From positions 1-64,000 of the forward strand of contig NW_002060943.1 in NCBI RefSeq assembly GCF_000150275.1: DNA of 64,000 bases, in the 5' to 3' direction. This document shows positions 1-64,000 of the stretch, one piece after another. The stretch's first letter is position 1. Each line of letters starts with the position of its first letter. The stretch comes from Trichoplax adhaerens. Lineage: Eukaryota > Animalia > Placozoa. Made by a program: the position numbers and the translations under genes. The notes under the pieces were generated by a model. That model was not told the origin of the DNA. It was given only the letters and a program-made list of their open reading frames with translations, and did not search any database.

Positions 1-193
1 CATTGCGTTATAAGTGTGAACGGCGCACGTATATAAGCCGCCNGTTTTTCAATACAATAAAGAGAGAGTAGGAGTTAGTAGTTAGTTTTAAAATAACTTC
101 AACTACATGTTCAATGCTAGGATTACACATATTGTACAGTGTACTGTAAATCGAGTTACAGTGTAAAGATACTTCCGAGTACTACAAGTATTT

Positions 194-223
194 TCGCCAG
201 TGAAGTCGGCGGGTCTAAACTAG
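194..223 (+). mobile_element. Helitron-like 3' terminus (GC hairpin + CTAG|T)
   Basis: CGCC-agtgaagtc-GGCG hairpin followed about 8 nt later by CTAG (220-223) then T; same layout as 31508-31538. Confidence 0.4.
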
Positions 224-487
224 TATGTGTTTATAAAATAAGAATGTGGCTACTTTGATTGTAACAGCTACATTAGCTGCAAAAACATATAAGAGGCGGA
301 TTTAAACCGCTTAGAAAATAATTTTGAAGCTTTTCTAGCAGTGCATTTCGCTAGATTACGGCTTTATATCTTTGCATGAAGATCTAGCATAAACTAATAT
401 ATTTCTAACTTTTCTATAAACTTTTAAAATTTTGACCTGTTCTATCATGACTTTTTATCTAAAACTCCGGAGACATAAAAGCTTAGC

Positions 488-2125
488 ATGTATTCAGCAA
501 ATCTCGAAAATTGTAACGGAACATTTATATAGGGCAGCTTTAAAGTTACAGAATAAATTCTTGTCTATTAATACCATCAAAAACTATAGCTATCAATACA
601 AAGAAAATAGTTCATAACCCTACATACTATGTCTATATGGCTAAGTTATGATAATCTATTGCTGCAAGATTATTATGTAAGACATGATACAATTTGCAAG
701 TTTGATTTAAATAATGTATAACTCAACTGGTAAGAAGGCATTTACCGATACATCACCGGTAAAATCTACTTGCATTTGGGGATAGTACGAAGCTAAATGT
801 CACTATGCCTATGGTAACTTACAACGTCGTTAGCTTAGGCATTCTTGCGAAACTGCCAATCTCAATGGACTTAATAGAATTATATGCTATCTGCCTTAAT
901 ATTTTATATGAGTAAAATTCAATATCAATTAAATTAGTAAATGAAAACATTTTTAATTAAAAATAGAATAAATCTTTAAATTTCTAGTTTTGAAGTAACA
1001 TGATACTTAGTTTAAATAGCTTATTTATTCGAGTAAATATCAATTAGCAATTATAATAATTAGTCAGCATAGTAGAGCTTTCTTACAATGTTTGCAATGA
1101 TGGCAAATGAGGAAAGGTATCATTTTTGATCATTTGAATTCTACCATAACTTAATATCCTGTAAGAAAACATCAATGAGTAGGCAAATAATCTAAAAAAG
1201 CTCTTTATTAGCATGAACTTTAATAAAATACTATATTTTTGACAAAATTTTGGCACAAACTGCTGATAATATACAGTATTTCTATTACATCAGTTTAGAG
1301 CGTGAAAAAGCAAAAATATTTCTACTATTGTATGAAAATTCAATATTTGTCTTTCTTATTGATTGGCTTACAAAAGTTTCAGATTCGTCAGCCCCTGAAA
1401 TTTGCTGCTGTCGATTACAATTTGCTGATTTGGCATATTTATTACGTTACTAAAATGTTTATCATAATAAAGTGAGTACAAAATTTAAAGTCCATTCTTG
1501 ATTGTGAACAAATAATTTAACTTCAAATAGGAAAACTGAGATTGCTAAAAATATCTTTTATCCCTATTGCAACTGTGCAAATTTAACGTGTCAATACTGT
1601 TACTAGCAACGAGGGACTAATTTAATTAGTTTATTAAGCTTACAGGTTCAGTAAGAATGGATGGTTACGAAATGTATAATTTGAAGAAAAATGACACGGA
1701 TTAATGTATCTGCGTTGATTGGCCGTAAGATAATATAGCAGAAATATAAAACATTTTTGTTAACAAATCCCATCTTAAAAATTGTAACGCATTTACTAGA
1801 ATGAAAAGCCAATCGTCTTGTAGCCAGCTAATAAATAATAGGCAATTAAACTTGAATAGGCATAATATTATTTAAGCTAACAGATTCTGCAAGCTTGTAA
1901 GTGCGTATAACGCTTTTTCGTTGCCATTCTTGTCACTGATTAATCTGAAATTACAATCAATATCAGTAATACTAGGTAATACATCACCGTAATTAGAAAT
2001 TATGCATATTTAGATTTAATTATCCTTGATTTAAACGCAAGCATCACACTTACAATGTTTTAACATGACGAAATACTGTAAAGGAATCCGAAGTTATGTT
2101 TGCTAGAGGATTATCTCTCAAGTTT
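488..2125 (-). CDS. LRR receptor-like gene, internal LRR exons (5' part runs into N-gap)
   Basis: Phase-2 GT-AG exons: 2125-2054 NLRDNPLANITSDSFTVFRHVKTL; 1944-1882 LISDKNGNEKALYALTSLQNL; 1709-1644 YINPCHFSSNYTFRNHPFLLNL; 1449-1372 NVINMPNQQIVIDSSKFQGLTNLKLL; 1158-1087 ILSYGRIQMIKNDTFPHLPSLQTL; 894-823 QIAYNSIKSIEIGSFARMPKLTTL; probable 72-nt exon about 559-488 with a non-canonical donor. Confidence 0.75.
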
Positions 2126-3222
2126 CTAATAATTGCACAAAGCATACATACCCTTATTCTCTGAANNNNNNNNNNNNNNNNNNNNNNNNNNNNNNNNNNN
2201 NNNNNNNNNNNNNNNNNNNNNNNNNNNNNNNNNNNNNNNNNNNNNNNNNNNNNNNNNNNNNNNNNNNNNNNNNNNNNNNNNNNNNNNNNNNNNNNNNNNN
2301 NNNNNNNNNNNNNNNNNNNNNNNNNNNNNNNNNNNNNNNNNNNNNNNNNNNNNNNNNNNNNNNNNNNNNNNNNNNNNNNNNNNNNNNNNNNNNNNNNNNN
2401 NNNNNNNNNNNNNNNNNNNNNNNNNNNNNNNNNNNNNNNNNNNNNNNNNNNNNNNNNNNNNNNNNNNNNNNNNNNNNNNNNNNNNNNNNNNNNNNNNNNN
2501 NNNNNNNNNNNNNNNNNNNNNNNNNNNNNNNNNNNNNNNNNNNNNNNNNNNNNNNNNNNNNNNNNNNNNNNNNNNNNNNNNNNNNNNNNNNNNNNNNNNN
2601 NNNNNNNNNNNNNNNNNNNNNNNNNNNNNNNNNNNNNNNNNNNNNNNNNNNNNNNNNNNNNNNNNNNNNNNNNNNNNNNNNNNNNNNNNNNNNNNNNNNN
2701 NNNNNNNNNNNNNNNNNNNNNNNNNNNNNNNNNNNNNNNNNNNNNNNNNNNNNNNNAAAAATAAATTTGTCTTAAGCTATAGTAAATTTAGAGAATACAA
2801 CTGTCATCCTGTCTAGCCTGGCATTTCCTTTCGAGCTTATCTCTGCTATTATAGAATTCTCAAGATTACAAATAGGGTGTTGGATGGCGCTGTTAATTCC
2901 ATAATAATCTTAGCAGGGTTACTGTATAGAGGACGTGGTCGTATTGGTACTACACACCGAACTCATGAATGATCTTAATTTTCTTTACTAAAATATTAAA
3001 TAGCTATAGTAATCCAAGATAAAAATGTTATGCCTACAGATAACAAATAAAGTAAATATTTCTTTATTACGTAATATTATAATTATTGAATCCCTTATTA
3101 CAGCTAGAAAATTTTAATATTCATTTCTAAAATAACTATATTTTGGATTGTAGATTATTATGTAATGAAGGTTAATATTTAGTATTCTCCTTCATAGAAT
3201 ATTTCTTTATTTAGTAATGTAT

Positions 3223-3572
3223 TGTAAGATAATTTAAGATTTTAGTGTAGGACTTGCAAGTAATATCCAAATTAGTGTAGATGATAGTGGAAGGATTGTG
3301 TCAGATAGTATAATGTAGTCCGACTGTGAAAAATTAGTTAGTAGATGTTCTCACCTAAGTATTTTTATAAGATAACTCATGATTGTTAGCTGCTGTAGAA
3401 GGGTATATAAACCCGTCAGATAGTTGAATAAAATAATTCTCAATTGTCTAATTGAGTTTAACGTAGAATCAAAGGCGTCCAAATTCTTGTGAGCAGGGAT
3501 ACTGAATCCCGGAGACTATAGTAATTTAGAGATTTGCTTTACGTTATCTTTGTCGCGAAGCTGGTTTGTGAC
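3223..3572 (+). mobile_element. solo LTR-like element
   Basis: TGTAAG...GTGACA ends; TATATAAA about 3404; AATAAA about 3427; 3' end similar to family A; an inverted homolog lies at about 45530-46111. Confidence 0.55.
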
Positions 3573-3777
3573 AGTTATATACCGTAGAAAAGTAAGATTT
3601 ATAGATTTAGTAATACTTGGAATCTAGGCTACAATTTATCTGATCATATGTGTTTGTCACGGTTCTTAATATTACCGTGAGCTAGTTTGGCGATAAATGT
3701 TGTAGATGTGTTCGCTAGCCTCGCATCTTGCTAATGAAAGTACGCATGTGGGCTAGGTAATTTATACTTGAACTACA

Positions 3778-4177
3778 TGTTACATATTGTTATCTACATT
3801 GTTATTGTAGCTATAATTGTATCAAAGTTGGTGTGGCATTAATATAGCAATGTGACTAAAGTAGTAAATCATGACAATAATATGCTGTATTTAGATGAGA
3901 TAAATACATTGATCGTGACTCCGCGAGAAGTCATAGTAATCCTAGATATTTAATTTCATACTAATACCTTTCCAGTAATAAGTAACGTTATGATATGTTT
4001 TTGTTTATTAACCTTCTGTTGTAAACAGGCACTGTATATAAGTAGCTCCTTAATTTCAGATGTTCAGATGTTCTTAATAGCGGATTTCGAACTCTCAATA
4101 AAAAGTTTACTATTACATTGCGTTGAGCAATTTGTGTTTAGTAACAATTTTACTTGTTGCAACGCTGGTTTGTGACA
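3778..4177 (+). mobile_element. solo LTR-like element
   Basis: TGTTACA...TGTGACA ends; TATA about 4035; AATAAA about 4097; 3' end 'ttgttgcaacgctggtttgtgaca' shared with family A; no clear TSD. Confidence 0.5.
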
Positions 4178-4974
4178 GTGTTCAATTGTGTTACGGTGTT
4201 GCTTTGTCATTAGGATAGTTTACTAAGTACTGTAGTAGCTAGTATGGAGAATATCCATATTTGTAGTGCTAGGTAAGATAAGTAATGCCTTAAGGTGGAT
4301 GTTGTTTGTAATAGTTCATTACATACTTGATATTGATTGTTATTGTGTGACAGATAGCAGTAAGATGATTCAAGTTCTAGTTGATGATAGTTGAATTAGA
4401 CAACCTACGAGCTTAGATTAAGATTAAGTATGAGTAAGAGATTCAAAATATTTACTGATAGAAAAGCTATGTAAGGAACATCTCATTTCGAGATGTTTCT
4501 CCTAGTAAGGTATAACAATAATACTGTTGTTGTTTACGAATTAGACGGTTCCTATATAAACGGTAACATTTGAGTTGAGTGGTTTGGTAAAAAGTTGTAG
4601 ATGTATCTTTGCTAATAAAAGTTTCATCTTTACAGTCTTTTGTGGTGTGTGTTCAAAGTTAAGTAAAAGGGCGTTTAAGTCAGTAGCTACTTACAGACTT
4701 TTACTGTAGGTTACCTTATTGCAGAAGTGAAATTGTGGCAAATTGCTAGTTTTATTTGGAATACTTTAGAATAGTGATTTGATAGTCTGATATCATCAAG
4801 TGTTCTGCATAGCATAAAAAAGGTGGCGTAGTGTAGTAGAAAAGTAGTTGAAGTCTTAGCTGAAGATAGAAAGTGAACATTAGGATCTTCCTATATTCGT
4901 TAGTAATTCGTAGTGTACGTTGGTAGTTTGATAGGTGGAGGCGGTAATTCTGCTCTTATTATCATTTTAAATTG

Positions 4975-5180
4975 ACTTTTATAAGTTGTTTGCTAAATTA
5001 TAAATAAATTGGTGAATTCCTCTAATTTTCTTTTAGTTGAAATTCAAAATTCGTTAGATTTACTTAAACTTCATTTTTTATTGGCTTTTATAAGTTGTTT
5101 GCTAAATTATAAATAAAAGTGGTCATTTCCTCTAATTTTTCTTCAGTTGGAAATCAAAAGTTGTTAGATTTACTCAAACT
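4975..5180 (+). repeat. ~110-bp tandem duplication
   Basis: 'ctttataagttgtttgctaaattataaataaa...ttagatttact.aaact' occurs at about 4975-5070 and about 5086-5180. Confidence 0.8.
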
Positions 5181-7163
5181 ATTACGTGTATTATTATTCA
5201 ACAATCGTAGCTTATTCAGTAGCTCTTTCTAGAAATCTTTCTAGTAGTTATATTCGGCTTGGGTAGAGCTGTGCGAAAATTATCTTTGTATAAACATCTA
5301 ATAAAGTTTCGAATTTCTGCAAATTTTCAGATATTGCGATCGTTTATATCGCGCCATTTTCCTGCAATCTTTGGGTATTTTATGTGTACGACCGATATTT
5401 GATAATAATAGTACAGTTCAAGCAAATTGTATGAATTGTAGTATTGCACCCCAAATTTGATTATAAGGATAGCTATATTCGATATAGTTAGGTTACTAAG
5501 AATAGATATTATCGTGATGCTAATATTAGATGATTCTTAGCCACGATATTAGAAATTATCGATGTCAAATAGAAGAGTAGAAATATCTAAAGTAGAATGA
5601 TTCGGATTGTAGAAGATAGCAAGGTTCTATTTGATGACTCAAGTCTAATTGCAGTTAATTAAATTGTCTTAAATGGATCAAACAAAATATGTTTAAGAAC
5701 TGGGGAGATAAGTTCACATTAGGAAGAGAGTTCTCTTCGCTTTGAGCTCGGAATACTTTAGATTTTAGACTAGATTCTTGTAGTAATTAATTATTGCTTA
5801 ACTATTATTAGAAGTCTTGTAATAATAGCTTTTAAGAAAATACCATTTGACTAAGACAGCTATTGTGGGACACCTTTATTACAGAATATACTGTATTATT
5901 ACCTAAAATGGCGATTTTAAATAATAATATTTGATAAATGGTTTTTAATTACTTGCTATGGTGTTGTATATCGAAATTTTATAGTATAAAGATAAATCAC
6001 CCCTATGGAATTATGTAGATGAGATTACTATCAGGCCTTTTCTTCTACTATACATTTGCTTAAATTATGAATCGTAAGCTACAACGAAATTAATACATTT
6101 GGTCTATGTTTATAGATGCTAAAGCATTTCAAACTTGCTGAAGTAACACTAACTAAATTGGATCGGTTAGGTTGCTATTGTAATAGGTATATAGCATACT
6201 ACATTTACTAAGTAAAATTGTTGTATAATTCCTTAGATTTCTTGATTAAAATACATAATTTTAATACCGAAAGCTTTTCTTTCCGTCTTAGAGGCATTAA
6301 TGAGCAATTTTGGAATTTGATTAATTTTACTGACTTTCTCTACTTTAGCAATTCAAAATAATTACTTATAAATTTTTATTAGTTATATTATTAATTAATG
6401 AAGCGATCCTGACATTGGTTAAAGGATAATTTTGGATGCTTATCAATGGGTAATTATAGAATCTCAGGTGATAAGTTTACATAATTATTTAAGTTATTTG
6501 AAATAAAGACTTAGGAAGTGACAATGAATTCCGTTGCATAAAGTTATTATATATAATTCTTTTGAAATGGAGAAATAAGGTAAAACTTTGGAGATTATTA
6601 TGTTACTTCGACAAATTGAATTCATTATTCTATTTGCAAACTTACATTAAAGATAACTCTTGGGAACCAAAGCAGATTGCATCAGTAATTGAATGAAGTC
6701 TGTTAAAATCTATATATCTACATATAAATGTCAATAAATACGATTAATGAAGGCTATTTTAAGCTGAAGGATAATTCTTTAAGTATTTTAGTGATGTTTT
6801 TACTTCAATAACGCTAAAAAATTTAATGCTTACAGTGTTTGTAGAAAATTGAGGCTATTAAATACTCCTACTGGAAGTTGCTGTAATAAATTGTTGTTTA
6901 AGTTTCTAATAAACACAGATAATAATTCTAAGTTACCCTCACGAAAACTTGATAATGAAATCAAGTAATTTTGTTAGTGATATACTAAATCATATAGGAG
7001 TCCTTTATATTGTTAATGATAATATACTATGTAAACACTTTGGTAGTATAATATTACTAGTTAATGTGCTATGCTTTATTTTTAATGACCGTAAGCGCCT
7101 AAAATTTACTGTAATGGTTCTTTGTACTCTGTTAATAGTTGTGCATTTTAAATGATATATTGT

Positions 7164-8366
7164 TGTTACAGTGTTATATACTGTATTAGAGTAGAAATGT
7201 ATATGTTAGGATAATTCTTGTTAGCTTATCCTTATTTAATTAACTTCTAATTTGGATATACTGTATTTTAATATAGCACTGACTTTTTATGACAGTGACA
7301 CTTATACACATACTGAAATTAATAGTTATAATAGGGAATGCAAATCATCTACTTACAGTTCGAATCATTGTGATTGTAATTTACTTATGGTAGATTGTAA
7401 ATTATCATGGAAATGTTCCGTGATAGGACATATCGTAATCTGACTATTCTGCATTAGTCATTGCATGTCTATGTTCGAAAATACTGTTGTCTGCATTAAG
7501 GGAGCAGTAGCTAAAATTAATATTGTAGAGACTTGATACTACATCATTTATGTTTATCATAAGTATTTGTTAGTGCGTTGTGAACATTTGTTTTAGTCGT
7601 GTTAAGTAGGTTATTAATGGAGGCGGTACGTGTAAATGATAAAATTAGTATATTGAGTATTATAATTTATTATTGTTGCTTTCAAGTGACTACGGTTAAC
7701 ACCTTAGCTGTAAATAAGGATTCATTAGAATTCCTTGAATTGATTGGTTTTGTAATCTAACACTGTTAAATAACTTGTTTATCTATTTGACTTATACTAA
7801 TTTCTGTTTTGAAGCCTCATAGTAAGCCTATGAGGAAAGTAACGAGCATTTGCTTTCATTGATAGTGTACACGAAGGTTGTAGTGCCACAACTATAAAAG
7901 GACATGACAGATTACTGCAATTTTAATCTTATTTTATTTGGTTTCATTAATCAACAATCTTAATAAACTATAGTATTTGTTTTTATCCCTTCGGAGTGAT
8001 CTCGCTGTGAGACCGTCAAGCACCCTGATCCCAACCACCGGACCGTTGAAGAAGGCAATTTTTTACGATAGAATTGGCCAAAATTCTACAAACATCTAAT
8101 TCAGTAAATGATTCTAATGCTAATTGTATTAACTATGACTCATGAACTATTGAGGAATAGTATATAAATGCAGTATATCGTGTAATAAAGTGGATTCTCA
8201 AACTTAGTGTTTAACGTAAAATACGAGGCGTTTAAGTCTTTGTGTAGTCTGCTAGTAGAGCAAAAGTGCTTCTGATAGTCCAGATATCGTCCCTTGATAC
8301 GTGGTTCAAGGAATTGACTTATTGATCGTATATTACGTTATCTTGTTGCAAAGCTGTTTTGTGACA
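7164..8366 (+). mobile_element. solo LTR family A (about 635 bp), split by a nested solo LTR
   Basis: TGTTAC...GTGACA ends; TSD ATTGT/GTTGT; TATATAAA 8161; AATAAA 8184; near-identical inverted copies at 24846-25402 and 42181-42811. Confidence 0.8.
7524..8090 (+). mobile_element. nested solo LTR (567 bp)
   Basis: TGTAGA...TCTACA ends; TSD AATAT(7519-7523)/AACAT(8091-8095); absent from the other two family A copies; TATAAAA 7893; AATAAA 7962. Confidence 0.8.
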
Positions 8367-8749
8367 GTTGTACAATTTCTTGCAAGAGATATATTACTGC
8401 ACTTGATTAGATAGGAGGTAAACTATTTTCAAGATCATAGTGCCGTAACGGGTTTACTTGACATTTTACTTAACTGATTCTTAATCGCAACGTATAGTTG
8501 TCATAATTAAAGATCATGTATATAATTGTATATTAAAGCCCAATCGTAACAATTCACGGCACTATAGATTATTAAAACCAGTATTTTGATTTTTGTGAGT
8601 GAGCTAATTGGTAATGTTATTGCATTAAATGAATCAGTATTTAGTTTGCTTATTACAAAACAATAAATTGACTAACTTCATACACCATTTAAAGAAATAC
8701 ATTTACCTCACTAATAACTTATGTCTTTGTAAGTAAGAGTAAGCAGGTG

Positions 8750-10320
8750 TAGCTATCCAAATACTTTCACGTGAATACTACAATAAATAAGCTAAATTGT
8801 ACTGAACTGCCTATAGATATTGGCTTGTCTTACTAGATACAGGCAAATTTAGGTCAAATCATTCTTACAATTTTTTCAAAGAGAATAAGCCATAAAATGT
8901 TTTATTAGAGACATATCGTATCCTATTTCGAGATAAATTCCTATATTATAAAAGAAAGTAGATGTTGATCTCCACAAACGTACTATCAGCAGTGAGAGTA
9001 ATTACAAATCTGTTTTCAACAATGTTCTTTAGTAAATGCATCAATGTCATCATTAGAGAAAAATAAAATGCCGTACTGTATGATTACTTTTTAAAGCACT
9101 GGTATAAAGTATTTTTCTATGGTATGATTTGTCATTAATACGCATTACACTATATGGCACTCTCTTTTCAAGAATATAGAACGTATTGTAGACTTCTAAT
9201 TTAGTAAGTTAATAAGTAAATTCCTTGATTTAAGCGCTAAAATTTCCTTCTGTATCTCATTCCTAATCCAAACCTTTCAAGCGCAATCGCAGATAACCTA
9301 AGTTAATGAGCGTTTTTTAATACAAGTCGCTTTTATGCAATACTCAACTAGGGGTATATGATGCAACATACAAGTAGGTACAAAGGCTACCGTAATTATA
9401 CGATATACTTAGCTTATGCATGCATGGAAATATTCTATAATACTTCAGACGATGCCTGTGCGACATTTACTAAAAATCTCAAATACAGTCTCCATCTTTA
9501 AATATCGATAAAATTAATAAGAATACAATTATTTATAGCATTAACATACAGGTCAGTCAGAGTTCTAAGTTCTTTGAATGCTTGATCACAAATTGTATTA
9601 ATTCGGCTACCTTGCAATGAACTAAAATTTTCATATTATATCGAACAAAGTTAAATTAATAATCCTTTGAATCGCTCTTTGAAATATGACTAGCATTAGA
9701 TCAGAATGATAATTTTTAAATAGGATCACTATGGCATCAAAATTAAAAGTCTCTAAATGAATTATAATTTGATAAGCAACCAAAATTAAGGCTAAATTTT
9801 ATATCCAAAAGTGCCGCTATGTAATTAAAACGAAGACTTTCATTTTAAAATAGCAAAATGAGTATATATTTGGAATATTTCAGTAATGGTACTAGCCGCG
9901 ATAGAGAACGTCTACAATCGCTATAATATGCATAGTCATGCCGACATCGGCTGTCTAAGGGTGGTATACGTACAAAAATAGTTAACTGAATATCTAATTT
10001 TATTACTACCTGCCTGACTTATTCATGAAATAGCTCTAAAAAACTTTGCAATATCTTAAAGTTTTAGAGTAGATTTCGTTACGGTGCTGCAATGATTCAC
10101 ATAGCCTAACTCAAATTACAGAATGCAAGATGGCGAAAGCAACTTACAGTTTTAGAAGTCGAGGTAAATTTATGATTATTTCACATTCCACGTAGTGCAT
10201 ATATCCTGAAGTTAAATCACTGAAAAAATTTTTAGATAAAAATACAAATAAGGTATTCAATTCTAATTCTCTGTTGATAAAATGCCTTGAAAAGGTACGA
10301 GTTGAAGCTCTAGTCTATCT
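8750..10320 (-). pseudogene. decayed LRR receptor-like gene (paralog of 36860-38600)
   Basis: 72-nt exons 10219-10148 DLTSGYMHYVECEIIINLPRLLKL and about 9621-9550 SLQGSRINTICDQAFKELRTLTDL; LRRCT-like VICDCA*KVW at about 9297 has an in-frame stop. Confidence 0.6.
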
Positions 10321-10963
10321 CTACTATTAAATGTTTACATATTTTTATAATTTATACACCGCATGTATCAATATTTATTTTAACCTATCTTCAAAAAAGC
10401 TGAAATATACTCTATGTAATAGTTTTACTTCTACTGTTTTAAAGATTCTTATTTATAACAGCAAAGTATTGCACTATTATTGGGGAATAGCTGCAGCTGT
10501 GGGTGTAGTGTATTTAGCTTTCACTGTAGTTTTTTGACATGATCTTAAATATAGACATTTTGTCATGTTTCAAATATAATAGATACCTCTATAGTCTATT
10601 TCAAGTATGCTCAAATATAGTCTGTCATGTTTAGTTATTTATAGCACCTACAGTCTTCGCTATTTCCAACAATTATTTATTATTATATAGTCTGTTTATG
10701 GTATATGATGTATCTAATTCTGCAATCCTGTTCTCTGCATATGTTCTCTCTTTAAACTATAAATACTGATAATTTATGCCTCAGATTTGTTCAGTTGCNN
10801 NNNNNNNNNNNNNNNNNNNNNNNNNNNNNNNNNNNNNNNNNNNNNNNNNNNNNNNNNNNNNNNNNNNNNNNNNNNNNNNNTATCCAATTCCTATGATCTA
10901 CTCCAAATCCTGATAAATTTTAATATAAATCTATACTACAATATCATACATATAGGATACAAT

Positions 10964-11164
10964 TGTAATGGTTTGCACAGATTAAACTATGTTAGTGGGC
11001 CGTGGCTTATGATGAAACGGTAAAGTGCGGTATTCGCTCTTTTACCAAGTACTAGAGCCGGGACTGACAGCTTATACAATATAGACTATGCCGAAATGTG
11101 TTAGTAAAGTAGGTCTAAGATCATTAATTTACGAATTTAACGTAGTAGCAGTAAGGCTATTACA
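10964..11164 (+). mobile_element. small solo LTR family S, copy 1 (201 bp)
   Basis: TGTAATGG...CTATTACA terminal inverted repeat; perfect 5-bp TSD ACAAT; homologs at 45691-45927 and 52411-52827. Confidence 0.8.
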
Positions 11165-13678
11165 ACAATTTAGGTAATTTTAAGGTAGTCGTTAATTGTG
11201 AACTGAAAAGTACCACTCCATATATAAGACATTTTAGATCTAAAATATTTCCTACAAGATTTCCAAATTCTGCAGGGTATTGAATACATGCTTGGGAAGT
11301 TCAGTAATCGGATTAGCAGTTAATGTCCTGTAGATAAGATGGAATAATTTTTATTTACTTTGATACGATTGAGTTTATCGCACTGTGTACACTATTCTTT
11401 AAAAAAATCATTAATTAAAGCCCGCTCATGCCATAAATAAGAGTAAAAATTGAAAATCTGGAAGTTATGCTTACAAACTTAGGAGTTTTTTCAGTCCATT
11501 AAAGGCATTCTTATGAAGAGAAAGAATATTTGCATCTTCCATTTTTCTAAATATTGATTAAAGTCGATTTCTGATATTAAATATTAAACTTTTGTATTCT
11601 AAGATATATATCATTAACTTACAAAATTTGCAAATTTTTCAAGTTAAAAAAGGCATTTTTGCCAACGGTTTTAATAGGATTTCTTCCTATATCACTATTA
11701 AAATAACATAACAAGTTTTATGTGTGCTTGAACACATTTAAATATCCACAAACTGTCAGTCATTATACAGCTTACAGTGAACGAAGATTGGGTAAGTTTT
11801 TGAGAGAATCTTGAGATGCACTTTCGCAATCGATAAGGTTGTTGTATAAGTCTCTAATTAAAATATTGAAACATTTAAGAGTGTTGCAATGCTTTTCAAA
11901 TCTAATTTAGAGTTGACATTCTAATAGAATATTAACTTATGTTAAATAGCCGCACTTGAAGTGCACATAATACTACAGGCATATTTTACAAATGTTTTGT
12001 AACATCGTTTTACCGTAACCACTACAATGTCGCATTGTGATACCAGGATATCATAAGATGTTTTTAACGCTTAGTTTTAATGAAAGATTGTTAATTACAA
12101 TAACTACGTGATTTAGGTAGTCAACAAAGTCTAATTAGTAGCAAACTGGTGTACAAATATTCATGTTTTTCTTCACTTAGGTTTAACTGTTCAGGCCTCG
12201 TAAATCTATCTGAGGAGTAAGGACAGTATAACCCATAGATATTCTTGTTATTAGGTTGTCCTGAAGTTCTGAGCTCTATTTGGCTAACAGGTATTATTAG
12301 TCCGCGCAGAAGCTCATCAACCGATAGAAAGAGTGCGTTTATATAAAGCTATGCTTTGGTTCATATTTATTACTGCAGTAGTCTGTGCTGAGTACTGTTG
12401 TAGTAGCGTGACTGTGTTGATCTTAAAATTTAGACCTATAATTAATAAATTATTTGTTAATTATAGGCTTGAGCAATCGTTGGTGATCTATTACAGATCG
12501 TAAATTAAAGAAGAATTTATTTCCCTGGCTTTATCGGACCTACGTTATCTGTTGTTACAAGTTATTTGATTGTAATTCCTTAAGTACTAAATAAAGTGAT
12601 CTGTATATTTATCTAATATAACCAAACTAGCACCATTCGCGAATCGTAGCGTTAACAGAAATAGTATTAATAATCCTTTCAGCCAGTGATTAAGCTTTTT
12701 AGATATTTTTATAATTATTTAAATTAATAGTCAAAGGTACTCAGCAACATTGTATTTATTATGCCTTAACAGCAATTTAGTTTTAAGAAATGCAGTAAAA
12801 GATGTCAATCACTTAAATGTAATAATTACAATAGGCAACTTACATTGCGTATATCCAAGGCTGCACAATTGATGTATCGATAGGAAATTTCTTAAAATTA
12901 TTCGACCTTAATATTCTAAATAGTGGTAGACATTTACGAGTATTTTAGTATCGGTAATTAATAACTTGAAAGTATGTGAACATGTTTGCATTTCCATTGA
13001 AAATGGCAAGAACTGTATAGTATTTCAAGATCTAAATTTAGCACTAGTTTAAAGCAGTTTGTTCTATCTGGCTATTGCTACTGTAATTAAATAATCACAA
13101 GGCGTACGAATCCTAATATTTTAGTGAACTTTTCATAGATTTTAGGTTATAGCAAGACATTCAGTCATTCTACAATATTCTAATTTATTACGATATTTTA
13201 AGTAGCTTATTCCGGCAGGTAACATTTTCTGAAACTAAATCAAATTGTATGAAACTCGATACCTTGTTGGAAACTTGATAATCTATCAACCTGGTGCATA
13301 TTAATTTATTTTTTCTAACTACTTGATCGTTTGGTAATTCTAGAAAGTTATACTATCGTTCTATGGCTGTTACATGCGAATGAGTGGTCAGCTAATCATG
13401 TCGATAAATGAACTATGAGAAAGTATGGTTCCTCGATGTAGAATCTGTTTTCAATGCTCTAAATCATTAGAAATTCAAATTATTGTGCAAGCAACTTTAT
13501 TGTTCTTTAATTAATTAAACTATCTATTTAGCTGGCGTGAGATTGATGCATAAAGCCACCGTAGTACAAATTGATAATCGCCTTTAAATCAATTAATGAT
13601 ATTTTTCATTGCACTTTTTAATTTAAATAGCCAAAGTAGAGTACCGTCTTTTATGATAGCAATATTTGATCAACTTAC

Positions 13679-13787
13679 ACCAATTGATAAGGAACAATCC
13701 ATTTTCTAGGAAACTGATACATTTTCCTATTTTGACAATTTAACTTGACATCATTGCAAGCACATCCTTTAATGCATGGGAGTTGGT
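13679..13787 (-). CDS. LRRNT-like exon
   Basis: AG/GTAAG-bounded phase 1-2 exon: (D)QLPCIKGCACNDVKLNCQNRKMYQFPRKWIVPYQLV, matching CxxxCxC...C...P LRR N-cap spacing. Confidence 0.65.
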
Positions 13788-14889
13788 CTATATAATTCGG
13801 ATTTATAAATTGCAAATATTGCACACATAATGAATGAAATCTTTTAGAATTCTTCATAAGATAGTATTACAGAAAAAAATACCTGTACTGCATGGATTAC
13901 ATCGGAGTGCAGTAGCAATAAGCATTATTAATCATAGAATAAACGTCTGTGACTACAACTAATTTCGTTAGTTGCATACAATAGGTATTATCTCGTAAAA
14001 AAGCATAATGCCAACTTGATCTTTTTTATCCGCATTGTACTTTATCATTATTATATTGTCTTAATATTTTTATTTTTAAGCATTCGATTTTTTGCGGAAT
14101 TACATAATGGAAATGAATTGTGAATTTTAGGAATATATTTTGTTAGTATCTCATCACGTATGTTAAGTTTACTGACAGAAATTATTGCAGCATGAGATTC
14201 GCTTTTTAATGTACTTAATTATTAAGGAGCAGCATGAAATTATCAAATTATTTAATAAAGAAGCATGGTAATTTTCTGAAAGAAGAAGACTGCTATAGAA
14301 TTCTGATAGAATTTAATTAAGTCTTATCGTAGAGAATATTAGAATAATAGAGTACTGAATAATTGCTTTCCAGATTCTAATGCAACCTGAGCTTGTACGA
14401 AACACAGGCTCCTAACTGAATTTCTTGAATATATTTAGCTCGAACTATTTACAGGAATTAAAATCGCCGTGCTATGTTAGCTAAATCGTACTTAGAAATA
14501 CTTTTCTCAAATAGCTTGTTAATAAATCTATTCTGCCATAAGAATTCATCCACACTAGACTTGATCACTCTTTAGTTGACTTGATACATTTAGAATCTTA
14601 CAATCTAACGTGCAATTTTAAAGTGTTCTTAGGACTACGCGAACACATTCTAATAGTATAACATTACCAACTTAAAGTATATAAAAGGCGATGTAGTACG
14701 TAATTTGGTTGTGCAGAAACCATGGAATACAGAGAATTGGTGAAGAAGCTTCAGTTTTACTACAAATCGTATTTAATCCTTATTCTTGCCATTTTATTGA
14801 AGGTTTAGTCGGCTAAGGTAGTAAATTAAGAGTACAGCGTATACCTACTCTTTGCATTAGTAGTTTGCATTGACTATTATATAAATTTG

Positions 14890-15050
14890 CTATAAATCAG
14901 CTTCGCAACAAGATAACGTAATATACGATCAATAAATCGATTCCCTCAACGACGCATCAGAGAGCAATATCTAGTGTATCAGAAACACTTTTTCCTCTAT
15001 TAGCAGACAACATAAAGGCTGAGACGGCTCGTATTTTACGGTAAACTCTA
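14890..15050 (-). mobile_element. diverged 3' fragment of LTR family A
   Basis: 'gcaacaagataacgtaatatacgatcaataa...cgtattttacg' matches 42197-42335. Confidence 0.65.
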
Positions 15051-15816
15051 ATTCTTGTAGCGCAGAACTGTATGTCTTAATAAAGTAAGTGTTGATTGTG
15101 GCTAATATAATGAAGCGATTCAATCGTAATTGTACTGTGCGTTATGTAAAGCCGCATCCAAAAACTACATTAAGTATTGTTACTAAGCAATGAACGAATG
15201 TGATATATGACTCTGCTGTCGATAAATCTTTGAATGTAATTTGTATTAATCATATAGAAATGTTATCGTAAAAGCTAGGTGATTATCTGGTTTAACCTAA
15301 TCACTTTCAACTGTTCTTATGATGGAAAGTAATTGAATTCTTCTTCAACAATAAATACAATAAACGTTTATGTAAGTCAATAATACCATGTTGACTAATT
15401 GTGATATACTGATGGTTTACTCCCATTTAACAGCTTAGAATTTTTGAACTGTCGAACTGTAAACGTAGGGTTAAAAACCCATTCACTATAAGTGTTAATA
15501 ATGCTAAATAATGATAAAATTGGTATGAATAATTATAATTTCAACGCTATACACGATATTCTATATGGTTAGGCAAAAAGACAAAAAATTTAATATTAAA
15601 GATAGAATGAAATCCTTTTCATAATAATAGATTACGTGGCGACTTACAGCAGCTGTCTTCTGTTTTCGAAATATTTTTTGGCTTAGAATTTCCCCATAAA
15701 GAACATGTAGTTGGCTTACAAACTGTAGATGATAAAGATACTCATATATTACAGATTAATCATCAAAATATATAAGTTCTAATATTATTACGTAGATTTG
15801 CTTACTATGCGTTTAC

Positions 15817-15975
15817 CTTTATTGTATAGGAACTGTTTGCTATGACCTATGTCTGGTTCTTGAATGTTAATCATCGCAGAACTGTTAACTGCTGCAACAT
15901 CCAATGGTACTAAATGGAAAAGATAATTAGGAGATTTGTAAATGCTAACCATGCTTATTTGGAGTTCATCGGACA
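15817..15975 (-). CDS. putative phase 1-1 exon, unknown extracellular domain
   Basis: tttcAG...|GTAAAC bounds a 159-nt open exon SDELQISMVSIYKSPNYLFHLVPLDVAAVNSSAMINIQEPDIGHSKQFLYNK. Confidence 0.4.
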
Positions 15976-17859
15976 CTGAAAGTAAATCTTTGAAACTAGT
16001 CTACTAAAACTGCACTTTGCATAATATTTCTTGTCCTGTATTCATGTTGATAATTAGTAAGTAATCATTTTAGTAAGCGCAAATTTAAAATTGAGGGTAT
16101 AAACTCTGTGAAGCATTTTTTAACCTAAGGAAAGACGCTGCTTGACAATACTACTACGAACTTATTTACTTGGTATTGATCTATTACTAGATATTTCAAC
16201 GACTTATCGTTGAAGGCATTTCATAAACTGGACCTTCGTAACAATAATTATAATCAGTAAGATAATTCTACAAATTGATTAAAGTACACACATAAGGCAC
16301 GTCGATAGAACTCAAGAAACTGCAGAGTACAGTAAGCGCTATGTATTTAATTGCAGAAGGTTTTGGCTCATTTTACATTGAGAACTCTATTGTTGGTCTT
16401 CATAATTAATTTAGTCACATTTCTTGCTTATTCTAGAAGCATAACTGACAGGAGTCCGTAAACTATGTAAAGCTCGAAGGTTCAGTTTTGCGATGAAATA
16501 AATCGTGAGAAATCTACCATGGCCGTATAGAATACAGTACTCAAATTCCGTAAGGATTCTTGCTTATTAAACCACCTTTAATTTGTTGCATTACGTAGAT
16601 AATTGAAAGATTCTCAGCCAGCTTTAACTAAATCGTAGGATCAGTTCTAACAATTGCAATGCAATACCAAGTTTCGAGTCTGTTTCTTTATCAACTATTA
16701 GCGAGTTACAGTGTAATATGTGTACCTTCAATTAATTGTGCTTATTAACATGTTCTGCACTTAGCAATTGCTACGTCTGAAATAGAATTATACGAATCTC
16801 ATATACTCTTAATCAAACCTTATAATGTGAAAGAGTTTCATCGATAGTACTGTATATTTCTATATAATGGGTATATTGTTATTAGAAAGTCGCTATGCTG
16901 AACTATCATAGAGAAATTCAAGAGCTTGAAGATGATTGTGAATCTAGTATTCTACAGATGGCCAATTTCAATCTTCGAAATTGTTTAATGAAGACTGGTA
17001 AAGTTAGTATTTCATAAATTTCTGACTATTCCTTCGGTTGAAATCGTCACCATTTGTAACTAGAATAATGTTTAAAATTTAAGTTACGTAATGAACATAT
17101 TCATTAGCATTTTATCAAACATAGAAGTTTTGTAAAAACACAATAACATAAGCTTTTTTAAGAGTACTGTCAATGCTGATAAAGGCAATTTAAGTTTTAT
17201 CGAAGTTCTTCGAAATGTACTCTAGTAAAATCTATTTATTATGCCTTATGAACGATGTTGATCTAAATTGTTAAGCACAGAAATCTAAGTATCATTGCAT
17301 TTTACAAAGCGGCTTGTTGGAATTTATGAAGCATTTGTGGACGTAGGTGTTGCTTGATTTTAAGCTAGCAGCATGTAAACAAATTCTGATATAATATTAT
17401 GATATTATATGTTATGTCATCGGAGGCATAATCGATTTTTTGATTTCACTAGGCCTTGATAAACTTCAAAGCCTTCAAAATATAATGATTAAGAGCTTGT
17501 TAAGGAAATGCTGCAAGTAGAATTCATTAAATTCATCTTGATAGGGGTAATATTTTACTCGTTCAATGGCTTTATCCAGCTTACCGGACGACAATATAGC
17601 CTTAATATATCAAGTACTTAATGAATAGTTAGTCCAATGCTCTAATTTATGCTAATCTATCTTATGTACCTCATTAGTAGTTAGAAATTAGTTTGAGTTA
17701 AAAATTGTTTCATATAGATGCTTAATATAATATTTATTTTTTATATCTGAGACTAAATCAGTATTATCAGACGTAGTAAGGTACGTACTCTAGATAATAT
17801 ATTAACATAATATCACAAATCCAATTTTTGTTGATGATATAGCAGATGCGAATGCTTAC

Positions 17860-17964
17860 CGCAGCCAGCTTCATCATATCGGTTCCTGCAATCTATTTTG
17901 CAATTGCAAAGTTTTCCTACATCAACCTGCTCTTTGGAAGTACCACATCTCAGCTTATTAACTC
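17860..17964 (-). CDS. LDL-receptor class A-like exon
   Basis: 105-nt phase 1-1 exon (TAG/GTAAG): VNKLRCGTSKEQVDVGKLCNCKIDCRNRYDEAGC, with the DCxxxxDExxC acidic motif. Confidence 0.65.
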
Positions 17965-20900
17965 CTACAGAATAGTCCATAGCGTGATAAGATCATTTTA
18001 ATAACAAATTGAACTGATATGTGCAGATTTCAACGATAGAGAACATTAGTTAAAAATTCGACGGTAGATACAATATAAATGCGTAATTCGTGCAACTATA
18101 CGAGAAAGTAATAATAGTTCTATATTTTTACTTTCAACATGCCTGAAACGAGTATTATAGAAGATAAAACTCCTAAAAAAGCAATAAGAACTTTTCCATT
18201 TTTTGTCATATTTGACCAAGTAAATCAGTCGTTTGAATAAACTGATTATTTCTCTATTTCAATTTGTTTATAAAGATTTTCCTTACGATGACGTAACTTT
18301 AATTACNNNNNNNNNNNNNNNNNNNNNNNNNNNNNNNNNNNNNNNNNNNNNNNNNNNNNNNNNNNNNNNNNNNNNNNNNNNNNNNNNNNNNNNNNNNNNN
18401 NNNNNNNNNNNNNNNNNNNNNNNNNNNNNNNNNNNNNNNNNNNNNNNNNNNNNNNNNNNNNNNNNNNNNNNNNNNNNNNNNACGATCAAATTTATGGATA
18501 ATTATAATTACTGGAATAGGATTATTATTCCAGTGAATCATCTAGTAGTCTATTAAAAACTATTCAATAATACAAATCACAAAAGATTTTAAAATTCGCG
18601 TCGTTATTAATTTGACCTTGGTCACTTCGCTTGTACGAATTAGTCACCAAACTCTTGAATTTTACAGTAGTTTAGTACAATATTTAGTAGGTGCAATACA
18701 AAATCACTATAAAAATGATTACTTCAGAAAAATATCGTTGGACGACGTGTTCAGTTTAGACAAAAGTCACTTCATCACTACATGCAATGTTACTACGTGC
18801 ATTTCATAGGTATCCAGGATTTGACGGAACTAACTTAAATTCACGCTTTAATAATTCTAATAATTATTACCTTTTGGTAAATTAATGAAATTAACCGGTA
18901 AGGATATTTAATTAGATTCACAGTATCTTATTCTATTCTACTGTTGCAGCTCATAATAAAATTAGTCAAACTAAACAGAAATAAAAGCCTATTTATTAAA
19001 GTTTATAAAAATTGTAAGCTAGTCTGAAAATAAGAAAGTAGCACAATACATCAGTTTTTAATCCAATTTTGCTACAGGATATCGTATAGAAGTGTAATTT
19101 TTTATATATTTTATGGATTAAATGTAGCTATTATGAAAGTGTAGTATTGTAACCAAACTCAGACAATTTGACTTACCGATATGCCGTATAGTTTGTAGTA
19201 AGACATAAGCATATAATGGTCATAGATTGGAAAGTATTCCTTTTCTTAATTTTGCTCTCCTAAGTCAGTCGTACTACTGAGTAAGAATGCGATGATCATA
19301 GAAGATAGCTAGAAACATTTATCATTCAATAATAAGTAAATTGCGATATGCTAGGTGAAATAGATGTATCTTTCGCTTGTGATTTTTTTCAATTTCGATA
19401 AGGATTGTGTATCATCCCTTCGTAACCGGTAATTACTAACATATCGCGATCAGATGTTATATCAAAGATTGATGATAAATCCAAAATATAATACCAGTAA
19501 TCGTTCTGGTAAATTACGTTTTTTATTATCAATTCAACCTAACATCATAGTTATGAAGGATTTCAAATTGGCATTATCTTTTAACTTATATTAAGATAAA
19601 CGCAGTCTTTTAATAAAGTAATTCATATATCCAGGGTTATCGCAGACACCTGATTATCTGTTGTGTTCAGTGTAGTGTTTACTTCTAAATACGGTATAGC
19701 CTATTTTTAGTAAAAGTCAATTCCCACTAGATTGTAGCATAACTCTAAATATGTATAATTTATATTTAACAAAATACTCTGTGGAAATCGCTTTGAACCT
19801 AGCTGAATTATATCGTAGCCCTGTCGTAACATAGAAGTAACATATTCTTATTAGTCATTTATGATTTCCTCCTGCTGTGCTTTATACATTATAAAAGCTA
19901 TCTTCTTTCACCTATCTCGTTAGTTAGTTGTGCTAGTTACACGGTAAGCTTGCACGCTTTACCTATGCTACATTACTATAGCTATTCGACTAGTCACGTC
20001 GTTATACACGCTGTAATCTCATACGGTTTTTCCTTTACACTAATTCCAATAAACTCTATTCCTCTACTAAATTAACTCTGGTAATTTACTGTGATCATGA
20101 CGAATCCACAATCTTCCGAAACATCACATTCAGGTTTGTTAATATTCCACTTTATAGTAATAGTAAAAGACTATTACTTGGTCATTACAATTATGCTCTA
20201 GGATTTTATTTGTTTCTGCATTAGTAATATCAGATATAAGAAATAAAGGGAAAAATGGACAATATTTAAACTTGTACCGATCCTTCACATCAGCCAGAAT
20301 TATATTTATGGCACTGTAGTTGCACTGCAGCAAGTAGAAATATAGCCATGGTTTAGTACTTTACTACTTCAATTAACTGAAATCATTACAGTAACAAAAA
20401 TATTAATATCGAAGTTTTGTTTTCAATCTTCATGCTATTATCAGACTTCAATTGGCCTAGGCCGGTGTAATAATGTGTCTATCGAAACGCAACGACTTCC
20501 ACAACTTGAAGGAAAATCACTTTATTACAATAATTACGTCTTCTACCAAGGACTAGATTATCTATGGCTACTCTGTCTTCGGAGATAAAATCTCCTGCTT
20601 ATATACAATTGTGTACAGAGTATCTTCGTGACACATAAATCATTATCTACCTTAATAAGGCTAACATCACACCTCTAGCGTACCTGGAGGTGCCAAACAG
20701 TATGACTAATAACTTTTACAATCCGTATTGCAATTACTGATACAAATCCTCACATATTTAATCTCACTCTACGATCTAGCACCTATACAAGCGTATCTAT
20801 CTTAATTAGCCTAGTAATTACGTCATGCACGATATTCACACATACTGTATATAATCTTAAGCTATATTTGGGCTGCACTACAGCCGGCCAATAAAATCGA

Positions 20901-23339
20901 TGAGCAGTATGTTCAATTCCACTTGGCTACCGTTGTTCATCGTGACTGTGGGACTCACCGCTGACAACACTTTTGCTACCCTACTTTAAAAGTCTTATAT
21001 AACAAATAATTTTCTTAAAGGATGTGTACACTTATTGGGACTATATTTGACTATTATGCATAATTGCCGATACTTGGGCTTAGGCATAATCTACGTACTA
21101 GCTTATTGAATACTAATAGGATACACAACGGACCGTCTAACCATTGACTGTAATAATACCTAATACATTATTAATCAGCACAAGTATTACGGATGCTTTA
21201 AATATTTTTGACTTAAACTACGTCTATAACTCCTTAAAAAAACCTTTACATATCGCAATGGTTTCAAATAAAATCGAATTCTATTTTTTAATTGGGAAAG
21301 AAAGAATAAGCTTATGATATTTTTATAGCTACCTTGATCTAAATTTAAATTATACGAATATAGTGCTGTATTCTTAAATTAACAAAAACTTTCTTGTATT
21401 TAATTGCAAGTTGAATACTAATTATACTAGTATTATAACATATGCGATGTAGATTTGCTAGAATTAGTTATACTAAAATGATATTGTTTTAACGAATTAT
21501 GCCTAAAAAATTGATTACATTAAATGTACGTAACGCTCATTCATAGAGCAAATTGTTTGTGCTATATCAAGTGCAGTGGTTAAAAATTTGTTGATTACAA
21601 TTTGATGTTAACTGTATCCATTAGTAAATAGCTAATTTGCTGATAGCCTAAACGATTATGCCGACTTCGGTAATGCTTTTTGTAGTATTTTCATCGAACG
21701 CTAAAGGTATATATTAGAGGTATCTTTTAGTATATTATCCAATATCGAATTTAATAATAATTAATGATGGTTCTTATCAACTCTTAGTGCAATCATTTTC
21801 ATCAAATCTATTCAGGCAGTTACGGTTACAATCACAAAATTGATTTATTTGAATTTCTGCATGATAGGGTATTTGATTCTAAAAGCAACTTAAACTACAT
21901 TATTTTTGAGCAAGAATTCTAATGGATTTTCTACAATGCTTAGAAGAAATCAGTATCTACAGGAAATTAAGAACTTAACACGCTTTTATTTAGAATTTGG
22001 TATTAGCTCCATCCATTGATATTGCCTTAGTAATAGAAATATGCTATGGTAATTACCCAGGAGGAATGAGATAAAAAGCAATCCACAAAGGAAAAAATGT
22101 CTATAATTATTAAATATCATTTTTACTGATGATATGTGCTAAAGGGTGGGATATTTTCACTGATCTAGCAATAATTAATATTATATACTTTATTTTCATC
22201 AACAAAGCATACATGTAATTGATTATTCTACGAATCAATAGAGCCTTATTCCATAAAGTAATAATGATCTTTCACATTTCACATCCTCTTAATTAAATGG
22301 TATTAGCTGTTTCCTGGCTACCTGTCAATTCTATGTTAATTGTCGCCATGAGACCATTTTGAACAAAACGACTCCTGAAAAATATCCCGAGTAATTTTAA
22401 TTAGTGAGCCAGTGTGTCAAACTACTGTCATACTGTCTACAACGACTGAATTATTATGCTTCGTAGACTTGCTTATAAATATGTTTATGGTTCCTAGAAA
22501 GCCAATAAAAAGTTACTATCAGTTATTCATCTACCAATATTGATAAGCCAAGTTTAAGCACTAGATGGTACTAAAGATTTACTAATACGAATAAATTTTT
22601 GAAGTTTTTTCTAGCCGGAAGTTCATTACCTAGTTGCACTCTTTCCTAATAAATAAATAACACCTACTTATAACAGGGTACCATTACTAAAATTTGCTTG
22701 AAGAGTTATGTTATAAAACAAAACTTAATTAATATATCGCCAAAATCAAAGATTGCAGACACAGAAATATGACTATTGGCTATATTTCTATCCAAATACT
22801 TGCTATACGTCACGAAAAAGCTTTAAGGCTTATTCTTGGAGTTTTATAATCTGGCTTATTGTTTATATTGAAGCTAAATTATTAACGTCTATGAATTTTG
22901 CTTTTTAGCAGTCAAATTATTAATTTCATAGTAAAGCTTAAATGAGTAAAACAAAATGACAATTATTTTCATATATAGGATAACAATTTTAAAGATTCGA
23001 TTTCGGTTTTGAAGCTTTAATAAGAGTTACGATAATTAATAATTTTTTAATATATCTTTACTTTGCAAAATTTTGGCATAAGTAGAGGGTTTAACTCATC
23101 AAAATTCGATGATTGAAGGTTCGCTTTATTTGGCTTTGTAATTTTAAATTAAATTTCCGCCTCTAAATGACTGGTTTGTATACTTGTTTATGCATGTGTA
23201 AAACATTAAATTTTAAAATTCTCAAATCGACGTCGATGCAATTTTTCTTCTATAATTTCAAAAACAAGCCATATCATGAAATAAAACATGAAATTTTTTG
23301 CGTTCAATTATGGCCACTAATATACTATATTTAGTACAC

Positions 23340-23767
23340 TTAATTCTAGAAATAAAATTTCTGCGTAAACTGATTTATTTCGCAGATAAGAACAATGACC
23401 CAAAGATACATTATCTTGCACAATACCATACCAACTCTGCTATACATACGTAACATGCCCAATAAAATTTTTAAGATTATAAAAGTGATTGCACCATCTT
23501 TAGTGGTGGGGAATAGCACTATTATAGAATATGGTGTCGTAGAGTATCTTGATAAGCTTACTAGATATAAGAGCGCATGCTTTTAGTAGCATTTTCGGAT
23601 TGTACCTTTATCTGTCAAAAGATGTGGTAGGAATATCATATTACCAAAGCCTAAATCTATCCTTTTAAAAGTCTTACAATCAATAGTTCTGCTGTACTAA
23701 ACCTAGCTAATCTACAAAAAACTTTATTCAAAGAACTCATTAATTGCTATTCTTACCCAAATCAGCC
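23340..23767. repeat. dispersed repeat family C (inverted copy at about 53771-54212)
   Basis: About 430 bp of reverse-complement similarity, from 'ttaattctagaaataaaa...' to '...cccaaatcagcc'. Confidence 0.75.
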
Positions 23768-24845
23768 AGCTCTATTCGTTTAAGCAGGCTGATTTGGGCG
23801 AGAATAGCAATGAGTGAGTTCTTCGAATAGACGCCCATGCAAATTGAAGCTTTCTTCGCATAAAAAATATTAAATTAATCATATTTATTGTAATTTAATA
23901 ACTAAACTAGTCAGTGCCGGACACAAACTAATAGCATATATAGATGAAAAGATAATTAATATATAATTTATTTATAAGAGTAATCTAATCTATATTCCGA
24001 ACATCAGTACAAGCCATACAGTATTGGCCAATAGTACAGTATAAAGAAGATTAGTAACTTCCATTTTGAGAATAAAACAAAATTTACTGTAATTCCCTGT
24101 AGCATATATATTGTTATCTAGCTAATACAATGTGGTCATGCTGTTTTGAATTGCAACCTTTAAGCATGAGCAATAGTAATACTAATGCAACCTTTATAAT
24201 TATAGATAACTTAACAATCATATTTGGTATTGATTGCTATATTATATAGAAAGTAATAAGATAATTATATCTTAGTCCATAACAGCCAAGATAAATAAAG
24301 AATTTTGTTATATCTAAGCCACGCATGAGAATAACTGAAAACTATTTACGCATGACGGTAATGGTTAGTAGAGATAAAATTCAGCTCTATACCGTTCGAT
24401 TTCCGTGTCATTACAAATCTTAAGATTTGATTACTACATCGCAATACTCGTTTAGTACCTTTATTAATTTCGATTTTAAAAAAGTCTTATTTGGACTTCT
24501 TCTATNNNNNNNNNNNNNNNNNNNNNNNNNNNNNNNNNNNNNNNNNNNNNNNNNNNNNNNNNNNNNNNNNNNNNNNNNNNNNNNNNNNNNNNNNNNNNNN
24601 NNNNNNNNNNNNNNNNNNNNNNNNNNNNNNNNNNNNNNNNNNNNNNNNNNNNNNNNNNNNNNNNNNNNNNNNNNNNNNNNNNNNNNNNNNNNNNNNNNNN
24701 NNNNNNNNNNNNNNNNNNNNNNNNNNNNNNNNNNNNNNNNNNNNNNNNNNNNNNNNNNNNNNNNNNNNNNNNNNNNNNNNNNNNNNNNNNNNNNNNNNNN
24801 NNNNNNNNNNNNNNNNNNNNNNNNNNNNNNNNNNNNNNNNNNNNA

Positions 24846-25402
24846 GAACGATATCTGCACTATCACAAACACTTTTGCTCTACTAGTAGACTACACAAAG
24901 ACTTAGACGCCTCGTATTTTACGTTAAACACTAAGTTTGAGAATTCTCTTTATTTCACGATATACTGCATTTATATACTATTCCTCAATAGTTCATGAGT
25001 CATAGTTAATACAATTAACATTAGAATCATTTACTGAATTAGATATTAATTTTAGCTACTGCTCCCTTAATGCAGACAACAGTATTTACGAACATAGACA
25101 TGTAATGACTAATACAGAATAGTCAGATCACGATATGTCCTATCACGGAACATTTCCATGATAATTTACAGTCTACCATAAGTAAATTACAATCACAATG
25201 ATTAGAACTGTAAGTAGATGATTTGCATTCCCTATTATAACTATTAATTTCAGTATGTGTATAAGTGTCACTGTCATAAAAAGTCAGTGTTATATTAAAA
25301 GACAGTATATCCAAATTAGAAGTTAACTAAATAAGGATAGGCTAACAAGAATTATCCTAACATAGATATTTCTACTCTAATACAGTATATAACATTGTAG
25401 CA
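24846..25402 (-). mobile_element. solo LTR family A copy (truncated by N-gap)
   Basis: Near-identical to 7164-8366 without the nested insertion; explains the repeated 63-aa ORF in the track. Confidence 0.8.
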
Positions 25403-28400
25403 GTAACATAAGAGAAAAATAACTTTATTGTTAAAAAAGCAACGTAATAGCGGCTTACTTTTCATTACCTCAAAATCAAAGTATATTAACGGTATTATTT
25501 TTATCTGGGAATAAATCTAATGTAAATAATTATTTCATCATCATAGGATGAAGAAAATAATTAGTTTTTGGTGATTCAAAAAGAAAAGAAATGTAGTTGA
25601 ATGATTGACTAGGTCGTAATGTTGACAGTAATATTTGCTGTTTAAAGTAAAATTGTAGATGTTGGCGTAAAAGTTATCTTTAGAACAAAATATAAAGTAA
25701 TTTTGACAATTTTGTAACAGTAACTAGCATTGGTAGGGCAGCCCTAAGCATTAACAATCAACATACAGTAGAAGATTTACTAAGTCTTACGTATAAATAT
25801 TATTCTATAGAAGAAAAAATGTAAATATTTCAGGATATAAACGACCTTTTGCCTATATACTGTTTAATATAGAAGTGAAATCTGTTTTAACAACTTCCTA
25901 ATATGGATCAATGAATAGAATATAATTCATTTTCCCATGAGTTGCCGTAATGCAATTAGAACAAAGAAGCCACAACAACAATTCTAAGATGGTTAACAGA
26001 ATAATTTATATTAGTAGTTTGTATGTCAAAGAAGAAAATTAGGAAAGCAAAATATGGTTATTATCCATCTAATTACTTCCAAACTTTATATCTGTTTAGT
26101 AAGCTCCCTTGCAGCCAAAGTCTGTAGAATCAGTTTTCTTACTATTAAGAACTGATGGTATGGTTGAAGAAAGTAAAACACTGATATAATTTACGTCAAT
26201 AAATTTCAGATTCGGCAATGTATATGAAGTAAGGCTAATATATTTGATAACGTTATTACTTAATCAAAATGTAAGCATTTATTTTAATGTTCTCGATAAT
26301 GGAAAATGACGTATTGGAACTGAATTTTATAGCTAGATAAGTATACCAGTTCATTTATAAATACGTCCGCTTCAATTTTCTGAGGTTTAATGATGCAAAT
26401 ATGAGTTCAATCATTATGATTCGGTTGGAGTGAAATCGTTATGATAAAAGATGTTTTGTTGCTTTCAACTGTGCGCAATTAACTCGATGTTTGTCAGTAC
26501 TAATTCATGTTAGCACAACTTCGACCCTCTAGTAACACCTGAAATAAATTGCTATTCAGAATTAATTCTATTCAACCATCGATTTATTTTAGTGAAATAT
26601 GGGGGGTCAGCTTCAAAAATGCTGAGGCCTACCGTAACTATTCATTTACGGATTTACCGTTTATCAATAGATAGTTCTAATTTGTGCTGAGTAAGGTGCC
26701 AATACTATGCACGTGAAGTAAATTTTAATGAGAATATATTACAGCAGTTTTCAAGAAGAGAAAGTATTTTCTACTTCTCCTTCCTTTAATTTATGGGATT
26801 TAGGTAAAACTATCTATCATGCTTAATGTATGGCTGATAATTATAATGGGCAAGAAGTAATCCAAATTTAACTATCATATTTAAATCACCCATAGCTTAC
26901 TACTAGTTTCCACTATTCTTGAAAGACAAAAGTAGTTTATCTTGATTAACTATAATTCGCCGTTTATTTTATAATATGAATCAATACAAACCTATTTTAT
27001 CGTCAATAACTTAAGGATCAATGCAAAGTTTGCAAGTGATTTTAACTTTTGAAGGTAATTAACTTAGCAGGTTGAGCGTTCAAAGTTAAATCGAATTTGT
27101 TCGCGAATTATTAGATTTAAGGTGAAGAGTTCAAGTATGGTTTATGTAATCTGTAACCTTTCGATTAATTAGAGATTGATTTTAAAAAATGAGTAATTGC
27201 TATCATGTTGGGCTTTCGCGATGCGATGTCTGCCCTCTTAAAATTGAGTCTATTAAACAACGAATAAAATATGCTTGTATGTAAAACTGCTCCAAACATC
27301 AGCTGGGTAATTCTCTTATAGCTGATTTTAAAATGATAAAGTAACGTCTCAACTTACCGCTGAATAATGTACGGTTGCTTTAATAATTTTCATGTTTTTT
27401 GCTCTAGCGTCAATTTATAGCAGTAGCATTTGGTTTAAAAGTGTTATACCAGATTTCTAATCGTATTAATTTTTGAGTGTGGTATATGCTATATTTGCTA
27501 AGTTTAATTACAGTATTCAGCTCTCACAAATATCTCAACCCAATTGCCTCCATTGGACGCGAATTCTCTAGTGAATGAATCAGATTAAATGTTAGGTCTC
27601 TAAAACATGAAATGAAATTATAGGATTAATTCGGATTATATAAAGTATGTTCAAACGGTGAAGTAACCCAAATGAAATTGTTAATCTTAGAGTTATCCAC
27701 ATCAGCATAATAAGCTTAGAAATTAGTTGTATATTAATCTATAAATAAACATAAAGATATCTATCATTTTAGCTAACATAGTAGATGCTTGCTTAAAATA
27801 TTAGATACTTCAACCAAAGATTAAAACAATAACTTGGTATATAAAATATAAATATTCAGAAAACGATAATATGAAATCGAAATCTCGTTATTTTATATAT
27901 TTTGCAATGTAGACTAGCAGTTCCTCAATCTCAGCATATTCCTATTAGCGTAGCATAATGTTTATCAAGTACCGTATTCATTGTTAGCAAACACTAGGGC
28001 TAGGACTATACTATATGGGATATAACATTAATATAACTTTGTCCTTGTCTTATGTCCATGGTTCAATGAGTGGCTAAAAAGCTTATGTAAGATTACGAAA
28101 CAATTCTGTGAAATTTTTTTAGTAGCTTATGATTATTTAAAAGTACTATCGCTTAATGGCAATATTGCATTCTATTGCATCACGCATTAAAATGGATTAC
28201 GAAAGAACATGCGCTTACTATAACTCAAACCGAATTACTCTAACTTTTGAAATAAAAATATCTGTAATATAGTAACTGACACAAATACATACCAAAAAAC
28301 TCGTCTGTTGACGAATTACGAATATACCAACAGAAATAACGCTACAACCTCGCAATATTATAAGATTAAAACACGCATGCCATCTATCCAAGTAGATTGT

Positions 28401-28739
28401 TTTCAATCTGTACTTATCTAGGACCAATAGTATTTTAAATAAGTATACGCTACTATTCTGTACGGTAGTTTAGGATCAAAAATCAATTGTGCTATTAATT
28501 ATGAAGAATCATAAAATTTCAAAATTATGGGCTAACATTTCGATAAATGCTAGAAAATTTCGCTATTGAAATACTTGTGATAAGCAGCATGCTGATATGG
28601 CTTCTAGCTACATAAAGATGAGTAAAATTAGAATACATTAATATACTGCTTCTGGCATTTTTCGTAATAAATATTCATTCTTTATCATTTCAAAAGTTAG
28701 TTATCGCATAACAAAAATTTCTGAAATAGTAGTTAATAT

Positions 28740-31023
28740 TATACCAAATTAATTGAAATACGATGCTTTTTTATGGAATTTCTAGGAATAAAATCTGTTT
28801 CCCATTTGAAATTGTTTTGAATATTGTGGACTAAAAATTCGATCTTAAAATAGCATCTTAACAACTGCTTACTTACAAATAATAGACTCTAGGGAGCGGA
28901 GTTAAAATGGATAAATCAAATTCTGAAATTCCGTTAATGCCAAAATTCCTGTTTTAAAGTAAGTGTTATAATTAAGGATACGACGCGTCATCCAATATAT
29001 GCTATAATACTGTAACCTTACAATTACTGTAATTACAGGTTTTATAGCAGATTTTTTGTGAAATAGTAAAAGCATAAAATTTATAAAATATGCCATCGGT
29101 AACATCATATTAATTCTTTCAAAATTCTTACTTCTAAATTCATCATGATTCTATATATGTTTAATTTATAAAATACGTTTGCAAGATAAAACATTTTATT
29201 TTAGCTATGAGTGCAGATTTGGCAGTATTGTTAACTAGTAGTAAAATGCATAATCTACTTACAAAAATCGAATATACGGTAATTCTTTAAAAGTATCCTT
29301 TGATAGTGTCCTAATTAGATTTCTTCTAAAATATCTGGCATATTTTCAAAAATTTCACATCAAGCGATCGATATCAAAGACACAACATATAATAGCATAT
29401 AACTGCTACAGTAAATGGTAGCTATGGAGGGTTGTTTATTAATAAATAGCACTTATTGAATTTCTAATTTCGTTTTTAATTTATGTTCCGATTGGAATTC
29501 GAAAGTCAATGTTGGCTATCTGTGATCACTATCATCCAATAAAATAAGTTAATCACATTCTTAAAGCGGAAGACAATCCCTGGAAATGCTCAGATTTAAT
29601 TTCTCGGATTTTGCATTTCAAGCACAACCTTTTTTAAATGAATGGATTACATTACCACAGCCATTTGGATTTATGCCATCGTGCGTTAGTTTTGTAAGTG
29701 GAACATGCGTATTAATAAAAGCAAAATTAATGTCAAATAATTCAATATTAACATCGCAAAAATACATTTTTTCATTTGTTAATAAAAGCCAAGAAATTCT
29801 GCTTTGGAAAAATAAAACTTATTAATAAGATTACTGCTACAGCATACGAACATATTTACTAGCAGGCGACTTCGAGCATATTTAAAATTATCGGCATTTA
29901 AACTCGTACCACTCCACTGCCTAATATGCATTAATATGAACCAAATAAGTTAAGGTTTCAATTAGTACCATACGGACCTTCGCTGCTTGCTTATTATCAA
30001 GTTATTAGCTAACTAGGTCTTGCTTATCTTGCTATAACTGTATAGTATTCCGACTAGACATCCTTAGTAAATACTCGATATTATATGATTACCAAATTTT
30101 AAGTACCTATTTTAATTTGGTATACATACTTTTCTCGAATAGAATATAAGTATAAATGATTGCATCTACCTAAATTTACTAAGAACTGATTCACATAGCG
30201 ATTACTCAGCAATCAGAAAGTGAATAATAGATCTCGTACATTGATGTTAGGTATGGTAGTGGCGGCTTTTCAGGAAATTTCTTACTTGGAACAAATTCTT
30301 TCAATGGGTTTTCAGCGATATCTCTGTTTAAATAATTTAACATCTCAAAATTAGGAAATTTCAGGCTATGAAGTCAGTGTTAAAATATCTTGGTCTATGT
30401 AATTAGATGTAAATTTAAACAGCGTATTTGCAAAGGAGGACTCTAAATATCGATTTATAATTTTATGTAAATCTTATAATAATTTAATACTGAATTCACA
30501 TACAAGAAATATAATGTACGAAAATTATGAAAAACTCCTAGGCTTATATGTTCAATTCGATTGCCATCGATGTGCCTATGATTAAAAAATGGCATGAAGT
30601 GAAATCAGTAAAGTTACTCTTAACTTATGCATATCAAGCTAGAGTATTCGTAAATGAAGAAATAAATGGAGTCTTGCGTTCGTAAAATATATAAATATTA
30701 ATTCTTGCTTTCGTCCATATAATTATATTTACGAACAATTCCAGTAGCCCATTCAAGCCAAAAAAAACTTTTTCGGAAATTACTGTCAGCCTATTTTGTT
30801 CTAAAAATCTAAGACAAATTAAAAATTTTTTAATTTAGTCGAAATGTTTCCTTATATTGGAAACTATAGCTATTGATACATGAGATATCATTTTATGTTT
30901 CTTATGGTTTTCATCGCTATAATTATACGTCATTATGATCAAGTATCTTACAGAAATTTCAACTTGGTTAAATTCTGGAACGATAAATCCTCAATATTTT
31001 CGATCAAATTTTTTTGTAAATCC
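28740..31023 (-). pseudogene. LRR receptor-like gene, partly decayed
   Basis: 72-nt phase-2 exons: 31023-30952 DLQKNLIENIEDLSFQNLTKLKFL; 30808-30737 FLEQNRLTVISEKVFFGLNGLLEL; 30575-30504 HIDGNRIEHISLGVFHNFRTLYFL; about 30323 DIAENPLKEFVPSKKIS* (stop); 29628-29557 LCLKCKIREIKSEHFQGLSSALR; 29334-29263 YFRRNLIRTLSKDTFKELPYIRFL; 28948-28877 NFGINGISEFDLSILTPLPRVYYL. Confidence 0.75.
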
Positions 31024-31156
31024 CTGCAGTCAATTCCGAAATTTGTTACAAAAATGTACTTAGACAAATCAAAAATATAGGATACGCCTAGCTATGCTAA
31101 CAACGATATAAATTAAATGTGAAATAATCTTTTTTCCTCATAAAATTTTATGTTGT

Positions 31157-31470
31157 TGTCACAAACTCCCGTGTGACAAGATACCGTTGTGATCGAATCT
31201 ACGATCTCGCAATAATTCGTACGCCTTCGATTTCCGTTATACTTCTAACCTTAGGAACTAAGAACTACTTTTTATTAACTTTTTCAATCGTTTAAATAGA
31301 TTTTATCTACAAGCTTTTACGCACCTCTTAGATTACTACTAATCCAACTATAGATATATATAACCTTTAACCCATCACAATTTAAATCGTACCGTCTACA
31401 ATCTATATCTGGTTATGTAATCTCGTACACGGTATAAAGTTACTGAACCTCTGACAGGTCTACGACAAAT
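31157..31470 (-). mobile_element. LTR-like fragment
   Basis: Begins TGTCACAAAC...ACAAGATA, the reverse complement of family-A-like LTR 3' ends; far end uncertain. Confidence 0.4.
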
Positions 31471-31507
31471 GGTAAGACTATCTGTTAAATGAGCACATTA
31501 TCGTAAA

Positions 31508-31538
31508 CCGTCAGCAAAGCGACGGGAGTTTGCACTAG
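31508..31538 (+). mobile_element. Helitron-like 3' terminus
   Basis: CCGTC-aGCaaaGC-GACGG hairpin, 9-nt spacer, CTAG (31535-31538) then T. Confidence 0.5.
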
Positions 31539-31954
31539 TAAATACAAAAGAAAATAAAAAAATATTTACAATAGCATATTTATTAAACTAAATATATACG
31601 AGTGTGCATTTATAAAATCATATATTAAATTTATGGACAATAATAATTTAATTGGCATATTTACAGTTGTCTTAGATTGTAAAGTTTATTGTATTGGTAT
31701 GCCGAAACGGTAACCAAATTATTCCGCCGTAGTGATCTAAACATTCAATAGGCAAACCGCATTTAAGAATTAAACAATTTATGACTGGCCTACTAGTATG
31801 TTATTTTCTTTTATTTATTTTCATCAAAGTATCAATTCTTTATGTTATCAATTGATGAATGGCTGATAAAGTTACGTCATTAGTTAAATATCTTTATTTA
31901 TGAACAGTCTAATTTAGCTACGTAATATGTATCAAATGCAGCTTTAAACAGAGT

Positions 31955-32570
31955 CACGAAAGTAATTATCATCACGTATATATTATTTCTATTTTTATGT
32001 TACTTTCTATTATATTTATATCTCAGAAATGTTTACGGTCTCCTTAATTGTAACTTTAGTAGTTAATGGTTGATGTTTTAGCAAATTCCTAGTTTGGGAT
32101 TTCACAGACTAAAATAGTAACTACCATCTGGTTTAACTAGATTGTATTTTTTGTCTCGAAAGATGCTAAGGCTGAAATTGAAATTTTTAAGTTTAGATGA
32201 AATATCTTAGTAGGATAGCCTAATAAGTATTTGTTAAGAATTGCTTAATTTAATACTGATACGGTAAATTTAGTAGGTTTAGGCTGTGTTTAATTCATAG
32301 GGATGGAGGCTCTTTAGAATATTAATTTTGTTAATTTCTAATAGACGAGGTGACTTGTGTAGTTAAACCAGGTTTAGGTACCGAATCCTATATAAGTAGC
32401 TGCCTTGCCGTTCATAAATAGATTTAATATCCTAGAAAGTTATGAGGTCTTACTGTATTAAATCCTATCTATCTGGGAATAATACATGATCGGTATTCCA
32501 GATTTCAATACTCTAGGTTAGAAAACATTCTCTAACATATTTATTGCAAGTTACGGCTATTTCTAGCTCG
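31955..32570 (+). repeat. dispersed repeat family B copy 1 (decayed coding-like, possibly non-LTR RT C-terminal region)
   Basis: About 600 bp shared with 35900-36512 and 39016-39598; + frame gives KYL(S)...PRKL*GLTVLNP, weakly resembling KYLG...PxxxGGL. Confidence 0.7.
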
Positions 32571-35500
32571 TAACAAACAGCTATTTAAAGAAGCAATCTT
32601 GTAGAAAGATAATGCTTGATACCTTTAACTAATCCATACATTTTAGTTTGCAACAACACTAACGCGATATCGAAAGTTTATGTTGAAAAGCTTGAAATGA
32701 CATTTATAATCTAAGTTTGACTGTATTTTGGCATTTCGAAGCACCAGATTGCGAGAAATAGTGATTAAATTATTATATACAAAAGTGCTCACAACTGCAG
32801 GTCAATGATTTATTTTAGGAAAATACTGTAAAGCACGAGAATTTTATAAATTCGCTGATTACGGTAGAATTACATATGCTTATAATCAAAATAGTGGACA
32901 GCTTTACTTAAACTTACTACCATCTGCACCATAAGTAATACAATTTTATTTAATATGAATACGCTACAGCTTGTACAAAAGACTGAACTGCCTTTACATA
33001 TTATTACTGACACTTACAATGACTCTAAATTGGCTATCGTTGCTAATCCATATTTCTCAATTACGCTAATCGAATTATATTCCAAATGTCTATAATTCGT
33101 ATTAGCAAAGCGATGATATCATTTCTCCAATTATTCAATCGATTATACCATCATTTTAAACATATTTTATAACGTGTAGCGAATCAATTTTTATTCTAGT
33201 ATTTTTTGCATTGAATAAAAAGGGTTTATAAAGAAGTTGAATTCAAAAAAACTTGTCATATAAGAATTTTCTTACAAAAATGTCAGTGATGGTAAATGGG
33301 GAAAACTGTTGTTTCTGATTTCTGAAATTCCATTATTATTTAAAACTCTATAGAGCAGACCATAAATTAATCGATTTAAGAAATACTCCTTTAAACTACT
33401 CTTCTATTCACGATGTTTTAATTAGTTGCTAATATTTGAAATTCTTAATTAAATAGTAAGAATTGATCCACAAGTAGAATTACAATGGAAATTTATCATA
33501 AGAAATATGCTAACTCAAGTAGCATTACGTCGTAACTTACAAATTTTTTAAATTTATTAGTCCTTCAAATTTTTTATTTTCAACGACAAATGGAACATTT
33601 TCCATATCTTTTACAACACTAAGAGGAACAAGGGAGTAAAAGTGTATATTATATATATATATATTAAATTTGATCACTAGCTTAAGCAATACTATATGAC
33701 TGAGTACTTATAAATTTGCTGACAGATTTCATGAAGTAACGATACAATCACTGATAATATATTTCAATGCATATATTCTCTTATGAACTTGATTGCAACT
33801 TACAGCGAAGAAAGTAATGGATTATTTCCAAACGTAAAATTTGAAGGAATGTAGCTTGGACTGATCGACCTAGATTGATTGCAAAACAAAAGCAAAATTA
33901 TTAATTTCATACGAAACTAACTCCACTATTCTACATGTACACAAGCTTGCTTATTGTCGAAGTAATCATGGGATTTTGAGATTATCATACTATAGGAAAT
34001 AGGAGATATTATTGCTAGTATAAGACTTCAAGAAAGTTAAAAAAAATACTAGATGATCATCACATCCAAAAAAGTTTATTTTCCTCAACTTAATTCACAT
34101 GTATCATATTTTGCCATCACTTACAATTTTTGTAACATTTTCAAAGCTGTCGTGTCAAGCTGGGATGCATTTGCTAGGCTTGCTGACCTTAAATGGTAAT
34201 TATAATTACGAATGAGGCTCATCGTTTTATTGTCGAATCACCTCCTAATTCTATTATAATTATTTCAATAAATATAGCCTAGGCACTTACAGTGTAGCAA
34301 CGTAATGAAAAACTCTTAGAGCATTATGTGATATTTTTGATAAAGGATTATCTTTCAAATATCTGCTTTTCCGTGAAAATTACGTAAATATAGACAATGT
34401 ATCAATGAAATTTCACAATTTTCAGAAGTAATATCGAAATTCATATATTTTACTGTAGCGGAAATTAAAATCATTCAGGCTATTTCGTAATTATTAAAAA
34501 GTGAGCTGCTATTTCTGGTATAATATTTTTGTATTTTTAGAAAGTTAGGGTAAATCTTACAAATATTTTAATCCATATATTGGCTTAACATTAGAATGAC
34601 CGTCCCAGTAAATTCTTATAATACGATTTCGTTCCAAGTTTCTAAAGGAAAGTTTAGACAAGCTTAAAATCTGAGCGTTAGGATGATTTTACGTTCGTTA
34701 TCTAAGACTTAAATTTTTCAACCTCAAGCTATCAAATGATATTTTATTACAATGTTTTCAACTCCGATAACAATGACAAGGATATTATGTTGAGAATAGA
34801 AGCCAAATTATTTTTTAGTGATCTATTAGCAAAAGAGAGTTACATAATCAAGAATTAATGGAGGCACATAATAGCACATATGTTCCTTTTAGATAAAGTC
34901 TTCACTAAGAAATAATGATAGGACTACATGCCATTCAATTACTTCATAAATTTCAGCTTACAGCAAATTTAAGGTGTTACGACAATTTCTTAACGCTTCA
35001 AAATCGAAATATGAGATATAATTTTCATTTATAGATCTGTAGGTTAAGATTAAAGCATTGGTATCGTGATTTTAACTGGTTGAAGTCAACAATATCGATA
35101 CGATTTTAATTATATTAGTAAAGGGTCATCATTTACAGCGTCCGTTAATTTTTATAAATATACAGTAAGTACATAAACACCTGTATAGCTGTAGCAGAAA
35201 GAGTGACAGTAGAAAAATAAGGGATTTAGTATGGAAATCCTAAGATTTGTGTACGACACTAAGGTCTTACTTAGATATTTTCTTATTTTTCTTGCAGTAA
35301 ATCAATTCTTGTTTCGATTTATACACGATATATTACTTAGCAGATATTGATTTAATTTCTTTATTAATTCCAGTCTGTATGCGTTATCGAGCTGGATGCA
35401 CCTTGTTTACAACTAGTAATTAATTATTTACGATCATTAAAATAGTTATGCTGAGTGATTTAAGATTGAAAAGTTAATTCGAGTGATTAAAAATATTGTC

Positions 35501-35899
35501 GAAGAATATTGTGTACTAAATTGTGCAGACAGCAATCCTCAATTGTTATCGGATCACCTTTATTGTAATTACTATTTATGACTTAGAGTTAGATCATAAC
35601 ATGTTAATTATTATTAATTATACTACTGCTGTATAGTAATGCAATTAATTAATTCAAGATGGTGGCATTACGCCATTCGTACGTATGATGGTCAATCGAA
35701 CATGTTGATTAATGTTAATCCGCGATAAGTATTAATTAACACTCGGTCTAGTCTATATTAAGCCTGTAAAATATATTGCATAGAATATTACTTGATTTAA
35801 TATCAGAGACTAGCACTGAACATTTTAGTGACATAGGATTTAAGTATATATAAGCTAGATTATTAATTTTCAACCTCAAAACTGAAATGATTTTGAACA

Positions 35900-36512
35900 T
35901 GATTACTTTCGTGACGTATGCTTTATTTCTATGTTACGTTCTATATATGTTTATATCTCAGAAATGTTTACGGTCTCCTTAATTGTAATTTTAGTGGTTA
36001 AAATTTGATATCCTGAATTTAGGATTACATAGACTAAAATAGTAATTGTCAATCAGCTAAAGTGGATTATATCTATCGCCTCCAAGGTTGTTAAGGTTCA
36101 AAGTACAATTCCTAAGTTTAGAGGAAATGTCTTAGTAGGACAGCTTTATATGTGCTGCATCTGTTAAGCTATCAATAAGCATTGATTATTTTAGTACTGT
36201 TACAGTAAATTTAACAGGATCAGAGTGTATCTAATCTGTACAGATAGAATCTCTCAAGGGTATTAATTTGGTTAATTTCTAATTTATGAGGTGACTTGTT
36301 TTGCTAAGCCGTTTTTGGTCCGAAACCTATGTAAACGGCGACTTCGCTGACAATAAATTAGATTGTGATTTTCTAGTAAGTCATGAAGGTCTCCCCGTGT
36401 TAAACCCTATCTGCCTTGGAAAACCATTTTTCTGGTATTCCAAATAACAGTAATAAACGATAGAAATCACTCTCTCAATCCTTGTTGCAAGTTAGGGCTA
36501 TTCCTAGCTCCT
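35900..36512 (+). repeat. dispersed repeat family B copy 2
   Basis: 'tttatatctcagaaatgtttacggtctccttaattgtaa'...'gcaagttagggctattcctag' shared with the other copies. Confidence 0.7.
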
Positions 36513-36859
36513 AAGAAGTCATTAACTTAACTTAGAGTCATTTATATATAAAGGATTTATGTAGTAACTTTGGTTAATTGTAGTTGCTTTATTCTTTAAA
36601 ATACTATAGTAGTATAAAGTGCAATACCGTGCAAACTAGAATTATCAGCAGTATTTAATAATTTAATAGCAAATTATAAGCTATAAACCTACAAATTATA
36701 GTGTAAGATCATTGAATACTGCATTTGCCATTTGAATTAAAACTGTTTTTATTCTATACTCGTAACCAATTGCCGCATTTAATTAAATAGAGTGACTATT
36801 TTTAGCCATTATAATCTCTCTTCGTCATATTGTGGGCCATGATTAATGAAAGCTTACAT

Positions 36860-38600
36860 GGATTTTAGACTTCGTGAACCAAAGCAAATATTCTTATCGA
36901 TATTTTGAAAGTGATTTTTATCTATAATCCTGGTATTCCGAAAGGCAAAATCCAAAACAGTTAGATAAATTGCGATTAAATCTCACGTCTGAATAATTAT
37001 TATGAAATAAATCTGGTGTCTTACACTTGTTGTAGAGATGGTAGGCTTGCAAATGTGCTGGTTGGAAGATGACTCAATAAATTATCTGTCAGGATTCTAT
37101 TTGATGTACAAATAAATTAGTTAAAATATTGATAAAACACTATTATATTAGAAACGCAGGCACAAGTTCAATAAGTATATTCATTGTTTGTAACTCTTTA
37201 AAGAATGCAAAATTTGTGATTATAGCTTGACGATAAAGAATTTTTAATCACATTGGTTTGGAAATTAGTATTTTTATCATACAAAATTATAGTCATTAAG
37301 TGTTCGGGTATAAACGGACTTGCTACTCGATCATTATATGCGTATGTTTTCTGACTATGAACATCATAAAATTCATTTGAACCGTTCTTACAATTTCTGT
37401 AAGGAGTATAAACCATGGAAGGTCGCATTGGTTATTTTCTTTATCATATTATTTTGTAAGTTCCTATAAAGCATCAATTCATTCATAACTTTTCAAGTTT
37501 TCAATCTAAGTGATCTGGATAATATTTGATTAATAATAACATGTTGCGAATAATTAAATGCAAATTGAAAATTTTAGATTAATCTTCTGTATTTAGTAAG
37601 CATTGACAGTACTCCAGCCTTTAAGAAGATAAAGACGAAAATGTAATAATATTGAACGCTGATATTGAGAAGTTTTATTGGGTAACATTCATCATTTAGA
37701 ATGAATATAAATTTCGTCATCCCAATGATTACTTTCTAAAATATTAAACGATATTATTGAATATATCTGTAGTATTAATTAAAATAGTTACAGAAATACT
37801 TAAAAGTTTCACACCGCAATGCTGCACTAAGGTCTAAAATCAATTACACAATAAGATAATTTAAAATCAAAATGATAACATTCTTGATCTAGCGTTGTAT
37901 TAATAAATGATGTGAAAGGGACAATAAGGATTTAAAAGCGAATGAAATTTAATAATGATAAGCTATTCTAACATAATACATACAGCTCCGTTAGAGCTTT
38001 AAGTTCCTTGAAGGCTTGATCACAAATTGTGCGAATCTTACTGCTTTGTAGTAGGCTAGATATTATAATAAAACAACTTGAAATCACCAATTAACTTATT
38101 AACATATTTTAATCGTTACATCTTAATCATATTATTTCAATGTTTATCTGATGACTAGATACTTCTTAAAGATCAAACGTGATTAGATCTATGCATTTAC
38201 AAATATAACTCTAAAGAAGTAATGCAATCTATAAAAAATTGATCTTTTACTATCGCTGTGAAATACTCTAAGATGGTAATTAATCTTCTAAAACTTAAAT
38301 TGGAAGACCAAGTTTTACTTATTTCTATATAATACTCTTATATGCAAATTTAATGACTTATAATACTTTTGTTACACCGGCCAAGCTTACAGCTTATGAA
38401 GCGCTCGTAATTTCATTATTTTCCCGCATGCTATATGCCTTACATATCCTCCTGCTAAATCACTTGATGAAAAGTCATCGGAAAAATATTTTAATTAGTG
38501 TACAAATATTGAAATATCCTCATGTTAAAATCTTGTATAATGCGCTCTAAAAGGTTTACAGTTCATGAATTTAGGCTTATTGAAAATAATTGATATCTCT
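36860..38600 (-). pseudogene. decayed LRR receptor-like gene
   Basis: Exons 38462-38391 DLAGGYVRHIACGKIMKLRALHKL and 37096-37025 ILTDNLLSHLPTSTFASLPSLQQV; frameshifted 73-nt exon about 38056-37984 (LLQSSKIRTICDQAFKELK) and frameshifted exon about 36929-36859. Confidence 0.7.
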
Positions 38601-39015
38601 TTCATTTTGAAAACTTCTAAACTAATATAATAGCATAACATTGTATATCTATTGGCATCTTGTTCGACGCATAATTCCGTCAATTCATAATTTTTTTGCT
38701 AGTACTTCTCATCTGGTAATAGCTTTCTAATAGGAAACATTAAGTCTAGTATTTTTGTAAGCGTATCATTTTGAGCTAAAGCATGTTATAAATTAAATAC
38801 TTCTATCTACTAGACTAAAAATAAACCTAGCAAAGTTGCTGGAAGATGTAAAAGTCAGACAAATCTTAAATGCGAAATAAAATAGTAATTAACTGAAAAT
38901 TTACCAATTTTGCTTCAAAAGGGTAAGATTCTATTTACTTCGATAACTAGCTAGCATCTCCATTAACTTTTATGCTTCTTAATTTAATAACTGCCCTTAG
39001 TACGGTATACTAGTA

Positions 39016-39598
39016 TCATGAAAGTAATCTTCGTAGTGTGTACTTTATTTCTATATTACGTTCATTGTGTGTTTATATCTCAGAAATGTTTGTGGTCTCC
39101 TTAATTGTAACTTTAGCGGTTAAAAGTTGATATGTTAGTAATCTTTAATATAGGATTACATAGACTAAGATAGTAATTGCCAACTACTTTAACTGGATTG
39201 TATCTATCAACTCCAAATATGTTAAGGTTATAAGTACAATTTCTAAGTTTAGAAGAATATCTTAGTAGGGTAGCCTAATATGTATTTGTTAAACTATTAT
39301 AAAAAATTGATTAGTTTAATACTGATCTATTAAATTTAATAGGATTACACTGTGTTTAATCTATACAGATAGAAGTTCTTTAGAGTAGCAATGTGGTTAA
39401 TTTCTGATAGTCGAGTTGACTTGTGTAGTTAAATCAGTATTAGGCACCAAAATCTATATAAGTTTCAGAAAGTTTGAAGGTCTCTCAGTGCTCAATTCTA
39501 TCTACCTAGGAATACCAATAGAATGGTATTCCAAATAAGAGTAGTGCAGCTTAGGAAATACTTTTTCAACCCTTGTGGCAAGTTAGGGCTATTCCTAC
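39016..39598 (+). repeat. dispersed repeat family B copy 3
   Basis: Homologous to 31955-32570 and 35900-36512. Confidence 0.7.
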
Positions 39599-42180
39599 AT
39601 TAAATCACATATTAGCTTAGGGGCAAAATTAAGAAAAAGAATGCGTTACGATGTCATTGACAATTACCTTTGGATATAGAAAATTAAGAAACGATGTTAG
39701 TGCTGATAATTCCTCGACTACACGTTGTAAAGAAAGTTTCAAATTTTTTGGTTTGCATTTTACTGTAAATAATCTGCAGTTTTTTCTCAAGACAAAGGCT
39801 CACTTACGGATATATTTTATTACCAATCTTATTGGAGCTCGGTCTATAATAGGCTTACTGATAAAATTGATACTAAATACCACGGAATACAATCGTTAAG
39901 TTTATCATTTCCAACTTAAACTTTAATTTTTTAAATACTATTACAAATTTGGTTTCATTTATTATAATATAATTAGAATAATCGCTGGAATGAAGGTTGC
40001 AATTAAATAATCCTAAATACTAGCTTTGATCGCTATTCGTGAAATAAAATTTACATTATATTTTGTGAAGCTATCGGTACAAATTCGTATACAATTGTTA
40101 GTATATCTGTCCGGTTATGTATACCGTTTCAATCTTTTAAATTAGAAGCTGAGATTTCGGATACCAATAGCAATTTATTGATGAATGTTAATATAGGCGA
40201 TTATGCTCTTTTAGATTTGTCTATCTAAAATTTGAAATTTACTTTTAATGCTATAATACTTACAGATATTCAAGATATTTCATATCCTGAAATGCTGTAA
40301 TTGCGGAGCCATTGTAATTAACATATCCAAAAAGCCTAAGAAATTGAACAAATATATTAGAGTTTTACTCATCAATGTTCAAATCAACCATTATTTTGCG
40401 CTTGAACGCATTATATTATAAACATCACATCAAAAACGTTACGCGAAATGAAGTTTTGGTATTGCCAAATTAATTATGCCTGCAATTTCTTGGATAGGAT
40501 TTAAGGACATATCCCTTTAAATATGAAAGTAATCATAGTCAATAACTTTTGATAGAGTAGCTTAAGATTTACGTACATAAAATATCTCAACGGATAAAGC
40601 TCAATGGAATTTTACAATATATATAATAATTAATGAACAGCATAAGACAGAAAACTTAAGCCTACGCTACGTGTAGCTTTATTATAGTCCTCAAGAGAAC
40701 TTAAGATTAAGATCTTAATATAGTCCAAAAGTGAAGCGAATTGTTCGTAAGATTGTGAAATTGGCAACAGATTTACTTGATGATATTTATAACACTTATT
40801 AAAGTCATTTGTACTGCGATATTTGCATTATGACTTAGAGATATTATTAAGGTATATTGCACTAAGTTTTGTAACTTTATGCCAAATGTGTATGATACGG
40901 TAATATATAGTTGCAGGATGCGTGATGTCGTTTATTATAGGATCGTTTAAAGTCCGACTATGCTATTTGTAGAAGTTAGTGACCTGGTTAAGAAGTCTGT
41001 TAGCTAGGAGATTAATCTATACTCGTGCCGGAGTTTATGGTAGTAAGGAAATCCTTAAGAAATTAAAGTGCTTCATATTATTTAAATCGAATTTGATTGA
41101 AAGCTAATCAATGTATGTTGATTGTATATCTAATTCGTCGATATATTTCAGCAAAGTACAACGCTGAGTAATTTAGTACCGGTATAATACCGGCTTTACG
41201 TAGAATTTTCTATGAAGCTAAAATTCTAAGTGCTAATTATTAATCGATTACGTAATGGTTAATAAACTTGCAATTTTGTAACTTAATTGATGAGATACGA
41301 TTATGTTGCTAAAAGTAGTCCTATTACTAGTTTCCAGATCCAGCGGACAGATTGAAGATAGACTGTTCTAGGCATTTACTTAATGAATCACTTTGTGTAC
41401 TAAAGGAAAGCTTCACAGGAATAGTTAGTCATTATTATAATGTTTGATGATAAATAATTGATTGCTTGTCTGAATTCTATTCTTGATTAAGTTTTGTTAC
41501 CTTTATGAGCCAAAAATGGAATATAGCAATCAAATAGTTTGTAAAATCTCTCTTAATTCATTTAATTCATCGGTTTATAATAGAGATTTAATCGTGTTTC
41601 TATTTAAATTTTTGTCATGTTTTCCCTAACTTTCTATTGATAAGATATCTCAAGATCAATAACTATCAAGTAAAATTTCAACTTTGAAGATTTACTACCT
41701 GTAAGTAATTTTATCGGCATTACATTACAGAGATAAACTTTCTTGTGTCTTATCAATTCCTGTGCAATTTATTGCACTTGAATTAAGAATCCTTAATGAG
41801 AAGTAACCTAATGGCTAACTATTTCAATTGTTAATATACTTACAAATAAATAAGGTTATACAGGTTGCTAAATATGTTTGCATGAATTGAACGGATGGTA
41901 TTGTTTCTTAAATTTCTGTTATAATTATGTATAATTAATAGCAGCATATTAATATTTATCTAAATCATAAATAATTGGATTATATCCTTTTACTCTTAAT
42001 GGATTTAATTTCTATTGTGCCATTGAAAAGTAAAAGCATACATATGAGAAAGGATAATAGTCTTTGCGAAGATGCCATGTTTTATTTCTTGGAGGAAACA
42101 ATTCGTAAAAGCGCTAATTAAAGATTACCATAAAGGCATGTTTTTTTAAAACTGATTATCACAGCAGTCAAGTTCTATCG

Positions 42181-42811
42181 TATCACAAAACAGCTTTGCA
42201 ACAAGATAACGCAATATACGATCAATAAGTCAATTCCTTGAACCACGTATCAAGGAACGATATCTGCACTATCGCAAGCACTTTTGCTCTACTAGCAGAC
42301 TACACAAAGACTTAAACGCCTCGTATTTTACGTTAAACACTAAGTTGGAGAATTCTTCTTTATTTCACGATATACTGCATTTATATACTATTCCTCAATA
42401 GTTCATGAGTCATAGTTAATACAATTAACATTGGAATCATTTACTGAATTAGATATTAATTTTAGCTACTGCTCCCTTAATGCAGACAACAGTATTTACG
42501 AACATAGACATGTAATGACTAATACAGAATAGTCAGATTACGGTATGTCCTATCACGGAACATTTCCATGATAATTTACAGTCTACCATAAGTAAATTAC
42601 AATCACAATGATTCGAACTGTAAGCAGATGATTTGCATTCCCTATTATAACTATTAATTTCAGTATGTGTATAAGTGTCACTGTCATAAAAAGTCAGTGC
42701 TATATTAAAACACAGTATATCCAAATTAGAAGTTAACTAAATAAGGATAGTCTAACAGAATTATCCTAACATAGATATTTCTACTGTAATACAGTATTTA
42801 ACACTGTAACA
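42181..42811 (-). mobile_element. solo LTR family A full copy
   Basis: TATCAC...TGTAACA ends; near-identical to 24846-25402 and 7164-8366. Confidence 0.8.
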
Positions 42812-43149
42812 ACTTCGTATTATAGATTTCAAATACGTAAAGAACTAACTCTCTTGCATTACGTTAATTTTTATCATTTATATTTATTCACTAATTATAA
42901 AAATATAAATCACTTTTACTACGAATTAAATATTCAATCGATTGTAACAACTGTGATTTCAGTGATACATTGAATTATCAGCCTCAGCTTACAGTAAACA
43001 TTACAAAATAATAATGATTGCCATATCATGCTCACAGATTTTTCAAGTTGTGTTGCTTTATAAAGATTTTCTTATCCAAGTTTTGAATTAGAGTATTTTT
43101 CACTTTCCTAGTACGATGACGAAAGTTTTACTTTAGGTCATTTTAATTT

Positions 43150-45520
43150 CAAGAACATTACTGACAAGATTATTTGAACGCATTCATTGAATGATCTAAT
43201 ATTCGAAATTAATAATCACCGAGAAATTAAATAGAATTGTAGGATAGTGAGATTTACATGGCAAATGCGTGCCGTCACATAATTGTAGAACAATTTTGAT
43301 TACATGACAGAGCAATTTAATACAAAATTGTACCCATAAACACTTTAATCTGCCAACTATAATTATTTTAAATGTAAGATATTAAAAATATGGAAGCATC
43401 TTCACAACACTATGGAAAACTAATAAAGTTCTACTTCAGATATTATTACCAGCAGAGTAGAAGGCTTCAAGGTTTTTCAGTTAAACTAATAATTTATCTT
43501 ATCATATTATTTTCATGTTTGGATTACAAGGGATAATAGCGTTAATAAATAACAAATTGATGCATGTTCCTTTTATCTTCGTAAGACATGGTATACAAAA
43601 TAATTCTGAGCTTACAATGTTTCCAATTCTTCTAATGGATCAAGTAGATGCTTAGGAAAAGCAGTGATTGGATTATATTCTAAATTGCTATCATTGAATA
43701 ATATTCAAGTAAAGGCCAAAATTAACTAGGTGCAGCAAAATGACTAAGTTATTCTAATATCATGACAATGCTCCTTCCATTAATTCGTCAGATTAATTAG
43801 TAAATTAAAATTTTATTACAGAATTCGTAGATGTTTTAATCCTCTAAAGGCATTTTCGTGAAGTACTTGTATATTTGAAAAGTGAAGTTTCCTAAAGAAA
43901 AAGTAATTGTATGATACAAGCTAGGTGCTTAATATTTACAACCTTACACATGATTATTGTAAATCTCCTATCAACTAACAAGACTTGCAAATTTTTTAAA
44001 TAAACGAAGGCATTTTCACGAATTATTTTGATTGAACTCCTTCCAAGATCACTGTCAGAGCAATAAGATCGCTTAGTCATGCAACTACTTATACATTTAG
44101 CAAAGATGTAATCAGATGAGAATAAATCTTACTTACAGAAATCTAAGATTTGGTAAGTTCTTTAGATAATCTGGATTTATGGTTTCATCGGTGATAACAT
44201 TAAAATCTGCATTGCTGCGAAGATAACATATAAAAATATTTCTAAATTCTATAACGTAATAGCGAAATAAAGCAATTTACCGAAATGTCACGTTGTCCTC
44301 AATAACAATATTTTACTAATGGCTCTGCAATCCATTCGTCTAAATCTTAAGGAACAATTTATATAAGCTCTAATACGTTTACATCGAGTACAGTTATCCT
44401 TTAAGTGAAGTAAATATTCTAGATTATATAACAGATGTAAATATACAATTTCGTGTAATACTTTGATTGCATTAATGTGGTAGTGTTCACATTGAAGTTT
44501 TGCTTTCAAAAATTTTGTAACATAAAACCCCAGCTATATTCTTTAAAAATCCACATCACAATGCTAATAGTTGAGTCAAGTTTACTAAACCAAGAATTTT
44601 ACTAACTTGACTAAACATAGTCACTACTCTGACGCAGTAACTGCATGTGAACGACAATTTTTTAGAGACATCTTGGAGCCCGTCAAATCCTAATTTATCA
44701 TTTCATAGAATTTGTATGATAACATGGATTTTTCAACGATGGCTTACATTTCATAAATATAAGGTTGACGAATGGAAGTATCAATTGGAAATTCTTTCAA
44801 GAAATTGAACTTTATCAACCTAAGAATGATAAATTAGCAATTACACAAAGTAATATTTTAACAAATTAATCTAGTCCTACATGCCGCCTTTATGCATAAT
44901 ATGACGAATTATATTTCTTATTTATGTATGACTGTAGTATTTAGATTGTTAATTTAAGACATTTTAAAAAATAATAATGTTTAAAGCTTAGAGAATTTTT
45001 CATATCGATGCACATCTCCTTCATAAGCCTAATTAAATATTTACTGAAATTTTGGTACTAAGAAATCGTTCTATAATCAAAACAATCGATACATGGTTAC
45101 GACCGTGAAACCTTGATATCGATCGAAATAGAATTATAAATAATCTTTTAGTAATAAATGTATCTGACATCGCGACTTTTAGCAATTTAAAAACTATTGA
45201 TAATATACATATCGTTCTAAAGTTGCATGGTTTATTTAATTATGCGACAAGATTCAGCGGAACTCCCTGTATAACGAAGAATATTTCATATGCCATGGCA
45301 TTAATTAGAATTAAGGCATTACTCTCTTTGATATTCTAAATGCCCCTTTGCAGTATCATTCATACTGTTTAACCAATCTTGTTCAGAAATTAGAGCAGTT
45401 ATTACATCACTTTGCTATATAGTACCGCATGATGTGAAATAGATTATTTTATTTGGGTTCCAATTTACAGATTTGGTCTGTGGTAGTTTATTGTCATTTG
45501 CTGTTATTACAAACCACATT
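43150..45520 (-). pseudogene. decayed LRR receptor-like gene
   Basis: Exons 44819-44748; 44214-44137 NADFNVITDETINPDYLKNLPNLRFL; 44051-43980 DLGRSSIKIIRENAFVYLKNLQVL; 43891-43820 KLHFSNIQVLHENAFRGLKHLRIL; 43687-43616 NLEYNPITAFPKHLLDPLEELETL; frameshift in the about 44398-44281 Cys exon and stops in flanking exons. Confidence 0.7.
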
Positions 45521-45529
45521 GCGAGAAGA

Positions 45530-46111
45530 TTTACAAAAAAAAAATCTCTAAATTTCTAATGTGTCCGGAATTCAGTATCCCTTCACTATTTATAAGAACT
45601 TAAACGCCTTTATTTCTACGTTGCGCAACTAGAGACTGATTTTATTCAACGATCTACCAAGCTTATATAGCGAAACTTTTGCAATAGCTATGTAATAGTT
45701 TGTATAGAATAAAGTATGTTAGTGGGCTGCGGCTGATGATGAAACCCGTGAAGTATGGTATTTACTCTTGTACCAAATGAGGCCGGGGCTGGCAGCTTAT
45801 ATACTTTGTCCAAATGTGTTAGTATTGAAGGTTAGGCGTTTCAATGCTGTTACAGAAATCCAATTCAGAGTAAGACCGTAAGATTTTCAAACTACAAACC
45901 TAACGTAATAGCAGTGAGGCTATTTCAGGCTAACACTAATGAATCACCTTACAACAATAACTAATTATAGATATGGATATGTAATGACTGATTTTATATG
46001 ATCGGACTACAGTATGGCCATTCACAGAATCATTTCAATACTCCTACAATATAATATTAGTTAGAATTTCAGTTACAAAAGCCTGTACTGTACATATTCA
46101 ATTGTTAGACA
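45530..46111 (-). mobile_element. solo LTR homologous to 3223-3572, interrupted by family S copy 2
   Basis: 45550-45670 and 46000-46111 are reverse-complement homologs of 3400-3540 and 3223-3325. Confidence 0.6.
45691..45927 (+). mobile_element. small solo LTR family S, copy 2
   Basis: TGTAATAG...CTATTTCA ends; TSD AGCTA/GGCTA. Confidence 0.75.
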
Positions 46112-46273
46112 AGAATTTAATTACGGTACAAATTATAATCTGCCATAGCACTGTAATAAAGGAAAAAAGTAGAGTCCTTTATAGCTTTTAGTATGTAACT
46201 ATTATTACTTTACTATAGAAAATACCTAGAAAGTGATAGTATCTTCAAGTTTTACCCTGCCAAATCATAATGT

Positions 46274-46795
46274 CGCCATCTTTTCTTCTTCGCAATTTTA
46301 CAAAGTATGGTATAGATTACTATAGAAGTAACCTAACAGCAATCATCTAATCTAAAGAAAGGGCGTTTGATAGTCTATTGGGATTGTAAATGAATTTGAC
46401 TTAATAACAAAGCCCTATCACTAGAGAAAGGGGATTTATAACATGACAGTAAAGTACTGTAATGTAGGTTATAATCGTACAGTTATCGTACAACTTCATG
46501 CTAAAACATCAACTGTCAATTCTAATGTCAGAAAAGTAGTCATAGTTGTCATATAAAATTTTTTTGATAAGCGATTAGGTGATCTTTATAAAATTCGGAA
46601 TTTTCGGATTCAGATTCCGGAACGGGTCGGATCTGTGTCCGATATAATTTTTGGATTTTAATTTTTGGAAAATGCAAACTTTGATTTCTGAAATTTGAAC
46701 TTTTTGTTGTGATTTTGAAACTTTGGAATTTTATGACGTGACATGAAAGTTACTCTAGAAAAGTTTAATTGAGAAAAATAGAAAATAAGATGGCG
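46274..46795. promoter_or_regulatory. putative divergent promoter with two AAGATGGCG (YY1-like/start-codon) motifs
   Basis: CGCCATCTT at 46274-46282 and AAGATGGCG at 46787-46795 face outward around a CpG-rich patch (46590-46640, includes CCGGAA). Confidence 0.35.
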
Positions 46796-48819
46796 AATGG
46801 CAGAGCTTGTGTTGATTTGTTAAGTAGTTAGACTGTTATTTTTATGACTAAATCTTGCTGTTTAAAGGTTAATTTTTAGACTTTTTTAATGTATTAATGA
46901 TTAAGAATTATCTTAGAAGTGAAGCTTGATATATTTTATAGTTAGTTTGTTGTTTTATAGTGTTTTGTAAGGGAATCATAAGGTAAATTATATCTGAACT
47001 TTGCATGATTTTTGTTTTCTTAAGTGTTGCAAATTAGTTCTCTGAAATGGATCTTAAAAGTGATTGGTTAACAAATGTTTAGTTTTAAATACCACTGACG
47101 GCTCTGCGAGCCTATAAATGATAGTGCAATCAGGAAATTTAGAGTAGAGAGTAGAAGAAGATTCTTTTAAAGAACTTGTTGAATGTTAAAGGCCTTGATC
47201 GTCGAATTGTTGTAAGTGAAAACATTTTTCTTTCTGTTTGGTTGTTGACAGTTTCAGTTCTGTCGTTTTTTTATTTGTTCACTTATAATACTTAGAATTA
47301 AGTATTTGGAAGGTTGTTTGATCTGTCTCTCTCACGTTTTCTTAATAAATTGTGATCGGTTGTTTCCCCAATTTTTATTTGGTGTCAAAGTTGCGTTAAG
47401 TCGACCAAGGTGCCAAGAAAGTAGTATAAAAGCTTTTCAGAAGTTTTATAGCTTAGTTTCTACATATTACATTTCATTGAAGCACATTATAACTTCGATA
47501 GTTCCTACTGTAGGTAACTAATTGTAATCACCCTATACAATTGTTAAATTCGCTAAATTTAATCATTTAATTCTCCACAGTAGTTCGTACCATGTCAGCT
47601 TAATAACTGAGGTAATCATTGCTAGTTAAATTCAGAATACTACATGACGATAATTTTTTGGTTTGGTTTGATACTACCAACTGTTTTATGCTGCTTTATA
47701 AAATGTAGTATAGTTCGATCTATTGGTAGTTGAGTGGTGGAAATATTAGTAGAATGTGTGAAGTTTAAGATAGTAAGAAGCTAGAATGGCTAAAGAAACA
47801 TGAGCAACTTCTATTGGCCTTTTTTGCTAGCTTAATAGTAATGGCAGTTTCTCGTAATCTATCCATTTTTCTAATCCTTCGAGCACTTTGTAATTTTTTT
47901 AAATTTTTAATAAAGTGATAGTTTTACATTTGATGTTAATTTTTAAAGTGATACCCAATTTTTTGTTAACTTCATCGATAAATACTGTTTACTAAATTAC
48001 ATGTGTCATAGAAAACATTAACAGCACATACACCGATTGATACGGAACAAGCCATTTCTTGGGAAATCGATAAAGGCTACGTTGAACACAGTTTAGCTCA
48101 TTATTTTTGCATGAGCATCCTTTGATGCAAGGAAGTTGATCTGTTATAATGTAAACAGTTTCAAATAATTAATTCTCTAAACTTATTTTGTTAGCAGCAA
48201 TCTATGTCAGATATATTATAAGTAATAAGAGTTTACAAATATATCTTTTAGTGATTGCTAGTAAATAGCTAAATAGCACAAGTAGTTAATAAACCTGCAT
48301 TAGAACTACGCTACTGCGATATTTTCCTATCGTACTTCTGATGGTGCTTGGATTTTAATGGTATTGAATTTTATTAAGTAACAGTCAAAGTGACAGAATT
48401 TGCGTTTATGTACATATATGGACACAGTAAATAAAATAGGCACATATTCTAACATTATTAAATTAGTATATCAACTTACAACAAGTTTTCTTTGGTTGTA
48501 ATGTTTTATTTACGCTAAAAGTGTCCCATAATGAACAAGGAGGCTTGCAAACTGCAGTAAGATATTTTATTGTTGGTTGTATTAGCTGAAGTTTTGCAGG
48601 AATTTACAGAAACTCTAACTTCTTTCTTAATATTTTATATTTCCTTTTCTTGTAAGATATACATAATGATACGAGCATGACTTACTTTTGACGAAAGTTA
48701 TATCGTCATGAATTTTGCAAGAATTCTTAAAGCAGTGCAGCATGCTTTGATTAACCGCTACGGTATCCAACGGCTCTAAATATAAGTATATTATTTGCGT
48801 TAATTAGTCATTGCCGCCG

Positions 48820-49403
48820 TGTTACAAATCTTCTTCTTTGTAACAAGAAACCGGGTCTTAAACACTATCTTCACTAGTACTTGTGTTCCCAACTAACTTA
48901 GGGACCTATCGTAGTTGAACTAACTCTCAGCTACACAAAAAAACTACTATTGAGTAATAGGTTTAAATACTTTACTTTATTTTCGTTAACCTTAGTCGTA
49001 AAATGTACTAAAGAAAAACGTAAGAATATTCTTAGCAATAATAGTCACAAGATCCTGCAAATGACTACTGGAACTGAGAAGCTAAGCTAGTGCTCCGCTT
49101 TTTATAGTCTCGCCGATGGTACACTTGTGAATATTCTTGAAATAGCGGCTTACACTGTACAGTATACATATCCTAGTATAGCAACTAGAGCCTCAAGGCT
49201 CTGCAAAGTAATTGATCTTACACTTAAGGCGTTATTAATTAACGTTTACAGACTAAGCGTGTTAGCTCCGGCATGTCAACAACATTGAACAAGTACTTAT
49301 GAATAAACATTAATATCTAATAAGCTACTGGAGTAAACAATAATTTAAATGAGATATTTTAATTAACTTAGCAATTAATATTTCGGAGCATGGCTCCGTA
49401 ACA
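48820..49403 (-). mobile_element. solo LTR (584 bp)
   Basis: TGTTAC...GTAACA ends; perfect TSD CGCCG (48815-48819 / 49404-49408); minus-strand TATA about 49100 and AATAAA about 48977; patchy similarity to 7524-8090. Confidence 0.85.
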
Positions 49404-49739
49404 CGCCGTTATAACTGCACAAATATCTTTCCTATAGTCCTGCTATAATCTGGTTATCTTCGTTGTCATTTAGTACTGGAATATACCATTCACATTTGCA
49501 CATTATCTTAAACAATCCAATTTGCAGTCACAAAATTTAGTCGCAGGAACGCTTTTTCTGGAATTGTCACACTGTAAAGCGCAGATTACTACATTTCTCG
49601 CACAAAGAAGTATACCAAAATTTCATTAGTTATTTTATGCGTGGATAGATTTGGTGATAAAATACAATTTTGTAAACAATTTTGATATATAAAATGTCCA
49701 ATTTTTCAATGTAATGATAATACTAAAGTAAGTACTAAG

Positions 49740-49900
49740 AGTTTGGGATAAAAACCTTGCATCATTAAGCAGGAACATATAATTTCCCACACAATCGGAG
49801 CCATAATATTAACGGGCTTCTTCTTTATTCAAATATTTATTCTGTATAGCCTGAATAGGATCATCAAGCAAGAATTTCAGCATAAGATATGCGAAAAAAA
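49740..49900 (-). pseudogene. possible decayed tyrosine-kinase C-lobe exon
   Basis: ...IQNKYLNKEKKPVNIMAPIVWEIICSCLMMQGFYPK weakly resembles the TK GxRLxxPxxCPxxxYxIMxxCW..P motif. Confidence 0.25.
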
Positions 49901-52410
49901 TCTTTTATTAGTTTTAGAGATTTAGATAGTCTGTCTTTTTGAAAGAAAAATAATTACATAAAGCATTGGATAGCAGTAATAGTTAATAATGCAGAAAGCA
50001 ATTCTACGCATACGATTATCACTACTATAATATTAAGGTATTGAACGCTTAAATAATACCAGCAATAGTTTCAAAATTAGTGCTCACTGTAATAAACCAA
50101 ACACGAACTTGATAACGTTTCTAAGAAATTAAATACTAGTACTAGGTATTTGGCACGGTGTAACATGTCTACAGACTATATTACATTACGATGCTTTTCT
50201 TTGAAGAAAGAATTTTTCTTCGATTCCTAAATGTAAATGTAAGAAATGTAAGAAACTGGACATGATTATAAAATCAGTGTAATTGAAAGCTGTGATTGTA
50301 TCTGTTGTCGAAAATGATAAAATTTTTAAATTTAACTAAGAGATTTATACCTACGGTAAGCTTTATGGCGAAATTATTTTTTCGACTACATAACTAATCT
50401 TTCGCCTTTATCTTACTATTTTATAACATTCCAAATCTATATAAACATAGCTAATACTCGTATTTTCTGGTTGTACCAATGTTTTGAAATTTCGCACTTC
50501 TTTGAGTTAAGGCGGATTCAACTAGATATCTTTAGGCTATCCAACTTCGCTGTCAGCCTTGATACTATTAAATTTGATGAGTTATGATGATCCAGCGCCA
50601 CCTACTGTACCTCAGTACCTAATTCTGCTAGTTATGCCTTTACAATTTGATTTTCTTTCCTAAAGTAGCGAAATTGAATTCCAAGTATAAATAGATTGAG
50701 AATATTTGACAACACATTTATAGAAAGATATTAAACCTGCACATAATGTTTCCTTTGTTCATCATAGATTACTGACATAAAAGATGCACAATAGTAAGAT
50801 CGAGGGTGGAGCCAAGGAAGATTTTTTTCTTGACGTGATCTGTTCGCCTGCCTCCAATTTAATTTTTGAATACGATGTAACTAAATGCTACTATTGTAGC
50901 AGCTGAAAACCGACATTAAAACCGAAGATGCTACAGCTAGCCAGTATGATAAACATAGCTTTACTATTAATTAAGTTACTATTAGAGCCACGTAGACTTA
51001 ATCTATAATAAGTTAACAAGCAAGCATTTACAATACTACTGGCGTTATCTGGAAATTAACTTCTTCACTGGCTTTACAAGTAGTGACCAAACTAACACTA
51101 ATGAGATCCTTCATTAATTAATGAAGTTGCTATAAACTAGCTTTTGCAGTAAAAATTCTACATAATTATATTTAGAATGAAGCCTACGTAATCATTCATG
51201 TTTTTCTTGATCTAACCTAATAATATTTTAAAATTTAACTGTCAGTAGATAGCTCTTTTACCAGAAGTGCCTGCAATTCATGCAATAGAGTTTTATAAAT
51301 TTTATCATAAACTAATAATGCTGTCATATTCTGGCAGATTACTACCTGTATAGAGTAATTTACAGTAAGATGGCATGATTCCATAATTTATAGTCTGAAT
51401 AAGAGAAGTATAGACCTGACATGCGAAGATTCCTATTAACCGATTGACCTTTAATCTGCTTATTGTTATGCGAAGATAACATTAATTTTATAACAATAGT
51501 GATTGTGGCCTTTAAATATTTCATGCTAGTAATATTTACGTATTGCACTGGCGTTAATTTTCAAAGATTAATAATACAAAAAATAAGTTTATTGTCTTAA
51601 ACTTGAATTACGCATGATGTCAGTCATATGATTACAATTATCCAAAAACGAAATCATAGGTATGTAAAAATCTAAATATTCGTTTGATATCCTACTCTAA
51701 TGTGAAATCTAAGGTAATACCCTTTTTATAATGGCAGGATATCAAATGAACATGTAATTGAATTATCTTATACTTTATCTATAAAACTGCATGGTCTACC
51801 TAAGAGTACAGGGTATTTCCAACTCTGTATCACTTAAAAGATAATAAGATAGTCACTTCACAAGCGTAATTTTGCCATTATTTATGCAGTGAAAAAGAAT
51901 TTAATTTATCTACTGACAAGCGCTAATAAAGAACGAATGTGAGGGCAGGATGAATTTTTTTGTATTTGAATTCTATAATAATCACTGGAGCAACCAGAAG
52001 AAAGGTATGCTTTTCCGGAAGTTATATTCTTACTATGCCCAAAAGCCTTTCTATTAACCCCAAAATTATTATAGACTTGATAATGGCAAATTTTCTTTAG
52101 AATAACGATATCAATAATAAACTATAACTCATTATTTAATACGCAACGGTCGTATATGTATGTTTGGTGATAATAACTAAATTAACATGGTTGATAATAT
52201 TTTCATCTTGAAAATGTTCATTTCCAATTTTAATGAACAGGAAAATAGATTTTATTTAAACAAGATAGATATAAAGCACTCAGGAAGGGAATTGATCCTA
52301 AAAATTTTAAAATATACTATTCAGTAAATAGCTGATTTTTACATAATGTATCGATTGTATTGCAAAGTTCAATGAAAAGCTAAAAATTGTCGTAGATCTA
52401 GCTAGTATGA

Positions 52411-52827
52411 TGTAATGGTTTGCATAGATTAAAGAATGTTAGTTGGCCGTGGCTGATGATGAAACTGTGAAGTACAGTATTCGCTCTTTTACCAAGTACT
52501 AGAACCTGGACTGACAGCTTATATAATATAGATGGTACCGAATGTGTTAATACTAGACAATATTATGACTTTCCTGTTTGTGAAGATATACCGTCTATCT
52601 ATCTATTAGCCGTTTTCACTGATATATTTAGGGAGGAAAAGTAAGATCTCTTAACGAAACTCTCAGACGGATAGACATAGCGAATTGAATAAAGTTTAGT
52701 ATTTGCTCTCAAATTTAGGGCTTGTTACCTATTCTTGAAGATTAGGCATTTCGACGCAATCAAGGACCTAAGTCAGTCTAAGATCATCACTTTACGATAC
52801 TAGCGAAGTAGCAGAGAGGCTATTTCA
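52411..52827 (+). mobile_element. small solo LTR family S, copy 3 (longest, 417 bp)
   Basis: TGTAATGG...CTATTTCA ends; TSD TATGA/TATAA; TATA about 52520; AATAAA about 52689. Confidence 0.75.
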
Positions 52828-53770
52828 TATAATATAACGAAATGCTAAGCTATCACAAAGATAAAAACAAAAGCAGCTGATTGTCTTTTATTAACGATTA
52901 ACAATGATAAAGAAATTGTACTACGAGTGCGATGGCTAACGATTGTGCGGCTTTTTAAGTAGGTTCTGTATCGCAGAAATGAATAATATTTATTTATATA
53001 GTAATGTCACTGTTACTTAACTAAACTTGCCTAATCTAAACTAATTAGACTACTAGATAAGTAACAATAACTGAGAAATGCACTTTCAGAATCTTCTAAC
53101 TATATCTTTATTGTAGAAAATGCGAGTCTAATTTAATATTCAAAATCAATCATTTAAATAGCTTTTCTAGCCATAAAAGCGGTTTACGATGTGTGATATA
53201 TTTCGACCAATAAGACTTCGAGAATACATTAAATTATTCCTAGTCTAATCCAATGAATTTGTAAAATTACTGCAGATTAACTTTATGTTTGCCCTAGCTT
53301 ATGATTATCAGGATTTATATTGAATTTGCCATTGACAATTCATATATCATATTTAGTATAATTTAACCTGTATTAGGAACAGGTTTGTATCGGCTATATT
53401 AAGTCATCAAATAATTCATGCACATATCCAAATTAATAACTATCTTAACGTGATACATATACATGTCTAAATTAAGTAAGTTATCATTCATCACGGTAGA
53501 TTCACTACCTTGACAGTCACGAACTACTCTCCTCACAAAAGATGAATTAAATTATTTTGCTCTTCTAAGTTGCTATTATCAACTACCGTTCTACTATAGT
53601 TTCGGCTTAATACTATCAACGCAATTTTACTCGTGAAAACTACAAAATCGATTACTAACGAGCATCATTCGCAATTGAAAGTCAACAGCAAAAGTTTAGT
53701 AGAAAAATATACGTAGGCAGAAATCTACTGCGATACAAATACTTAATCTATATAGTCTAAACTAATAGAC

Positions 53771-54212
53771 CTGGCTGATTTGGGCAAGAATAGCAATTAG
53801 TGAGTTCTTTGAATAATGTTTTTTTGTAGATTAACTCGGTTTAGTACAGCAAAACTACTGTTGTAAGACTTTTAGAAGGATAGATTTAGGCGTTGGTAAT
53901 AATAAGATATTCCTACCACATCTTTTGACAGATTAAGGTGCAATCCGAGAATGCTACTAAAAGCAGACGCTTTTAGATTTGCCTAGTAAGCTTATCAAGA
54001 TAGTCTATGACATCGTAGTCTATAATAGTGCTATCCCCTACCACTAAAGATGTTGCAATTACTTTTTATAATCTTAAAATTTTTATTTGGCGTGTTATGT
54101 ATGCGTTGCAGAGTTGATATGGCATCATCCAAGATAGTCTATCTTTGGAGTCATCGTTGTTATCTGCGAAATAAATCAGTTTATGCAGAAGTTTTATTTC
54201 TAGAATTAAGTG
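53771..54212. repeat. dispersed repeat family C copy
   Basis: Reverse-complement homolog of 23340-23767. Confidence 0.75.
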
Positions 54213-55739
54213 AACGAAACATAATATCTAGGTTAACTCTGCAACCAAAGAAATTGGGGAATACAACTATTATCTGCTAGTTACTAAATAGCTAAAATCT
54301 CAATTATTAATGATCTGTACGTAAGCCCTTTCCGTGACGGTTCGTTCAATATAACTTTTAACCATTGCCCTAATAGAATAGAATATACCTTCCATAGTAT
54401 AAAAGAATAGATATTAATAACCTTGGATACTAAATTAAAGAACTATTGATTGTTTACAATATAAATTACTTTCAATATTCTAGATCGCTTTACTAAGGTA
54501 AAAAACAAATTACTACAATTAATGTAACCTTCTCCATATGAATCATTGCATTTACAATGATGATGTTGCGTGTCACTTTCAAATTAAATACATAAAGATT
54601 TTTTAAATTCACTTGAACAAAATTAAAGCATTGACACTCTTCCTTCAAACAAAATGAGTTATTACAGTAAGAAAATCTGATAAACTACTACCAATTTTTC
54701 TCAAACATCCTAATTATTTGAAATATTGCGAACTTATGTATCTCTTTTTATTTCGTTTAAAACAATGTACTTACTATTGTAATGCGAGATTTTGTCTAAC
54801 CATTTAAGCATCTAGTATCTTAACTTAGAGCATTGCCTAACTTTTTATTCTAATTATGTGACTTACTACTTAAATTAAGCTGCAGGAATACGAAACTAAC
54901 ATTCATGATCATTGACTGAGAAGTAACTAATTCAATATTGGGCTATTATTTAATTTAGTATCTAATTGGCATAACCATTAAATCCTCTTTAGCGGCTAGT
55001 CCCGACATGCTTTGGATATATAACGCATTTAACTTGTTACTATCACGTAAATAAATCCAAAATAGGAACTGCTTACCATTTTTTCTTAGTCCAATGTCGT
55101 ATCAAGGTTGTATTCCATGTTCTCTGCTAATGCCTTAAAGTATAGTTACATTTTTAACGTTGTATTTGATAAACAGATACAGTGCATGCAATCAACCGCA
55201 GTAATAATTTTATATATGCCTAATGTATTCTTGCCATCGGTGCGTTAAACCTCAATAGCTCTTGAATGATCTTTTCTCGACAACTCTTCCTATACGTTTA
55301 ATATTACAAAATGCTAGGCAAATGGTTAGTTTGAAGCTCGTATACTATATCCAGAATTAAAAGACATTTTATCAACATGGACTGTTTCAAGTTTCTGATA
55401 ACAAAAGCTGTAATAAATTCGTATTCCCTGCTAGCAACAATTATATTCTCATACTTCATCTTTACTACATGTTCGCTCTAGCATTCATCGAGAATTGTGG
55501 GAGGCAGAAAATTGCCACTTGTGTTTTTACGCAGTGTACATTCTCCATAAACCTCCGTAGTTGAGTTAGACTGTCTGATGATTAATCACCACAAAACCAA
55601 TTGGCTTTAATTCTAGAAGCTCCGCTTAAGGTTACAAAGTAACTTAAAAAGTTTGCAAGCTTTCAATTTATTAATCATCCAAAATGTATTTAACAGATAC
55701 GTGTAATTACTTAGGAATAACTAGGTACTTACATTTAGT

Positions 55740-55880
55740 GTAGTGGAAACTTAGTATCAGACAATAGAACCCAAATTCTAAGCATTTATTGATAGTATAG
55801 AGGGTGTAAAGAAATTTTTTGGCCATCTCAAGCCTGGCCCCTTCTTCGTAACCGATTTCTGTACATTCTATTGCATAACT
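55740..55880 (-). pseudogene. decayed tyrosine-kinase C-terminal exon
   Basis: EEGARLEMAKKFLYTLYTINKCLEF resembles TK subdomain X-XI GxRLxxPxxCPxxLYxIMxxCW; 5' side is cut at the MT duplication breakpoint. Confidence 0.4.
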
Positions 55881-56069
55881 ATTGAATAACAAAATTCAAA
55901 ATTTTCACCCTATCCATTGTGGCTTGATCATTAGGAGTAGAGAATGTATGAATACTCAGCACTTGTAGAACGTCCAATTAAGCCATCGATTACTACTGCC
56001 TAGGCCGACATTGATTTCATTTTGAACTGTTGATCCTTGACATACTACTACTTCCTCAACTTTCGTTAC

Positions 56070-56423
56070 ATTTTATGCTGACTCTCAGTCATCAGCATTG
56101 ATATTTGATAATTTCAGGCATCCTACTACGATGTCGATTGATTTACTAGTTATTCAAAATTGAAATTGCACACAGTATTAGCTACCTTTTATGTACGTTG
56201 CTAGGTCTAGATACAGATAATCCTTGGTAGAAGAACTAGGATCACGACATTTTATGCTGACTCTCAGTCAGCAGCATTGATAAATGATAATTTCAGGCAT
56301 CGTACTACGATGTCGATTGATATACTAGCTATTCAAAATTCAAATTGAATACAGTATTAGCTACCTTTTACGTACGCTGCTACGTCTAGATACAGATCAT
56401 TCTTGGTAGAAGAACTAGGATCA
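56070..56423 (+). repeat. ~177-bp tandem duplication upstream of MT copy 1
   Basis: 'cattttatgctgactctcagtca...agaactaggatcac' occurs twice; only one unit in copy 2 (about 61895-62062). Confidence 0.85.
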
Positions 56424-56595
56424 CCAAGTAACTCATGTAATCAAGTTCAGTCAATCAAAAAAAATCAGAAAGATTTTTATTATAAGATAACAAAATAATC
56501 AGTTGGCGAGCCAGAGAAATTGTAGTTGAGTAGGTATGCATCCGTTCCGTAAAACACATTTTACAAATGATGAAAACATGTTTTCCAGAATTTTC

Positions 56596-57073
56596 GATCG
56601 CTTAGGGCTCTTCGCGACCGCAGTGCACTAAAACTGCAATATTAGTCATATTTTACGAAAATAAACAAAAGAGAATACAAAAATGACCAGTAAAATTAGG
56701 ATTGAGGAGACGAAGATCGCAAAGACTTGATGAAAGGCCGCAATGCACTTTCCAGATTTCGTTAGTCCTTTGCGAGCAAGAACGTTATAGTAAGCGATAC
56801 TATTGGATTAGGTGTCATATCATTTCCTAGAGTGAGGAGTACCGTATCGTACGTTCTTTTCGTTCAAATGCTCGCAAGGCATTGACAACTTCCGTTAACA
56901 CTTTGCGGTCGAGGATTACGGTAGTTTAATTATGATATCAGCCAAGAATCTATATGATGTCTTGTATTTGAATGGATTGTATGATACATTACTCAAGCTG
57001 TGCCAGCATTGATGAAGGCCGCAAAGCACTAAAGTTACAATTGGAAAGGATCAACATTCGATAGGTATAAATA
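56596..57073 (+). promoter_or_regulatory. MT copy 1 promoter: TATA box plus 8x GNYCGCA(A/G)(A/T/G)G motif
   Basis: TATAAATA 57066-57073; motifs at 56596 (degenerate), 56616, 56715, 56736, 56768(-), 56870, 56901(-), 57017. Confidence 0.65.
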
Positions 57074-57218
57074 GCCTTAGCATGACTGATTTTTTCTAAA
57101 TTCTTTTTCAGAGCAAAGAAGGCTAAAGGAAGTTGAAATACCTATCCAAGTTGGACCATTTACCTGGAATTTTGGATTTGGATATCATTTCGTCTAAACC
57201 TTATCAAGTCAGCGTATC

Positions 57219-60200
57219 ATGGATAGCTCGACAGATATACCTTGCAACTGTGTTGAAAGTAAGTACTAGACTGTATACCAGACATCTATAGGAATACTGC
57301 GTACGTCCAATGAATGCACTTGATCCGTACTACAGTAGTTTAACTTGGGTTATCAACGTTTTGCCAAGCACTTCACTCTCAAAAATTTGCCTAGTCACTC
57401 ATGGAGTCAATAGCTAGGATTTAATTTTTTAGACAAATTGTAGAAGAAAGAATACCAGCAATGCAGGGATCAATTCAACCAAATTGATCCGAATACAGTT
57501 GGATAACATGGGATAACCTATGCAGTAGAGTAAAAGAACGTTTTTTAGCAGTGATTGTGTATTATTTATTTTTTATTTTTTATTTTGAATAGTCGCACCT
57601 ACAGTACTATACCGTGGTCGCACCGACTGTACTGTACTGTACAGTACAGTGTACAGTACAATGCCGTACAGTAGTTTTTTTCGTACAGTTATTGCTAGTT
57701 ATTAGCATATTGTACTGTACACTGTACAGTACTGTACCATACCGTTCCTCACAGTACTATTGTCGAAAAAAAGTAATAATAATTAAATTTACGGTATAAA
57801 AAATCTTGATCGGTATACTGTACAGTACAGTACAGTACAGTAACAGTACATATTGTTACTGTTATACCGATCAAGATTTTTTATACAGTATACGTACAGA
57901 ATCCGACTGCGCACGCCCATTTCGATATTTGTGACGTCACGTTGCCCTGGACTACTGTACACTCAGTGTACAGTGTACAGTATCGACAATAACTACGGAC
58001 CGTTGATTCCTGCACGTGACTCGAGATAATGGCAGTTTTTACCGTTGTATTGTTTGTTTTTACATGTCGTACGAGGCTTATTACAAATTCAATTTCTACA
58101 TCTTCGTAGTAAACCTTGTAGTAAACGTTCGCGAGTGTTGCCTCTCAAAAGCTCGCAAGCTATTTAGTACTTTAGTAGTGCCTGCTGTAGCACATTCAAA
58201 AGGGGACAGTATTACTGTACAAAGGTTTTTAGCATTTCATTCTTTCTTCTTAAACTGTAGCTGGAATTTGCAAATGTAGTCCTGACTGCAAGTGCAGAAA
58301 CTGTCAATGCACATCAGACTGCAAATCATCCTGTGCAAAGAACTGCGACTGTTCTGGTTAGTTGAAACAAGTTCAATGAATACTCTACAGTCTACAGTCT
58401 ATAGTAAACTGTATTGCAGATCTCAGTTGACTGCGTTATATTCAATGTTTATGTTTAGCTGGCAATTGCAAATGCTGTTGTCATTGCGACTGTAGTAACT
58501 GTCAATGTACATCGTGCAGCAAATCAACCAGTGGAAAAACTTGCGACTGTTCAGGTCAGTTAATAAAAGCATATAACGTAAACACCATTTCTTAAACTAT
58601 ATCAGTTAAATAAATGTAATCACATAGTAATAATATCGCCCCTATCACGGTAATAGCGTATTAATTCGAATTGTTTCTGGTATTTTAATATTTAGACGAT
58701 AATTGCACATGCTGTTCTCAATGCAACTGCACGAGCTGTAAATGCACATCATGTACTAAGTCGTCGAATGAAAATACTTGCGACTGTTCAGGTAAGTTAA
58801 AACAAATTAAATAAATACCATTTCTTATAGATAGGACTTACAATAATAATAATTATAATCGAACCAATATAATCAGACATTACTCATTTCCTCACTTCCC
58901 TCCCTACCTTTTAGTAGTATTACATACTGTACGTACATATGCTATTTATATAATGTATTGATTTATTTGTTTGTGACTTTTACATTTAGCTTGCGATTGC
59001 AAAAACTGCTCTGATTGCAACTGTACTAGCTGTAAATGCACATCATGCAGCAAATCGTCGAGTGGAAACACTTGCGACTGCTCAGGTCAGTCAATAAAGA
59101 GTCAAATAAATAATATGCGCTACCTTAAAGAGATGTAATTTATTTATTATATCGAAAATACATCACAAGATATTACTCGTATTATCACTTTCCTATGCTT
59201 GTAGTAGCGTGTTAATTTTATCGTTTCTGGCCATTACATTTAGCTTGCGATTGCAAGAGCTGCTCTGATTGCAACTGTACTAGCTGTAAATGCACATCAT
59301 GCAGCAAATCGTCCAGTGGAAACACTTGCAACTGTTCAGGTCAGTTAATAAAGATGCAAATAAATAATATGCGCTACCTTGAAGAGATACACGTATAATT
59401 TATTTATTATATCGAAAATAGATCACTTGACATTGTTCGTATCGCCACTTTCCTAACCTTATAGTAGCGTATTAATTTTATCGTTTCTGCCTTTTACATT
59501 TAGTTTGCAATTGCAAAAGCTGCTCTGATTGTAACTGTACTAGCTGTAAATGTACATCATGCAGTACATCGTCGAGTAGAAATACTTGCGACTGCTCAGG
59601 TCAGTCAATAAAGAGTCAAACAAATAATATGCACTACCTTAAAGAGATATAATTTATTATTTTGAAAATACAACACCAGATATTACTCGTATCGTCACTT
59701 TCCTACCTGTTTAGTAGCATGTTAATTTCATCGTTTCTGACTTTTACATTTAGCTTGCAATTGCAAAAGTTGTTCTGATTGTAACTGTACTAGCTGTAAA
59801 TGCACATCATGCAGCAAATTGCCGAGCGGAAACAGTTGCGACTGTTCAGGTTAGCTAATGAGAAGTAAAATGAGTATTATGGCGTACTTTTAAAGAGATA
59901 GAAGTTACTGTAATCGATTGAAATATAATCAGATATTATTCATGTCGTCACTTTCCTATCCATGTAGTAGTGTGCGTACGTATTGATTTCATTAAATCTG
60001 GTTTTACATTTAGCGGGTAATTGCAAATGCTGTTCCGACTGTCAATGCACCAGCTGTACATGTACATCATGTAGCAAATCACCAAGTGAAAAGAATTGCA
60101 ACTGTTCAGGTCAGTTAAAAACGAGTTGAAGGAGGATTATTCCTTAGAGATATAATTTATATGACAATGTAATCAAACATTACTAGTATCATCATTTTAC

Positions 60201-60826
60201 CATTCGCTGTAGTAATTTATTAATTTAATTGTTTCTGGCTTTTGCATTAGCTGGAAATTGTAAGTGCTGTTGTGACTGTGACTGCACTAGCTGTCAATGT
60301 ACGTCATGCAGCAAATCTTCAAGTGGAAAAACTTGCGACTGTTCAGGTCAGTTAAAACAAGTTAAAATAACACTATTGCTTAAAGATATAATTTATACTC
60401 GAATAAACGTAATCAGACATTACTAGTGTCGTCAATCTACGATTCCTATTGCAGTGTATTAATGTAATTGTTTCTGGCTTTTACATTAGCTTGCAATTGC
60501 AAATGCTGTTCGGACTGCGATTGTGCTAGCTGTAAATGTACATCATGCAGCAAATCACCAAGTAAAAAAACTTGCGACTGTTCAGGTCAGTTAAAAACGA
60601 GTTAAATGAATATATATGTCTTAAAGATATTTATTTATCTTCATTTTATTATAATTGAATAAAATGGGATCAGACATTATCCGGACCTTCGCTTTCCTAA
60701 TTTTTTATTAGCATATTGATATCATTGTTTCTGTCTTTACATTTAGCTGCCAATTGCAAATGCTGTTCTGATTGTGACTGCACTAGCTGTGAATGTACGC
60801 TATGTAGTAAATCATCGAATGAATAG
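57219..60826 (+). CDS. MT: giant multi-domain metallothionein-like protein (359 aa, 113 Cys, 11 beta-like domains)
   Basis: join(57219-57258, 58261-58356, 58459-58554, 58696-58791, 58990-59085, 59244-59339, 59504-59599, 59754-59849, 60014-60109, 60251-60346, 60490-60585, 60747-60826). All introns are GT-AG phase 1 and the frame is open to TAG 60824-60826. Protein: MDSSTDIPCNCVETGICKCSPDCKCRNCQCTSDCKSSCAKNCDCSAGNCKCCCHCDCSNCQCTSCSKST...CECTLCSKSSNE*. No Phe/Trp/Tyr. Confidence 0.88.
57590..57985. repeat. mixed CAGTA/CTGTA pentamer cluster in MT intron 1
   Basis: Runs such as actgtactgtactgtacagtacagtgtacagtac and ctgtacagtacagtacagtacagta. Confidence 0.85.
57908..57939 (+). promoter_or_regulatory. 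intronic MRE core (TGCGCAC) and CRE (TGACGTCA)
   Basis: TGCGCAC 57908-57914 fits TGCRCNC; GTGACGTCAC palindrome at 57931-57940. Confidence 0.4.
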
Positions 60827-60840
60827 ACTTGCGACTAGGT
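58261..60840 (+). repeat. tandem array of 11 exon(96 nt)+intron units, period about 200-295 bp
   Basis: Introns are mutually homologous (gtcagttaataaag...tcgtttctgg..ttacatttag). Confidence 0.9.
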
Positions 60841-61226
60841 TAGTTAAAACAAATTTAAATTACTTCTGTATTGTAATAAAACAAATGTGCATAGCATTAT
60901 CTAATCACAACTTGTGGAATTTACGCTTTAAACTCTATTCTCTATCAATCATCACAGGAGATGCAACCAGCTATAATTATGAGAAATAAGAGTGTGTCAA
61001 CCATAGCCGTTCAAAAGGATGCAGGAAGTTAATTTGCCGTAGCTTTTACAATGAAACCTTCATCGTTTACATGGGTACCTACTATCAATTGTTTACCGCT
61101 TATCTATAATAATTACATTCTAAAATATCTTGTTTAAACATTAAAATCATAACAACAGACAGTTTGATGATTCGGACACATACTCAAATTACAATTACTG
61201 CACCAATACGCTATGCTAAGAAAATC

Positions 61227-61232
61227 AATAAA
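61227..61232 (+). promoter_or_regulatory. candidate MT polyadenylation signal
   Basis: AATAAA about 400 nt after the stop, downstream of a likely 3' exon starting at 60958. Confidence 0.4.
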
Positions 61233-62230
61233 ACTATAATTTTAAATCTATCTTGTGGAAGTGTTACTAAAGAGTACAATACTAATTTATCTATCGCTAC
61301 TAGCGATAACTAAAATTTCTATCGCATTTTAATCATAACTACGTAAAAGGGTAATTAATAGCTACTTTACATCAAACAGTATCGTGCAGTTTAAATCGAG
61401 CCTATTATAATTAGGTGCCAAAGGTAAAAATAATGTTGTAGTTTCTAAATCTTTACAGATTTCCAATAATTAATTAGCAATTGAAAACCACTTCTATCAA
61501 CGTAGTGGCGTATAAGACTCATTCAAGTGATTTCGTACATTCACGAAAACATCAGCAAAACTAGAATCAACACAAATGCTTGAACGAGAAAATAGTACTA
61601 GCAGTCTAGTTGTAAACGTACGGTACCTTTACGCTATGAAAATTGTACTGTATGTACGATGATAGTTTATGTAGACGCATTGGTTATCTAACTGTTCTGC
61701 TGTATGGTAAAGTTCAAAATTTTCACCCTATCATTCATGGCTTCATCATCAGGAATAGAGAATGCATGATATTTAGCACTTGCAGAACGTACAGTACTAC
61801 AACCAAGGATGACTAAGTCCTAAACCGACATTTACTTATTTTTAAGGTTAATCCTTGCTATACTACTGTTGCTTGCTCAGCTTTCGTTGAGATATTTTAT
61901 ACCGACTGACAGTCAGCATTGATAATGATAATTTCAGGCATCGTACTACGATGACGATAGATATACTAGTTATTCAAATAAAATGGAATACAGTATTAGC
62001 TACCTTTTATGTACGTTGCTAGATCTAGATGCAGATAATCCTTGGTAGAAGAACTAGGATCACCAAGTAACTCATGTAATCAAGTTCAGTCAATCCAAAG
62101 AATTCGGCAGTTTATTATAATGAAATGATTCAATTTTCAAGTCATGGGCTAGAGAAATTGTAGTTGAGTAGTCATCCGTTTTGTAAAACACGTTTTTACA
62201 AATGATGAAAACATGTTTTCCAGAATTTTC

Positions 62231-62708
62231 GATCGCAAAGGACTCTTTACGACCGCAGTGCACTAAAACTGCAATATTAGTCACATTTTACTAAAATAAA
62301 CAAAAGAGAATACAAAAATGACCAGTAAAATTAGGATTGAGGAGACGAAGATCGCAAAGACTTGCTGAAAGGCCGCAATGCACTTTCCTGATTTCGTTAG
62401 TCCTTTGCGAGCAAGGACGCTATAGTAAACGATACTATTGGCGAAGATGGTGTATTATTTCCTAGAGTGAGGAGTACCGTATCGTATATTGCTACAAGTT
62501 GAAATGCTCGCAAGGCATTGACAACCTTCGTTAGTACTTTGCGGTGGATGATCACCGTACTAAACAAGGATGTCAGCCAAGATTCTATATGATGTCTTGT
62601 ATTTGAATGGATTGTATGGGACATTACTCAAGCTGATGCAGCTTTAATGAAGACCGCAAAGCACTAAAGTTACAATTGGAAAGGATCAACATTCGATAGG
62701 TATAAATA
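62231..62708 (+). promoter_or_regulatory. MT copy 2 promoter: TATA box plus conserved YCGCA motif cluster
   Basis: TATAAATA 62701-62708; motifs at 62231, 62251, 62350, 62371, 62403(-), 62506, 62537(-), 62652. Confidence 0.65.
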
Positions 62709-62855
62709 GCCTTAGCATGACTGATTTTTTCTAAATTCTTTTCCGAAGCGAGGAAGGCTAAAGGAAGTTGAAATACCTATCCAAGTTGGACCCTTTACCT
62801 GTTGAATTTTTGATTTAGATATCATTTCGTCTAAACCTTATCAAGTCAGCGTATC

Positions 62856-64000
62856 ATGGATAGCTTAACAGATAGACCTTGCAACTATGTTGAAAGTAAG
62901 TACTAGACTGTACAGTATATAGTGCATCAGATGTTTACAGGAATACACCGTACGCCTTGATTGGTACTACCAGTTGAATTTTGCTTAATAATCAATGTTC
63001 AACGTCTTGGCACTGAAAAATTTGCCTAGCCACCCATGTAATCAACGGCTACAATCAGACCTTTTAGATAAATTAAGAAAAAAGAATACCAATAATTGAG
63101 GTGCCAATGCAGTTGAATAACATAGAATGACCAATACACTACACTGTATGTCCAGTTAGAATGCCCTTGATCCGTACTACAGTAGTTTAACTTGGGTTAT
63201 CAACGTTTGCGGCTTCGCACTCCAAATTTATCTAGTCACTCATGGAATCAATGGCTAGAATCAGACCTTTTAGACAATTTATGAAAAAAGAATACCAGCA
63301 ATGCAGGGATCAATTGAATCGAATTGATCCGAACACAGCTCAATAACATTGAATGACGGACCAATGCAGTAAAGTAAAAAGTCGTTTATACAAGTGATTG
63401 TGCGCTATTATTTTTTGGATTTATTTTTAGTAGTCACACCGACTGTACAGTGTACAGTACAGTACACTGTACTGTACTGTACGCTGAGTATACAGTACAG
63501 TACACTGTACGCTGAGTGTACAGTACAGTACGGTAGTGTACAGCAATATTATTTTCCTATAAGATATTTGAATAAAAGTAGAAATAAAATGTATTACTAG
63601 ATGTCGGTATGAATTACTGCATTAGCCCGTTAGTTTTAGTTAGTTATACAGTACAGTATCCAAAACGAAATGTACTGTACACCGTGTGCAGTGTACAGTT
63701 ATTACCGTATACTGTCTGTACTGTAGCACTATAGCAAAAAAAATAAATAAACAAATCAATCAAAAATCGGGATGGGTACAGACAGTCATGCGGACAATCT
63801 AACTGCGCATGTCCAATATCCAATTTGTGACGTACACTCCTACAGTACTCACTGGAGACCCTCTACAGTATGATGAAGGGTCGCTAGTACTCACCGCGCA
63901 ATCAAAATGGGATGCTGTTACAACAGAATTTTTGACATTTCATTCTTTCTTCTTAAACTATAGCTGGAATTTGCAAATGTAGTCCTGACTGCAAGTGCAG
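62856..64000 (+). CDS. MT: metallothionein-like paralog 2 (5' part; runs off window)
   Basis: Exon 1 62856-62895 MDSLTDRPCNYVE|gtaagt; exon 2 from 63964 (T)GICKCSPDCKC..., identical to copy 1 exon 2 over the visible part. Confidence 0.8.
63430..63870. repeat. CAGTA/CTGTA pentamer cluster in intron 1 of MT copy 2
   Basis: Dense tactgtac/gtacagta runs, arranged differently from copy 1; includes a minus-strand TGCACACGG MRE at 63682-63690. Confidence 0.8.

Follow-up and report, generated by a model that had tools for sequence, protein, structure and literature searches.

We found that the first 64,000 nucleotides of a Trichoplax adhaerens contig (NW_002060943.1; hereafter the window) carry a transcribed and spliced gene that very probably encodes a cytosolic, multi-modular and presumably metal-binding metallothionein (MT) of this placozoan. 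The gene has eleven cysteine-rich modules, is followed by a larger tandem paralogue (gene B), and belongs, as an initial annotation had supposed, to an early-branching animal.

Gene structure and transcription

The 12 exons of the gene (57219-60826, + strand; Table 1) are separated throughout by introns with canonical GT..AG ends and pyrimidine-rich acceptors, and the joined coding sequence of 1080 nt translates into 359 amino acids. The ten internal exons have a uniform length of 96 nt, enter and leave in phase 1, and each carry most of one domain, an 8-residue Ser-rich linker and the opening CxC of the domain that follows. Exon and intron together form a tandem repeat of 240-260 nt that TRF places at 58956-60836. 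The exon-intron tandem amplification proposed in the initial annotation stands, and the joined coding sequence bears out its clean 12-exon splicing into a product with 113 Cys and without Phe, Trp or Tyr. The annotation had also remarked that the ORF track catches one exon, and in the mechanical ORF list exon 10 alone is indeed in frame (ORF 60229..60426). Exon 12 is directly followed by remnants of a module tail and of a gttagt donor (60827-60848), which gene B has kept as well, and this indicates that the last exon is a truncated internal module. The 5' UTR contains no ATG upstream of the start codon. Sequencing depth over the (TACAG)n element of intron 1 is very high in every run, marking this element as a genome-wide repeat.

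Table 1. Features of the 11-module gene and its surroundings, in window positions.
Feature	Position	Strand	Basis or remark
Promoter region, CTTTGCG candidate cis-regulatory element	56718..57026	.	4 copies
TATAAATA box	57066..57073	+	sequence read; ~31 nt before first RNA-contig base (57104); conserved in gene B
5' UTR (approximate start)	57104..57218	+	RNA-seq run X11 contig (record 9)
Exon 1	57219..57258	+	start codon, 13 codons + 1 base; codes first CxC
Intron 1	57259..58260	+	1002 nt; (TACAG)n / inverted-repeat element at ~57600-57990
Exon 2	58261..58356	+	remainder of N-terminal domain (10 Cys in exon) and first CxC of domain 2
Exon 3, module 2	58459..58554	+	splice model; RNA contig at exon 2/3 junction
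Exon 4, module 3	58696..58791	+	splice model; RNA contig
Exon 5, module 4 (Cys-shifted variant)	58990..59085	+	splice model, module comparison
Exon 6, module 5	59244..59339	+	splice model, module comparison
Exon 7, module 6	59504..59599	+	splice model, module comparison
Exon 8, module 7	59754..59849	+	splice model, module comparison
Exon 9, module 8	60014..60109	+	splice model, module comparison; within DNA-like contig 59738-60345
Exon 10, module 9	60251..60346	+	splice model; in-frame ORF
Exon 11, module 10	60490..60585	+	splice model, module comparison
Exon 12, module 11	60747..60826	+	TAG stop inside linker
3' UTR (end not fixed)	60827..61034	+	RNA contigs reach 61034; AATAAA at 60875
Start of tandem paralogue gene B	62234..64000	+	five CTTTGCG sites; exon 1 62856-62895; exon 2 from 63964; runs past window end

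The 11-module gene is transcribed. In RNA-seq run X11, coverage is limited to 57082-61092 and drops to zero on either side (zero from 61093). One X11 contig (record 9) matches 57104-57258 with 0 differences, its alignment stopping exactly at the exon 1 donor (57258), and it is specific to the 11-module gene, since gene B differs there by 12 mismatches and 2 gaps. Two further X11 contigs also align with 0 differences, one at 58694-58789 (record 12), where gene B differs at 2 sites, and one at 60956-61034 (record 15), again specific to the 11-module gene; those of records 13 and 14 in the 3' region carry gene B's differences. Splicing was read directly in a contig (record 10) whose alignment passes from 58355 to 58458, the exon 2/3 junction, and as exons 2 and 3 are identical in gene B, this junction is not assignable between the two genes. 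The RNA-seq check called for in the initial annotation thus yielded transcription and the exon 2/3 join, one of 11 junctions and ambiguous with gene B; the (TACAG)n repeat swamped the junction listing, and junctions 3 to 11 are predicted.

The assembly is matched colinearly by contigs from independent runs over 58233-58557, 58540-59003, 59738-60345 (DNA-like, run X1, record 5) and 60651-61034. Among the contigs listed, none spans 59003-59738, and the count of the near-identical modules 4-6 therefore depends on the assembly itself. We consider it unlikely that the draft assembly, by mixing reads of two near-identical tandem arrays, partly distorted the module number (11) or the sequence of exons 2-6 in an otherwise real gene. 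The uncovered stretch would suit such an error, as would the 13-17 extra letters in the DNA-like contigs on 58540-59003 and the 98-100% identity of the two genes from exon 2 to intron 5, compared with ~90% in the flanks; however, gene conversion accounts equally well for the identical tract, the flanks, exon 1, intron 1 and distal modules clearly differ between the two genes, and the colinear contigs come from independent runs.

Cysteine modules, selection and paralogues

We next describe the protein. It contains 113 Cys (31.5%), 79 Ser, 33 Thr and 33 Lys, with Ser and Thr together at 31%, 0 Phe, Trp or Tyr and 1 His. Its Cys residues form 47 CxC, 38 CxxC and 8 CC motifs, and their content lies within the operational range of metallothioneins (~15-35% in such motifs), a class that also has no or very few aromatics and His, as is the case here. 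The apo-protein mass of 36.8 kDa is above the ~10 kDa MT criterion. Across the entire protein there are 7 residues of I, L, V or M, and the N-terminus is polar; no signal peptide or membrane span is therefore possible, consistent with the intracellular location, judged from composition, that is expected of a metallothionein.

Each domain holds 10-11 Cys, compared with 9 in the canonical beta domain. The N-terminal unit follows the mammalian pattern [CxC]x5[CxC]x3[CxC]x2[CxC]x2C exactly up to its eighth Cys, and then continues with x3 and one more Cys. At their ends the repeat units share the local CxC-T-S-C and basic/Ser tail of mammalian beta domains, from which they differ by x4 and CxCC. 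Against this layout, the initial annotation had quoted the N-terminal spacing correctly as CxC-x5-CxC-x3-CxC-x2-CxC-x3-C, omitting one further Cys (10 in total) before the next CxC, and its later-unit spacing, CxC-x4-CxCC-x2-CxC-x2-CxC-x2-C or a Cys-shifted variant, was right. Its reading of the composition and motifs as MT-like stands, and its label 'beta-only' is approximate with regard to the Cys number, the x4 and CxCC of the repeat units and the weak beta similarity: a module profile searched against the PDB matched mammalian MT beta domains alone (1dft, 2mhu), at E values of 0.46 and 0.76, which are not significant.

Elsewhere, ten exon peptides, each part of a domain, gave no Pfam match with E as high as 10, and so none to the vertebrate/mollusc-type MT family PF00131. 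Among named clusters of the protein atlas, metallothioneins came nearest, with scores of 0.81-0.86 that serve as leads only. A HMMER search of the module profile against 1.84 billion representatives returned 0 matches and no self match; the product is absent from the set or was removed by composition filters, so this zero is uninformative on novelty. The ORF around exon 10 gave no candidates in a homologous-protein search whose length range excluded long proteins, and a search for contigs encoding it had nothing on record.

The modules are under strong purifying selection. Among them pS is 0.53 and pN 0.12, and dN/dS ranges from 0.07 to 0.22. Across the 10 repeat units, mean nucleotide identity is 81% in exons and 69% in introns, the variable sites at codon positions 1, 2 and 3 number 10, 13 and 22, and 7 of the 9 conserved Cys columns contain both TGC and TGT; in pS/pN and in mixed Cys codons the pattern is far beyond chance. 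None of the 12 exons has a frameshift or a lost splice site, and no conserved Cys is lost. On these values it is highly unlikely that the array is a transcribed but decaying duplicate that drifts neutrally beside the small MT and/or gene B as the working genes: the truncated last module, with its stop in the linker and vestigial donor, would fit decay, but it is gene B that has lost a Cys in exon 1 and carries Tyr insertions in modules and at least one off-length exon.

When comparing the gene with its relatives in the same genome, we observe paralogy both to a small MT and to gene B. The small MT (C1414, about 1.3336-1.3354 Mb) has 3 exons, 65 aa and 19 Cys. Exons 1 and 2 of the 11-module gene agree with it in exon size (exon 2 = 96 nt), phase and Cys layout, exon 1 ending in both genes in phase 1 after the first CxC and 2 residues; the small gene differs in having no repeated middle exon. 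In a direct pairwise comparison the two second exons share 39% ungapped identity with 9 of 10 Cys aligned (E 4e-6), and neither a genome search with the small-MT exon 2 nor the reverse search detected the other paralogue. Multi-modular metallothioneins are defined by tandem repeats related to the lineage's own small MT, and the paralogy of exons 1-2 provides this relation. Gene B begins 2 kb downstream, has about 26-28 exons with ~28 modules, and shares its promoter, exons, 3' UTR and module type with the 11-module gene, while its intron 1 is 65% like intron 1 of the latter. Together these two genes account for all 38 module exons of the genome. The unit tree pairs A2-B2, A3-B3, A4-B4, A5-B5, A10-B25 and A11-B26 with full support, and the common ancestor of both large genes was therefore already multi-modular.

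That the product is instead a Cys-rich repeat protein with a non-sequestration role, such as redox buffering by thiols or a structural function as a cross-linked protein, and MT-like in composition alone, is quite unlikely. Its clear paralogy to an MT of classic size, the MT-type CxC/CxxC spacing kept invariant under selection, the near absence of hydrophobic residues together with that of a signal peptide, and the restriction of PDB matches to MT beta domains all speak against such a role, for which the very high Ser/Thr content, the missing Pfam match, the weak similarity to MT domains and the lack of a canonical MRE (below) could be cited.

Candidate promoter elements and proposed origin

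Copies of CTTTGCG precede the 11-module gene at 56718-56724 (minus), 56768-56774 (plus), 56901-56907 (plus) and 57020-57026 (minus). Of 10 matches in the window, 9 precede the two MT genes, with 3.95 expected across the whole window, and the small MT has 2 copies at most 210 nt from its ATG. The element, with the extended form agtN-CTTTGCG-Rtc, thus clusters in the promoters of all three MT genes. Furthermore, no canonical MRE core (TGCRCNC), the site through which MT genes are typically metal-induced, occurs within 600 nt upstream of the 11-module gene or gene B, and MRE core counts across the window are not above chance.

As for its origin, the gene probably arose from a small 3-exon metallothionein gene, in which a hybrid middle exon, with the same intron copied on both flanks, would have been amplified by unequal crossing-over until there were ten symmetric exons of 96 nt and phase 1-1; how exactly the first module came about is a matter of reconstruction. 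The protein can be pictured as a flexible string of eleven thiolate-cluster beads with 10-11 Cys apiece. Every bead probably holds 3-4 divalent ions, which would amount to ~33-44 Zn/Cd per protein, or more Cu(I), where the initial annotation had predicted about 30 or more divalent ions, and the protein would serve to buffer or detoxify metals at high capacity. Both this predicted load of 33-44 divalent ions and the candidate regulatory motif are testable at the locus.

The evolution of metallothioneins is notoriously difficult to reconstruct, and to our knowledge the MTs of non-bilaterian animals are barely described. In mammalian MT genes, a phase-1 intron lies two residues beyond the first CxC. 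A broader reading, tentative and rather doubtful as a whole, is that the placozoan founding domain shares its Cys spacing and phase-1 intron position with vertebrate and mollusc beta domains. In that case the beta-type metallothioneins would all belong to one ancient metazoan family instead of having been invented repeatedly, metal capacity would be tunable through symmetric exons by unequal crossing-over (11 versus ~28 modules in neighbours) and possibly by in-frame exon skipping, and all three MT genes would be driven by CTTTGCG, an element other than the MRE. The small 3-exon MT, the 11-module gene and the ~28-module gene form a natural series in one genome, with orthologous modules still recognisable between the large genes, and this series shows how giant metal-binding proteins are built up stepwise through exon-intron amplification and gene conversion.

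Comparison with known multi-modular metallothioneins

Giant metallothioneins are known in tunicates, snails and fungi, and no paper on placozoan MTs was found in the literature searched. The initial annotation had called the product far larger than 60-aa MTs, which holds at 359 aa, although such a size is not unprecedented, given BscMT1, OdiMT2 and the larger next gene in this genome. BscMT1 of the styelid ascidian Botryllus schlosseri has 365 aa, 105 Cys and nine 12-Cys repeats and binds 36 Zn, its metal capacity scaling with the number of domains, which derive from the lineage's small MT (PMC8476144). The Trichoplax protein comes close to it in size and Cys load (359 aa, 113 Cys) and likewise consists of tandem repeats of one small-MT domain; it belongs to another phylum and is known from gene and sequence, whereas metal binding has been shown for BscMT1. 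The ascidian domain, [CxC]x5[CxC]x2Cx2Cx2[CxC]x4[CxC]x3-6CC, ends in a CC doublet. We rejected this 12-Cys domain as a match for the placozoan modules, whose pattern departs after the second CxC and lacks the terminal doublet (compared with Table 1 of PMC8476144).

OdiMT2 of Oikopleura dioica (399 aa, 123 Cys) is a giant MT that arose by internal tandem duplication, with some repeats containing introns and a repeat number that varies between populations through recombination (PMC8283569). It resembles the 11-module gene in this mode of origin and differs in its unrelated Cys pattern (Cx3Cx2Cx2...), in a repeat unit made of a trimmed and a full domain, and in not keeping one exon per module throughout. 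Despite the <10 kDa criterion, such large multi-modular MTs count as metallothioneins in the field (PMC8476144), and as they are already documented, the general picture is unchanged. The gastropod Alinda biplicata has MTs of 9 and 10 domains encoded by intronless genes (PMC7084494); these too repeat many short domains in one chain, close in number to the 11 found here, but they belong to another lineage, and each Trichoplax module has its own symmetric exon. Overall, what is new in the placozoan gene is the animal lineage and the one-module-per-exon design.

Exon structure and transcription of gene A

We read 56800-61200 directly and then scanned it for phase-1 exons, recovering the 12 exons of gene A, the eleven-module metallothionein (MT) gene. 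All of its introns are GT..AG, each of the ten internal exons is 96 nt long in phase 1-1, and in-silico splicing yields 1080 nt and a 359-aa protein with 113 Cys (31.5%), 79 Ser, 33 Thr, 33 Lys, 1 His and no Phe, Trp or Tyr; the description given in the initial annotation is correct. Its remark that a single exon is caught in frame agrees with the ORF listing, in which only exon 10 appears, and TRF detects a repeat of 240-260 nt made up of one exon and its intron, in line with the exon-intron tandem amplification it proposed. When domains are bounded from the CxC at one exon's end to the last Cys ahead of the Ser-rich linker, all 11 contain 10 or 11 Cys (113 in total); the nine Cys earlier listed for the N-terminal unit are present, but the unit holds one more (10 in all). 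Exon 12 is a truncated module with TAG within the linker, and after the stop (60827-60848) lie a vestigial T-C-D module tail and a vestigial gttagt donor, a remnant also kept by gene B, the larger tandem paralogue downstream; this tail and donor show that the last exon is a former internal module. The first ATG on the transcript is at 57219.

Coordinates of exons and upstream elements (gene A exons from the phase-1 exon scan; L017 is the locus stretch holding the small MT gene)
Feature	Position	Strand	Remark
Gene A exon 1	57219-57258	+	
Gene A exon 2	58261-58356	+	
Gene A exon 3	58459-58554	+	
Gene A exon 4	58696-58791	+	
Gene A exon 5	58990-59085	+	
Gene A exon 6	59244-59339	+	
Gene A exon 7	59504-59599	+	
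Gene A exon 8	59754-59849	+	
Gene A exon 9	60014-60109	+	
Gene A exon 10	60251-60346	+	
Gene A exon 11	60490-60585	+	
Gene A exon 12	60747-60826	+	
TATAAATA box	57066-57073		~31 nt ahead of RNA contig start
Small MT exon 1	L017 2094-2121		28 nt, phase 1
Small MT exon 2	L017 3399-3494		96 nt
Small MT exon 3	L017 3863-3936		
CTTTGCG cluster, gene A	56718-57026		
CTTTGCG cluster, gene B	62234-62661		
CTTTGCG cluster, small MT	L017 1887-2075		

Among the sequencing runs aligned to gene A, X11 is a declared RNA-seq library, and X1, X4 and X6 are DNA-like, with coverage that extends over introns and flanks. X11 has positive depth between 57082 and 61092 and none on either side. Record 9 of X11 (57104-57258) aligns with no mismatch and ends exactly at the exon 1 donor; gene B differs over this region by 12 bases and 2 gaps, and the record is therefore specific to gene A, as are records 12 (exon 4) and 15 (3' UTR, to 61034). 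Record 10 joins 58355 to 58458, the exon 2/3 junction, and since the two genes show 100% identity over exons 2 and 3, it proves splicing of the design in a gene that cannot be assigned. Records 13 and 14 bear gene B's differences, so that, together with the gene A-specific contigs, both genes are expressed. RNA-seq, which the initial annotation had named as a check on the junctions, shows the exon 2/3 junction in one or other of the two genes, and a contig of gene A ending at the exon 1 donor; the other nine junctions are predicted only, the read-joint listing being dominated by the (TACAG)n element of intron 1.

Intron 1 of gene A (57600-57990) and that of gene B (63458-63543) both contain microsatellite blocks of (TACAG)n/(TACTG)n in which inverted repeats are nested; in gene A these include a 28-nt pair that is 96% complementary (57790-57817 and 57863-57890). 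Sequencing depth over the (TACAG)n block exceeds that of adjacent sequence by a factor of hundreds in all runs, indicating that the repeat is very abundant genome-wide. Upstream, window positions 1-56000, the start of a 13-Mb scaffold, are gene-poor, with 30% GC and five N gaps, and contain no ORF of at least 85 aa outside N runs; one such ORF lies at 58016-58279, in intron 1 of gene A. A 179-nt unit in two tandem copies, 92% alike, occupies 56068-56424, ~0.8 kb upstream of the gene A start codon, and the part from 56246 is shared with the region upstream of gene B.

Probable metallothionein identity and selection on the modules

The reading of gene A as a metallothionein, already put forward in the initial annotation, is supported in substance by MT-type composition and motifs, by paralogy with a classic-sized MT of the same genome (small MT) and by a module profile that matched 2 of 177,635 PDB sequences, both mammalian MT beta domains. 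The nearest named protein-atlas clusters are metallothioneins (0.81-0.86), a lead only. Against this reading stand the E-values of the two PDB matches (0.46 and 0.76), which are not significant, and a Pfam search of the gene A peptides, exon by exon, that gave no match. The gene A domains depart from the ascidian 12-Cys pattern, which was rejected. Mammalian MT genes carry a phase-1 intron two residues after the first CxC, the position of intron 1 in gene A. Secretion, named earlier as the contrary case, is opposed by the chain itself, in which I, L, V and M together account for only 7 residues, making a signal peptide impossible. By analogy with BscMT1, whose nine 12-Cys domains bind 36 Zn (PMC8476144), the eleven gene A domains, of 10-11 Cys each, should bind ~33-44 divalent ions.

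Upon comparing the ten 96-nt exons of gene A, we found mean differences per site of 0.53 synonymous and 0.12 non-synonymous, with dN/dS of 0.07-0.22 between neighbouring modules and 10, 13 and 22 variable sites at codon positions 1, 2 and 3, respectively. Similarity among exons 3-11 is 81%, against 69% for their introns. Both TGC and TGT are used in 7 of the 9 conserved Cys columns, indicating that selection keeps the amino acid and not the DNA.

Paralogues, proposed array origin and a candidate element

A six-frame search of the assembly (105,631,681 bases, 1414 contigs) with one module found 38 module exons, every one in gene A or gene B. Gene B, followed from window 62234-64000, starts with exon 1 at 62856, reaches ~70853 of the same contig (C1414) and comprises about 26-28 module exons. 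One Cys is lost in its exon 1 (CxC to CxY), Tyr-Tyr occurs in several modules, two exons depart from 96 nt (102 nt in one and, near 69075, apparently 97 nt in another), and the terminal exon ends in TAA, earlier than the stop of gene A. Between the two genes, the 5' flank is 91% and exon 1 90% identical and intron 1 has diverged, whereas exon 2 through intron 5 is 98-100% identical, introns included, with ~85% beyond. This ~1.1-kb tract (window 58215-59340 versus C1414:63915-65060), set between flanks only ~90% alike, looks like recent gene conversion, the simplest reading of the alignment. Identity is 90.6% between the 3' end blocks (60714-61343 and 70741-71377) and, as judged from the alignment, seems to be greater still within the 3' UTR. 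In a tree of exon+intron units, A2-B2, A3-B3, A4-B4, A5-B5, A10-B25 and A11-B26 pair with full support and B7-B24 form B-only clusters; the ancestor of both genes was therefore already multi-modular, and gene B expanded further.

Small MT lies 1.27 Mb from gene A and encodes a 65-aa product containing 19 Cys. Its exon 2 and exon 2 of gene A can be aligned without gaps (39% identity, 9 of 10 Cys aligned, E 4e-6), and exon 3 of small MT is similar to the initial half of the repeat module. The seed exon may have been a hybrid, with an exon-3-like head joined to an exon-2-like tail, flanked on either side by copies of intron 2, and unequal crossing-over between these intron copies would have amplified it. 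The symmetry of every module exon (phase 1-1, 96 nt) means that gain, loss or skipping of modules preserves the reading frame.

No canonical MRE was found within 600 nt upstream of gene A, which counts against the metallothionein reading. Across the 64-kb window there are 10 sites for the heptamer CTTTGCG (3.95 expected); 9 of them lie within ~620 nt upstream of the gene A and gene B ATGs, and the heptamer is almost missing from the remainder. Small MT has two copies within 210 nt of its ATG, the only independent support for the motif, because the gene A and gene B sites are shared by descent. The motif, extended as agtN-CTTTGCG-Rtc, coincides in part with the 5' half of the vertebrate MRE consensus but lacks the invariant C, and is a candidate for an element specific to MT genes or to the placozoan metal response.

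Comparison with known multi-modular metallothioneins

Multi-modular MTs are known from styelid ascidians (BscMT1, 365 aa, 105 Cys; PMC8476144), from Oikopleura (OdiMT2, 399 aa, 123 Cys, the number of repeats differing among populations; PMC8283569) and from snails (Alinda, 9-10 domains, intronless genes; PMC7084494), and are documented also in fungi and ciliates. Gene A belongs with these in both kind and size. What is new is the lineage, as our literature search found no placozoan MT paper, together with the type of domain, the strict allotment of one exon to each module and the three-step series of small MT, gene A and gene B within one genome.
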